In this document: positions 1 through 32,000 of the stretch, one piece after another
Layout: every line of letters starts with the position of its first letter
Numbering within the stretch: the first letter of the stretch is position 1
Assembly (NCBI GenBank): GCA_003144275.1
Contig: NJBF01000001.1
Location: 90,001 to 122,000, forward strand
Direction of reading: 5' to 3'
Origin: Candidatus Heimdallarchaeota archaeon B3_Heim
Lineage (GTDB): Archaea; Asgardarchaeota; Heimdallarchaeia; Hodarchaeales; Hodarchaeaceae
DNA length: 32,000 nucleotides
Program-made: the position numbers and the translations under genes
Notes under the pieces: model-generated
What the model was told of the DNA's origin: nothing
Database searches by the model: none
Seen by the model: the letters and a program-made list of their open reading frames with translations, nothing else

Positions 1-9
1 AGCAATAAG

Positions 10-576
10 GTGAATAAAATGGGAGATCCTAGAAAATTAAGAAAAAAACTTGAAGGTCCTCGCCATCCATTCAATAAAACACGTATTGAAGAAGAAATGC
101 AGTATATGGGGCGGTTTGGGCTCAGAAATAAAAAAGAAATTTGGAAGGCTCAAACAATTCTTCGCAAATATAGATCAAGAGCTCGTGCATCTCTTGCTTT
201 ACCAGAGTCCCAAAGAGAAACAGAAAGAAATAATCTAGTTAAGAAATTATTTCGTATGGGAATTATGGCAAACGAAGAGGGATTGACTGATGATGTTCTT
301 TCTCTGAATGTAGAACAATTTTTAAAACGAAGATTACAATCTATTGTTCACGAACTCGGTTTAGCGAATACTCCTTGGCAAGCTCGACAAATGATTTGCC
401 ATGGACACATTGCACTTGAAGGCCGAAAAGTTACTGCTCCTAGTTATCATGTGAAACGTGGTGAGGAAGAATCAATAACTTTTTCTCCAAGTTCTCCCTA
501 TAATGATTCTGCACATCCAGCTTTGAGTGTACCCGCTTCAAGAGCTGTTAGACCTCCCCCCTCGGAGGAAAATTAA
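10..576 (+). CDS. rps4: 30S ribosomal protein S4 (uS4), archaeal type
   Basis: GTG start. MGDPRKLRKK..P.HP, G.FGLRNKKEIW and S4 motif RRLQSIV...GLA.T..QARQ.I.HGHI; followed by S11. Confidence 0.97.
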   Translation: MNKMGDPRKLRKKLEGPRHPFNKTRIEEEMQYMGRFGLRNKKEIWKAQTILRKYRSRARASLALPESQRETERNNLVKKLFRMGIMANEEGLTDDVLSLNVEQFLKRRLQSIVHELGLANTPWQARQMICHGHIALEGRKVTAPSYHVKRGEEESITFSPSSPYNDSAHPALSVPASRAVRPPPSEEN

Positions 577-604
577 TCATTTTTGAACAAGTTGGTTATT
601 AAAT

Positions 605-1006
605 ATGTCTAAAGCAAATAAAAATCCTTCTACTGGAGTTGCTCATATCTTAAGCTCTTATAATAATACAATAATAACTTTGACTGATATGACTGGCGCT
701 GAAACCATTGCTAAATCTTCTGGCGGACAAGTTGTTCGTGCAGATCGCAACCAATCATCTCCTTATGCCGCAATGAAAGTTGGACATGAAATAGCTAGAG
801 CTGCTAAAGAAAAAGGGATAAGGAAAATTGTGGTCAAAGTTAGAGCCCCTGGAGGTTCTGGTGCACGAAATCCTGGCCCAGGTGCTCAAGCAGCTATACG
901 AGCCATTGCACGTTCCGGATTGCAAATCACACGAATTGAAGAAGTAACACCCATCCCTCACGATAGTACAAGACAACGTGGTGGAAGACGTGGACGTCGT
1001 GTATAA
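605..1006 (+). CDS. rps11: 30S ribosomal protein S11 (uS11)
   Basis: [48 protein letters not shown]-terminal GGRRGRRV. Confidence 0.98.
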
Positions 1007-1098
1007 GGTAAGAAAAAGCTGTTAGGTATTTTTTCTCCAAGTCTGTTAGGAAATTGAGCTGAAGATTTTTCTCCTCAGGAATTCTTTCAACTCGGAAC

Positions 1099-2073
1099 TC
1101 AAACTTTCTTCCAAGATGAGGGATAAGTTTCTTTTTCCATAAAAACAGCAATGGGTTTCGCACATATCCCATTTTTTAAATCCGCAATTTTTTTGCTTGT
1201 CAATATACTTCTTCCAAAAGCTACTAGTTCTCCTTTCATTGTAAGGATCGCCAGTAAAGAATTCTTATCAATATTTCTTGTGAACTGAATTATACCAGGA
1301 AGAGTTAGCTGGGCACCGTGACAAATTGCATCAACGGCTGAATCCCGTATGAATATTTTAGGTAAATGAACACAAATCGCTTCTATGGGTTGAATTATTT
1401 CACGAATTAGACTTTCATCGTCATTTTCATTATAATAATACCACGCATCAGTCAAATCTTGTAAAGTTCTACTCATATTTTCAGTAAATGGTCCTGTATG
1501 AGTACGTCTTAATTCATGCATATGTGCCCCAGTGCCTAGAATTAACCCAATATCATGACAAAGCTTACGAATATAAGTCCCTGCTTCACATTTAATTCTC
1601 AGTAAGGAATATTGAGATTCAAGATGTTCAACAAGCTCGAGTGAATAGATCTTTCTTACGCGTAATTGCCTTTTAACATTACTTCTAAGTGGAGGAGTTT
1701 GATAAATTTTCCCTCGAAATATTTCAAGTACTTTTTCTACCTCATTCTGTGTTCTAGGTTCATGAAGTTTCATAATGCAAATGTACTGCTTACCTGCAGG
1801 TAGTAATACTTGAAGTGATCGAGTTGCGCGACCAAGGGCGATAGGTAAGCATCCTGTGACGGCAGGATCAAGTGTACCACCATGACCGGCCCTTTTAATC
1901 CCTAGGATATGTTTTACCCACGCTGTAACTTCATGAGAGGTGGGATTCGCAGGTTTATCAAGATTTATTATCCCTAGTTTTAGAAGTTCTGCAATACTCC
2001 GTTTTTCTGGAGACAGACCATAATCAGGACTTGTATGGTAATTTGCAACCTTTACAAAAAAAGGGGAAGTCAT
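1099..2073 (-). CDS. cbf5: H/ACA RNP pseudouridine synthase Cbf5 (TruB family) with PUA domain
   Basis: GIINLDKP..PTSHEV, GHGGTLDP (catalytic Asp), YQTPPLRS, CEAGTYIRKLCHDIG, ELRRT, C-terminal PUA (AVDAICHGA). Confidence 0.97.
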   Translation of the reverse strand: MTSPFFVKVANYHTSPDYGLSPEKRSIAELLKLGIINLDKPANPTSHEVTAWVKHILGIKRAGHGGTLDPAVTGCLPIALGRATRSLQVLLPAGKQYICIMKLHEPRTQNEVEKVLEIFRGKIYQTPPLRSNVKRQLRVRKIYSLELVEHLESQYSLLRIKCEAGTYIRKLCHDIGLILGTGAHMHELRRTHTGPFTENMSRTLQDLTDAWYYYNENDDESLIREIIQPIEAICVHLPKIFIRDSAVDAICHGAQLTLPGIIQFTRNIDKNSLLAILTMKGELVAFGRSILTSKKIADLKNGICAKPIAVFMEKETYPSSWKKV

Positions 2074-2103
2074 AAAAAGACCCCAAATATGGAAAAAGAA
2101 GAT

Positions 2104-2382
2104 TCAGACAGTAATCTGTATAGGTTCTTTAATCGTTTCAAGGAGATCCGCTTTTTCAAGCGCTTTTTGTATTGCATCATCTTTTGCTCCCCGTTTGATA
2201 CTAATAATTGTATCTAAGGGACGAATGTGCTTTATATTACAGCGACGTCGTTTAACAGCGGATACACCACCACCGGAAATCAAAACAAAGTTTTGATCAA
2301 CTAAATCAACGATCACTGCTTTCATTAGCGCCTCGCGTCCGGCGGTCTTTACAATAACTCTACCAACTTCAATCGCAGCCAT
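2104..2382 (-). CDS. rpl14e: 50S ribosomal protein L14e (eL14)
   Basis: IEVGRV.VK.AGREA...VIVD..D.NFVLI.G...VKRRRCNIKH; directly upstream of cbf5 as in many archaea. Confidence 0.93.
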   Translation of the reverse strand: MAAIEVGRVIVKTAGREALMKAVIVDLVDQNFVLISGGGVSAVKRRRCNIKHIRPLDTIISIKRGAKDDAIQKALEKADLLETIKEPIQITV

Positions 2383-2922
2383 CTATATTCATTCCTCTAG
2401 TTAGAATACGCATCTTTTGAGATATAAGCAGAAAATGTACACAAATCTTTGCATGAACGGATGGGTGCCTTAAATTCTGCCTAAATTCAAGTATGGCCTT
2501 TTTTAAGTATAATTCATATAACTTTCTAACTGACAAAATAGCTAAATCAAATTAGAAGTGTCGAAATAAGCCCCTGAGATTGATAAATAGATCTTATAAG
2601 GGAAGAGTATTAATTCCCCTATTAATTCATCGGATCAGTTAAAAACACCTTAATTTTACTATCTTACAAAAAATAAATATTAACTCAAGCCCAAAAATAG
2701 CTATCTGTAAATTATTCTTAGAATAGGAGGAAGTTATTCAAAAATTCTTTGATATTTCCTTATCTCGTGAGTATCTATTCTCTTTTAGTGTTTTAAGATC
2801 GTCTCCAGATGATTCAGTCTATCTCTATTTACCATTTTCATGAATGATTATTTATTAAGAATGGATGAAACAGTCATAACTGAAGATTAGAATCACTCCT
2901 TTGTTATGGTTCGGGTTTAAAA

Positions 2923-3027
2923 GCTGCTGTGGCTTAGTTGGTAGAGCGACAGACTCGTAAGATTCATAGAAGATCATGATAACTCCGAGATATCTGTTGG
3001 CCGTGGGTTCAAGTCCCACCAGCAGCT
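2923..3027 (+). tRNA. tRNA-Thr(CGU) with a 32-nt intron (2960-2991) at canonical position 37/38; CCA not encoded
   Basis: Acceptor GCTGCTG/CAGCAGC, D arm GCTT/GAGC, anticodon stem ACAGA/TCTGT, anticodon CGT 2956-2958, T arm GTGGG-TTCAAGT-CCCAC. Intron forms a strict BHB: CTCG pairs with CGAG, with bulges TAA and ATA. Confidence 0.96.
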
Positions 3028-3045
3028 CTAATTCGCTATACATCT

Positions 3046-3903
3046 TTAAGAATTCTGATCTAACCATTTCATCTTAAAGAAGTCTGTAAAAGTGTAGATA
3101 GGAAAATCCGTGTAATGATCGATGATCTCAGTGATTTGTACTAGGGTATTCTTTTGATAATTTCTTACTATCTCTTTCTGATTCTCTGTTTTGACTAATG
3201 ACTCTAATTTCTGAAAATAATCATTGGTTCGTGTCTTCCATTCCCCCCTAGATCGTCTATCGATCCGATAGATGATCGGTGTTTCGATTTCCTCGATAAT
3301 AATACCATTCTGATGAACATAATGCCAAAATACTAAAGGAAAGGAATAGCCAGCGTGATCCATTTTTGAAGGAAGACTTCGGACTCTATATCCTTTTAAC
3401 CCACAAAAAGCATCAGTTATCTGAATATCAAATATTTCGTTTATTGTTCTAGTGAGAAACATATTCGTAACATATCTATCTACAGGAACTTTAGTATTAT
3501 CTTTCCAGAACCTGTACGTCAAATACCTACTTGTTGAAATTAGATCAAGTTCTGAATTTGTTGCCAATTTGTCAATTATCTCTTTAATGGTGAAAGGAGC
3601 ATGCTGTAAATCAGCATCGAATGTAATTAACACATCATACCCTTTCTTTGCTTCCTTAAACAAAGTGAGGATTGTGTTTCCATATCCTAGTGGCCCTCGC
3701 TCATGGCGAACGGTTTTTAGTCGATAGCTCAATGAAAGCTCTTCGTATATTTCACGGGATTGATCTGTACTTCCATCATCAGCGATAAGAACATCTACCT
3801 CGTAATTTTGACACTCTGAATGTAAAAACTTATAGAGAGAGACTAAACATTCATGGAGATATGCCTGTTCATTGTGCAGTGGAATGCCGATTAGAATTTT
3901 TAT
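3046..3903 (-). CDS. GT2-family glycosyltransferase (DPM1-like); reading frame extends 57 codons upstream of the ORF-track start
   Basis: Open frame continues upstream of 3732 as IKILIGIPLHNE...VDVLIADDGSTD (GT2 N-terminal motifs), then TFDADLQH (DxD), D...GLKGYR. No ATG/GTG/TTG in frame upstream; ATA at 3903-3901 follows GGAGGA. The start position is uncertain. Confidence 0.85.
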   Translation of the reverse strand: MKILIGIPLHNEQAYLHECLVSLYKFLHSECQNYEVDVLIADDGSTDQSREIYEELSLSYRLKTVRHERGPLGYGNTILTLFKEAKKGYDVLITFDADLQHAPFTIKEIIDKLATNSELDLISTSRYLTYRFWKDNTKVPVDRYVTNMFLTRTINEIFDIQITDAFCGLKGYRVRSLPSKMDHAGYSFPLVFWHYVHQNGIIIEEIETPIIYRIDRRSRGEWKTRTNDYFQKLESLVKTENQKEIVRNYQKNTLVQITEIIDHYTDFPIYTFTDFFKMKWLDQNS

Positions 3904-4329
3904 GTGGAATCCTCCGACATAAGGAAAGGTAATAAGGGGTGATATAGTGTCAATATAGAAAGACTAGGAGTTAGCTTATCAATCATTTTGATAAGTATAA
4001 AAAAACACATTCATAAAATCTATCTAATGAAGTGGAAAAAATTCTGGTAAAGGATTTTTTTTCTTTGTGAAAGATGTCTATAGGACTAAACTTGTTAAAC
4101 TGTTACAAATGGTTAATAGTAGGTTAATAAGGTCATTATAATCAATATAAAGCCGTTTATTTATTAGTAAAGTAAAGAATCTTAGAAATAGATTTTATTT
4201 GGAATGATCCTGTCGATAATAAGTTCATTTCAAACTGAAGTTTTCTGAAATCCTTTTAAAACTTCTATTTCTCGGGTAGAATAGAGTGTTCTAAGAACAT
4301 GGTGACAAATACGTCAATCAGATAGGAGA

Positions 4330-4770
4330 ATGGCAGATATATTGACTGAGTTTGATCCTGAACTTCAAGAGATTTTGAAAAGGAAGGCTTCATCTTTAAA
4401 AAAAGACGCATCTTTCTTCAATGAAGTGAATCAAAATGGAGTCACTCACGTTGACGATTCAAATATTGATAAGATTATTCAATCCTCTCCTCTACCTGTC
4501 TTAGTAGATTTTTCTGCTGATGCATGGTGCAGACCTTGTCAGGTAATGGCTCCAGTGTACGAAGAATTAAGCCACGAATATGCAAAAAAGGTTGTATTTC
4601 TTAAAATTAACACTGATCACAACCAACAAGCATCTGGTAGATATCGAATTTTTTCTGTACCTACTTTTATCATGTTTAAATCAGGTGAGCGAGTAGCGCA
4701 ACGAGCTGGCGCAGCTCCAAAAGCTAAATTTAAAACATGGATTGAGGAGATTTTATCAAGCAGTGCCTAA
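4330..4770 (+). CDS. trxA: Thioredoxin with N-terminal helical extension
   Basis: LVDFSADAWCRPCQ active site, SVPTF cis-Pro motif, GGAGA SD before ATG. Confidence 0.93.
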   Translation: MADILTEFDPELQEILKRKASSLKKDASFFNEVNQNGVTHVDDSNIDKIIQSSPLPVLVDFSADAWCRPCQVMAPVYEELSHEYAKKVVFLKINTDHNQQASGRYRIFSVPTFIMFKSGERVAQRAGAAPKAKFKTWIEEILSSSA

Positions 4771-4816
4771 TAATTTGAAATAGCATATAATGAAATACCA
4801 AGTAGTGTGAAGTATT

Positions 4817-4885
4817 TTGAGAGAAAAATGGAAGAAAAAACGGCTGAGAAAAAGAAAACGTAAAGAACGAAGAAGGAAAGGATAA
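4817..4885 (+). CDS. rpl41e: Ribosomal protein eL41 (eS32), 22 aa, not in ORF track
   Basis: TTG start gives MREKWKKKRLRKRKRKERRRKG, matching the MRxKWxKKRxRxxKRK signature of eL41; GTGA SD-like motif 6 nt upstream. Confidence 0.88.
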   Translation: MREKWKKKRLRKRKRKERRRKG

Positions 4886-4986
4886 TCCCTCGTCTATTTT
4901 TCTGCAAGATATATGTCCCTAGTGATGATAAGACCTAAATCTTGCCACGATTACTTCTTTTGAACCATAAGGTGTGTTCACAAAAA

Positions 4987-6174
4987 ATGATCATTGGTGT
5001 GATAGGATCAAGGGGAACAGTACCGACTGCAAATAATGCCACGACGTCATTTTTGGTTGACAATAAATTTTTATTTGAATGTCCTTCAGAAATCGTTCAG
5101 TCTTTCCATAGGTTCCAGAAGAATTGGCTAAAAGTAATTGAAACTACAAAAAGCAGTGAACTTGAGGCTCTAGGTAGGCCAACTTTCGGTAAGATCTCAC
5201 ATATTATCCTTTCTCATCTTCATTTTGATCATTGGGGGGGACTCCCTCACATTTTACATCGCATTATGCTACTAGAAAGAGAAAAACGAGAAACTGAGCC
5301 ATTAAATCTTGTAATACCTAAAGGTTCCACAATTCCTTTACAACAACGCATGAAACAGGCATTCTCGCTTGATGACTCAAGTTTTCCACTCCTAGATGAT
5401 GAATTTCTATATAGGTTCCTTGCTATAGAAGTAGGATCTATTATAACTAAAGTTTTGAAGATTAAAGTGATTGAGGTTGGAGAAATAATTACTCCAGAAT
5501 CAGGATACACTCTTAGCTGTGAACATAATTTTCATCTTCCACAAGGATCTGTTGCTTATAAAATTTCTTTTAACAAAGTGAAACTTGATGTGAAAAAAGC
5601 TCAACAATTAGGAATACCCTTCAATTCAACTCTCAGACAAATTGAGGAAAGTAACTACCCTATACAAATTGAAGGAAACTCCATCAAACGATCAGATATT
5701 TTTCGGGATATAAAGGTTATTCTTGGATATTCCGGAGATACTGCACTTAATCCTAAAATTCTTGATTTTTTTTCCGATTGTAACGTGATCATTCATGAAA
5801 CGACTTATTTAGATTATGATGATAGTTATCATCTTGACCTACACACTGACCTTCAATCATTAGTTGAGGCATTAGTAGACTTCAAAGATTTATTTCTCCT
5901 TTTACCCATTCATTTTTCAATCCGTCATACTTCTAAGGAAATTAAACAAGCAATAGATCGAATTAAGAAGAAAAACTTCATGATTAGTAATACGATGACC
6001 ACATTTATTATTCATGTGGATAATGAATCGATTGTTGCCTTACATGATCATTTTTGTCCGACAAGGCAATATTTCTCGTATTCGCTGACCTCTCTCTCTT
6101 ACAATCTTAAAAAGCCTCTCTCTCTTACTTCTTCAACCATCCTGTCCAGAACTATTTGCCAAATAGTTGTCTGA
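4987..6174 (+). CDS. rnz: Ribonuclease Z-like metallo-beta-lactamase; last 43 aa derive from a repeat element
   Basis: IGSRGTVPT (PxKxRN-loop equivalent), HLHFDH, flexible-arm-like KLDVKKAQQLGIP, YSGDT, HETTY, HT, HFSIRH. ATG 4987 with AAGGTG SD is preferred over TTG 4942. Confidence 0.8.
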   Translation: MIIGVIGSRGTVPTANNATTSFLVDNKFLFECPSEIVQSFHRFQKNWLKVIETTKSSELEALGRPTFGKISHIILSHLHFDHWGGLPHILHRIMLLEREKRETEPLNLVIPKGSTIPLQQRMKQAFSLDDSSFPLLDDEFLYRFLAIEVGSIITKVLKIKVIEVGEIITPESGYTLSCEHNFHLPQGSVAYKISFNKVKLDVKKAQQLGIPFNSTLRQIEESNYPIQIEGNSIKRSDIFRDIKVILGYSGDTALNPKILDFFSDCNVIIHETTYLDYDDSYHLDLHTDLQSLVEALVDFKDLFLLLPIHFSIRHTSKEIKQAIDRIKKKNFMISNTMTTFIIHVDNESIVALHDHFCPTRQYFSYSLTSLSYNLKKPLSLTSSTILSRTICQIVV

Positions 6175-6188
6175 CAAATTTAGTCATG
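6043..6188. mobile_element. Putative MITE/non-autonomous element, copy A (146 bp)
   Basis: Imperfect 22-bp terminal inverted repeats CATGATCATTTTTGTCCGACAA / TTGTCTGACAAATTTAGTCATG. Shares both ends and the subterminal block CATCCTGTCCAGAA with 9870-10231; internal 14-bp direct repeat CCTCTCTCTCTTAC at 6089 and 6115. Confidence 0.65.
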
Positions 6189-6199
6189 AAAAATCGAGT

Positions 6200-7006
6200 T
6201 CATGAAATACTTTCAAACCAAAGAGGTAAATTTGAATAACCAGCTTCTTTTGCAATTTTCCTTAAGAGTTTTACAGTTCCTGACCCATATTGAAGTGCTT
6301 TTTTAGGTTGATTGGAAATTTTTGCCGATAGTCCAAGATTTTCAGCCAAATTCCTAAGAAGAGCTTTTCGTATTGGTTGATCTTTATTTCCTATAATATG
6401 TTTCCTTATTGGTATAGATTGCGCAAATTTAATCACGGTGGGGGAAAGAAAAGGATATACTAAAGTTATTCCAATGTATTTTGCAATCTGTTTCTCCATT
6501 ATCATCTGATCAGTGACAAGTGAAAGTAAATCATTATGCATCATTTTACTTACTTCTGCTTCCTTAGACTCTCTGTACAGCTCAGCGTACTTCTTGTATC
6601 CTCCAAAAAGTTCATCTGCTCCCTGCCCTAGAAAAACAACTCTGACATTCTTCTGAGATAAAAACTTCATACCCACAAATAAGGGAATCGCAATAGCTAG
6701 CTTCCCTACATCAGAAACCACATTCATCTTAAAAATTCTTTCAATTGCCGAATTAACTAAAGAAGAGTCTAACAAACAGACATTAAGTTCAAATCCTAAT
6801 TCTCGACCCCCATTCAAGGCATTCTGGACATCATGGCTTTCTTTAACTCCAACTGTGACTGGTTTTATTCTATTTATACCTATTTCTTCAATTAGAATCT
6901 TTATTATAATTGAGGAGTCGATTCCCCCGCTGTAAAGGATACCTACCTCTTCAATACTAAGATTTTGATGAATAAAATCACTTAGATAGTCTTTTAATTG
7001 ATTCAA
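6200..7006 (-). CDS. Asparagine-synthase C-terminal (PP-loop) domain protein lacking the glutaminase domain
   Basis: LYSGGIDSS, GQGADELFGGY, PFL, K..LR..A...GL, K.A.QYGSG. Confidence 0.85.
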   Translation of the reverse strand: MNQLKDYLSDFIHQNLSIEEVGILYSGGIDSSIIIKILIEEIGINRIKPVTVGVKESHDVQNALNGGRELGFELNVCLLDSSLVNSAIERIFKMNVVSDVGKLAIAIPLFVGMKFLSQKNVRVVFLGQGADELFGGYKKYAELYRESKEAEVSKMMHNDLLSLVTDQMIMEKQIAKYIGITLVYPFLSPTVIKFAQSIPIRKHIIGNKDQPIRKALLRNLAENLGLSAKISNQPKKALQYGSGTVKLLRKIAKEAGYSNLPLWFESIS

Positions 7007-7149
7007 GATAATTCTCCACCAGGGTCACTGACAACAAATAGTTTTTTGATGGTTTCCAATGTAAAAAATGAACAACCCTCATTATATATCTATGACGCAA
7101 AAAATTTATCACTTACTAAAAATTCTAAGAGATTCGATTATTAGATACT

Positions 7150-7845
7150 GTGGATAAGTGTGAATATCACGTGTCGAATTCCATCCCCAAAAAAGGTTTA
7201 CGAAAGAAATATGAGGCTGTTTTCGCCCCATTTGGTAAGTTCTTAGCGAACACTTGGATAACTCCAAACATGATTTCCATCTTGAGTGTTGGAGTTAGTA
7301 TTTGTAGTTGTATTGCGTATTCTTTGGGACCTTTGATAGGAGCAAGCTTAGGATTGTTAGTTGGTACTTTTATGCTTGGTGTTTCTTCATTATTAGATAT
7401 GATGGATGGAAGTCTAGCAAGAGCTAAGGGGATTGCCGGCCACTTTGGGGCATTATTAGATCGGACTTTAGATAGACTTTCAGAATTTTTCTTTTTGTTG
7501 GGTATTATGATTGGAGGATATGTTACCCCAGAATTGGTATTTTTTTGCTTTGAAGGAATGATCCTTGCAAGCTATGTGCGTTCGACTGCAGAACTTCGTG
7601 GTGGCTTAAATATGGATTCTACCAAAGGTATCTTTGAAAGAAAAGAGAAATTAACACTTTTAGCCATTGGCTGCCTTTTAGAGATTCTAATCATCGAAAA
7701 TATCTTCTCAGGTCTCTGGTCTTTCACCAATTTTGGCATTCTTTCAATTATTGTCTTGATAATTGGTATTGCCTCGAATATTTCGGCATTTCAGCGTCTC
7801 CTCTATGCCCGAGATTATCATGCTACTCTCGATATAAGTAAGTGA
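7150..7845 (+). CDS. CDP-alcohol phosphatidyltransferase (archaetidylinositol-phosphate synthase/PgsA-like)
   Basis: ITPNMIS and signature D..DG..AR......FG..LD...DR.SE; hydrophobic helices; SYVRS.AE, ER.E. Confidence 0.92.
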   Translation: MDKCEYHVSNSIPKKGLRKKYEAVFAPFGKFLANTWITPNMISILSVGVSICSCIAYSLGPLIGASLGLLVGTFMLGVSSLLDMMDGSLARAKGIAGHFGALLDRTLDRLSEFFFLLGIMIGGYVTPELVFFCFEGMILASYVRSTAELRGGLNMDSTKGIFERKEKLTLLAIGCLLEILIIENIFSGLWSFTNFGILSIIVLIIGIASNISAFQRLLYARDYHATLDISK

Positions 7846-7860
7846 AATCTCGAAACTAGG

Positions 7861-9162
7861 CTAGAATTTTCGTTTGGGGTTCTTAATCTTGATTTTCTTT
7901 TTGCAAATTGGACAAAACCCACGAATTTTCAGCCATTCTGCAAGGTGTGAATAATGTGCGGGTGATCCACACTCAGGACACCTTACTAATCTAGTTATGT
8001 CAGTAACTTTCGTTCGACATACTGAACAGTTCTCCTCAACTCTTTGATCAGTAGGATAAACAGATTCAGCTGATAGGGAAGTCGAACCGCCAGATAAAAC
8101 AGCTTCGATATTCTTCGCACGAACTTGGAATGATTTTGCAGCTTGCTTTGATTTCACTAGTTCTGCAGCTTGTCGATAAAGAGAAGCTGAGTAGGTAGGA
8201 TTATGTTCCTCATTAGCCAAAGCAGCCTCTGCGTATACAAATCCAGGTACTTCATCACCAAAGCTTTCGACAAGTTCTTCATAGAGAGCTACAGATTGAT
8301 TGAGATTTTTCTTTCTTAAGAGATCTCTAGCCGAATCCAAAACCTTCAATCGTCTATCAAATTCTTGTATTCTCTCTCTTATTTTTTGATTTTCGTTTTC
8401 AGTTTCTCCCTCGTTTTCCTCGGTTAAAGTACTTAATAGTCCATTTGTGATACTTAAGGAACGTCTAACTTGTTCAATGTCTCCGCTTGCGAAGCTTTTT
8501 TGAATATCACGAATATATCGATTTAATGCTTTTTTTGGATGACTCGTTGTAGAAAGATATTCTTTGGCTAATGAGTCAAAACCCTGCTTTTTTAATTCTG
8601 AAGCGGCTGCAATCAGCACAGTATTTGCTTCCTCTTCAGCTCCCATTGCTCTAAGAAGCTCTGAAGCCTCAATGAACTTTTGATTGGAATAAGCATGCCG
8701 AGCTAAATTCCTTATTGCTTGGTCACGATCATGGATAAACTGTGAGTTTTGATCAATAACTTGGATTGCTGCTGGAATAAAATCAGTTCCTCCAATATCG
8801 ATATAGACTTTTGCTGCTGCAAAAGGTTTTCTGGCAAAAATATATGCTTTAGAGGATTTGTGAGGATCGTTCTTTGCTCCATAAATCCGAGCCAGATTAA
8901 GAAAGGCTCTTTCGATGTTTCGAGGAGTAAATTTTCTTTCCATACTTCTGAGCGCTAAAATTTGAGAAGCTTCTGGTGTTCGCATTACCATATCTGCTGC
9001 CTGACGTATCGAAATTTTTGAATATATTTCCAAAGCGTCTAGATATCTTCCTTGCTCTTCTAAATTGATTGCATTTTGCACTCGTTTACCTTTAGAGCCC
9101 CAAATCTTACGTAAAAATATTATTACGACCCCAATTATAATTAGATATATTAATGTATCCAT
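7861..9162 (-). CDS. Membrane-anchored alpha-solenoid (TPR-like) protein with C-terminal RING-like zinc finger
   Basis: N-terminal hydrophobic helix LIYLIIIGVVIIFL; Ala/Tyr-rich helical repeats; C-terminal CSVC-x12-CPEC-x4-HYSH-LAEW-x6-CPIC. Confidence 0.8.
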   Translation of the reverse strand: MDTLIYLIIIGVVIIFLRKIWGSKGKRVQNAINLEEQGRYLDALEIYSKISIRQAADMVMRTPEASQILALRSMERKFTPRNIERAFLNLARIYGAKNDPHKSSKAYIFARKPFAAAKVYIDIGGTDFIPAAIQVIDQNSQFIHDRDQAIRNLARHAYSNQKFIEASELLRAMGAEEEANTVLIAAASELKKQGFDSLAKEYLSTTSHPKKALNRYIRDIQKSFASGDIEQVRRSLSITNGLLSTLTEENEGETENENQKIRERIQEFDRRLKVLDSARDLLRKKNLNQSVALYEELVESFGDEVPGFVYAEAALANEEHNPTYSASLYRQAAELVKSKQAAKSFQVRAKNIEAVLSGGSTSLSAESVYPTDQRVEENCSVCRTKVTDITRLVRCPECGSPAHYSHLAEWLKIRGFCPICKKKIKIKNPKRKF

Positions 9163-9563
9163 TTACGAAAATTACCACCGAGAAGATTAGTCAATTTATC
9201 CAGATGCCTGATTTCAAAGGTCTTGACAATTTTCTACAACGTATCGTTCACTGAAAGACCTAACAACCTAGATGTGGTGCTTTGTATAATTATTTACTTT
9301 CAAATTTTTAAGATTTTTCTGTTTCGGAATATGTGATTCCAGTTCCTATGTTTGCGGACGAAATCCTAGCATGACTGTATTTCTAAACGTGAATAAAAAA
9401 GTTAACCGAACTATTTCGATAGAAATAGGGAGCTCTCGTTTGTATTCAGCATTTTCTTTGGGATTTGTACAATGAGGCATTCAGTCATGATATCTGGAAG
9501 ACATGCTTCTATTAATTCTAAAATTGGAGATTTCTATTTGTCAAAGAATAGAAGGAAAAAATT

Positions 9564-9869
9564 ATGTCTTCTTGGCAAACATTCTTCAATCAGCTTACAA
9601 AAACATCAAAACAGGACATTCAAGCATCTTGTGACATTATATGCCAATGTGAGAAAGGGAAATTGGTAGCTATAAATGGTTCTAACTTCAAAACCTATAC
9701 CAATTGTTCTATGAGTTTATTTTGCAGTATCATTCAGATAGACAAACATCGAGCTAAAACCTTTAATAATAGAATAACCATTATTCCACGGAAGTCAGGA
9801 ATAGATGAAGAAAATCCCAGTGATAAGATAATCTCACTTGATCATTTGCTAGAGAAAAAGGAAATTTAA
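9564..9869 (+). CDS. Hypothetical protein (101 aa)
   Basis: ATG with purine-rich AGAAGGA upstream; no recognisable family. Confidence 0.4.
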   Translation: MSSWQTFFNQLTKTSKQDIQASCDIICQCEKGKLVAINGSNFKTYTNCSMSLFCSIIQIDKHRAKTFNNRITIIPRKSGIDEENPSDKIISLDHLLEKKEI

Positions 9870-10231
9870 TCTGATCAAATTTGTCCGACAAAAGAATATT
9901 CTCATTTTCACCGCACTCTCTCTTTGAAAACCTTGAAAGGCCTCATCCCCTCAAATCCTTAAGAATCAGAGGTGATGAACAAAATATAGCTCAGTGTTTC
10001 TGGAATACCTCCCTCGTAACTAGGTTAGACGATTTACCCGTCAAAGGTGAGGGAGGGAAGATCAGTGGTTTCAGAAATTCGAAGAATCAAGAGAGAATGC
10101 CATCCCCCTAGTAACAAGTATTCCCTCGAAAACTAATTCATTAGTTGAATTGGTTTTTTCCGGATAGTGGATGTGTGACTCATCCTGTCCAGAATGCGGT
10201 TTTACTGCATTGTTTGACAAATTTAGTCATG
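9870..10231. mobile_element. Putative MITE/non-autonomous element, copy B (362 bp), highly structured
   Basis: Ends TCTGATCAAATTTGTCCGACAA / TTGTTTGACAAATTTAGTCATG. The first ~60 nt after the left end align with copy A. Same CATCCTGTCCAGAA block plus a 15-nt hairpin before the right end. Confidence 0.65.
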
Positions 10232-10252
10232 CCAATTTAATTATAAGCCCCT

Positions 10253-12493
10253 TCAAATGGCTCCTGAAATCTTCTTTATGGCTTTGATCAATAGACCGTT
10301 GGCTTCTTTCCACTTTAATCCTGTTTTTCCCAAGGTTTGGCCCCAAGTTCTTCCTTGAAGAATTCTAGAAATCAATAGCATTTCTTGAGATGAACTTAAC
10401 TTGATATCTAAAGGTGTTACAAAATACGCAATTGCTAACTCTTGCAGTACGTCCACAGCTAATAAAAAATTCAGATATCCTGCATTATATTTTTTCAATC
10501 TGTAATTTCCGCTCTGGGTAATTCTAACCTGGTAGTCTGGAATTGAAACACACGACTGCATAATTAGAAGTACCAATTCAGGCTTTAGCTCAAATAAAGA
10601 CTGTTTCAATAAATGAATAAACTGAAAGAAGAAATCACGAGAAGTTTGTTCAATATGTACTTGTGCTTGATCCGAAAGTGATTTAACAAGAACAATATTC
10701 CATTCCGAAGTCTCAGGAGATTTTATTGGTCGAATATGAATAATTTTGAATCCAAACTTCTTCCAGAATTTTAGAAGTTTGACTGTTGCTCCAAAACTCA
10801 CCCCGATCCAATCAAGTGTATTATATTGTTTGAGAATTCTCTCGATTGCCATTCTCCCTAAACCTTTATTTTTTAATTCAGGATGTGTGGCGATTCTAAC
10901 AATTCTTAAACCCTTAAGTTTCGCAAAATCAGGAGAAAAATATCGAATTCCGATTGCTGGAATAAGATCTCCTTCAATAAACTGGCCTTCATCAATTTTT
11001 GAAACAGTATTATCAGGTAAAGCTCCCTCTTTGGCTAGTTGACATGCTAGAAGAATAGAATTATGTCTATCCTGGATTGAACCAGTAAGATATGCAAGAA
11101 AATGTCGATATGAATCTGCAATCAATAACAGATCATTAGGTTGATTTCTATAATGAGAATAAATTAACAATCCCATTACTTCTCTTAGTAATTTAAAATT
11201 TCTTTCAGAAAACAATTCTGAAGGCTCATCGAGGGTTAATAATTTAGCGTTGTTATTTAGATTATTGAATTCATCTATTTCAATTGATGGCTTCTCCACC
11301 TGTAAGAGGAATGTGTTTTTCAAGAGTTCTTCAATTGAATCACCTTCAGCATAACGAATTGGGTTAGTAAGTGTATATACTTGATGCTTAAAACGGGGTC
11401 GTTTCTTTATCATATTCAAGATTTTGTGTTGGAAACTCCTTCCAGTACCCTCATAACCGTGAATGGTTGATATTAGAATCTTTTTATTCTTACTAAAAAG
11501 AAATTCAGTTAGTTTCTCTTGTGGAAAAGCGGCAGCTTCATCAACAATTAAGATATCTGTTTTTATATCCTTTGAAATTTCTTCTGGATTACGATATTCT
11601 ATCTTGCTCCCCTTAGTAAGATATATCCCTACTATTTGATCACCTGATTTCTGGATATGAAATTCTTGGTCATTCTTTTCTAAGCCTAAAGACAGAAATA
11701 AGAAAACGCTTTGGGTTTGGGAGACAGTCTGAGCAGTAATTGTGACCCGATACTTTTGTGATTTAAAGTTAATTAATGTGTAAGCTATGGCTAGACCTGT
11801 AGCAGCGGATTTTCCTCTTCCACGATCAGCAACAACTACGCTTATCTTACTTGAATTACTTTTCTCTCCAAATTCTTTAGCAAGAGAGAGGATTAAATTG
11901 TACTGACTAACTGAAACTGGGATTTTTAGGAGTTCTTCTGAAAGAATTTTCGTCATTGAAATTGGATTATAATGAGGATAAAGATCTTTTTCCTCATTAA
12001 CAGCCGTAATACAGTTAGTACTGGCCTTAATCCCTTGAAGAAATCTTTTTAGTAAATTTGACCTTTTTGAATGAATGAATCGGTGTTTATTCACAGTTTT
12101 AATCCACAGATCATATTTTTCTCCAATTAGTATGATTATTCCTCCCCCAAGTACTGTTTCACTCAATAAAATCAATTTATTTGGATCAAATTTCTGTCTG
12201 AGGTCAATAACTATGAAATCATGTGTTAATCCAAGTAAAGAGCTGACTTCTCTAAGATAATACTTCTTCACACTAGGAAAATATTTTGCTTTTTTAACTA
12301 TTCTACCAAAAATCCTGTCTTGAAATAATGACTCTTCTCCAATGATTACACCCCTGATGGATATTTGATTTGAATTAACAAGAGAATCAAAAAAATTTAG
12401 TAAAGAAGCAACAGCTTTCTCAAGAGAATCGAAGAGAACAAGAGTTCTAGAGCTAATCTCGGATTGAACACGATTTTGAGAGAAATGTTGCAT
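10253..12493 (-). CDS. tmcA: tRNA/rRNA cytidine acetyltransferase TmcA (Nat10/Kre33 family)
   Basis: ADRGRGKSAA Walker A, DEAAA, STIHGYEGTGR.F, IRYA.GD.IE, HYRNQPNDL, GNAT RIVRIATHP....GLG, FGAT..LL.FW. Confidence 0.95.
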   Translation of the reverse strand: MQHFSQNRVQSEISSRTLVLFDSLEKAVASLLNFFDSLVNSNQISIRGVIIGEESLFQDRIFGRIVKKAKYFPSVKKYYLREVSSLLGLTHDFIVIDLRQKFDPNKLILLSETVLGGGIIILIGEKYDLWIKTVNKHRFIHSKRSNLLKRFLQGIKASTNCITAVNEEKDLYPHYNPISMTKILSEELLKIPVSVSQYNLILSLAKEFGEKSNSSKISVVVADRGRGKSAATGLAIAYTLINFKSQKYRVTITAQTVSQTQSVFLFLSLGLEKNDQEFHIQKSGDQIVGIYLTKGSKIEYRNPEEISKDIKTDILIVDEAAAFPQEKLTEFLFSKNKKILISTIHGYEGTGRSFQHKILNMIKKRPRFKHQVYTLTNPIRYAEGDSIEELLKNTFLLQVEKPSIEIDEFNNLNNNAKLLTLDEPSELFSERNFKLLREVMGLLIYSHYRNQPNDLLLIADSYRHFLAYLTGSIQDRHNSILLACQLAKEGALPDNTVSKIDEGQFIEGDLIPAIGIRYFSPDFAKLKGLRIVRIATHPELKNKGLGRMAIERILKQYNTLDWIGVSFGATVKLLKFWKKFGFKIIHIRPIKSPETSEWNIVLVKSLSDQAQVHIEQTSRDFFFQFIHLLKQSLFELKPELVLLIMQSCVSIPDYQVRITQSGNYRLKKYNAGYLNFLLAVDVLQELAIAYFVTPLDIKLSSSQEMLLISRILQGRTWGQTLGKTGLKWKEANGLLIKAIKKISGAI

Positions 12494-12506
12494 ATTAATA
12501 CTTCTC

Positions 12507-13070
12507 TCATTCTACTTTAATTTTTGTGACCCGTTTCTTCATCGTAGCAAGTATTTCGTTACAAACTTCAAGTGCAATTTCATGTTCTGTTTTTATCGTT
12601 TCAACTTCAGAAACGATTTTTCTTTGTTCTGAATGTGAAATTCGCTTATCAAGTAGTTGTTTAATAGTGTTTAAGCGTGGAAAGCTACTACAGATATGAG
12701 ATTGATTACCTCTTACTTCATCAGTTTCTGATTTCTGAATAAACTTTGCCACTCCGGGAAAAAGTGTGTAATATAGCCGAGGTCTTCCTGGACCTTCTCC
12801 AGGTCGTTCTTTTCCTACGACAAGATTTTGCTTCTTTAGAACATCAAGATGTCTTATGATGGATTGGGGATGATCGTTTAATCGTTTAACAAGATCATTA
12901 ACGAATCCTTCCTTTTGAGCCAATTCTACTAGCATTCGTCTCCTCGTGCGATTTGAGAGTAAATGTAAAATTTTATCAATTCCTTGATAGTTTAAGGATT
13001 TGTTACTTTCTATCTGATATGAGAGGATCTTTAGAATTAATTCTATCTCATCATTTGGATTATTACTCAT
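12507..13070 (-). CDS. ArsR-type winged-helix regulator resembling archaeal heat-shock repressors Phr/HSR1
   Basis: LSNRTRRRML..L......FV.DL......HPQSI.RHL..L....LV......GPGRPR.YY plus a C-terminal helical segment; lies in a hsp20-cdc48 operon. Confidence 0.8.
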   Translation of the reverse strand: MSNNPNDEIELILKILSYQIESNKSLNYQGIDKILHLLSNRTRRRMLVELAQKEGFVNDLVKRLNDHPQSIIRHLDVLKKQNLVVGKERPGEGPGRPRLYYTLFPGVAKFIQKSETDEVRGNQSHICSSFPRLNTIKQLLDKRISHSEQRKIVSEVETIKTEHEIALEVCNEILATMKKRVTKIKVE

Positions 13071-13082
13071 TTGCTTAACCTC

Positions 13083-13916
13083 TTAGACAAAGAATTGGGA
13101 ATCAGTATGTAGAATACTCTTATCTTCAGGAATTCTTTCTTTGGAAGCCTGAAATGTGTCTTTAAAGCTGGAAACTTCCTTCAAAAGATTTGAAAAATCA
13201 TGCTCAATTTTAAAATCGTGTGTAAATACTTTTAACAATTCTAATGCAGAAACAGGATCATAATCAGCGAAAGAATCAACAGTAAGCAATTCAATTGGTA
13301 TATTTTCAACATTCGAATAATATGTCAGAAAAGAGCTGGCTGCCTGTCCCATCATTGTGAAATCGGAATCAATATTTTCTTTAAACTCTACCCCTGATTT
13401 TGATGAATTCACCTGATGGACTTGTGGGACTGATGATGCATCACGACGAAAATTATGCACCCCATCAATTATGATAATTCTTGAAGGGTTTAATTTTAAG
13501 TAAAAAGACCATAATTCATCGGCAAGCTGATAACTGATTACATCAGGAATTGCAAAACTGCTAGTTGTGAGAATAAAACGGTTGGATCCGATTTTGACCT
13601 GAACCAATGAAATTGGGAGAAGGATATCTTCATCAATAAGTTGAATCATTTCATTGAAGTAACTAGAAAAGGCACCAGCCAGTTTTAAGCTCTTTTGACT
13701 AAGTGTTTGTAATTCTTTTGTGACGGTTTGTGCAACTGCTCCATAATATCCTAATAACTCTAAAATTATAATCCCTTCAGTGTTATCTGGTATGGTTCTT
13801 CCTAGAAACCTTAAAGTTTCTTCTTCATCGGCCTTTTCTAACCATTCCTCAATTTCTTCGGTTAATTTCTCAAGATGCATTAAATCACGTCCATAAATAG
13901 TTTCATAAAATATCAC
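13083..13916 (-). CDS. PAC2-family (proteasome assembly chaperone, PbaA/PbaB-like) protein
   Basis: GYYGAVAQ, P...SYQLA..L......IIIIDG, G.AASSFL, YDPVSALELL, C-terminal helix; divergent member. Confidence 0.68.
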   Translation of the reverse strand: MIFYETIYGRDLMHLEKLTEEIEEWLEKADEEETLRFLGRTIPDNTEGIIILELLGYYGAVAQTVTKELQTLSQKSLKLAGAFSSYFNEMIQLIDEDILLPISLVQVKIGSNRFILTTSSFAIPDVISYQLADELWSFYLKLNPSRIIIIDGVHNFRRDASSVPQVHQVNSSKSGVEFKENIDSDFTMMGQAASSFLTYYSNVENIPIELLTVDSFADYDPVSALELLKVFTHDFKIEHDFSNLLKEVSSFKDTFQASKERIPEDKSILHTDSQFFV

Positions 13917-13917
13917 C

Positions 13918-16101
13918 TTAACGATGTTTCGAAGATGTACGAATAGTGCTTACTGCTTTCTCAAAATCATCCATTCTTATTTTTGGTTTTTTTGTTTCAG
14001 TTAAATTTTGAATTTCTATATCAGTAGGTATTTGATTTTTCTCCTTGATTTGAGATAAAAATCGTGAAGTAGCATAAGAAGAAGCTAAATTCACAACGCC
14101 TTTCAAATCAGCTCCACTAAAACCATCTGTAATTTCTGCTAGAGAATCTATAGATATTTTAGAGTCTAATGGTTTGTTCTTAATATGAATCTGTAGGATT
14201 TTTCCTCTCGCAACAGAATCGGGTAATGGCAGCGTAATGATATGATCGAACCTACCTGGTCGTAAAACTGCAGGATCTATCATATCAGGACGGTTGGTTG
14301 CACCAATAACAATTATATCCACAATTTCTTCCAATCCATCCATTTCAGTAAGTAGGGTGGTAACTAATCTTTCAGAGCTGGGATTAGATTCATTTCGGAC
14401 AGGGAAAATCGTATCTATTTCGTCAAAAAATACTATGCATGGAGTAGTCAATCTCGCTTTCCGAAATATTTCTTGAATTGTTCGTTCGCTCTCTCCAATC
14501 CATTTTGAATGGATTTCAGCACCCTTAATAGAAATAAAATTTCTTGATGATTGATTGGCAACTGCTTTTACTAACAAAGTTTTTCCTGTACCTGGTGAGC
14601 CTGTTAGTAATATTCCTCGGGGTGGTTCACTTCCCATGTACCTATATAATGAGGGAAAAATTGTTGGCCACTCAATTGCCTCACGTAATTGTTGCTTTAC
14701 CTCATCTAATCCTCCTATATCATCCCAAGCTACAGTGGGAATATCTATAAGAACTTCTCGCAGTGCACTCGGTTTTATCCCCCTTAGGGCATTTTCAAAA
14801 TCTTCAGCAGTTACAGAAATTTGATTCAATAATTCTACGGAAATCGATTCTCCCCATACAATTTTTGGGAACAGACGTCTTATCGCTTTCATTCCGGCTT
14901 CTTTCGTTAAAGAAGAAAGATCGGCGCCAACAAATCCTTTAGTGTGTTCAACAATCTTACTCATATCGACATCTTCAGCCAATGGCATATATCTTGTTTG
15001 TATTTCGAGAATAACTTTTCTAGCCTCGGATGTTGGAACTGGAATCTCGATCTCCCTGTCAAATCGTCCAGGGCGCCGTAATGCAGGATCAATTGAATTT
15101 GGTCTATTAGTTGCTCCGATAACTATCGTTTCACCTCTCCCACTTAAACCATCCATTAAAGATAACATCTGTGAAACAACACGACGTTCTACTTCTCCTG
15201 AACCTTGATCATCCCTCTTAGGTGCAATACTATCAATTTCATCAATAAATATGATACTTGGTTCATTCTTTGCTGCTTCATCAAATATTTCTCTGATTTT
15301 CTGTTCACTCTCTCCGTAGAATTTTGACATGATTTCTGGCCCAGAAACATGCATAAAATGAGAAGCTGATTCACTAGCAACTGCTTTTGCTAGTAATGTT
15401 TTTCCAGTGCCAGGTGGTCCGTGTAATAGAACACCTTTCGGAGGATTTACTCCCAAGCGTTGAAAAAGCTCGGGATAACGCATGGGTAGTTCAACCATTT
15501 CTCTTAGATTTTTGATTGTTTCATCTAATCCTCCAATATCCTCATAGGAGACCCGTGGAATTGCTTCGCTTTCTGTTTGTTCCTTAAGAGAAGTTGATTC
15601 TTTCGAGTCGATTATAATTTCTGTTTCTTTGTTCACTACGACTGATTCACTGTCTGGCTGGACCTCTACAACTTTATACTCAAAGATATTGTCCATAGAG
15701 CCAAACCGCATTTGATCACCAATTGAAAGCGCTCGTCCTTGCAATTTCTGATTGAAAAATGCTTTGGCATTTCCAATTGTATTTGTTGAGGTAGAAAGTA
15801 GCGTAACTGCAGTCGCAGTAAGGGTTACGGCTTTCCGAATAGTTACATTATCATCTAAATGAACACCTGCATTCTGTCTAGTAATTCGATCAATTAGGAT
15901 GTTATCCAGTGATTCAACACTAGTATAGGTTGGCCATACAATTGCTGAAGTTTTTAACGAATTCTTTCCCTCTACTTCAATTACATCTCCAGATTGTAAA
16001 CTAAGTTGACTCATAATTCTTTTAGCAATACGGGCAATTCCTTTTCCTACATCACGGTATTGTGCTTCAGCAACTTTAAGCTGGTATTCATCAGATTTCA
16101 C
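13918..16101 (-). CDS. cdc48: Cdc48/VAT AAA+ ATPase
   Basis: N-domain plus two AAA modules ([20 protein letters not shown]; [19 protein letters not shown]). Confidence 0.97.
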
Positions 16102-16137
16102 TTTTCTTTATCTCCAGTCAAAGTTGCATAGATTGCA

Positions 16138-16764
16138 CTAAGCGACATTAATTTTGGTACCAGATTGTTCTAAACACTCTTCTTTGGTCAGTTCAACCTC
16201 AAGAACTCCATTTTTAAATTTAGCAGTTGCAGATTCAGGAACAATTGTACAAGGAAGATCGACTTCTTTATAATACTTCCGACGGTGATCATCTGACTCG
16301 GCTTGTATTAATAGACTTTTTTCTGTGGCAGATAGGTCTACATTCTCCTTTTTTACACCTGGAATTTCAGCAATAACCCGTAGAACTTCTGTATCCTCAA
16401 TAACATCAACAAGTGGTTCACGTTCGGGAGAAGTTCTATATTGGCTTTTTCCAGATTCTACTTTCTGTGGAGTATTACCGAACCTTTCGATATGGGGACG
16501 CCCATCTGGACCGTTCGTCATCCGAAATCCCCATACAAATCCTGGAGTATCTTTAAGGCCACCTTTTGGGGAAATGAAGTTAAATCGCCGTAATAGATCT
16601 TCGATAAACATGTCCATTGTATCGAAGACATTTTCAAAATCAAACCCCGCACCAAACTGATTCATGAAATGGTTGATAAAGTCATCAAAGGGGTTTTCAT
16701 TTCGTCGTCTCCGCCTTGGAAAGCGGTCATCATCAGCATTATTATCTCCTGTAGAGTTAGGCAT
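16138..16764 (-). CDS. hsp20: Small heat-shock protein Hsp20 (archaeal type)
   Basis: GF.MT.GPDGRP.IERFGN, REPLVDVIE, AEIPGVKKE, A.FKNGVLEV.L.K, C-terminal I.V motif. Confidence 0.95.
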   Translation of the reverse strand: MPNSTGDNNADDDRFPRRRRRNENPFDDFINHFMNQFGAGFDFENVFDTMDMFIEDLLRRFNFISPKGGLKDTPGFVWGFRMTNGPDGRPHIERFGNTPQKVESGKSQYRTSPEREPLVDVIEDTEVLRVIAEIPGVKKENVDLSATEKSLLIQAESDDHRRKYYKEVDLPCTIVPESATAKFKNGVLEVELTKEECLEQSGTKINVA

Positions 16765-16819
16765 ATCACATCTCTTCCTTTACTTCTGGATTTATTTGAT
16801 TAACAATAATAGGAAGTGA

Positions 16820-16827
16820 TTTATAAA
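16820..16827 (-). promoter_or_regulatory. Candidate TATA box (TTTATAAA) of the hsp20 operon
   Basis: Palindromic TTTATAAA preceded on the minus strand by purine-rich GAATAAA; about 55 nt upstream of the hsp20 ATG. Confidence 0.5.
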
Positions 16828-16846
16828 TTTATTCACAAGGGATAAT

Positions 16847-16870
16847 TTTATTCACAACTAGTGATGAAAT
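16847..16870. promoter_or_regulatory. Candidate Phr-type heat-shock operator
   Basis: TTTATTCACAACTAGTGATGAAAT fits the Pyrococcus Phr consensus as I recall it (TTTAnnnACnnnnnGTnAnnAAAA) with one mismatch; core TCAC-N5-GTGA; the left half is repeated at 16828-16838. Confidence 0.65.
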
Positions 16871-17083
16871 TAAATATGTCTCGAAGTAACGAATAGTGGA
16901 AGAATTCTTTCTAAATATTGCTAAAACTCTAAAAATTTTGCCTTAATATGGGAATATAGTCATTAAAATTCTCTAATCGCAGAAATGAAATTTACCCTTT
17001 TTCGAATATTTTTTATACCTCTCACCCGCATCTACCAATATACAACAACAATAATTGCTGAATTAGATTCCGAGGAACCTACA

Positions 17084-17845
17084 ATGGAAAGTCCGAGATC
17101 TGCAGAAGAAATTCGAAAAATTGAACTAAATCTGGAAGAATTGGTTACAAAATTCCAAAGCAGAGTTCAATTAATACGAGACGATTTAAAATCTCTAATA
17201 AATGAGCTCGAGTTATTAAGGACACATATTGGAGACTTAAGAAGGACGTCGAATGAACATACTAGAGAAATTTCCGATTTAACAAACGATCAGCAGGCTT
17301 TATTAAACGAAGTGGCAGAGATCGAAAAAGAGATTTCTGTACATGAATCGAACCTGAATTCACATAATGAAAAACTCTCTCAGTATCAATCCCGATTAAC
17401 GACTGATAAAAATCTCCTTACAGGATTGGAATCTGAAAAATCATCATTATCAACAATATTAAAAACTGATAAACAAGAACTTCTTACTTTAAAGGATAAC
17501 TATGACGAATTACAGCCAAAATTTGAATCTAAAATCCAAATAATTCAAGAAAAGTGTGAGCGTTTAAAAAATGACAAGGATATGCTTACATACAAATTTA
17601 AGGCAATACGAATATTGAGTCAGTCTTATTTACAAACTCCAGAGGTAAATTTGATAAGATTCTTAGCAAATAAGCCAAATCCCCAATCAACAGTGGTTGA
17701 AATTCGATCTGCTCTTGGAATTGACCCTGAATCTTTGAAAACTATCTTGAAAAAACTCGCTGAACGAAATGTTCTTGAATTTGATTCAGCTGTTGACACC
17801 ATTGAAGTGAGCGCAAAGATAGATTTATTCGAGAAGGAGGTATAA
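17084..17845 (+). CDS. Long coiled-coil protein with C-terminal winged-helix domain (paralog 1)
   Basis: Heptad-rich E/K/L/Q segment, then PEVNLIRFLA...STV.EI...LGID...L..IL..L.ERNVL. ATG 17084 with GAGGA SD is preferred over 16985. Confidence 0.75.
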   Translation: MESPRSAEEIRKIELNLEELVTKFQSRVQLIRDDLKSLINELELLRTHIGDLRRTSNEHTREISDLTNDQQALLNEVAEIEKEISVHESNLNSHNEKLSQYQSRLTTDKNLLTGLESEKSSLSTILKTDKQELLTLKDNYDELQPKFESKIQIIQEKCERLKNDKDMLTYKFKAIRILSQSYLQTPEVNLIRFLANKPNPQSTVVEIRSALGIDPESLKTILKKLAERNVLEFDSAVDTIEVSAKIDLFEKEV

Positions 17846-17848
17846 TTA

Positions 17849-18583
17849 ATGGACACAGATACAATCCGTGAGAAATATATCCGCAGCGAAGAGGCTCTAA
17901 ATCGATTGAGAGATGATATTTCCCAGCTTATTTTCACCCGTCTACAAGATCTAAAAAGCACACAGGAATACCTTGAAACTTTGATAAAGGAAAAAGAAGC
18001 TGTTGATGCTGACATAACTGCACAAGAAGCTAAAATGGCCTCACTCAAAGATGATATTGAGAGTAAGAAGAGTTTAGTTAAGAACTTGAAGCAAAAACAG
18101 GCGCAGGTCATTGAAGAAGAACAAAACAGAGAAATACGAACTCGTGAAATAGATAGAGAATTACAGACTGTTCAGGTGAATTCGGAAACAATCAAGAAAG
18201 AGATTGAGAATGCAAAATTGGATGTAGATAATACTAAAATTTCCATTTCTGATTATGGATTAAAAATGCAAAATCTAGAATCAAAATTGACACAAGAAAT
18301 TGAACAAAAGAAACAGGAAAATACCCTCCTAACTCAGGAAATAAGACAAATTCAAGATGAGAACGGAATTCTCTCATTTCTTTTAGAAGAATCAGCGGAA
18401 GATATTCCCGAGGTAGAAATACTAGCCGAATTAATGAGGAAAGGTAGAATTACAATGGATCAACTCAAAAAGTCATTAGAGGGACGAACTTCTCCAGTTA
18501 TTATAACTAGAACTATAGGACGTATGATGGAAAAGGGATTAATTACTTTCCATGAAACAAATGATACTTATAGCGCTGCATAA
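17849..18583 (+). CDS. Long coiled-coil protein with C-terminal winged-helix domain (paralog 2)
   Basis: GGAGGT SD; coiled coil, then PEVEILAEL...GRITMDQL.......IITRTIGRMMEKGLI. Confidence 0.8.
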   Translation: MDTDTIREKYIRSEEALNRLRDDISQLIFTRLQDLKSTQEYLETLIKEKEAVDADITAQEAKMASLKDDIESKKSLVKNLKQKQAQVIEEEQNREIRTREIDRELQTVQVNSETIKKEIENAKLDVDNTKISISDYGLKMQNLESKLTQEIEQKKQENTLLTQEIRQIQDENGILSFLLEESAEDIPEVEILAELMRKGRITMDQLKKSLEGRTSPVIITRTIGRMMEKGLITFHETNDTYSAA

Positions 18584-18667
18584 ATGGAAAATTAAAAAAA
18601 ACTAATGTCAAGAAATCTGGCAGGTATATCCTTTATAATCTTGCAGATCTATTAACTTAGTCTTAAG

Positions 18668-19711
18668 GTGAAAAGGAGTTTTGATCAAGAATTGTGGGAT
18701 TTTCAGAGGGAATTAAAATCAGGAAAACTTCAGTGTACAGCATGTCCACGTCTATGCCAGCTCATAGATAATGAAGTGGGTTGGTGTGGAGCTCGAGTGC
18801 GCAGAGGGATAAAAGTTGAACCCCGAACTTATGGACTAATACATGGAAGATTAGCTGAAGATCCTATAGAAAAAAAACCGCTCTACCATTTTTACCCTGG
18901 GAAAAAAATCCTTTCATTCGGGTCTTACGGATGTAATCTTGGCTGTCTACATTGTCAAAATTGGCACATTTCAATGCAAAAAGAGAAGAGTGATATATCT
19001 AAACTTATTAAAATTTCTCCAGAAGAAATTGTGAATGAATGTTTAGCCAGAAAAATGACATTAATTGCTTCAACCTATAACGAACCAATGATTGCTTTTG
19101 AATACGTGCGAGATATTGCCAATCTAGCCCATGATCACAACATAAAAATGGTAGTTGTTGATAATGGATACATAACAAGAAAATTGGCTGAAGCTCTTGC
19201 ATCACATATTGATGCTGCCAACATCGATATTAAGGGATTTTCTTCAGAATTTTACAAAGAAATATGTGGCTCACCTTCCTGGAAACCTGTTTTGAGGACA
19301 TGTGAAATATTCTACAAGCATGGAGTCCATCTAGAACTTACTAATCTTGTAATACCTACAAAGAATGATTCCGATTCCATGATACGTGAGATGTGTGAAT
19401 GGATTTCTGAAAACCTTAGTCCATTGATCCCTCTCCATTTCTCCGCTTTTCGACCTGACTATAAATTAAATTCCTTGCCACATACACCGATAAAAACTTT
19501 AGAGAAGGCTATTCGAATTGCTAACGATGTTGGTTTGAAATATGTTTACATCGGGAATGTTTCAGGACATAAAGGCAATCATACATACTGTCATAATTGC
19601 GAAAAACTAATTATTAAACGGGAGAGGTATAATACAAGTGTTATCAATCTGAGGGGAGCTAGTTGTTCCTCTTGTGGAACCAAACTCCCTATAATTGTTG
19701 CCAACGAGTAA
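18668..19711 (+). CDS. amrS: AmmeMemoRadiSam system radical SAM enzyme
   Basis: N-terminal C..CP..C...G.CG.R, DPIEKKPLYHF, GCNLGCLHCQN (CxxxCxxC), TYNEP, C-terminal C..C...C..CG. Confidence 0.93.
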   Translation: MKRSFDQELWDFQRELKSGKLQCTACPRLCQLIDNEVGWCGARVRRGIKVEPRTYGLIHGRLAEDPIEKKPLYHFYPGKKILSFGSYGCNLGCLHCQNWHISMQKEKSDISKLIKISPEEIVNECLARKMTLIASTYNEPMIAFEYVRDIANLAHDHNIKMVVVDNGYITRKLAEALASHIDAANIDIKGFSSEFYKEICGSPSWKPVLRTCEIFYKHGVHLELTNLVIPTKNDSDSMIREMCEWISENLSPLIPLHFSAFRPDYKLNSLPHTPIKTLEKAIRIANDVGLKYVYIGNVSGHKGNHTYCHNCEKLIIKRERYNTSVINLRGASCSSCGTKLPIIVANE

Positions 19712-19715
19712 AATA

Positions 19716-20177
19716 TCATCCGACAGGCTTAATTTTATAGGGTATTTGTTCAATTTGATCTTCTAGAAGTGTAAACGCAATTAGTTTATTTGGATAGGCT
19801 CCAATAAACCATATATAGGGGAAAGGCCATAATTTCATAAAAGATTTATCTTTCTTTGAAGGGAAAAGATGAGCCTTAGCTGGATGAGAGTGAAAAAATC
19901 CAAGGAGAATTTTCTCTTGCTTCTGGAATATATCGATATATTTTACTAAAATTCCGTAATCAATGGAAAAACTATTTGGAGAGGAATCTAAGTTTTCCAT
20001 TTCAAAAAAATGATCAACTCTTATCTTTTTTCTTGTTATTATTCCAAATAAAGCTCCCACCTGCTCAATTAAACTCTTTACTTTAAGAAGATTAGTAATT
20101 GCGCTATTTACCTCGTTCATGATTTCTAATTCAGGTACTAGCATCGTTAATTCATTTTTACTCTTCAAGAATATCAT
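19716..20177 (-). CDS. JAB/MPN (JAMM) metalloprotease-domain protein
   Basis: EQVGALFG and GFFHSHP...PSKKD JAMM-like motif; overlaps the end of the upstream beta-CASP gene. Confidence 0.82.
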   Translation of the reverse strand: MIFLKSKNELTMLVPELEIMNEVNSAITNLLKVKSLIEQVGALFGIITRKKIRVDHFFEMENLDSSPNSFSIDYGILVKYIDIFQKQEKILLGFFHSHPAKAHLFPSKKDKSFMKLWPFPYIWFIGAYPNKLIAFTLLEDQIEQIPYKIKPVG

Positions 20178-21531
20178 GTGCTGTTAATATCTTAGCTTTA
20201 AATCCAATCCTTCTCAATTCCTCTGCATATCGTTTTTGTGCATTAGGTTCTCCATGAATTGCATAGATTTTTTGTGGTGTAGAATATTGAACCATTTGGA
20301 CTAGCCCTTCTAATGATGAATGCCCTGAAAATTGAAATTGTTTAATTTCAAGGTCTAACGAAACATCAAACACCTGGCCAAAACCGTTATCTAGTTTAAC
20401 GTTTTTCTCACCGTTTGCAATATCTGATCCCATAGTTCCCTCAACTTGATATCCTACGATATATAATCCATTACGTAGGTTGCCTCCACCCATTCGTAGA
20501 TAATCATAGACTGGTCCGCCTTCCATCATACCTGATGTTGTTAAAATTATACTTTGCTGGTCTCTGGTAATCAGGAGCTCCCGCTTCTTTGATCGTTTTG
20601 TTTTCATAGCTACATCATCTAATACTCGAATTCCCTCATGATCAAAAGGAGTTCTATATCCTTTATCCTTGAGCTCAATCAGAATGCGAGGAGAGACCCA
20701 TTTATCATTCATATACCGCTCATAGATGGCATTCATATCAAGTATCATACCATCAATATAAAGGGGAAATTTGTGAAGGAATGAATCGAAATCGCTTGCC
20801 AAATACGCTTGAATCTCTTGTGATCGACCGAGAGCAAAAGAGGGAATTATCGCTTTTCCGCCTCTTGAATAACAATTTAGTAAAGATTCCGTTAGATTTG
20901 ATGTGACCGTTTTTCGTCCTTCGATCCGTCTATTTGCATTTGTGGTCTCTGTTATTAATATGTCAATAGGGTCATCAGGATCTGGAAATTGGATTGGATC
21001 ATGGTAGGGAGTTTTCGCATCATTAAAATCTCCCGTATATAATATTCGGGTTCCTTCCCAATCAAGGAGAATATATGCACTCCCTAGTATATGGCTAGCA
21101 TCCAGAAATTCAGCAGTTATCCCACTCGCAATCTTGAATTTTTTACGATAATTATGAGTTTCAATTTTCATCATTGCAGTCTGTAGATGAGAGATACCAT
21201 AATGATGGGGTCCTTCAATTTTCAAATGATCTTTCCAAAGGATCTGAACAATATCCTTTGTTGGCGTTGTCATATGAATAGACCCACGAAATCCAGCTCG
21301 ATAAAGTGCTGGTGTATATCCAGAATGGTCAATATGAGCATGAGAAATAAGAATTGCATTCGTTTCATCAGCAAATCTGTCAACATCAGGAGCTGTGGAA
21401 ACACGGCCTGTTCTTCGGGGGTGTAGTTGAATCCCTGCATCAAACACCACTCTTCGATGATCGCTATCTGAGATCATCACACAAGATTTTCCCACGGAGT
21501 CAGAAGCGCCGAGTACACTAATTTCTAACAT
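20158..21531 (-). CDS. beta-CASP metallo-beta-lactamase ribonuclease, aCPSF-type without KH domains
   Basis: GKSC, FDAG, HAHIDH, ASHILGS, YTGDF, ETT, P.FALGRSQE, SGMMEGG, GYQVEGT, FSGH, HGE. Confidence 0.92.
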   Translation of the reverse strand: MLEISVLGASDSVGKSCVMISDSDHRRVVFDAGIQLHPRRTGRVSTAPDVDRFADETNAILISHAHIDHSGYTPALYRAGFRGSIHMTTPTKDIVQILWKDHLKIEGPHHYGISHLQTAMMKIETHNYRKKFKIASGITAEFLDASHILGSAYILLDWEGTRILYTGDFNDAKTPYHDPIQFPDPDDPIDILITETTNANRRIEGRKTVTSNLTESLLNCYSRGGKAIIPSFALGRSQEIQAYLASDFDSFLHKFPLYIDGMILDMNAIYERYMNDKWVSPRILIELKDKGYRTPFDHEGIRVLDDVAMKTKRSKKRELLITRDQQSIILTTSGMMEGGPVYDYLRMGGGNLRNGLYIVGYQVEGTMGSDIANGEKNVKLDNGFGQVFDVSLDLEIKQFQFSGHSSLEGLVQMVQYSTPQKIYAIHGEPNAQKRYAEELRRIGFKAKILTAHDILEE

Positions 21532-21709
21532 CTTACATCAAGTTATTTAATATTTGTTTTCTGATTTTTAGTTATTTTCTGTCCTACTGACAGTTGAGCA
21601 CATTGTATTGCGAAAACTACTCATTATAGCAATGATTGAGCAGTACTAAAAGAACTATTCCGTGACGTAAAACACTTTAAGATAGAGAATATACTTCATT
21701 ATTTGAATT

Positions 21710-22426
21710 ATGATGATATCAGACCTTCAGGAGATTTCAATTTCTGCAATTCTATTAGGAGTAATTATACTCTTTTTAGGTTCCTTCCTTGATATTCCAG
21801 ATCTTTACAACATAGGATTCATCATTTTGGCGTTAGGATTTATTTTAATCATCATTCAATGGATCGCGAGTGGAGGTGTAGTTGAAATTTTAAATTGGCT
21901 TCCTATTATTCTCATATTTACCATTGTTACTTCTTTAAGTAGTGATTTTGTTTCTCAATCAAGTACGACACAAATTTTAACTTGGCCATCCGTTGTAATC
22001 GTTTTATTTGTTATAGTTTTCTTTGTCCTCTTCCAAGGTGGAGATCTATCTTTTTTAATGCAATTTTTACCTGTTATTATTGGCTTTAGCCTTCTTGGCC
22101 TTGTTTTCGGTCAATTATTGTGGGAAGATGCTTTTAGAGGTTTGGCATACAGTGTCGGATTCTTAGGAATTGCTATCTTGCTATTATGGCTTAACGTGAG
22201 AAAATCGCTACAAAAACCCCCAGTAACAGGTGAATTATCAACAATTGTTGGAGAAAACGGTGTAGCTATAACTAACATCTCTCAGCAACATGGAGGAAAA
22301 GTAAAAGTTGGAACAGCCATCTGGAGGGCAACAAGTGACTCTTACATTCAGGAAGGAGAAATCATTCGTGTAATAGGGACTGGAGTAAAAAATCTAGTTC
22401 TAGAGGTTCAAGCCAACAAACCTTAG
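21710..22426 (+). CDS. NfeD-family membrane protein (multiple TM helices plus C-terminal OB-fold)
   Basis: Several hydrophobic helices, then TG..TIVGE.GVA......GKVKVG..IWRA....I..GE.IRV.G.....L.V. Confidence 0.82.
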   Translation: MMISDLQEISISAILLGVIILFLGSFLDIPDLYNIGFIILALGFILIIIQWIASGGVVEILNWLPIILIFTIVTSLSSDFVSQSSTTQILTWPSVVIVLFVIVFFVLFQGGDLSFLMQFLPVIIGFSLLGLVFGQLLWEDAFRGLAYSVGFLGIAILLLWLNVRKSLQKPPVTGELSTIVGENGVAITNISQQHGGKVKVGTAIWRATSDSYIQEGEIIRVIGTGVKNLVLEVQANKP

Positions 22427-22565
22427 GATTCATCTCTTTTCACTACAACATTGGAAAATTTTTTTGAAATAAAGGGAGTACCCTTTTGATGACTCGTAAT
22501 TTTCCATATACTTTTAGGGTAGGCATTTTTATATTCCTAAAATGTTGTCATGGTAAAAAAACATT

Positions 22566-22642
22566 GGGCCGGTGGTCTAGCCCGGTATGACGCTAGTCTC
22601 ACACACTAGAAGTCGGTAGTTCAAATCTGCCTCGGCCCACCA
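22566..22642 (+). tRNA. tRNA-Val(CAC), CCA encoded, no intron
   Basis: GGGCCGG/TCGGCCC acceptor, anticodon arm CTAGT-CTCACAC-ACTAG, T arm GGTAG-TTCAAAT-CTGCC, discriminator A followed by CCA. Confidence 0.96.
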
Positions 22643-22677
22643 ATTTTATCATTACAATCCTCATAAGAAACATAGGG

Positions 22678-22698
22678 AATTGAGCGAACTACTCAATT
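22678..22698. terminator. Possible hairpin downstream of tRNA-Val
   Basis: AATTGAG-CGAACTA-CTCAATT, a 7-bp stem 35 nt after the tRNA. Confidence 0.3.
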
Positions 22699-22779
22699 TC
22701 GTAACTAATTACCTTACATCCCAAAGTATTTTTGTATTAGGTACCTAAATTCTTTTTATTTAATTCAGCAAGTCTATGA

Positions 22780-23898
22780 ATGATGAATATTCACAGTAAA
22801 TCCAGACTTCCGATTTCGGATTGGGGCCTTATTATCATTTTCGTTATGATTTATCCGTTAGCTGTCGGTGTAACTTTAGTTTATTTCTTCTATAGCTATA
22901 ATGATAGGACTATCCAATTACTCTTTTTGAACATCATAATGCTCATATTTCTGGCCGTTTTTCTCTATTTGTATCGATCAGCATTCCATAGACTTGACAT
23001 ATATGCTAAAAAAGTCGATTTCTATCATTTTACTCCCTCTCTGGCCGATTTTTTTATTCATTTGATTAAACAAGTTTATTATGTGCTTTTTCTTGGATTT
23101 TTGCTTAGTATCATCATTGAATTCTTGGTTTCTGATTCTAATATTGATTTAACAGTGTATTTGGGATTCTCTATTGGCACTTCTCTTATTTTAGAGGGAT
23201 TTTTCCTAGTTATTCGCATGCGAAGTAAAATCTCTCTAATAAATACAGCTCAAGAATCTGTAAAAGATGATATCATAAAAGACATAAACCTAAATCATCC
23301 AGAAAGTGAGAAAATTAGTGAATATCGATTTGCTGATATTCAAGTACCATCCTTATTCCTTTCTGCGGGAGTAACAACCTTTGGCATAAACAATTACATT
23401 TGTTTAGTTTCTAGATATTTTAATTGGAAATTAAATGACAAAGAATTAATCGCAGTCTTATTACATGAAGTTGGCCACGTCAAGAACAATCACATAAGGA
23501 AATCATATATGATCCTTGGAACAGAAGTAATCTTACGCTCGATTAGGATCTTTATTGTAATACTCGCGCTTCTAATTTTTTCTCAACAACACGAAAATTT
23601 TGACATAGATCTCTACTCATTACTTTATCTAAGCTTGATTCTTAGTGTATTCCTTACATCCGCGTTTTTAACATTTTTTCGGAAATATCGGATATACTTA
23701 GCTGAAATCTGGGCTGATGAGTATTCAGCAGATAAGGTGGGTGCACTGGAACTAGCAAGTATCTTACGGAAACTTCCAGAACTTATTCCTTCCCCTTTAG
23801 TCTATGATCAATCCTCTTTTCTAGGATTCAGAGTAAATTTATTGAGGAATTCGGCAAAGGATCTTCGAAATGTGAATAACAAAAAAATCAATCAATGA
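22780..23898 (+). CDS. M48-family (HtpX/Ste24-like) membrane zinc metalloprotease
   Basis: Multiple TM helices, EL.AVLLHEVGH (HExxH), downstream E..AD.YS. Confidence 0.85.
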   Translation: MMNIHSKSRLPISDWGLIIIFVMIYPLAVGVTLVYFFYSYNDRTIQLLFLNIIMLIFLAVFLYLYRSAFHRLDIYAKKVDFYHFTPSLADFFIHLIKQVYYVLFLGFLLSIIIEFLVSDSNIDLTVYLGFSIGTSLILEGFFLVIRMRSKISLINTAQESVKDDIIKDINLNHPESEKISEYRFADIQVPSLFLSAGVTTFGINNYICLVSRYFNWKLNDKELIAVLLHEVGHVKNNHIRKSYMILGTEVILRSIRIFIVILALLIFSQQHENFDIDLYSLLYLSLILSVFLTSAFLTFFRKYRIYLAEIWADEYSADKVGALELASILRKLPELIPSPLVYDQSSFLGFRVNLLRNSAKDLRNVNNKKINQ

Positions 23899-24637
23899 TA
23901 TTGATTTCTACTTCATCTATTCCCATGGATGATAAAAGGGAAGATAGAAATTCTTCAAAGAAACATCCGCCTTTTTCAATCTTACAGAAATAGCATTCGT
24001 TGCAATATAGAAAGTACTTGAGATCTTCACGCTTCACATGTTCGCCGTCTAATTGCATGATAAGTTGATCTATTCTAGCTAAAACGAAGTTCTGGCCTTT
24101 GGATAATGCCTGTTTAAAGGATTCATGATGCTTCTCGAGCAAACGATTCCCAATTTTTCGTCCTAATGTATCCAACCCTTCCTGTAAGTATTCTTCTTCT
24201 GTGAGCAATCCATCTTCGAGTAAAAAAAGGAGAAGAGTTATTTTCTTTCCAAGAGGTAGGAGTATCTCATCTGCGTCTTCAGCAAAACTATCAAAGGTAG
24301 CGAGGTCTACAACCTCACGCTGCCACATTACCTCGGGAAATTTAGTGAAAAAACGTTCTAGAAGATGATCAATTTCTTTTTCACACCATTGGGGATTTAT
24401 TGTTGATTCAATAAAAATAACAAAGAGTAAAGGTTGTTCCCGTTTTTTAAAGAAAAGAGAAACTTTGGACATTTGTAATATATCTATAGCGTCATTCTCC
24501 ACTGCAGTAGCGTAATTATATAATGCGCTAATAAGCCCAGATCGAAGGATAATGTCTGTTGAATTTCCGGTCTGATATTTCCTATGAAACAAAACCGTTC
24601 CTGATTCGTGAATACAGAGAAATTCCCTGATTATCAT
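23888..24637 (-). CDS. Longin-like N-terminal domain fused to a V4R/Bet3-like C-terminal domain
   Basis: FLCIHESGTVLF...SGLISALYNYA...IDIL...LLFVIFI...F...F longin pattern; C-terminal LGRKIGNRLLE and CNECYFC...CFFE..L..LL. Confidence 0.7.
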   Translation of the reverse strand: MIIREFLCIHESGTVLFHRKYQTGNSTDIILRSGLISALYNYATAVENDAIDILQMSKVSLFFKKREQPLLFVIFIESTINPQWCEKEIDHLLERFFTKFPEVMWQREVVDLATFDSFAEDADEILLPLGKKITLLLFLLEDGLLTEEEYLQEGLDTLGRKIGNRLLEKHHESFKQALSKGQNFVLARIDQLIMQLDGEHVKREDLKYFLYCNECYFCKIEKGGCFFEEFLSSLLSSMGIDEVEINIID

Positions 24638-24686
24638 TTTTCATTCCTCATTTAGCAGAGAATTACTCTTATGTCAAATTAAATCT

Positions 24687-26882
24687 TTAAGAATCAAACA
24701 CTTCTAAAATATAAGAATATATTTCCTTTTCAGTGCCTTTCGAAATTTTTTGTAACCGTTGTACAATTAATTCTGGAGTCGATCTTGCATATGTATAATA
24801 TTTGGGTGTTCTATCAACAATTAGTTCCAAGTTCTCTGAAAGGCCCTTTGCCTCAATTCCATCAATTCGTAACCCTTCTTTACAATATTTACTGATTTCT
24901 TGAGCTAAGTGAGTAACAAAAATACCCACAGAATCGGGAGATCGTCCTAACAAATCTAAAAATGCTGCAATAACCCGTGCAGACGCTCCAGGTTCAGAAA
25001 TACTTTCCATTTCATCAGCTAAGACTAGTCTAGAGTTTGGGCTCATGATCATTTGTGAAAGAGTTCTAAGAGTTGATTCAAACGCACCAGCATTCATATG
25101 TCCAGCTGATTTTCGGTAGTAATGTAATTCTTTAAATCCGCCAATTTTTGCCTCATAACATGGAACTGGAAGACCCATTTGGCTAAGTATGATAATGACT
25201 GCAAGGGCTACTAGTAAGGTTGTCTTCCCACCACTGTTTGCTCCTGATAATAGGACAATACGTTCTCCATTAACTCCATTGGCAATTTTTCCAAGTTCTC
25301 CCAAGGCATAGGAGACTGATTCCACTTTCAACTGTCCTTTCAGTTCTTGTTGCGCTAAGAATAGATTTCTACCTTCTTTAACGTATAAACCTGTTCCTTT
25401 CCCTTCAACAAATTCTGGTAAAGCTAAATTATAGGAACCAGCAAATTTACCAATCATTAAGAGATAATCTAATTCCAGCATACAATGAAGTCCTTTCATT
25501 GCTACGTCTTCATATCCCTTTAGTTTCTGAGCTAAATCAACTTTTAACTCAAATGCTTTACTTGAGCGCTTTTTACGTAAATATTCTGTGAATCGATTTT
25601 TAATCTCATCTTGAGGGTCGATAGGGAATTTTAACTCACGAGGAAAGATACCATTTAAGTAATCAGTATCTTCGTCCAATAAATAGAGTTTAGAGGATAG
25701 TTCATTCTCAGCCTTATTTATAATTTCTTCTACAGCCAAGTATAATTCATCATCCAGATATTCACGTAAATCCTTACGACTGGAGTTTGCTGAATATCCT
25801 TGCCCTTCAGCAGAGAATCCTTTTAGCAAAGCGAGGACTTTTTCACCTTCCAAATGAATAGTTGTATCTTGTAGCATCTTTTCTAATTCATCATTCAATT
25901 TCAAAAGGACTTCTTCTAAGACCATTTCAAATGATGTCTCTGCGTTTAAAAGGCGTGAAAATTCCTTGTTGAGGCTAGAACTTGGTTCACCTGTTTCTTC
26001 TAAATTTTTTAACTCCTCACCCATTTCAACCAGCATATTGAGATTTAATTCTCCAATATAATTAGCTAACTTATCTGAGGGGAGCTTTTGAAGGAGCGAT
26101 GCAAGTTTTGCAATTGTTACCAGAGTATTTTTGTTCTGGGCAAAAAAAGTCAATGTTTTTTCTGGAAGTATTCTATTAATTTCATGACGTTGAGATTCAG
26201 AGACAGAAATTATGTTTGGGAGCTCATCATCTAATGCATAATCATTACCAATCCAAATTACTTCATCCGATCCAGCCAGAGTGTCATTAATCTTTTCATA
26301 ATCTTCTATGAATAATATATCACAATAATTTCCTATTATATTTGAGAGAAGTTCGTTGTAGATGCTTTTATCAGTAGTAGCAACAGCACGCGATGCAGTA
26401 TCAATAGAATCGGAGTGTTCCTTTAATGGAGTTAAATGTCTTAACAGTGTATCATATTCAGTAAGCGAATTTGCGGATTTTTCAATTATTGTGTATAGTT
26501 CTAACCCAAGTCGAGTGATTTGTTGTCGATCAATGATTTTTGCTAATGCTGTAATGGGGAGGGGAAAGTATAAGTAAAGTTTTGATCGAGAATAGAAGGT
26601 ATTACCAAATTTTGAAATTAAATCTATTATACGATTATATATCAAAATAGTATCTTCAGTTTTTAGAAAATCCTGAATCTGTTCCCCAGTTTCTTGGTAA
26701 TGTAGATTTCGACAAAGGCTGAGGGCAAATCGTTCACCTATTCCATCAATAGAGGAGATCTCGGCAATTCGTGACCATCTTAGCGCGTTAAGAACAAGAT
26801 CTTCGCTTCCAAAGTACGAAACGAGTTTCTTTTCACTGGAAGGGCCAATTCCCCTAATATCACGAAGTTTTATCGCGTTCAA
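24687..26882 (-). CDS. MutS-family ATPase with N-terminal helix-hairpin-helix motifs (archaeal MutS5-like)
   Basis: HhH motifs IRGIGP and IDGIGE; LSGANSGGKTTLL, Q.GLPVP, GAFESTL, LADEME, VTH; no mismatch-binding domain seen. Confidence 0.85.
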   Translation of the reverse strand: MNAIKLRDIRGIGPSSEKKLVSYFGSEDLVLNALRWSRIAEISSIDGIGERFALSLCRNLHYQETGEQIQDFLKTEDTILIYNRIIDLISKFGNTFYSRSKLYLYFPLPITALAKIIDRQQITRLGLELYTIIEKSANSLTEYDTLLRHLTPLKEHSDSIDTASRAVATTDKSIYNELLSNIIGNYCDILFIEDYEKINDTLAGSDEVIWIGNDYALDDELPNIISVSESQRHEINRILPEKTLTFFAQNKNTLVTIAKLASLLQKLPSDKLANYIGELNLNMLVEMGEELKNLEETGEPSSSLNKEFSRLLNAETSFEMVLEEVLLKLNDELEKMLQDTTIHLEGEKVLALLKGFSAEGQGYSANSSRKDLREYLDDELYLAVEEIINKAENELSSKLYLLDEDTDYLNGIFPRELKFPIDPQDEIKNRFTEYLRKKRSSKAFELKVDLAQKLKGYEDVAMKGLHCMLELDYLLMIGKFAGSYNLALPEFVEGKGTGLYVKEGRNLFLAQQELKGQLKVESVSYALGELGKIANGVNGERIVLLSGANSGGKTTLLVALAVIIILSQMGLPVPCYEAKIGGFKELHYYRKSAGHMNAGAFESTLRTLSQMIMSPNSRLVLADEMESISEPGASARVIAAFLDLLGRSPDSVGIFVTHLAQEISKYCKEGLRIDGIEAKGLSENLELIVDRTPKYYTYARSTPELIVQRLQKISKGTEKEIYSYILEVFDS

Positions 26883-26954
26883 AACTAGTACCTCTCTTTT
26901 CGTGTCATAAAGGTTGAGGAAATATCAAGTTTATATTATTAGTACGGTTTTTTC

Positions 26955-27866
26955 TTAAATTTTTGTGATTTCCTGCGCATTTGCTAGTTCAATAAACTGG
27001 TTTACCTCATCAAAGGAACAATGATCTGAGTAGGGAAAATAATGGACGTCTAATCGCTTTGAAACTAATTCAACAGCCCAGCCTGTTGGTGAGATCCTCA
27101 AGGAATCAAGCAAGCGGGCTTCTGTTTGCTGATCTAATCCAGTGAGATTTTCAACCCTCCTTCTACTCTCAACACAAATTCCAGAGTCTGGATCATCAGT
27201 AAAAATGTCCCAACCTCCACCTATTTCTTTATAAATCTGAACTTTTTTTTCAGGAGCGAAAATTTTCACTTTCAAGGCATCACTTATTGTTTTCAATAGT
27301 TTTTCCTTTCCTATTTGGTACGCAGCAATCCAGATCTCCTTATGAGGATAATTACCATCCGCTAACATAAGGGATAATATTTCGGAGATTAATTCCTTAC
27401 GAGAGGGAAAATTATACCTTGGCATGTCACCATAGGTATAATCTACCCATAAATGATCCGCACCTTGAATAAGCTCTAATTCATCTAAAATTGGTTTACC
27501 GAGGCGAAAATCACCAGTATAGACTTCTTTCCTATTTTCCGATGATTCAATCACAAACATCAAACTACCTAAACAATGGTTTGCATCTATTGCGTGTATC
27601 ACAAAATCATCAAAATCTAGAGATTGGTTTGTACCTATAAGTAAGCATTTCTCTTTTGGAATTCGGTGAAGAACTTTAAGGGCTGCAGCAGTTTCTTTCG
27701 AGCAAACTATGGTCGTGTCTGAGGAAGAAAGCACAGATTTTATTCCTGTAGTGTGGTCACTGTGAGCGTGGGATAGAAAAAAATAATCTGATGATGTTGC
27801 GAGTTTCTTTCTTTGACGAAATGGAAATTCATCAAAATAACTATTGGCTAATTTAGAAAAAACCAT
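26955..27866 (-). CDS. SNM1/Pso2/Artemis-like beta-CASP DNA nuclease
   Basis: FLSHAHSDH, DANHCLGS.MF, YTGDFR, VDYTY, YQIGKEKL, SPTGW, PYSDHCSFDEV. Confidence 0.8.
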   Translation of the reverse strand: MVFSKLANSYFDEFPFRQRKKLATSSDYFFLSHAHSDHTTGIKSVLSSSDTTIVCSKETAAALKVLHRIPKEKCLLIGTNQSLDFDDFVIHAIDANHCLGSLMFVIESSENRKEVYTGDFRLGKPILDELELIQGADHLWVDYTYGDMPRYNFPSRKELISEILSLMLADGNYPHKEIWIAAYQIGKEKLLKTISDALKVKIFAPEKKVQIYKEIGGGWDIFTDDPDSGICVESRRRVENLTGLDQQTEARLLDSLRISPTGWAVELVSKRLDVHYFPYSDHCSFDEVNQFIELANAQEITKI

Positions 27867-28062
27867 TGAAGTACCCCGAGAAAACTGTAATCCTAAAATC
27901 TTCTCTTCTTATTCAACAAATTACAAAATACAGAGGAATTAATTAATTTTAGGATTAAAGGTTTGGAAGTTCTCTACGAATTCTTTGACAAGTGATGTGT
28001 TAGATAATCTGGAATATCAGAAGGTTAATGCTGAAACCTTAAAACGCGTTAATAAATTCGTG

Positions 28063-28089
28063 AGAAGAAAGCAAAAATAGATAGAAAGG
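28063..28089 (-). terminator. Pyrimidine/U-rich terminator-like tract ending the 5S transcription unit
   Basis: Minus strand reads CCTTTCTATCTATTTTTGCTTTCTTCT immediately after the outer processing stem. Confidence 0.5.
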
Positions 28090-28090
28090 T

Positions 28091-28308
28091 GTTTGTATCT
28101 CAAGGCGCTTTTTCACCAGGGGATATTGTTTCCGGGTTCGGAATGAGACCGGGTGTGACTCAGGCCCTTTGGCCGAAGAACCTTCAGCTTTCCGATTTTC
28201 CCGTAGGCGCGAGCACAACAGTACAGATCGGAACGGAGCCTGACTTAACTTTCGGCAATATCTCACAGGTTAATTCATCGCAAGATGTCTGTTTGAGAGA
28301 TTACAAAC
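28091..28308 (-). repeat. Two nested inverted-repeat pairs flanking the permuted 5S (precursor processing stems)
   Basis: Inner pair 28256-28262 with 28122-28128 (GATATTG/CAATATC, 7 bp). Outer pair 28293-28308 with 28091-28103 (GTTTGTA-ATC-TCTCAA / TTGAGA-TACAAAC, 13 bp with a 3-nt bulge). Confidence 0.8.
28130..28249 (-). rRNA. rrf: 5S rRNA, circularly permuted gene (3' half 28249-28182, GUU linker 28181-28179, 5' half 28178-28130)
   Basis: Reordered sequence CTTCGGCCAAAGGGCCTGAGTCACACCCGGTCTCATTCCGAACCCGGAA|GTTAAGTCAGGCTCCGTTCCGATCTGTACTGTTGTGCTCGCGCCTACGGGAAAATCGGAAAGCTGAAG (117 nt). It has all archaeal 5S motifs (CACACCCG, CATTCCGAAC, GGAAGTTAAG, GTACTG, CGGGAA) and helices I-V pair. Confidence 0.93.
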
Positions 28309-28331
28309 CAGTTGGGGCTATTTCAAGAGGC

Positions 28332-28339
28332 TTTAAATA
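28332..28339 (-). promoter_or_regulatory. Candidate TATA box of the 5S unit
   Basis: Minus strand CTAAA-TATTTAAA; centre about 26 nt from G28309, which is where the outer stem starts. Confidence 0.55.
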
Positions 28340-28488
28340 TTTAGTGGTAACTCTTTTCATTAGCTTTTATTGGTAGGATACAAAAAGATCATCGGTAAAT
28401 GTGCTTGAAGTACGGGTAAAAATCTCTAATTTAAATATTTAATAGGTATACTGGATCTTAGCATCTGAAAATCGATGGATATAAGCAA

Positions 28489-29331
28489 ATGCAATTGATT
28501 AAATGGAACGTTGAATACTTAAAAATTGTTTCAGAGTTAGGACTGAACATTGAGGAAGATATTCACTCTGCAAAGGAATTAGAATCGATCTTATTAACGA
28601 ATCGCTCATTCAGATCATTTAAGTTCTTAAACAGATTAAATCAATTATTAAAACATCCAAATTTAATTGTTGGAGCAGGTCCCTCTCTTGAAACAGATTT
28701 AAAATACTTTGAGCAACATTTTAAATTGGAAAATGTTGTAACGATTGCTGTCGATGGAAGTTGTTCTTTTTTCCGCCAACTACAGATAATTCCAAACATC
28801 CTAGTAACGGATTTAGATGGTGAATGGTCAGCAATTCGTTGGGCAATTTTACACGGAGCTATTACTCTTATACATGCACATGGAGACAACGAATATCTCA
28901 TTAAACGATTCTTTGAAGATAATGAAAATTTATTAGAAAAAACTAATGTTTGGGGAACTACCCAAAATATGTTAACCACCAAGTTATATAATTTCGGTGG
29001 ATTCACAGATGGAGATAGAGCAATTTTTCTATCCTTTCACTTTCAATCACCTCTCATTGGATTGATGGGGTTCGATTTTGGGGAAACCATTGGTAAATAT
29101 AGTACATTGAATCCTACGATAACGAAGGATCCGATTAAAAAACGAAAGAAGTTCAAGATAGCTCTATCACTTCTTGATGCGCATTATCATGATCACAAAG
29201 GGGTTCGGTTCAATTTAACTTCTTCGGGTGAGGAAATACCTGGATTCCCAAGGTTATCTCTCCAGGAATTTAAAACCGAGTTAATTGAATGGAATAAGAC
29301 GCAAAATAAAGAGGAGTCTCCCAAACATTAA
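28489..29331 (+). CDS. mptE: 6-hydroxymethyl-7,8-dihydropterin pyrophosphokinase MptE (DUF115)
   Basis: VGAGPSL, AVDG, VTDLDG, HAHGDN, NFGGFTDGDRA.FL, GFDFG, K.KK...A. Confidence 0.92.
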   Translation: MQLIKWNVEYLKIVSELGLNIEEDIHSAKELESILLTNRSFRSFKFLNRLNQLLKHPNLIVGAGPSLETDLKYFEQHFKLENVVTIAVDGSCSFFRQLQIIPNILVTDLDGEWSAIRWAILHGAITLIHAHGDNEYLIKRFFEDNENLLEKTNVWGTTQNMLTTKLYNFGGFTDGDRAIFLSFHFQSPLIGLMGFDFGETIGKYSTLNPTITKDPIKKRKKFKIALSLLDAHYHDHKGVRFNLTSSGEEIPGFPRLSLQEFKTELIEWNKTQNKEESPKH

Positions 29332-29779
29332 CTTTAACCTCCTCAATGTTACATTCATTATTTAATGACTGAAGAAATTCCTTCATACTAATGGCAACAG
29401 TCTTAGCTAAAAATTCAGCTGTTACATTTTTGCACTCGAATAGCTTTACTTCGTCTTGTGGAAGAGAATAAAAACGGCTCCCGAACTGAATATCAAAGTT
29501 GTTTCCGTTTTCTTTAATCTGAAGGTCTTTATTCATGCTAGGAAGTAGTGTATAATGATCCCATGTAGAAATAATATTACTAAGAGATTCATCTAATGAA
29601 AGAAAATTCAATACCAGCCCATTATCATTTATATTCCCAAATAGTTCTATTTCAACATAATAATTATGACCATGTAATCCTTCGGAAAAATCCTCAGTCA
29701 ACAATAAGTGAGAAGCAGAAAAATGATGGGAAAATTTATGTAATCCTATTGATGTTCTATTTATTTCAGACGGCAACAA
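29270..29779 (-). CDS. 6-pyruvoyl-tetrahydropterin synthase family (COG0720) protein with an Ex2HGH (PTPS-III-type) site
   Basis: FSASH, EGLHGHNY, WDH..L, TAE.LA, VWET. Confidence 0.85.
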   Translation of the reverse strand: MLPSEINRTSIGLHKFSHHFSASHLLLTEDFSEGLHGHNYYVEIELFGNINDNGLVLNFLSLDESLSNIISTWDHYTLLPSMNKDLQIKENGNNFDIQFGSRFYSLPQDEVKLFECKNVTAEFLAKTVAISMKEFLQSLNNECNIEEVKVNVWETPLYFASYSIQLTRF

Positions 29780-29797
29780 TCATCGCGTCTATTTTGA

Positions 29798-30754
29798 TTA
29801 TTCGTTCCCGTACCAGTCTCCGCCGCGCATATCTAGGAATGCGGAGATAGCTGCAGTAGTTCCTTCTCCAACCGCCACCGAAATCTGCCCCTGGCCTGGA
29901 GTGATATCACCACAAGCGTAAACTCGTGGAATATTTGTACGTTGGTTCGAATCCACCTCTATTAATCCATTATCGGTTAATTTTACTCCGATCTTTTTTG
30001 CTAACTTATTATTTGGCAAAATCCCAATAGCTACAAATACAGCTTTGACTCGTTTTTGTTGCTCTTCCCCAGTTTTAACATTCTTAATCGTTACTTTCTT
30101 CACCCCTGTAACTTCATCCCCTATAATTTCTGTTACTACTGAATTCCAGACTATTTTTACTTCTGAATTTTCTAGTATTTGTTTTTGGAGTGATTCCTCT
30201 GCTCGTAATTGATCTCGACGATGAATTAGTGAAACTTCACGAGCGGGGACTGTTTCAAGATAAAGAGCTTCTGTGACCGCAGAATTTCCTCCACCAACAA
30301 CTATCACTTTTCTCGTCTTATATATTGGACCATCACAGGTTGCACAATAAGAAACTCCACTTTCTTTTAGTTTTTCTTCTCCTGGAACACCAAGATGACG
30401 GTGCGTTGTACCCATAGCTAGAACAATCACCTTTGCAATGTACGTATCTAAAGGAGTTTGAACTTCGATTTCAGGTCCTCCCACCTTGATATCAATAACC
30501 TCGACCGATTCTTTAATTTCAGTACCAAATTTTTCAGCCTGTTTTTTAAGCCTATCTGCAAATTCCGGTCCTGAAATCTCGCTAAAACCTGGATAATTTT
30601 CAATAATAGGTGTAGTGTACGCTAATCCGCCAACTATTAACTTATCTAGCACAAGCGTATTCCAGCCCATTCTGGAAGCATAAATTGCTGTGGCCATACC
30701 TGCAGGCCCTGCACCAATGATTATCATATCATATTTCGAAGAATCTGTGCCCAC
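29798..30754 (-). CDS. trxB: Thioredoxin-disulfide reductase
   Basis: IIGAGPAG, IENYPGF, GVSYCATCDG, VVGGGNSAVTEA, HRRDQLRA, ACGD, Q..VAVGEG. Confidence 0.96.
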   Translation of the reverse strand: MGTDSSKYDMIIIGAGPAGMATAIYASRMGWNTLVLDKLIVGGLAYTTPIIENYPGFSEISGPEFADRLKKQAEKFGTEIKESVEVIDIKVGGPEIEVQTPLDTYIAKVIVLAMGTTHRHLGVPGEEKLKESGVSYCATCDGPIYKTRKVIVVGGGNSAVTEALYLETVPAREVSLIHRRDQLRAEESLQKQILENSEVKIVWNSVVTEIIGDEVTGVKKVTIKNVKTGEEQQKRVKAVFVAIGILPNNKLAKKIGVKLTDNGLIEVDSNQRTNIPRVYACGDITPGQGQISVAVGEGTTAAISAFLDMRGGDWYGNE

Positions 30755-31246
30755 TCTTTGCTACACTCCAATTTAGTAACAGATAATTGATATTATATTA
30801 TATAGATAAATGAATTATTATTAATCTTTCGTGATTACAAAAATACTTTTTCTTTGATTTTCTATTAATATAGCAACGGAGATTGTTGAGAATTATCAAT
30901 TAATTGAGATTTGCATCACTAAGTTGATGTTAATTCTATGACTGGATTTGCTAATCAACTTTGAATTCAAATGGTTATGAAATGAAATACACACCCATTT
31001 CATTTTACTTGGTAAAATAGTGAAGACATTATAAGAACGCAATCAAACGAATTCTAAAAACAGTTCAATGCCTTACAGAAACAGAAATATCTTACTAAAT
31101 TGATCACAATCTTAACTCTAATAAATGGAGTACCCAGTAGAATAATTGCCCTCTGTAAGAATGCCCTTAATTCAAAGTAAGAGAAAAAAACTAATTATTT
31201 CCTCCCGAAAAATTATAATTAGGAAAAAAAGTTGGTTGATTTACCA

Positions 31247-32000
31247 ATGAAGATTTTAAAAACCACTACTTCACAAATCACTTTTATTTCAGATGTTACC
31301 AAGAATAAAATTCATGAGCAAGATTATATCATCCTTTTTGATAAAAATAAATCAACTAATAAACATTTATTAGCACAAGTTAGTAGATTATCTCAAGAAA
31401 AAGCGAATGAGATGAAAGGGATTGCATATATTCTTGGAGAGTTTGAAATGGATGAATTTCGCTTATCTACATGTCGAATTCCTGTTTCAATGTATGCTGA
31501 GATATCTATTCCTCCTAAAGGATTGGTTTCAAGGATTATTTCCTATGATGGAGAAGATGGCATATATTTAGGCGATATTATTACTTCTCCCTCTACAACT
31601 GATCCATTCTTAATATCACCCCAATTTTTAGAACGACATGTTCTCTGTGTAGCCAGTACTGGAGCTGGTAAGTCATACAGCATTGGGGTGTTATTAGAAG
31701 AAATTCTTCTGAAATTCAATAACGCCTCAGTCCTACTGTTTGATGTTCATAATGAGTATTGGGGGTTAGGATTAGAAAATACAGGAAAAGAAATAAAAAA
31801 CCTTGATCGAGCAGGATATACCCCACAAGGTTTCACTGAAAAATTAATGGTCTTTGATGAAGATTCGATTGGATTAGGTACTCATTTTGATCTACCAAAG
31901 ATAAGAAGACTATTGGAAATATCAGCAGCTCAAGAAAATGTTCTCACAAATCTGATACAAGAACCTGAGAAACTCGAGGACATTTTAAGAAAAGTTAAAG
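31247..32000 (+). CDS. HerA/FtsK-like ATPase, N-terminal part (truncated by window end; not in ORF track)
   Basis: Open frame from ATG 31247 to the window end: MKILKTTTSQ..., ERHVLCVASTGAGKSY (Walker A), LLFDVHNEY (HerA DxHxEY motif). Confidence 0.88.
   Translation, partial: MKILKTTTSQITFISDVTKNKIHEQDYIILFDKNKSTNKHLLAQVSRLSQEKANEMKGIAYILGEFEMDEFRLSTCRIPVSMYAEISIPPKGLVSRIISYDGEDGIYLGDIITSPSTTDPFLISPQFLERHVLCVASTGAGKSYSIGVLLEEILLKFNNASVLLFDVHNEYWGLGLENTGKEIKNLDRAGYTPQGFTEKLMVFDEDSIGLGTHFDLPKIRRLLEISAAQENVLTNLIQEPEKLEDILRKVK

Follow-up and report, generated by a model that had tools for sequence, protein, structure and literature searches.

Introduction

Eukaryotic RING-H2 E3 ubiquitin ligases such as RNF24, the ATL proteins (e.g., EL5), Arkadia, RNF165 and RNF38 match the C-terminal finger of P0001, the archaeal protein analyzed here, best in both sequence and fold, and have the core H-x2-[H/C]-L-x2-W-L-x5-CP-x-C-[K/R] in common with it. 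The canonical RING-H2 domain is of the C3H2C3 type with a C-x-H arrangement at ligands 3 and 4, whereas the finger of P0001 has the order C4H2C2. RNF24 and plant ATL proteins combine an N-terminal anchor with a cytoplasmic RING-H2 domain. P0001 has this layout in common with them, but RNF24 and the ATL proteins are devoid of a TPR solenoid.

Archaea possess RING E3 proteins of their own. In Caldiarchaeum subterraneum, the E1/E2/srfp cascade has been reconstituted and the srfp exchanges I30Q, W58A and R69A were found to impair ubiquitylation; in the same work an extra Cys of srfp, termed C3B, was proposed as a likely zinc ligand (PMC5654768). A Helarchaeial E1/E2/RING E3 cascade has been reconstituted as well (bioRxiv 10.1101/2023.07.25.550441). 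The archaeal srfp proteins, which are the E3 components of Ub-E1-E2-RING operons, exhibit the same RING variant as P0001, with the extra Cys C3B in the CPxC knuckle, and also the same triad of hydrophobic residue, Trp and basic linchpin, the mutagenesis data applying to srfp only. However, srfp proteins are soluble, comprise 60-110 residues and are encoded inside ubiquitin operons, whereas P0001 has 433 residues, is predicted to be membrane-anchored, carries a TPR arm of 330 residues and is encoded away from ubiquitin genes.

The succession of an alpha-solenoid and a C-terminal RING-like finger, as present in P0001, is also characteristic of subunits of HOPS/CORVET (Vps11, Vps18, Vps39, Vps41, Vps8), SEA/GATOR2 and IFT-A (IFT121, IFT122, IFT140, IFT144). 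Protocoatomer-type subunits have a beta-propeller, whereas P0001 has a membrane anchor instead and its similarity to them is of a generic TPR kind. The RING domains of HOPS, GATOR2 and IFT-A mainly act as assembly modules, and a RING fold by itself is therefore no proof of catalysis. A further comparable layout is that of bacterial LapB (YciM), in which a transmembrane helix is followed by cytoplasmic TPRs and a C-terminal zinc domain. LapB, however, binds zinc at one rubredoxin-type site and acts on LpxC together with FtsH, whereas a binuclear RING is predicted for P0001 and the two proteins show no sequence relationship.

P0001 is encoded on contig 57 of a genome which, as the source names of P0001 homologues show, belongs to the Hodarchaeales in the Heimdall group (Heimdallarchaeia) of Asgard archaea. 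This order counts among the archaea known to be closest to eukaryotes, and its ubiquitin machinery has so far been studied only via small, soluble, operon-encoded RING proteins. No description of the TM-TPR-RING family to which P0001 belongs was found in the searchable literature. Eme et al. (2023) mention 'a few homologs' of Vps11, Vps16, Vps18 and Vps39 without detail, and a 2026 preprint names an alpha-solenoid 'RING-type E3 ligase' and a 'ciliary TPR' cluster among structural clusters common to Asgard archaea and eukaryotes (PMC13734099); these clusters might include the P0001 family. Here, we analyze the P0001 gene within a stretch of 32,000 nucleotides (the window) and arrive at the view that its product is a probable membrane-anchored RING-type E3 ubiquitin ligase. 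If this is true, a nearly universal, single-copy anchored RING ligase with a conserved TPR arm would imply that substrate-specific ubiquitylation at membranes, i.e., the logic of ERAD, ATL/RNF24-type and endosomal-sorting E3s, predates the eukaryotes.

Results and discussion

P0001 combines a membrane anchor, a helical arm and a zinc finger

The P0001 gene starts with ATG, and the bounds of the open reading frame coincide exactly with positions 7861..9162 on the minus strand. Sequence and AlphaFold2 modeling yield the following arrangement, listed from the N- to the C-terminus:

7861..9162, minus strand: complete coding sequence of P0001, 433 residues plus stop (list of open reading frames, translation)
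9106..9156, minus strand: predicted N-terminal membrane anchor, approximately residues 3-19, with a basic cluster RK..KGKR behind it (hydropathy, flank charges in 11 members, helix 3-36 in the model)
8095..9075, minus strand: predicted TPR-like alpha-solenoid, residues 30-356, about 18 helices (AlphaFold2 model, conservation, TPR Pfam matches of divergent members, generic TPR structural matches)
8038..8094, minus strand: linker, predicted to be disordered and poorly conserved, residues 357-375 (pLDDT below 50 at 359-375, column identity about 0.45)
7888..8037, minus strand: predicted RING-H2-like finger, residues 376-425 (ligand invariance, Pfam, profile against PDB, fold matches of the RING alone, 40% identity to an operon RING)
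7864..7887, minus strand: basic C-terminal tail, residues 426-433, IKNPKRKF (translation; rich in Lys and Arg in most members)

The AlphaFold2 model of the whole protein was built on an alignment of 42 sequences and has a mean pLDDT of 84.5. In this model a long first helix (residues 3-36) leads into roughly 18 more that end at residue 356; beyond the linker, residues 376-425 fold into a small domain of two strands and a helix. An earlier note on this DNA had described an anchor, helical repeats and a zinc finger, and this architecture is borne out by open reading frame, hydropathy, model and alignment alike. The repeat motifs it had picked out are present at residues 116-124 (AAKVYIDIG), 165-174 (EASELLRAMG) and 325-334 (SASLYRQAAE).

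The same note had proposed a single N-terminal signal-anchor. The 19-residue Kyte-Doolittle profile indeed reaches its maximum of 2.25 at residue 4, and every other window of this size stays at or below 1.6, such that P0001 has one strongly hydrophobic segment, located at the N-terminus, and no second one. The flank preceding the anchor is neutral in P0001 and carries a net charge of -1 or -2 in most homologues, while in the 11 family members inspected (P0001 and ten homologues) a charge of +3 to +6 is found on the 15 residues behind it. According to the positive-inside rule, this distribution of charges predicts an N-terminus outside and a C-terminus inside, with the bulk of the protein, i.e., TPR arm and RING, residing in the cytoplasm. 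As this agrees with the location of zinc fingers and E2 enzymes, we count the predicted topology in favor of an E3 function.

By profile and predicted fold the C-terminal finger is a RING

The finger of P0001 follows the pattern C-x2-C-x12-C-x2-C-x4-H-x2-H-x10-C-x2-C, with Trp410 ahead of the CPIC motif. The C4-H-H-C2 finger with a Trp before CPxC that had been read from the sequence earlier is thus present, and its eight candidate zinc ligands (C379, C382, C395, C398, H403, H406, C417 and C420) do not vary across 42 aligned homologues that are 36-96% identical to P0001. The same holds for V381, R383, E409, W410 and P418, and the linchpin position is taken by K421 in at least 90% of the sequences, with Arg as the alternative. 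Invariance of all eight ligands together with V381, W410 and P418 over such a range of identity is far beyond chance.

All 42 members are matched by the Pfam families Prok-RING_1 and zf-RING_2 (best E values 1.7e-6 and 1e-5, respectively). P0001 taken alone stays under both gathering cut-offs, with 22.1 versus 29.1 bits and 21.2 versus 27.3 bits; 28.7 bits are reached by a distant member (P0083) and 29.7 bits by an operon-encoded RING of the same genome. When the family profile was compared with the PDB, Arkadia (2.7e-6) was recovered along with RNF165/ARK2C, RNF24, RNF38 and RLIM down to 1e-3, and EL5 was included at values down to 6e-3. In these alignments ligands 5 and 6 coincide with H403 and H406, the Trp of Arkadia with W410 and its CPIC-R with CPIC-K. 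The family departs from the canonical C3H2C3 scheme in that Ser occupies the His-4 position. An extra Cys three residues ahead of ligand 3 forms a CPEC knuckle and is the candidate eighth ligand, such that the fourth ligand is displaced compared with canonical RING-H2 domains, CPEC taking the place of C-x-H.

A second AlphaFold2 model, which was built from the last 70 residues of P0001 and 20 relatives (pLDDT 78), contains strands at 29-31 and 38-40 and a helix at 41-50 (model numbering). Among the Foldseek matches listed for this model nearly all are RING domains, among them Arkadia, Rbx1, gp78, RNF4, RNF165, RNF12, EL5 and HRD1, and RNF165 superimposes with an rmsd of 1.2-1.5 over 47-48 columns. 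The C-terminus of IFT144 and GATOR2/SEA RINGs also occur among the fold matches. A search independent of Foldseek (VIA-wide) over 48,161 representative PDB chains returned RING/U-box structures for nearly all of its best 50 matches, with Z scores of 4.4-6.0. The scores are modest (Foldseek E values 2e-3 to 4e-2, Z no higher than 6), as is expected for about 50 residues, and the lists are uniform. Hence, judging from profiles and models, the finger of P0001 is most likely a RING rather than a PHD finger or zinc ribbon.

Putative E2-contact residues correspond to those of a characterized archaeal E3

Contact with an E2 would be made by V381, W410 and P418 of P0001, and K421 occupies the linchpin position. 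V381, W410 and K421 fall at I30, W58 and R69 of Caldiarchaeum srfp, and the spacing between them is 29 and 11 residues compared with 28 and 11 in srfp. Some drift is seen in the more distant family f7, in which the Trp has changed to Phe in L029 and L032 and is retained in L028; the linchpin position is occupied by Tyr or Asn in these three proteins.

The helical arm is a conserved TPR solenoid

Within the solenoid, conservation across the P0001 family is highest in the blocks 61-80, 141-180 and 261-320, and mean column identities of 0.80-0.84 are reached in blocks 61-80, 141-180 and 281-300. The arm is thus constrained unusually strongly for a repeat protein. Other Heimdallarchaeia contain a shorter relative of about 290-310 residues made up of a transmembrane helix, a low-complexity region, a single helical module and a RING. 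It has residues 99-190 of P0001 (BLAST 1e-8) as well as the RING in common with the longer protein. Since this module is kept in the shorter relative, residues 99-190 probably represent the functional core of the TPR arm.

The full-length family occurs almost only in Heimdallarchaeia

A search of 5.8 billion proteins returned 72 homologous full-length clusters (clustered at 90% identity), which are 35-96% identical to P0001 and all derive from Asgard metagenome-assembled genomes. Most are labeled Hodarchaeales, Hodarchaeota or Heimdallarchaeota. A few carry the source annotations 'E3 ubiquitin protein ligase', 'RING finger protein' or 'TPR repeat protein'; public annotation, in other words, already names some family members E3 ligases.

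The distribution was determined by a profile search of 400 Asgard genomes. Within the genus, full-length members are encoded by 20 of the 21 remaining genomes, the lone exception being a genome that is 71% complete, and this presence argues for a maintained function. They are also encoded in both other genomes of the order, in one further family of the class (E values 1e-26 to 1e-57) and in one genome of another class. Elsewhere the RING part alone is matched, and 271 of the 400 genomes contain such a match at an E value of 1e-10 or better. In a HMMER scan of 1.84 billion representatives 19 sequences were found at E values of 1e-30 or better, the full-length ones having 417-529 residues, while more than 1,000 further matches have only the RING in common with P0001; no full-length eukaryotic homologue was present among these representatives. 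On the basis of these sequence searches, the full-length family appears essentially confined to Heimdallarchaeia.

The genome encodes ubiquitin, E1 and E2 proteins

The earlier note had called for a search of the genome for ubiquitin, E1 and E2 genes. Ubiquitin, E1s and at least four E2s proved to be present: the genome has four UQ_con (E2) matches above the cut-off, two ubiquitin matches and five ThiF-type E1s. The lack of a ubiquitin system, which the note would have taken as an argument against its proposal, is thus not what was observed. Two gene clusters stand out. The cluster on contig 86 encodes ubiquitin, a ubiquitin-like protein, E1, E2, a JAB protein and a RING protein of 370 residues, and the cluster on contig 10 encodes E2, a RING protein of 70 residues, ubiquitin, E1 and a UEV-like E2. 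Each of the two clusters thus includes a RING protein, of the type also seen in P0001. The 70-residue operon RING is 40% identical to the RING of P0001 and its ligand pattern is identical.

A working model and its alternatives

Given the RING assigned by profile and fold, the conserved putative E2 contacts and the ubiquitin, E1 and E2 genes of the genome, we consider it probable that P0001 is a membrane-anchored RING-type E3 ubiquitin ligase. The earlier note had left the choice between a membrane-bound E3 and a proto-tether; the former half of its proposal gains support, while the latter is unsupported. Within the RING E3s of Asgard and other archaea, a class already known, P0001 most likely represents an uncharacterized family. 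As judged from the positive-inside rule, the single N-terminal helix would hold the protein in the cytoplasmic membrane with its bulk in the cytoplasm. The binuclear RING would dock a ubiquitin-charged E2 via V381, W410 and P418, and K421 would stabilize the closed E2~Ub state; both assignments are modeled on conservation and on the mutagenesis of equivalent residues in one archaeal RING E3. The TPR arm, which a flexible linker of some 20 residues separates from the RING, may bind a substrate or adaptor close to the membrane, and ubiquitin, E1 and E2 would be supplied by the separate ubiquitin clusters of the genome. Membrane or membrane-proximal proteins would be the likeliest substrates, and, more speculatively, marked proteins might be removed by Cdc48 and the proteasome or sorted by ESCRT. 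What tells against a ligase is that P0001 scores below the Pfam cut-offs, that its fourth ligand is displaced and its ligand spacing PHD-like, that Trp and linchpin vary in f7 and that ubiquitin, E1 and E2 genes are never adjacent; the modest fold-search scores and the structural role of the RINGs of HOPS, GATOR2 and IFT-A point the same way.

An unlikely competing explanation is that P0001 is a non-catalytic scaffold or proto-tether, in which the TPR-RING unit equals the C-terminal half of a protocoatomer-type protein (Vps11/18/39/41, SEA/GATOR2, IFT-A) and the RING mediates RING-RING assembly. This would fit with the IFT144 and GATOR2/SEA entries among the fold matches of the RING alone and with the Foldseek ranking of the whole model, which is headed by IFT-A subunits (E values 3.4e-6 to 5e-5). 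Their TM-scores, however, are 0.25-0.3, and P58IPK, OGT and LapB follow closely behind. On VIA re-alignment of the top 1,000 chains, Tom71, LGN, APC/C, IFT-A, COPI and EMC2 all scored between Z 11 and 14, a range that the tool flags as non-specific for repeat proteins, and a structure search of the ESM Atlas with P0001 retrieved generic TPR clusters only. A similar picture emerged from Pfam. TPR_WDR35 is matched by six of the 42 members (best value 2.4e-5, sub-threshold), further sub-threshold matches concern TPR_IFT122, TPR_IF140-IFT172 and TPR_GEMI5, and zf-Vps39_C is matched by three of 42 at 1.4e-3 or weaker, under its cut-off. All IFT and Vps matches thus lie below the curated cut-offs and inside the TPR clan, and divergent family members match ordinary TPR families better, at or above the cut-off. 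The Vps11, Vps18 and Vps41 families had no Pfam match among the 42 members. A specific kinship of P0001 with Vps11/18/41, IFT-A or GATOR2 thus found no support, Pfam, Foldseek, VIA and ESM Atlas together yielding generic TPR similarity only. Moreover, the modeled solenoid is preceded by nothing but the membrane helix, which starts at residue 3, leaving no beta-propeller, and neither an exhaustive scan over cluster representatives nor a separate, less telling search revealed a longer fused form of the family such as a propeller fusion. In the absence of a propeller and with similarity of the generic TPR kind, the comparison with Vps11, Vps18 and Vps41 tethers drawn in the earlier note is left unsupported. 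Sequence and model identify the arm as a TPR solenoid for which specific kinship to tethers or coats is not demonstrable. A purely structural RING would also not need invariant E2-contact residues. Should P0001 nevertheless prove inactive, it would provide an example of a structural RING outside the eukaryotes.

Less probable still is a role as a LapB/YciM-like membrane adaptor, i.e., an anchored TPR protein with a zinc module that hands its client over to a membrane protease or a different machine, ubiquitin playing no part. The layout is equal, with a TPR array between an N-terminal transmembrane helix and a C-terminal zinc-binding domain; LapB structures are among the Foldseek matches at E values of about 1e-3 to 3e-3 and a trace match to the NCBIfam LapB model was obtained. 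This match, however, is restricted to one family member and scores 15 bits against a cut-off of 670, and eight invariant ligands with a predicted RING/U-box fold are difficult to reconcile with a mononuclear, rubredoxin-type C4 site. In addition, the clients of LapB belong to lipopolysaccharide synthesis, a pathway absent from archaea. We regard it as very improbable that P0001 carries a PHD-like or other finger for binding of peptide, lipid or nucleic acid and serves as a receptor or regulator in the membrane with no role in ubiquitin transfer. The ligand spacing does equal that of PHD fingers, and Pfam zinc ribbons yield marginal matches to P0001 with E values of 0.02-0.1. Against this, ligand 6 is an invariant His (H406) instead of the Cys of the C4HC3 scheme. 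PHD fingers have a Trp two residues before ligand 7, whereas the Trp of P0001 is situated in the helix six residues before this ligand, as in RING-H2 domains. The significant sequence matches are all RING-H2 E3s, and the sole PHD-named entry among the best 50 structures, at rank 47, is PHF7 in complex with the E2 UBE2D2. No PHD reader and no zinc ribbon was among these 50, although absence from such a list does not exclude a fold. The earlier note had named a PHD or zinc-ribbon fold without E2 binding as one of two arguments that would weigh against its proposal; what emerged was RING-H2 from the profile and RING/U-box from two structure searches.

As a candidate ligase P0001 offers a practical entry point, being small and well predicted, with cognate E1, E2 and ubiquitin genes known in the genome. 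The partner of its TPR arm could reveal what Asgard ubiquitylation serves.

Genomic neighborhood

The earlier note had also remarked on two further genes of the window:

13918-16101, minus strand: Cdc48, 4.7 kb from the RING gene, separate transcription unit
19716-20177, minus strand: Prok-JAB protein, 10.5 kb from the RING gene, separate transcription unit

Both are present, but an operon partnership with the RING gene is not borne out, as they belong to separate units and the arrangement is collinear at the level of the genus. The JAB gene overlaps a gene for a beta-CASP nuclease. Genus-wide, 18 kb are collinear and comprise hsp20-cdc48-PAC2-regulator-TmcA, a small open reading frame, the RING gene and a gene for a CDP-alcohol phosphatidyltransferase, and this context therefore says little about function. 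The gene upstream of and co-directional with the RING gene codes for glutamyl-tRNA synthetase in family f7 and in G397. None of the lineages examined has a ubiquitin, E1, E2, JAB or ESCRT gene adjacent to the RING gene.

In the one genome from another class, genes for a CDP-alcohol transferase, a regulator, Cdc48 and Hsp20 are situated 3-8 kb from the RING gene on the same strand. The repeated proximity to an hsp20-cdc48 operon at 3-8 kb in two distant lineages hints weakly at a connection with the heat-shock/Cdc48 module. Anchoring, this proximity and the weak IFT-type TPR matches are hints only towards a wider and rather doubtful idea, in which the family constitutes the resident membrane E3 of Heimdallarchaeia, would ubiquitylate proteins in or near the membrane for extraction by Cdc48 and the proteasome or for ESCRT sorting, and would be a forerunner of ERAD-type or endosomal-sorting ligases. 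Its TPR-RING unit might, on this view, also have an ancestor in common with the C-terminal halves of subunits of HOPS, GATOR2 and IFT-A.

A shared heat-shock operator was considered and dismissed: the element ATTCACAA is repeated upstream of hsp20 and absent upstream of the RING gene, and its count across the window is at chance level. PADLOC and NCBIfam returned no family assignment and no defense association for P0001. The Rfam matches in the window are two tRNAs only.

Ubiquitin genes of the genome and the JAB gene of the window

The genome of B3_Heim carries two ubiquitin gene clusters, of which the one on contig 86 has all of its genes in the same direction. Their gene contents are as follows:

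Locus L035, contig 86: ubiquitin, a 165-aa ubiquitin-like protein, E1, E2, JAB/MPN and a 370-aa RING protein
Locus L036, contig 10: E2, a 70-aa RING protein, a KaiC-like ATPase, ubiquitin, E1 and a UEV-like E2

The earlier note had placed a JAB protease in the window, and we indeed found a Prok-JAB gene there, together with a nuclease gene:

19716-20177, minus strand: Prok-JAB gene
20158-21531, minus strand: beta-CASP/RMMBL (aCPSF-like) nuclease gene

Because the Prok-JAB gene overlaps the end of the nuclease gene by 20 nt, it is paired with an RNA-processing enzyme and not with ubiquitin genes.

Further RING proteins and shorter relatives of P0001

Two further proteins with a C-terminal RING of the type present in P0001, the product of the RING gene, are encoded in the same genome:

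L034 (contig 96), 2738-3748, minus strand: second membrane-anchored RING protein, 336 aa
L033 (contig 44), 3639-6797, minus strand: large RING protein, 1052 aa

The 336-aa protein consists of two hydrophobic helices, a helical middle part and the RING, which is 41% identical to that of P0001; its N-terminal part is unrelated to P0001. In the 1052-aa protein the RING is the sole recognisable domain, and nothing in Pfam matched the approximately 985 residues that precede it. A 'mini' form of the P0001 family (P0091, P0092 and P0095, about 256-310 aa) occurs in other Heimdallarchaeia. In P0091 and P0092 the TM helix is followed by a stretch that is basic or of low complexity and then by a single helical module, which corresponds to residues 99-190 of P0001; a linker that is acidic or rich in Ser joins this module to the RING. 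Unlike these two proteins, P0095 is devoid of the N-terminal helix.

Surroundings of the RING gene

In the genome G397, which belongs to another class, the RING gene is part of a set that is encoded on a single strand, spans 8.5 kb and echoes the surroundings of the RING gene in the B3_Heim window:

L030 (contig 12), 8980-17528: RING gene, GluRS, CDP-alcohol phosphatidyltransferase, ArsR-like regulator, Cdc48 and Hsp20

A small Cys-rich ORF lies divergent from the RING gene of the window, separated from it by about 400 bp:

9564-9869, plus strand: Cys-rich ORF, 101 aa

Its position is kept in 11 of the 12 loci from the same genus (37-86% identity); beside the distant homologues of the RING gene it is missing, and neither Pfam nor NCBIfam holds a family for it. 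The ORF could be either a lineage-specific partner or a mere syntenic neighbour of the RING gene. Two MITE-like elements in the window are delimited by terminal inverted repeats of about 20 nt (TGATCAAATTTGTCCGACAA ... TTGTTTGACAAATTTAGTCA), which are common to both:

6045-6188: MITE-like element
9872-10231: MITE-like element

The gap between the 101-aa ORF and the TmcA gene is mostly taken up by one such element.

Follow-up and report, generated by a model that had tools for sequence, protein, structure and literature searches.

The open reading frame at 23888-24637 raises the question of whether a single archaeal protein joins the two folds from which the core of TRAPP is built, and whether such a fusion, if real, records an ancestral partnership between them. 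TRAPP is a conserved exchange factor for Rab1 and Rab11 whose core is made of longin and Bet3-type folds, and Hodarchaeales are a proposed sister lineage of eukaryotes. The frame lies in a stretch of 32,000 nucleotides from the Candidatus Heimdallarchaeota archaeon B3_Heim (the whole of which we call the window), and a sequence-only reading had described it as a longin and V4R/Bet3-like fusion and as a possible Rosetta stone for the TRAPP core.

The open reading frame is located exactly as that reading had claimed, and its translation of 249 residues starts MIIREF:

23888..24637, minus strand: the whole coding sequence, 249 codons plus stop, with conserved homologues

A word-indexed search matched the protein to 41 clusters at 90% identity, with E between 1e-59 and 1e-144, most of them 244-293 aa long with the same MIIREF-type N-terminus; members with a named source are labelled as Asgard MAG proteins, mostly from Hodarchaeales or Heimdallarchaeota. 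An exhaustive HMMER search of 1.84 billion representatives yielded 14 full-length clusters at 50% identity, and all the remaining matches span residues 1 to about 130 only; a stand-alone or longer form of the C-terminal domain was not found in this set at E <= 1e-3. Since the remaining matches end near residue 130, the C-terminal domain is detected only when fused to the longin half. In an alignment of 25 relatives, with identity down to 25%, the residues D49, M56, F63, F96, P101, F118, E147, C212, C225 and F226 do not vary, and C215 hardly does. At its 3' end the coding sequence overlaps the convergent gene of an M48-like membrane peptidase by 11 nt. We conclude that 23888-24637 is a real, conserved gene. 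As a matter of record, the NCBI MAG labels of some database homologues name other phyla.

For the N-terminal half the sequence-only reading had proposed a longin/sedlin-like pattern, and the relevant features are these:

24323..24637, minus strand: longin domain, residues 1-105 (AF2 topology, Foldseek against the PDB, Pfam Fuz_longin_1 in relatives)
24509..24544, minus strand: the most conserved longin stretch, RSGLISALYNYA, residues 32-43, helix alpha1 (alignment of relatives)

The AF2 model of the 249-residue protein, computed with the family alignment, has a mean pLDDT of 83 and a pTM of 0.78, and it places strands at 3-10 and 15-20, a helix at 33-45, strands at 51-55, 60-66 and 70-76, and a helix at 82-99. 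This beta-beta-alpha-beta-beta-beta-alpha topology is of the longin type and, unlike that of roadblock proteins, has no N-terminal helix. When the N-terminal half was compared with the PDB by Foldseek, 42 chains reached E <= 1e-3 (best E 1.2e-5), the AP-1/AP-2 sigma subunits and zeta-COP standing at the top with E of about 1e-5, and Fuzzy, VAMP7 and Ykt6 following further down together with 2j3t_C, a longin chain of TRAPP, in 18th place; solved longin domains thus lead the list, and the roadblock and MglB proteins that also appear in it stand mostly lower still. Among the 25 relatives the Pfam model Fuz_longin_1 matches 17 (best E 1.4e-7) and Clat_adaptor_s matches 7; the protein itself scores 15.7 bits with Fuz_longin_1 against a Pfam cut-off of 26.1. 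Neither Sybindin nor Sedlin gave a Pfam match in the N-terminal half of the protein or of its 25 relatives. Residues 1-105 are therefore firmly a longin fold, sharing both fold and topology with AP sigma, zeta-COP, the first longin domain of Fuzzy/Mon1, VAMP7, Ykt6 and Bet5/Trs23, but a specific kinship to sedlin or to the TRAPP longins is not supported: compared with Bet5, Trs23 and sedlin, this half stands nearer to AP sigma, zeta-COP and the Fuz/Mon1 type, and only the longin part of the earlier description survives. Within the domain, no residue from R32 to Y40 changes in relatives of at least 45% identity, and the helix alpha1 stretch RSGLISALYNYA may be a site at which a partner binds.

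The longin domain is not confined to this combination. The B3_Heim genome holds 14 open reading frames of 145-580 aa with a related longin, and database relatives of the N-terminal half join a longin to an Arf-like GTPase or to a MutS-III-like region. Longin is here a promiscuous module with many fusion partners.

The C-terminal half is the more difficult part of the protein, and four features matter:

23891..24322, minus strand: C-terminal domain, residues 106-249, read here as a truncated V4R/Bet3-superfamily domain
24197..24199, minus strand: E147, invariant, in the loop after the long helix (alignment of relatives)
24134..24166, minus strand: LGRKIGNRLLE helix, residues 158-168, matched in the alignments by the L-x-x-x-G-x-x-x-G helix of V4R and of Thor TRAPPC3-like proteins
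23954..24004, minus strand: predicted Zn site C212-x2-C215-x2-C218 ... C225-F226, residues 212-228 (conservation, alignments)

In the AF2 model a helical half (helices 112-141, 147-152, 159-169, 171-180 and 182-195) is followed by a beta hairpin at 201-211, the Cys loop, a helix at 226-237 and a last strand at 244-248. The motifs that had first drawn attention to this half, LGRKIGNRLLE and CNECYFC...CFFE, are present and prove colinear with the helices and Cys positions of V4R/Bet3 proteins. CNECYFC covers residues 212-218 (nt 23984-24004, minus strand) and CFFE residues 225-228 (nt 23954-23965, minus strand); C212, C215 and C225 align to Cys positions of V4R and Thor TRAPPC3, and C218 varies among relatives, unlike C212, C225 and F226. 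The Cys cluster is probably a structural Zn site by which the hairpin and the next helix would be held together, with E147 as a candidate fourth metal ligand or structural residue. The terminal beta hairpin of the V4R/Bet3 domain is missing, because the chain stops at residue 249 after the single strand 244-248, and the alignments break off before the V4R and Bet3 profiles end.

Is the resemblance to V4R and Bet3 a matter of common descent? Standard models do not see it: the Pfam models V4R and TRAPP match neither the protein itself nor any of its 25 relatives at E up to 1, HNOB likewise has no match among the relatives, and genome searches with the Pfam V4R and TRAPP models miss 23888-24637. 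Pfam searches of the B3_Heim genome bring up a single canonical V4R protein, which is thioredoxin-like and has two V4R domains; they find no TRAPP gene there. We compared the domain with independent profiles built from other Asgard genomes, one of 34 V4R domains and one of 20 Thor TRAPPC3-like proteins. Against the Asgard V4R profile, hhalign gives P 0.0043 and a score of 23.1 over 81 colinear columns, above both the reversed control (13.0) and the best of 60 block shuffles (17.0), whereas against Thor TRAPPC3 it gives P 0.029 and a score of 18.8, within the range of the shuffles. In these alignments the LG-x3-G helix, the hairpin, the Cys-x2-Cys loop and the helix with the invariant Cys-Phe all fall on their V4R/TRAPPC3 counterparts. 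When all 6164 open reading frames of at least 80 aa in the B3_Heim genome are ranked with the V4R HMM, 23888-24637 comes second, right behind the canonical V4R protein (per-sequence p 2.8e-4), while the Thor TRAPPC3 HMM ranks it 598th. The best match of that Thor Bet3 HMM in the genome is an NFACT protein, which we set aside as a chance match. Because the V4R HMM rank is 2 against 598 and the P value 0.004 against 0.029, the domain appears, at the level of sequence profiles, to resemble generic V4R more than Bet3, and nothing in our evidence marks it out as an orthologue of Bet3.

The reverse search, with the profile of the C-terminal domain against the B3_Heim genome, did not recover the V4R protein. 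The weak matches of this profile in genome searches include KaiC-V4R and DUF6144/HNOB-like proteins and also DtxR repressors and hemerythrins, and among its strongest outside matches is a Loki-type family of about 200 aa, L074, present in 62 of the 68 genomes of family f14. By hhalign this family pairs with the C-terminal domain at P 0.002, with V4R at 8.7e-5 and with Bet3 at 5e-4, while the established V4R-Bet3 pair reaches 1.5e-5 by the same procedure. The evidence from L074, weak but concordant, suggests that this V4R/Bet3-like family bridges the C-terminal domain and V4R/Bet3. Two further candidates were discarded along the way: a 265-aa open reading frame in another Asgard genome (G014) with a weak TRAPP match does not fit the family profile, and Asgard V4R proteins of 240-285 aa, considered as further longin fusions, turned out to be three HTH-V4R regulators and one protein with an N-terminal zinc ribbon.

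These observations bear on two other ways of explaining the C-terminal half. It could be an unrelated helical, Zn-binding alpha/beta domain whose likeness to V4R/Bet3 is convergent, consisting of a short Cys motif and amphipathic helices, so that the protein would be a longin fused to a new, lineage-specific domain. With the C-terminal model, Foldseek against the PDB returned nothing at E <= 1e-3, and the ESM Atlas, searched by features and by shape, gave no usable match or a TM below 0.4; yet three divergent branches of one superfamily (Bet3, NtrC-type V4R and H-NOX) dominate the structural list, weak as those matches are. Convergence is also hard to reconcile with a pre-specified V4R comparison that beats all shuffles, with the second place among the 6164 open reading frames, with long colinear alignments in which the invariant Cys and Phe occupy V4R hallmark positions, and with a bridging family that links both sides, and we consider it unlikely. 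Alternatively, residues 125-205 might form a degenerate DtxR/MntR-like winged helix with a dimerisation helix, making the protein a metal-sensing DNA-binding regulator. A profile search of PDB sequences did match MntR at E 0.006 over residues 132-204, and genome searches brought up two Asgard repressors of the DtxR family, with E of 0.0014 and 0.012. The MntR match, however, covers the wHTH in part only and falls to E 0.11 with a more diverse alignment, DtxR and MntR chains are absent from all fold searches, and AF2 shows a 30-residue helix and short helices in this region with neither a helix-turn-helix nor a beta wing; we reject this reading on structure and find it hardly credible. We are thus fairly confident that the C-terminal half is a true member of the V4R/Bet3/H-NOX superfamily, truncated and with no terminal hairpin. 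What had been proposed as a V4R/Bet3 fold probably stands at the level of the superfamily, through hhalign, the HMM rank and L074, and not as a Pfam match or as Bet3 in particular.

The sequence-only reading had also suggested surveying the fusion in Asgard genomes and looking for small GTPases nearby. With the C-terminal profile, 13 of the 20 genomes in the window's own family give strong matches, as do 2 of 2 genomes from a sister family within that order, and the copies number one to three per genome; the 279 other Asgard genomes searched hold no strong match. In the genomes searched, the longin-V4R-like family is confined to one order. Its gene neighbourhood is likewise variable. A 731-aa gene product with HHH and MutS domain V is encoded just upstream, its gene ending 49 nt before that of 23888-24637, and this arrangement with the HHH-MutS and M48-like genes is kept only in orthologues of at least 88% identity, whereas distant family members adjoin genes for HMG-CoA reductase or a DNA methyltransferase. 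We also considered that the gene might form a conserved operon with the MutS-like and SNM1-like genes upstream of it, and dismiss this for the same reason, the order being kept only at or above 88% identity and the distant contexts being unrelated. Nor does a pair of small genes for three-helix membrane proteins flank the family at any of the 16 loci that we inspected. As for GTPases, none of the eight neighbouring proteins scanned is a small GTPase, and the GTPase-like open reading frames on the window's contig are about 110 kb distant. In one relative a Ras/Arf-like gene lies about 8 kb off, an observation of little meaning in the GTPase-rich Asgard genomes. Taking the evidence as a whole, the best explanation, to which we give a probability of roughly 60%, is that the product of the gene is a soluble protein, peculiar to Asgard archaea of the Hodarchaeales type, in which an N-terminal longin is followed by a divergent, shortened member of the V4R/Bet3/H-NOX superfamily.

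Could this protein nevertheless be a proto-TRAPP encoded by a single gene, in which a longin dimer mimics the Bet3-like/longin/longin/Bet3-like order of the core and serves as a putative GEF for the Rab-like GTPases of Hodarchaeales? One chain does carry both TRAPP fold types, the pTM of the two-domain model suggests a fixed arrangement of the domains, and Tran et al. predicted a homodimer for a longin-TRAPPC3 protein. Moreover, the Pfam TRAPP model detects a gene in most of family f11 (72 of 76 genomes) and in none of the 20 Hodarchaeales genomes from the window's own family, so that the fusion could be the only Bet3-like fold that Hodarchaeales possess. On the other hand, neither half shows a particular likeness to TRAPP, gene order is not kept among relatives and an adjacent GTPase gene is absent, longin has many other fusion partners, strong matches come from one order only, and in Thor genomes the true TRAPPC3-like genes are accompanied by wHTH- and V4R-type genes but not by a longin gene. 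Our own homodimer prediction with two copies of the chain scored 0.36 against a mark of 0.42, and we count it for neither side. We regard service as such a proto-TRAPP as improbable, and its strongest form, a Hodarchaeales mini-TRAPP whose longin homodimer presents two Bet3-like domains in TRAPP-core order and exchanges the nucleotide of a Rab-like GTPase, as very improbable; if true, it would be a living model of the TRAPP core before its duplications.

The Rosetta-stone argument therefore divides. That a longin and a V4R/Bet3-superfamily domain occur in one chain holds up, but the step from there to TRAPP is weak, because the C-terminal domain is nearer to V4R and the longin nearer to AP sigma, zeta-COP and Fuz/Mon1, because longin is a promiscuous module here, because strong matches to the C-terminal profile come from one order only, because the neighbourhood is not conserved and no small GTPase is adjacent, and because Tran et al. 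(2024) had already drawn the same inference. No finding of ours specifically supports the proto-TRAPP reading.

How, then, might the two-domain protein work? A V4R domain beside an output module follows the usual sensor-plus-output logic of that domain. Several of the other Asgard V4R proteins that we scanned conform to this: three are fused to an HTH, one to a KaiC and one to a thioredoxin-like domain. The Thor TRAPPC3-like genes lie in a module duplicated in tandem, next to proteins whose Pfam matches of wHTH type are weak; one copy of the module also has a V4R-like gene, and a longin gene is found in neither. This pairing of V4R with output modules, together with a Thor TRAPPC3 that occurs apart from longin, leads us to favour a ligand- or partner-binding V4R domain joined to a longin platform. 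The elements retained from V4R are the helical half, the beta hairpin, the Cys-x2-Cys loop and the Cys-Phe helix, probably with a structural Zn site. By analogy, the Cys-stabilised V4R-like half would most likely bind a small hydrophobic ligand or a partner protein, and the longin half would most likely act as a platform for protein-protein contacts, possibly as a dimer and possibly in the service of a small GTPase.

The architecture itself is already in the literature. Tran, Akil, Senju and Robinson (2024, Commun Biol 7:273, PMC10933270) describe the Heimdall protein MBD3190748.1 as an N-terminal longin followed by a C-terminal TRAPPC3 domain, present an AF2 homodimer model of it (Fig. 9g, Suppl. 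Fig. 10g) and infer from it a functional interaction between longin, TRAPPC3 and GTPases in Asgard archaea. Judged by the published description, on which our comparison is based, that protein and ours share the longin and TRAPPC3/V4R order and come from the Heimdall group; MBD3190748.1 is not among the member lists of our homologue clusters, and the two later structure-based Asgard surveys that we checked make no mention of a longin-V4R fusion. The 23888-24637 protein is thus a divergent new member of a published architecture, and since the architecture is published the value of the present case is incremental unless a regulation of GTPases emerges. The published paper offers one model, with no survey, conservation analysis, or note of truncation or of invisibility to Pfam. 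What goes beyond it is a family conserved in one order, lacking a fixed gene neighbourhood and carrying a truncated V4R-type domain that standard models miss. A fusion of this kind in the closest archaeal relatives of eukaryotes is a one-protein system in which pre-eukaryotic cooperation between longin and Bet3-type domains could be tested.

Among known domains, the eukaryotic and Asgard Bet3/TRAPPC3 proteins (PF04051; Thor TRAPPC3 7YH2; TRAPP core 7B6D, 2J3T and 3CUE) are the more distant comparison, as the P value of 0.029 and the rank of 598 among 6164 indicate. The prokaryotic V4R domain (PF02830; PoxR 5FRU, DmpR 6IY8, MJ1460 2OSO) appears to share with the C-terminal half of our protein the helical N-terminal part, the L-x3-G-x3-G helix, the hairpin with Cys residues after it, and a Cys-aromatic helix, predicted here to link the sheet with the helix, and the Asgard V4R proteins are likewise fused to a second module. 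It differs in that the domain described here falls below every Pfam threshold, is without the terminal hairpin and its Cys residues, and has for its partner a longin rather than an HTH, an AAA+ or a KaiC domain.

P0001, the 249-aa ORF that joins a longin domain to a truncated V4R/Bet3-like domain, lies immediately downstream of a helix-hairpin-helix/MutS domain V gene on the same strand, which is itself preceded by a nuclease gene.

24687-26882 (-), 731 aa, helix-hairpin-helix motifs at the N-terminus plus a MutS domain V ATPase; 49-nt gap to P0001
26955-27866 (-), SNM1/DRMBL-type metallo-beta-lactamase nuclease

The synteny of P0001 with these two genes is kept in close orthologues only. We also saw that a database relative of its longin half, P0070 (697 aa), has a longin joined to a MutS-III-like region.

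A longin domain related to that of P0001 is detectable in 14 ORFs of its own genome, with sizes of 145-580 aa (for example C4:43419-44195, C47:67372-68121 and C7:25510-27249, by contig), and the Cys motif of P0001 (C212/C215/C218...C225-F226) is absent from the C-terminal halves of several of these that are ~250 aa long. The sole canonical V4R protein of the genome is a fusion:

C11:55145-56827 (-), own genome (G000), locus L091, 561 aa, a thioredoxin/glutaredoxin-like domain joined to two V4R domains

In the three same-genus genomes searched, V4R matches fall in open frames of 542-561 aa, comparable in length to this protein.

What else might the C-terminal half of P0001 resemble? Residues 125-205 (nt about 24023-24265) show a recurring, weak sequence resemblance to DtxR/MntR repressors in the region of their wing and dimerisation helix, with an E value of 0.006 against the PDB and of 0.0014 and 0.012 for two Asgard DtxR genes, and none of the structural models backs it. 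The top match of the C-terminal profile outside the family, at 23 bits, is the following:

G076:C2:53283-53723, locus L073, 147-aa ORF

Like the P0001 C-terminal domain, this ORF has the hairpin, together with a loop of the form Cys-x3-Cys and a helix with an aromatic-Cys pattern; it gives no V4R signal.

TRAPPC3-like and V4R/Bet3-like proteins of other Asgard genomes are the following.

G269:C13:73500-84500, locus L122, with loci L003-L022, TRAPPC3-like cluster of Thor-type genomes
G267:C81:5857-6492, locus L074/L092, with loci L093-L121, conserved ~200-aa protein family of Asgard family f14

The two TRAPPC3-like genes of Thor-type genomes are separated by ~3 kb and seem to belong to a module duplicated in tandem, each copy of which runs from a ~330-350 aa gene, with a weak wHTH match at its C-terminal end, through a ~160-aa TRAPP-like gene to a ~180-aa gene; this last gene is V4R-like in the downstream copy, and in the upstream copy it is a 177-aa gene without match to Pfam or to the V4R profile. 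The module is followed by HTH-protein and ABC-transporter genes, and the cluster contains no longin gene.

The ~200-aa family is present in 62 of the 68 f14 genomes, single-copy in most. It has zero Pfam matches and scored as V4R/Bet3-like in hhalign (8.7e-5 and 5e-4, respectively); possibly this is the Loki-type TRAPPC3-like protein that Tran et al. 2024 (PMC10933270) mention.

What the first reader, a model, noticed from the sequence alone, without database searches (positions are those of the whole stretch)
28130..28249. Circularly permuted 5S rRNA gene
Seen: on the minus strand the canonical 3' half of 5S (GTTAAG...GCTGAAG) comes first, then GTT, then the canonical 5' half (CTTCGGC...CCCGGAA). 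The normal 5' and 3' ends are therefore fused into a hairpin (GCTGAAG-GTT-CTTCGGC, helix I capped by a 3-nt loop). The gene boundaries fall exactly at the conserved AA bulge of helix III (E. coli A52-A53). Reordered, helices I (7 bp), II (GGGCCTGA/TCAGGCTC), III, IV and V (TTCCGAT/ATCGGAA) and loops C and E are all intact. Known: permuted genes are described for tRNAs (Cyanidioschyzon, Thermofilum) and some organellar 5S RNAs; I know of no chromosomal archaeal permuted 5S gene. Inference: standard 5S models would score it weakly or as two fragments, which could explain apparently missing 5S genes in related genomes.
Basis: partly seen in the sequence, partly recalled or inferred. Interest (0 to 1): 0.96.

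Follow-up and report, generated by a model that had tools for sequence, protein, structure and literature searches.

The report
Permuted 5S rRNA gene, circular RNA
This Asgard archaeon (Hodarchaeales group) encodes its only 5S ribosomal RNA with the two halves in swapped order between tRNA-intron-type cut signals. Environmental RNA data contain the predicted 120-nt closed ring, which explains why 5S genes seemed to be missing from these close relatives of eukaryotes.

Summary
Window 28249..28130 (minus strand) reads 3' half of 5S, a GUU cap, then the 5' half.

- **Detection:** Rfam RF00001 gives only two sub-threshold fragments here and nothing else in the genome. The re-ordered sequence gives one full-length hit to a profile of canonical Asgard 5S.
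- **Conservation:** the permuted order recurs in every Heimdallarchaeia family sampled and in about 20 Asgard families overall. These include closed genomes (Heimdallarchaeum, Odinarchaeum, Atabeyarchaeia). All helices co-vary strongly.
- **Processing signal:** the flanks form a strict bulge-helix-bulge motif. Its symmetric cuts always rebuild the canonical helix III junction.
- **Enzymes:** the genome encodes two EndA paralogues and RtcB.
- **RNA evidence:** contigs from four metatranscriptomes cover only the 120 nt. They span both the cap and the ligated junction, and most are 150 nt long (120 + k-1), as expected for a closed ring.

Best reading: the RNA is excised and ligated into a circle (about 0.9). 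The ring itself is probably the ribosomal 5S (about 0.6, inferred).

No publication describing this was found. Wu et al. 2022 reported that 5S could not be predicted in Heimdallarchaeum genomes. This scan has noted the same feature before on other DNA (71 notes, at least 61 genomes).

The parts
28130..28249 (-). Permuted 5S rRNA, excised unit of 120 nt (3' half, cap, 5' half)
   Evidence: The permuted covariance model R1 scores it 133.6 bits. RNA contigs cover exactly this stretch.
28182..28249 (-). Canonical 3' part of 5S: 3' strands of helices III and II, the helix V / loop E / helix IV arm, and the 3' strand of helix I
   Evidence: HMM positions 45-115.
28179..28181 (-). GUU cap joining the native 3' and 5' ends, closing helix I as a hairpin
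   Evidence: In relatives the cap is often a UNCG tetraloop (about 24 of 48 loci).
28130..28178 (-). Canonical 5' part of 5S: 5' strands of helices I and II, helix III and loop C
   Evidence: RF00001 positions 27-51, 20.8 bits; HMM positions 4-50.
28249..28262 (-). 5' strand of the BHB: outer helix GAUAUUG (28262-28256), central helix CCGA (28255-28252), bulge AA|G (28251-28249)
   Evidence: The outer helix co-varies in 40 distinct loci.
28122..28135 (-). 3' strand of the BHB: central helix CCGG (28135-28132), bulge AA|A (28131-28129), outer helix CAAUAUC (28128-28122)
28293..28308 (-). 5' strand of an outer processing stem in the leader; it pairs with 28103-28091
   Evidence: MFE fold of 28315-28085.
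28091..28103 (-). 3' strand of the outer processing stem in the trailer
28331..28342 (-). TATA-like box AAAUAUUUAAAG about 85 nt upstream of the 5' cut. It is conserved in position across the genus.
   Evidence: by eye; no archaeal promoter tool was available.
28073..28079 (-). T-rich tract about 50 nt after the 3' cut, a likely archaeal terminator. Genus members carry similar tracts.
   Evidence: by eye.

Best explanation
This is the organism's functional and only 5S rRNA gene, circularly permuted with the break after the AA bulge of helix III. It is transcribed on the minus strand as a small independent unit: a TATA-like box, a leader of about 60 nt, the 120-nt unit, a trailer and a T-tract. 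Leader and trailer pair to form a bulge-helix-bulge motif: a 7-bp outer helix, a 4-position central helix, and two 3-nt bulges. The tRNA-splicing endonuclease (two EndA paralogues are encoded) cuts in both bulges. RtcB then joins the 2',3'-cyclic phosphate end at ...CCCGGAA to the 5'-OH end at GUUAAG... . This restores helix III and gives a 120-nt covalently closed RNA with a complete 5S fold whose helix I is capped by GUU. Shown here: the permuted gene, its conservation and covariation, the BHB geometry, the presence of the enzyme genes, and RNA contigs that hold both the ligated junction and the cap. Inferred: which enzymes act, and that the ring itself, not a re-opened linear form, sits in the ribosome (about 60%).
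For: **Gene and fold:**

**Only copy:** no other RF00001 or R1 hit in the genome.

**Conservation:** the locus is permuted in 19 of 21 genomes of the genus and in all seven Heimdallarchaeia families seen (f1-f7). It is permuted in about 20 Asgard families overall, at 60-134 bits with R1. Canonical 5S genes of other phyla score 37 bits or less with R1.

**BHB:** in 42 loci (40 distinct flank pairs) the first 7 bp of the outer helix are 95% paired. With partners swapped between loci the figure is 49% (sd 2.8, maximum 60%). Central-helix positions are 80-100% paired with several pair types. The cut register differs by 1 nt between lineages (AA|G + AA|A versus AA|A + GA|A), yet the product is always helix III strand, AA, GU(U/C)AAG.

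**Enzymes:** EndA twice (99.3 and 64.8 bits) and RtcB (559.8 bits).

**RNA:** contigs of four metatranscriptome runs (2020 wetland and 2025 sediment libraries) cover 28130-28249 only. The apparent extension of cover to 28255 is the ligated junction aligning to the similar 5' flank. Loose ends before 28130 equal the reverse complement of GUUAAGUCAGG..., which is the junction. In three runs the contig is 150 nt (120 + 30), the length of an isolated cycle at k=31. In the fourth run (X1) the ring is split into 50-nt and 130-nt contigs that together give 120 nt, and X1 also holds a 151-nt ring of a relative. One contig maps around the circle more than once. No contig enters the genomic flanks.

**Cap:** UNCG tetraloops in about half of the loci, and a 30-nt extension in one.

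**Tolerance of a cap:** E. coli ribosomes work with 5S whose native ends are joined by a tetraloop (PMC7283268).

**Precedent:** the permuted SRP RNA of Thermoproteus is circularised at a BHB by the same machinery (PMC4731332).
Against: - Only assembled contigs of RNA runs were available, not raw reads. The ratio of ring to linear forms, the RNA ends and the strand are therefore not measured.
- I could not check whether the joined form also occurs in DNA runs.
- The MFE fold of the precursor shows the native 5S fold plus the outer stem, not the BHB conformer. The precursor's z-score is only -1.76. The BHB needs the 3' CCGG to pair with the leader instead of with its own helix III partner.
- In this window the central helix has three standard pairs plus an A-C.
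- The inner helix h' is only 2-3 bp.
- Cleavage by EndA, ligation by RtcB and presence of the ring in ribosomes are untested.
- My choice of BHB register maximised pairing, which inflates the pairing figures somewhat.
Confidence: 0.8

Rival explanations
1. The ring is only an intermediate. After BHB cutting and ligation the helix I cap is cut open, giving an ordinary linear 5S with its ends at helix I. This is the route of permuted tRNA genes and of circular pre-16S/23S rRNA.
For: Analogy with permuted tRNAs (Soma 2007, cited in PMC4267664). Analogy with circular pre-rRNA that is re-linearised (PMC12918454). Contigs cannot show RNA ends or relative amounts.
Against: The cap is only 3-5 nt. In about half of the loci it is a UNCG tetraloop, a compact and stable hairpin end rather than a spacer carrying processing signals. 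There is nothing comparable to the leader and trailer that RNase P and tRNase Z recognise. The de Bruijn cycle is unbranched, and in run X1 the contig spanning the cap has depth 6.5 against 8.4 for the one spanning the junction (a weak measure). A capped helix I is compatible with function in E. coli.
Confidence: 0.17
2. The RNA stays a permuted linear molecule with its ends at the AA bulge of helix III and is never ligated, like the brown-algal mitochondrial 5S that is permuted in the final product.
For: Such product-level permutation exists (PMC4267664).
Against: RNA contigs from four runs contain the junction ...CCCGGAA-GUUAAG..., which is not in the genome. The conserved BHB would have no purpose. 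Helix III would be held by only 2 bp at the nick.
Confidence: 0.02
3. The locus is an artefact or a dead copy: a misassembly, a pseudogene, or a non-ribosomal 5S-derived RNA, with the real 5S unassembled or unrecognisable.
For: The genome is a 103-contig assembly, 94% complete. rRNA genes are often missing from such assemblies.
Against: More than 60 independent assemblies share the same architecture, including closed chromosomes that lack any canonical 5S. 24 base pairs show compensatory changes. Loops C and E are invariant. The RNA is expressed.
Confidence: 0.01

Closest known systems
Permuted, circular SRP RNA of Thermoproteus tenax / T. uzoniensis (Plagens et al. 2015, eLife; PMC4731332)
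   Same: A universal structured RNA whose gene has the 3' part before the 5' part and which standard models miss. Its termini lie in a BHB cut by the tRNA-splicing endonuclease, and ligation gives a functional circular RNA.
   Different: A different RNA (SRP RNA, not a ribosomal RNA). It is confined to a few Thermoproteus species, whereas this 5S form spans about 20 Asgard families. For SRP RNA, cleavage, circularity and protein binding were shown experimentally. Here only sequence, covariation and RNA contigs are available.
Circularly permuted tRNA genes (Cyanidioschyzon merolae, Soma et al. 2007; Thermofilum pendens)
   Same: The 3' half precedes the 5' half, there is a BHB-type motif at the new ends, and the transcript is circularised.
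   Different: In tRNAs the circle is an intermediate. It is opened by RNase P and tRNase Z at a linker that carries leader and trailer. Here the linker is a 3-5-nt, often UNCG, cap with no such signals. The statements about Thermofilum rest on my own knowledge.
Permuted mitochondrial 5S rRNA of brown algae and other stramenopiles (Valach et al. 2014; PMC4267664)
   Same: A 5S rRNA with non-canonical connectivity, missed by standard models, in which helix I is closed as a hairpin.
   Different: It is organellar. The ends move only to the three-way junction. The product stays permuted and linear, with no BHB and no ligation.
BHB-dependent circular pre-16S/23S rRNA, and circular 23S rRNA in mature archaeal ribosomes (Genome Biol 2026, PMC12918454); permuted 23S of Pyrococcus furiosus (Birkedal et al. 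2020, PMC7758197)
   Same: The same EndA/RtcB chemistry is applied to ribosomal RNA, and circular rRNA may persist in ribosomes.
   Different: Those genes are co-linear and the BHB sits in the processing stem at the normal ends. PMC12918454 states that circularisation concerns 16S and 23S 'but not 5S' rRNA. Low-level 5S circles reported in Sulfolobus and Pyrococcus come from co-linear genes without a BHB.
Engineered cp5S rRNA in E. coli (Huang et al. 2020; PMC7283268)
   Same: The native 5S ends are joined by a tetraloop, new ends are opened in loop C or D, and the ribosomes are functional.
   Different: It is artificial and fused into 23S rRNA. It is not a free ring and is not natural.

Membership tests
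5S rRNA (Rfam RF00001) | Three-way junction with helices I-V and loops A-E, supported by covariation | tested here: met
   RNAalifold on 24 permuted homologues. 98.4% of cells paired and 24 of 34 pairs compensatory. The MFE fold of the re-ordered sequence is the classic 5S fold.
5S rRNA (Rfam RF00001) | Conserved loop C, loop E and loop B motifs (CCGAAC, GUAC...GGGAA, GUUAAG) | tested here: met
   Invariant columns in alignment A1. 57-68% identity of the re-ordered sequence to canonical Asgard 5S.
5S rRNA (Rfam RF00001) | Genomic sequence reaches the family's gathering score (38 bits) | tested here: not met
   20.8 and 16.9 bits, because the halves are swapped. RF00001 could not be run on the re-ordered sequence with the tools. 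The surrogate profile HMM gave 69.5 bits full-length.
5S rRNA (Rfam RF00001) | Co-linear gene with free 5' and 3' ends at helix I | tested here: not met
   Helix I is capped by GUU and the gene ends lie at the AA bulge of helix III.
5S rRNA (Rfam RF00001) | Component of the large ribosomal subunit | not testable with these tools
   Only indirect: it is the sole 5S-like locus in this genome and in closed genomes of relatives.
Archaeal BHB substrates of the tRNA-splicing endonuclease | Two 3-nt bulges on opposite strands separated by a 4-bp helix | tested here: met
   Window: CCGA/CCGG (three standard pairs plus A-C), bulges AAG and AAA. 31 of 42 loci that abut the outer helix have 4/4 central pairs; 11, this window among them, have 3/4. 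Per position, 80-100% of 40 distinct flank pairs are paired.
Archaeal BHB substrates of the tRNA-splicing endonuclease | Flanking helices h and h' | tested here: inconclusive
   The outer helix h is present (7 bp here, 3-14 bp elsewhere, co-varying). The inner helix h' is only GUU/AAC (2-3 bp). In family f3 a hairpin separates h from the central helix.
Archaeal BHB substrates of the tRNA-splicing endonuclease | Cut by EndA, ends joined by RtcB | not testable with these tools
   The genes are present: PF01974 twice and PF01139 once. The ligated junction is seen in RNA contigs.
Permuted RNA genes with a circular product (Thermoproteus SRP RNA type) | 3' part encoded upstream of 5' part, termini in a BHB | tested here: met
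Permuted RNA genes with a circular product (Thermoproteus SRP RNA type) | Circular RNA detected | tested here: met
   RNA contigs of four runs span both the cap and the junction. Three are 150 nt (120 + k-1), and one wraps round the circle. This is contig-level only, with no RNase R or Northern data.
Product-level permuted 5S (brown-algal mitochondria) | Final RNA remains linear and permuted with an open three-way junction | tested here: not met
   The break is in helix III, not at the junction, and the ends are ligated in RNA.

The most novel reading that the evidence does not exclude
The 5S rRNA that sits in the ribosomes of most Asgard archaea is a covalently closed circle made by the tRNA-splicing machinery. 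These lineages include Hodarchaeales and other Heimdallarchaeia, reported as the closest archaeal relatives of eukaryotes. The permutation always has the same break point after the AA bulge of helix III. It is therefore a rare genomic change that arose early in Asgard evolution and could help to order Asgard lineages relative to eukaryotes, whose 5S genes are co-linear.
Probability: 0.5. Interest if true: 0.95.

Novelty: new variant of a known kind. Interest (0 to 1): 0.9.

Why it matters
5S rRNA is universal. [quoted passage not shown]

- **Annotation:** an entire major archaeal group encodes it back to front. Standard annotation (Rfam, RNAmmer) therefore reports no 5S gene, and genome-quality standards that require 5S are failed for a biological reason. 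A permuted covariance model such as R1 would fix this.
- **Ribosome biology:** the ribosomes of these organisms probably carry a ring-shaped 5S. Their ribosome biogenesis would then depend on the tRNA-splicing endonuclease and RtcB for all large-subunit RNAs.
- **Evolution:** the distribution is permuted in about 20 Asgard families and co-linear in about six. This gives a discrete character for Asgard phylogeny and for the question of where the eukaryotic lineage branches.
- **Testability:** the prediction can be tested directly in the few cultured Asgard archaea and in existing metatranscriptomes.

Tried and rejected
2. **MFE fold of the precursor.** It shows the native 5S fold plus an outer stem, not the BHB, and its z-score of -1.76 is not significant. 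The BHB is an alternative conformer supported by covariation, not by MFE.
3. **Pattern scan of genome contigs.** About half the rows were canonical bacterial or haloarchaeal 5S genes with a chance GGGAA upstream, and R1 separated these cleanly (37 bits or less). It therefore cannot show absence outside Asgard archaea.
A family-wide search turned up no closed genome I could recognise. My guess that f14 is Lokiarchaeia is untested.
5. **Submitter labels.** Some are unreliable: records labelled 'Bathyarchaeia', 'Thorarchaeota' and 'Hermodarchaeota' carry Heimdall-type permuted 5S genes.
6. **Tandem arrays in G139.** There are simply two or more copies that break the assembly.
7. **RF00001 hits over the cut-off inside the class.** G005:C310 and G023:C798 are bacterial-type 5S genes on contigs of about 3.1 and 2.3 kb, so contamination. 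G139:C90 (38.4 bits) is a permuted copy plus flank.
8. **BHB around co-linear Asgard 5S genes.** None is evident. The TATA box lies about 25-30 nt upstream and a T-tract follows directly (by eye).

Full report
**What is there.** On the minus strand, window 28249-28130 reads GUUAAG...GCUGAAG (68 nt), then GUU, then CUUCGGC...CCCGGAA (49 nt). This is the 3' part of a 5S rRNA, a 3-nt cap, and the 5' part. Rfam finds only two sub-threshold pieces at the locus. These are RF00001 positions 27-51 at 20.8 bits and a strained full-length alignment at 16.9 bits, against a gathering score of 38. A search of the whole 3.95-Mb, 94%-complete assembly with RF00001 at E up to 10 returns only these two pieces. 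The same search finds 5S in all 14 control genomes.

I could not give Rfam a re-ordered sequence, so I built a profile HMM from 13 co-linear 5S genes of other Asgard families. The re-ordered sequence gives one hit over HMM positions 5-114 (69.5 bits, E 4e-23). The native order gives two hits in swapped order (29.0 and 27.9 bits). The re-ordered RNA folds into the textbook 5S three-way junction.

**Conservation and covariation.** The same arrangement is present in 19 of 21 genomes of the genus, including one-contig genomes, and in other families of the class. An alignment of 24 cores from four families (A1) was folded without any prior. RNAalifold returned the permuted 5S structure: a helix III base formed by the two termini, helix II, the helix V / loop E / helix IV arm, a capped helix I, and upper helix III. 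On that structure 98.4% of cells are standard pairs and 24 of 34 pairs change on both sides. None of 500 shuffles reached the observed values, and sliding the partners by 1-3 columns drops pairing to 30-48%.

**Who carries it.** A covariance model of the permuted form (R1) scores 133.6 bits on the window. R1 scores 87-134 bits on the named Asgard records tested and 37 bits or less on co-linear 5S genes of haloarchaea, Hadesarchaea, Aeropyrum and bacteria.
- The window's genus is the 'Candidatus Hodarchaeota' group of MAGs (YT2_004, YT1_021, WORE3 and others).
- Family f3 contains Ca. Heimdallarchaeum aukensis and endolithica (closed genomes, two permuted copies each) and AB_125.
- Family f8 is Odinarchaeia, including a closed 1.42-Mb genome.
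- Family f18 is Atabeyarchaeia-1 and -2 (closed).
- Family f10 is Ca. Asgardarchaeum abyssi.

In a sample of 151 genomes of the phylum, the permuted form is found in about 20 families and a co-linear RF00001 hit in about six (f11 26/26, f17 17/19, f20, f15, f27, f28). I checked by eye that representatives of 15 further families are truly permuted. The large AT-rich family f14 is also permuted but scores lower. Two RF00001 hits over the cut-off inside the class are bacterial-type genes on contigs of about 3.1 and 2.3 kb, so contamination.

**The flanks are a bulge-helix-bulge motif.** In the window the leader reads GAUAUUG-CCGA-AA|G and the 3' end reads CCGG-AA|A-CAAUAUC.
- The outer helix is 7 bp.
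- The central helix has 4 positions (three standard pairs plus A-C).
- Each strand has a 3-nt bulge on the 3' side of its central segment.

This is the geometry of archaeal tRNA-intron and pre-rRNA BHB motifs; that comparison rests on my own knowledge. A script that scanned a few registers found the same geometry in 42 of 48 loci from at least 20 families. The outer helix has a different sequence almost everywhere, yet its first 7 bp are 95% paired. With partners swapped between loci the figure is 49% (sd 2.8, maximum 60% in 2000 shuffles). Central-helix positions are 80-100% paired, with pairs such as CCGG/CCGG, CUGG/CCAG, CGUG/CACG, CAGG/CCUG and CCGC/GCGG.

The strongest point concerns the cut register. 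It differs by one nucleotide between lineages (AA|G + AA|A, AA|A + GA|A, AA|A + AA|A). Symmetric cutting nevertheless always yields the helix III 3' strand, then AA, then GU(U/C)AAG, including the extra A that family f3 needs for its UCAG/CUGA helix. Because the bulges share A runs, the product does not depend on which symmetric position is cut. The genome encodes two EndA paralogues and RtcB.

**RNA evidence.** Eighteen RNA runs hold part of the 401-nt stretch. Logan contigs of four metatranscriptome runs were laid on 28000-28400.
- They cover 28130-28249 only. The apparent extension to 28255 is the ligated junction aligning to the similar CCGAAA of the leader.
- Their loose ends before 28130 are the reverse complement of GUUAAGUCAGG..., which is the junction CCCGGAA-GUUAAG. 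That junction does not exist in the genome.
- Three contigs are exactly 150 nt, that is 120 + 30. This is what an isolated cycle gives if the graph uses k=31; the value of k is my assumption from my own knowledge of how the Logan contigs were assembled.
- One contig maps to 28130-28249 and then again to 28130-28156.
- In run X1 the ring is split into 50-nt and 130-nt contigs that together give 120 nt.
- X1 also holds a 151-nt contig of a relative whose junction, ...GGAU-AGUUAAG, is the one predicted from f5-type BHB motifs.
- No contig runs into the flanks.

Contigs cannot give amounts or ends. They do show that RNA molecules span the cap and that RNA molecules span the ligated junction, with no link to the precursor.

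**Mature form.** About half of the caps are UNCG tetraloops (12 are UUCG in simple hairpins, plus further UNCG caps in the loci the script mis-folded). One lineage has a 30-nt extension of the capped helix. Such caps look like permanent hairpin ends rather than processing sites. Engineered E. coli 5S with its native ends joined by a tetraloop is functional (PMC7283268). I therefore favour the ring as the ribosomal 5S (about 0.6) over re-opening at the cap (about 0.17). This step is an inference.

**Transcription unit.** A TATA-like box (28342-28331) is conserved in position across the genus about 85 nt upstream. T-tracts follow about 35-50 nt downstream (28079-28073 in the window). Leader and trailer also form an outer stem (28308-28293 with 28103-28091). 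Co-linear Asgard 5S genes instead have the TATA box about 25-30 nt upstream, an immediate T-tract and no evident BHB (by eye).

**Literature.** Eight full-text searches found no archaeal permuted or BHB-circularised 5S.
- A 2026 paper states that 16S and 23S 'but not 5S' rRNAs are circularised (PMC12918454).
- Low-level 5S circles from co-linear genes without a BHB are mentioned for Sulfolobus and Pyrococcus.
- Wu et al. 2022 could not predict 5S genes in the closed Heimdallarchaeum genomes.
- The closest precedent is the permuted circular SRP RNA of Thermoproteus (PMC4731332).

The library lacks most subscription journals, so prior publication cannot be excluded. This scan has itself noted the feature before: 71 notes in at least 61 genomes, two of them for this same stretch. 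Those notes agree with what I tested here.

**Verdict.** This is a natural, phylum-wide variant of 5S rRNA that uses a known mechanism. Interest is high.

Noticed in passing
L021:1516-1665 (G001, same genus); L227 (G067, family f14): Both permuted 5S genes carry a roughly 30-nt insertion at the same place in loop C, after CCGAA. The insertion is bounded by UCCG-AA| and CGGG-AA|, which can pair as a 4-bp central helix with two bulges, and it has an internal hairpin. Removing it restores the canonical loop C. It looks like a BHB mini-intron inside 5S rRNA.
   Followed up: partly
L228 (G113, family f14): The upstream flank holds loop C and the helix III 3' strand contiguous with GUUAAAC. The gene therefore seems to be broken in loop C rather than at the AA bulge, with a distant outer helix. 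R1 scores it only 36 bits. The product is unclear.
   Followed up: no
L035, L056, L057, L026 (family f3, Heimdallarchaeaceae): A hairpin of about 30 nt lies between the outer helix and the central helix in the 5' flank. It resembles a degenerate helix III / loop C (for example UCAGGAUGCGUUCCGGAUGAAC before CAGG-AAA-GUUAAG). It may be a relic of a tandem duplication that created the permutation, or a helper for BHB presentation.
   Followed up: no
L024:1343-1615 (G023, family f2): Two tandem permuted 5S genes lie 42 nt apart. Each has its own BHB outer helix, and the two have fully different but compensating helix II sequences.
   Followed up: partly
window 2923-3027 (+): A tRNA gene with a 34-nt intron (61.7 bits with Rfam; the anticodon looks like CGU). 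ARAGORN did not report it. It is another substrate for the same splicing machinery.
   Followed up: no
window 28089-28376 (+): A 95-codon ORF runs antisense across the whole 5S unit. Gene callers may annotate it as a hypothetical protein and so hide the RNA gene.
   Followed up: no
L226 (G162, family f14): The helix I cap is extended by a hairpin of about 30 nt that itself ends in a UUCG-type loop, giving a 151-nt unit. It is an expansion segment at the position of the former 5S termini.
   Followed up: no
L200, L138, L194 (named genome contigs records): Records labelled Bathyarchaeia, Thorarchaeota and Hermodarchaeota carry Heimdall-type permuted 5S genes (114-129 bits with R1). The Hermodarchaeota record is a member of the window's own genus by handle. 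The submitter labels are probably wrong.
   Followed up: partly

Follow-up and report, generated by a model that had tools for sequence, protein, structure and literature searches.

A circularly permuted 5S rRNA gene in the Asgard archaeon B3_Heim, joined end to end in RNA and probably matured through a tRNA-splicing-type BHB motif

Where the 5S rRNA of Candidatus Heimdallarchaeota archaeon B3_Heim is encoded, and how that gene could yield a continuous 5S backbone, are the questions raised by a minus-strand locus in the window analyzed here, a 32,000-nt stretch covering positions 90,001 to 122,000 of contig NJBF01000001.1. Neither the window nor the whole genome (3.95 Mb in 103 contigs, 94% complete) contains a match that reaches the gathering threshold (38 bits) of the 5S model RF00001. 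A permissive Rfam search returned two sub-threshold 5S pieces in swapped order, scoring 20.8 and 16.9 bits, and failure of the colinear model at gathering score is what is expected of a permuted gene. On the basis of the sequence and these Rfam pieces, the minus strand from 28262 to 28122 is a circularly permuted 5S rRNA gene. The 3' part of the molecule comes first (loop B, the 3' strand of helix II, helices V and IV, and the 3' strand of helix I) and is followed, through a GUU cap, by the 5' part (the 5' strand of helix I, loop A, helix II, helix III, and loop C). The features are as follows, with slashes inside sequences marking predicted cuts.

28293 to 28308, minus strand: leader strand of a distal stem (GUUUGUA..UCUCAA), from the minimum-energy fold
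28256 to 28262, minus strand: leader strand of the outer helix (GAUAUUG), pairing perfectly with 28122 to 28128
28252 to 28255, minus strand: leader strand of the central helix (CCGA), forming three Watson-Crick pairs plus A.C against 28132 to 28135
28249 to 28251, minus strand: leader bulge AA/G, with the predicted cut between 28250 and 28249 and G28249 as the first nucleotide kept
28130 to 28249, minus strand: permuted 5S rRNA, 120 nt, identified from two swapped Rfam pieces, covarying helices, and RNA contigs
28172 to 28188, minus strand: helix I as a hairpin (GCUGAAG-GUU-CUUCGGC, cap at 28181 to 28179), from pairing in 20 relatives and from RNA contigs
28132 to 28135, minus strand: trailer strand of the central helix (CCGG), which also supplies the 3' strand of 5S helix III in its lower part
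28129 to 28131, minus strand: trailer bulge AA/A, with the predicted cut between 28130 and 28129 and A28130 as the last nucleotide kept
28122 to 28128, minus strand: trailer strand of the outer helix (CAAUAUC), pairing with leader GAUAUUG and covarying with it
28091 to 28103, minus strand: trailer strand of the distal stem (UUGAGAUACAAAC), from the minimum-energy fold

An earlier note on this DNA had described the leader and trailer layout, the 7-bp outer helix, the central helix of three Watson-Crick pairs plus C.A, and a bulge on each strand, and all of these were recovered in the minus-strand sequence. The note had further proposed that joining ...CCCGGAA to GUUAAG... would excise a unit of 120 nt and regenerate the 5S consensus, which also proved correct: the unit from 28130 to 28249 has that length, and its joined ends read CGAACCCGGAAGUUAAG, in agreement with the Rfam consensus for 5S, CGaACuCggAAguUAAG, in the alignment. 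UUAAG lies directly 3' of the leader bulge and CCGAAC directly 5' of the trailer CCGG, and the conserved 5S loop motifs CCGAAC, GUUAAG, GUACUG, and GGGAA are all found in the unit. When rotated, the unit aligns end to end with the canonical 5S of four other Asgard families and is identical to it at 76 to 81 of ~120 positions, whereas in genomic order only 34 to 47 positions are identical to the same genes. This permuted gene is the organism's sole 5S rRNA gene. The distal stem lies ~35 nt beyond the BHB helix and resembles 16S and 23S processing stems; it contains 13 pairs and a 3-nt bulge in the minimum-energy fold of 28335 to 28075. The DNA downstream of the 5S trailer is T rich.

Comparison with 20 relatives showed that the permuted 5S fold together with the outer helix was paired in 95.1% of cells, with 27 pairs changed on both sides. 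The shuffle control was 82.5% paired, with 0 of 500 shuffles matching 95.1%, and sliding of the pairing partners left at most 50% paired. All nine aligned pairs of the outer helix had changed on both sides, its length being 7 perfect bp in B3_Heim and 5 to 15 bp in relatives, and the helix I hairpin was 100% paired, with three pairs changed on both sides. The covariation of the outer helix and the two controls point to structure beyond chance. The unconstrained minimum-energy fold of the 261-nt precursor lacked the BHB and had a z-score of only -1.29. In constrained folds of B3_Heim, the BHB conformer (-42.9) and the conformer with native helix III (-43.8) were separated by no more than ~1 kcal/mol, as were those of an Odin gene (-62.5 and -62.4, respectively); the same CCGG is contested between the central helix and the lower part of native helix III.

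The distribution of the gene was determined with a covariance model of the permuted form (R1), built on alignment A2 and applied after a BLAST search. Full-length R1 matches were present in 79 of the 83 genomes of the class, among them all 14 high-quality genomes as well as single-contig genomes, and in all seven families. That the locus might be a pseudogene or result from faulty assembly, for which its going unrecognized by Rfam at gathering score could be cited, is barely credible against this recurrence in single-contig genomes, the covariation of every helix, the expression described below, and the lack of any other 5S in the genome. RF00001 scored above its cutoff in four genomes of the class, in two cases on bacterial-looking 5S genes on short contigs, in one as a mis-hit on the permuted gene, and in one on an intron-bearing gene, so that the class-wide permuted pattern is not weakened. 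Two canonical 5S genes of 80 bits (L061, G023:C798; L062, G005:C310), located on contigs of 2.3 to 2.6 kb and followed by a hairpin and a T run, look bacterial and are probably bin contamination.

Across the phylum, represented by 151 evenly drawn genomes, strong full-length R1 matches (45 to 115 bits) occurred in 14 further families. Canonical 5S genes above the Rfam cutoff were found in complementary families (26 of 26 genomes in f11, 17 of 19 in f17, and 3 of 5 in f20, together with f15, f27, and f28), and the weak R1 matches in these families sit on their canonical genes. This complementarity indicates that the permutation is not present in every Asgard lineage. Judged by these model searches, most other Asgard families sampled have the permuted layout, and families without a permuted gene carry a canonical 5S. 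A permutation-specific DNA pattern, searched in one genome per prokaryote species, gave 24 matches, of which 22 carried Asgard titles (Hodarchaeota, Heimdallarchaeota, Odinarchaeia, Baldrarchaeota, Asgardarchaeum, Hermodarchaeota, and Promethearchaeota) and two were titled "Thermoproteota archaeon" and "uncultured archaeon." The "Thermoproteota archaeon" record JAPDJY010000015.1 (L122) contains a full-length Asgard-type permuted 5S scoring 104.5 bits; either the record is mislabelled or the trait extends beyond Asgard archaea.

Several genomes contained more than one permuted 5S or an enlarged form. Tandem copies occur in L022 (G023:C510:3668-3964), where each of the two copies has its own leader-trailer helix and the helix sequences differ; two matches per genome were found in G024, G028, G038, and G042 to G044 and four in G067 and G069. 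Insertions of ~29 nt in the loop C/helix III region of the permuted 5S were seen in L057 (G001:C30:19062-19235), L029 (G016), and L097 (G099), and further matches of 163 to 175 nt occur in the family of G099 (in G109, G182, G197, G089, and G168). The ~29-nt insertion consists of a duplicated CAUUCCG and an AUGAAG...CUUCAU hairpin and could be an expansion or a second intron.

A single 5S gene in canonical order (L063/L135, G048:C117:8277-8414, minus strand), adjoining an intron-bearing tRNA, has a 23-nt insert placed exactly where the other genes are permuted. This insert forms an inside-out version of the same BHB (CACG-GA/A-CAGUCU-AUCG-AGACUG-CGUG-AA/A-GUUAAA), and a pattern search of 400 Asgard genomes found this one case of a canonical-order 5S with an intron at that site. 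It is possible that the insert is a 5S rRNA intron and represents an evolutionary intermediate, and the contig may be foreign to its bin.

The cut rule for the 5S flanks was calibrated on the organism's own tRNA-Thr intron, which the earlier note had taken as a sign that the splicing machinery is in use.

2923 to 3027, plus strand: tRNA-Thr(CGU), with a 32-nt intron at 2960 to 2991 in a strict BHB (Rfam tRNA, 61.7 bits)

ARAGORN missed this intron-bearing tRNA, which Rfam finds with a 34-nt gap in the anticodon loop. The intron is real, as judged from that Rfam score and from its BHB fold, ACAGA-CUCG-UA/A ... CGAG-AU/A-UCUGU, in which ACAGA and UCUGU form the exon helices and CUCG and CGAG the central helix. 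The 5S flanks share the handedness and the cut rule of the tRNA-Thr intron, and cutting after the second bulge nucleotide predicts the junction of 28130 with 28249 that is seen, with a 2-nt ambiguity, in the RNA contigs described below.

The copy in B3_Heim has a relaxed form of the motif, as the earlier note had recognized. Its central helix consists of C-G, C-G, and G-C pairs and an A.C at the inner end, a mismatch that recurs in several lineages. The trailer bulge AAA has 3 nt, and the leader bulge has 3 nt only with G28249 unpaired, a possible pairing of GUU with AAC shrinking it to 2 nt. No conserved leader-trailer pairing that would form an inner flanking helix was found inside the central helix among the genes compared, and on the inner side just a 2-bp helix of the 5S body (GU with AC) could stack. 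The sequence offers no convincing inner helix in B3_Heim, and its motif is classed here as a putative relaxed (hBH-like) BHB, most relatives having what appear to be stricter forms.

Cut geometry was assessed in 58 distinct genes by enumerating 81 cut-position pairs per gene and choosing by central and outer pairs, with the 5S consensus ignored. With cuts after the second bulge nucleotide, the best-pairing geometry placed helix III and GUUAAG exactly 2 nt apart in 54 of the 58 genes, and just 8 of the 81 geometries are able to give this canonical spacing. Two registers were found. Register 1, N4-AA/G with N4'-AA/A, occurs in 38 genes, B3_Heim included; register 2, in which each strand is displaced by 1 nt (for example, CGUG-AA/A with CACG-GA/A), occurs in 16 genes and gives the same product. 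The carriers of register 2 are Odin, Baldr, Asgardarchaeum, and part of the Heimdall class, and they have clean AAA and GAA bulges. The central helix was paired at all four positions in 45 of the 58 genes and at three of four in 13, and its compensatory forms include CUGG with CCAG, CAGG with CCUG, CGUG with CACG, and CCGA with UCGG. Counted column by column, the central helix is 82.5% paired with one double change, which understates the pairing because some lineages are shifted by 1 nt; the per-gene enumeration was used instead. In family f5 (L100 in G072 and L099 in G034), the best BHB geometry leaves 3 nt (AUA or AUU type) rather than 2 before GUUAAG, which reflects either an extra 5S nucleotide or a different cut rule or alignment.

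These data bear on whether the motif is a processing signal at all. The ends could instead be produced by other nucleases trimming the leader-trailer stem and be closed by general RtcB joining, the resemblance to a BHB being a by-product of the palindromic CCGG and of an origin by tandem duplication. The leader CCGAAA/G does resemble a degenerate version of CCGGAA in the trailer, CCGG can pair with itself, and circular 5S isoforms that do not involve a BHB are found in other archaea (PMC12558985). The isoforms of Halobacterium and Sulfolobus (PMC12558985; Danan et al. 2012, as cited there) have covalently joined 5S ends, as in Asgard archaea, and since circular isoforms of ordinary 5S are known, RtcB-type joining of 5S ends alone is no proof of a dedicated pathway. 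Those isoforms, however, have variable joints, derive from colinear genes, and are read as degradation linked, whereas the Asgard RNA has one precise joint that is needed for the 5S backbone. In register 2, moreover, the leader 4-mer complements the trailer 4-mer and does not copy it (CGUG against CACG), which argues against a mere duplication remnant. Changes such as CUGG with CCAG and CAGG with CCUG are compensatory. The outer helix varies completely, yet the bulges retain their size and stay 4 bp apart, and the cut rule restores the 5S spacing in 54 of the 58 genes. An origin of the ends in unrelated trimming is thus quite improbable, and cleavage at a BHB remains the preferred reading.

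The genome encodes candidate enzymes for such cleavage and joining. Two EndA paralogues of 182 and 215 amino acids, 25% identical and each with PF01974 and PF02778, are encoded on the same contig as the 5S (G000:C57:43111-43659 and 84383-85030; L126 and L127), and RtcB is also encoded (559.8 bits). In BLASTP alignment, the 215-amino-acid protein has no His opposite the His in the DHAPF stretch of the 182-amino-acid protein. The beta-like EndA gene lies ~5 kb upstream of the window start. The pair has the two-gene layout of the (alpha-beta)2 type, and alpha/beta EndA is described in PMC5829648 as one of two types able to cut noncanonical motifs. By this gene content, EndA would be the maker of the 5S cuts and RtcB the joiner. 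The earlier note's reading of the flanks as a BHB thus gained support from a motif kept across the phylum, from two registers that both restore the 5S consensus, and from the presence of genes for alpha/beta EndA and RtcB.

Evidence for the joint itself came from metatranscriptomes. Thirteen runs contained words sampled from the 191-nt locus, half of them at most, and RNA contigs of four runs (X1, X2, X5, and X7, from four studies of wetland and sediment) were compared with the locus. Contig cover was confined to 28130 to 28249 in all four runs, and leader or trailer sequence was found in no contig of these runs; an apparent extension to 28255 arises from the resemblance of the leader CCGAAA to CCGGAA of the ring. 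In X7, a 150-letter contig runs from 28192 to 28130, jumps to 28249, and continues to 28163, going back 120 positions. The shorter side of this joint has 63 nt, and 28163 to 28192 is covered twice, giving a 30-nt overlap round the 120-nt unit. Contigs of X1, X2, and X5 have loose ends, which read GUUAAGUCAGG... beyond 28130 and ...UCUCAUUCCGAAC upstream of G28249; as written, the loose ends before 28130 are the reverse complement of GUUAAGUCAGGCUCCGUUCUGAU and those behind 28255 that of UCUCAUUCCGAAC, which gives the same joint. The RNA across CCCGGAA/GUUAAG that the earlier note had predicted was therefore found, as the joint itself (X7) or as matching loose ends (X1, X2, and X5), in all four runs with the flanks absent, and contigs also run through the GAAG-GUU-CUUC cap, where it had suggested looking as well. 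Three RNA records have 150 letters, that is, 120 plus 30, one of them being the contig that wraps the unit, and we infer that this length is a closed cycle of 31-letter words written out. The joint position is ambiguous by 2 nt, which leaves the exact cut sites as predictions. Assembled contigs, on which this evidence is based, are blind to ends, abundance, and single-molecule topology and lose rare forms, and may thus have missed precursors and re-opened molecules.

The joint cannot be traced to a colinear copy of the gene. A 19-mer across it has no match in the genome, not even when two mismatches are allowed, and this 5S in canonical order was found at 0 of 80 metagenome loci sharing a conserved 23-mer, the best being 86% identical over 79 nt. 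A joint-spanning 23-mer was rejected as a specific probe, its 94 metagenome matches being ordinary 5S of other organisms, and serves as a negative control only. The share of sampled words, up to 0.75 in DNA runs versus up to 0.50 in RNA runs, was too weak to use. With the joint present and the flanks absent in RNA contigs, the predicted ligation of the 5S gene ends does happen in RNA. This bears on a further reading, in which a linear 5S, still permuted and with its loop B ends free and unligated, is the mature form. Brown-algal mitochondria offer a precedent from an organelle, where the permutation affects the gene as well as its product (Valach et al. 2014, PMC4267664), and there, as in Asgard archaea, helix I is replaced by a closed hairpin. 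The brown-algal product, however, is linear, with ends at the three-way junction and no BHB or ligation, whereas the Asgard break lies in loop B and is re-joined. A linear Asgard product is contradicted by the joint evidence in all four RNA runs and by the lack of contigs that end at the predicted termini with flanks, and we consider it very improbable.

Taken together, a gene that is permuted and conserved, a motif that covaries, the enzyme genes, and the joined RNA free of flanks suggest the following route, which as a whole is considered likely. The natural 5S ends, at helix I, are closed by the GUU cap, and both the start and the end of the sole 5S gene fall within loop B, between helix III and GUUAAG. 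Once transcribed, the leader would pair with the trailer to form a relaxed BHB comprising the 7-bp outer helix, the four-position central helix, and two bulges. An EndA of the alpha/beta type, tolerant of relaxed motifs, would cut after the second nucleotide of each bulge, and RtcB would ligate A28130, through its 2',3'-cyclic phosphate, to the 5'-OH of G28249. This would give a 120-nt RNA with normal 5S sequence over the joint; most likely the RNA is a covalent ring and acts as the 5S.

The helix I cap bears on the question of a final or an intermediate ring. A UNCG tetraloop forms the cap in 25 of the 58 distinct genes, from many families (UUCG in 15, UGCG in 8, and UACG in 2), and has 3 nt in the genus of B3_Heim; neither a second BHB nor a conserved cut motif was found there. 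An extra-stable cap under selection would agree with a retained hairpin, and, taken with the contigs that span the cap, this favors the ring as the final form rather than an intermediate, a reading to which we lean with some reserve. Alternatively, the ring could be only an intermediate that is re-opened in or near the cap to give an ordinary linear 5S. Linearization of circular pre-rRNAs is the textbook archaeal route, the 23S of P. furiosus being opened elsewhere, at helix 98 (PMC7758197, PMC12918454), and contigs look the same for a ring and for a mixture of linear forms. A cap with no second BHB or cut motif suggests instead a stabilized hairpin that is kept, and contigs cross the cap while leader and trailer words remain unassembled; re-opening accordingly seems unlikely. 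For the functional ribosomal 5S of most Asgard archaea, the Hod/Heimdall relatives of eukaryotes included, to be an obligatorily circular, covalent ring made by tRNA splicing is a proposal that we favor by a slight degree.

Several known systems share parts of this route. A full-text literature search returned no description of a permuted archaeal 5S, the phrase "permuted 5S" occurring only in the organelle paper (PMC4267664). Permuted tRNA genes of Cyanidioschyzon merolae (Soma et al. 2007, as cited in PMC4267664) resemble the Asgard 5S in having swapped halves, a BHB at the flank junction, and a circular intermediate. Permuted tRNA circles are re-opened at their acceptor ends by RNase P and tRNase Z, whereas the 5S helix I cap shows no equivalent signal. 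Circularly permuted tRNA genes are also present in Thermofilum. The closest precedent is the SRP RNA of Thermoproteus, which is permuted and circular; in Thermoproteus tenax it, too, is a universal structured RNA with a permuted gene that had been "missing" from annotations (Plagens et al. 2015, eLife, PMC4731332). Compared with that RNA, the Asgard 5S is a ribosomal RNA, extends over most of a phylum rather than a few species, and is known from genes and RNA contigs. Circular precursors of the 16S and 23S rRNAs likewise involve a BHB in a leader-trailer stem and circularization by EndA and RtcB, and circular 23S in mature ribosomes and a permuted 23S in Pyrococcus and Thermococcus have been reported (PMC7758197, PMC12918454, bioRxiv 10.64898/2026.03.23.713588). 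The 16S and 23S genes are colinear and any permutation occurs at the RNA level, whereas the Asgard 5S is permuted in the gene itself.

The permuted gene explains why gene prediction failed to yield a 5S even in closed Heimdallarchaeum genomes (PMC8813620), and why Asgard metagenome-assembled genomes can fail the 5S criterion of genome-quality standards. Archaeal circularization is currently said to involve 16S and 23S "but not 5S rRNAs" (PMC12918454), a statement that the joined Asgard 5S contradicts. The presence of a permuted or a canonical 5S among the families sampled is a discrete character that could be tried as a phylogenetic marker within Asgard archaea, and the predicted ring is directly testable in cultured Asgard strains and in ribosome structures. 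Cut-and-join maturation of permuted genes, so far a matter of tRNA and SRP RNA, would now extend to a ribosomal RNA over most of a phylum, and EndA and RtcB, the presumed enzymes, would thereby be essential to ribosome biogenesis in the lineages with a permuted 5S.
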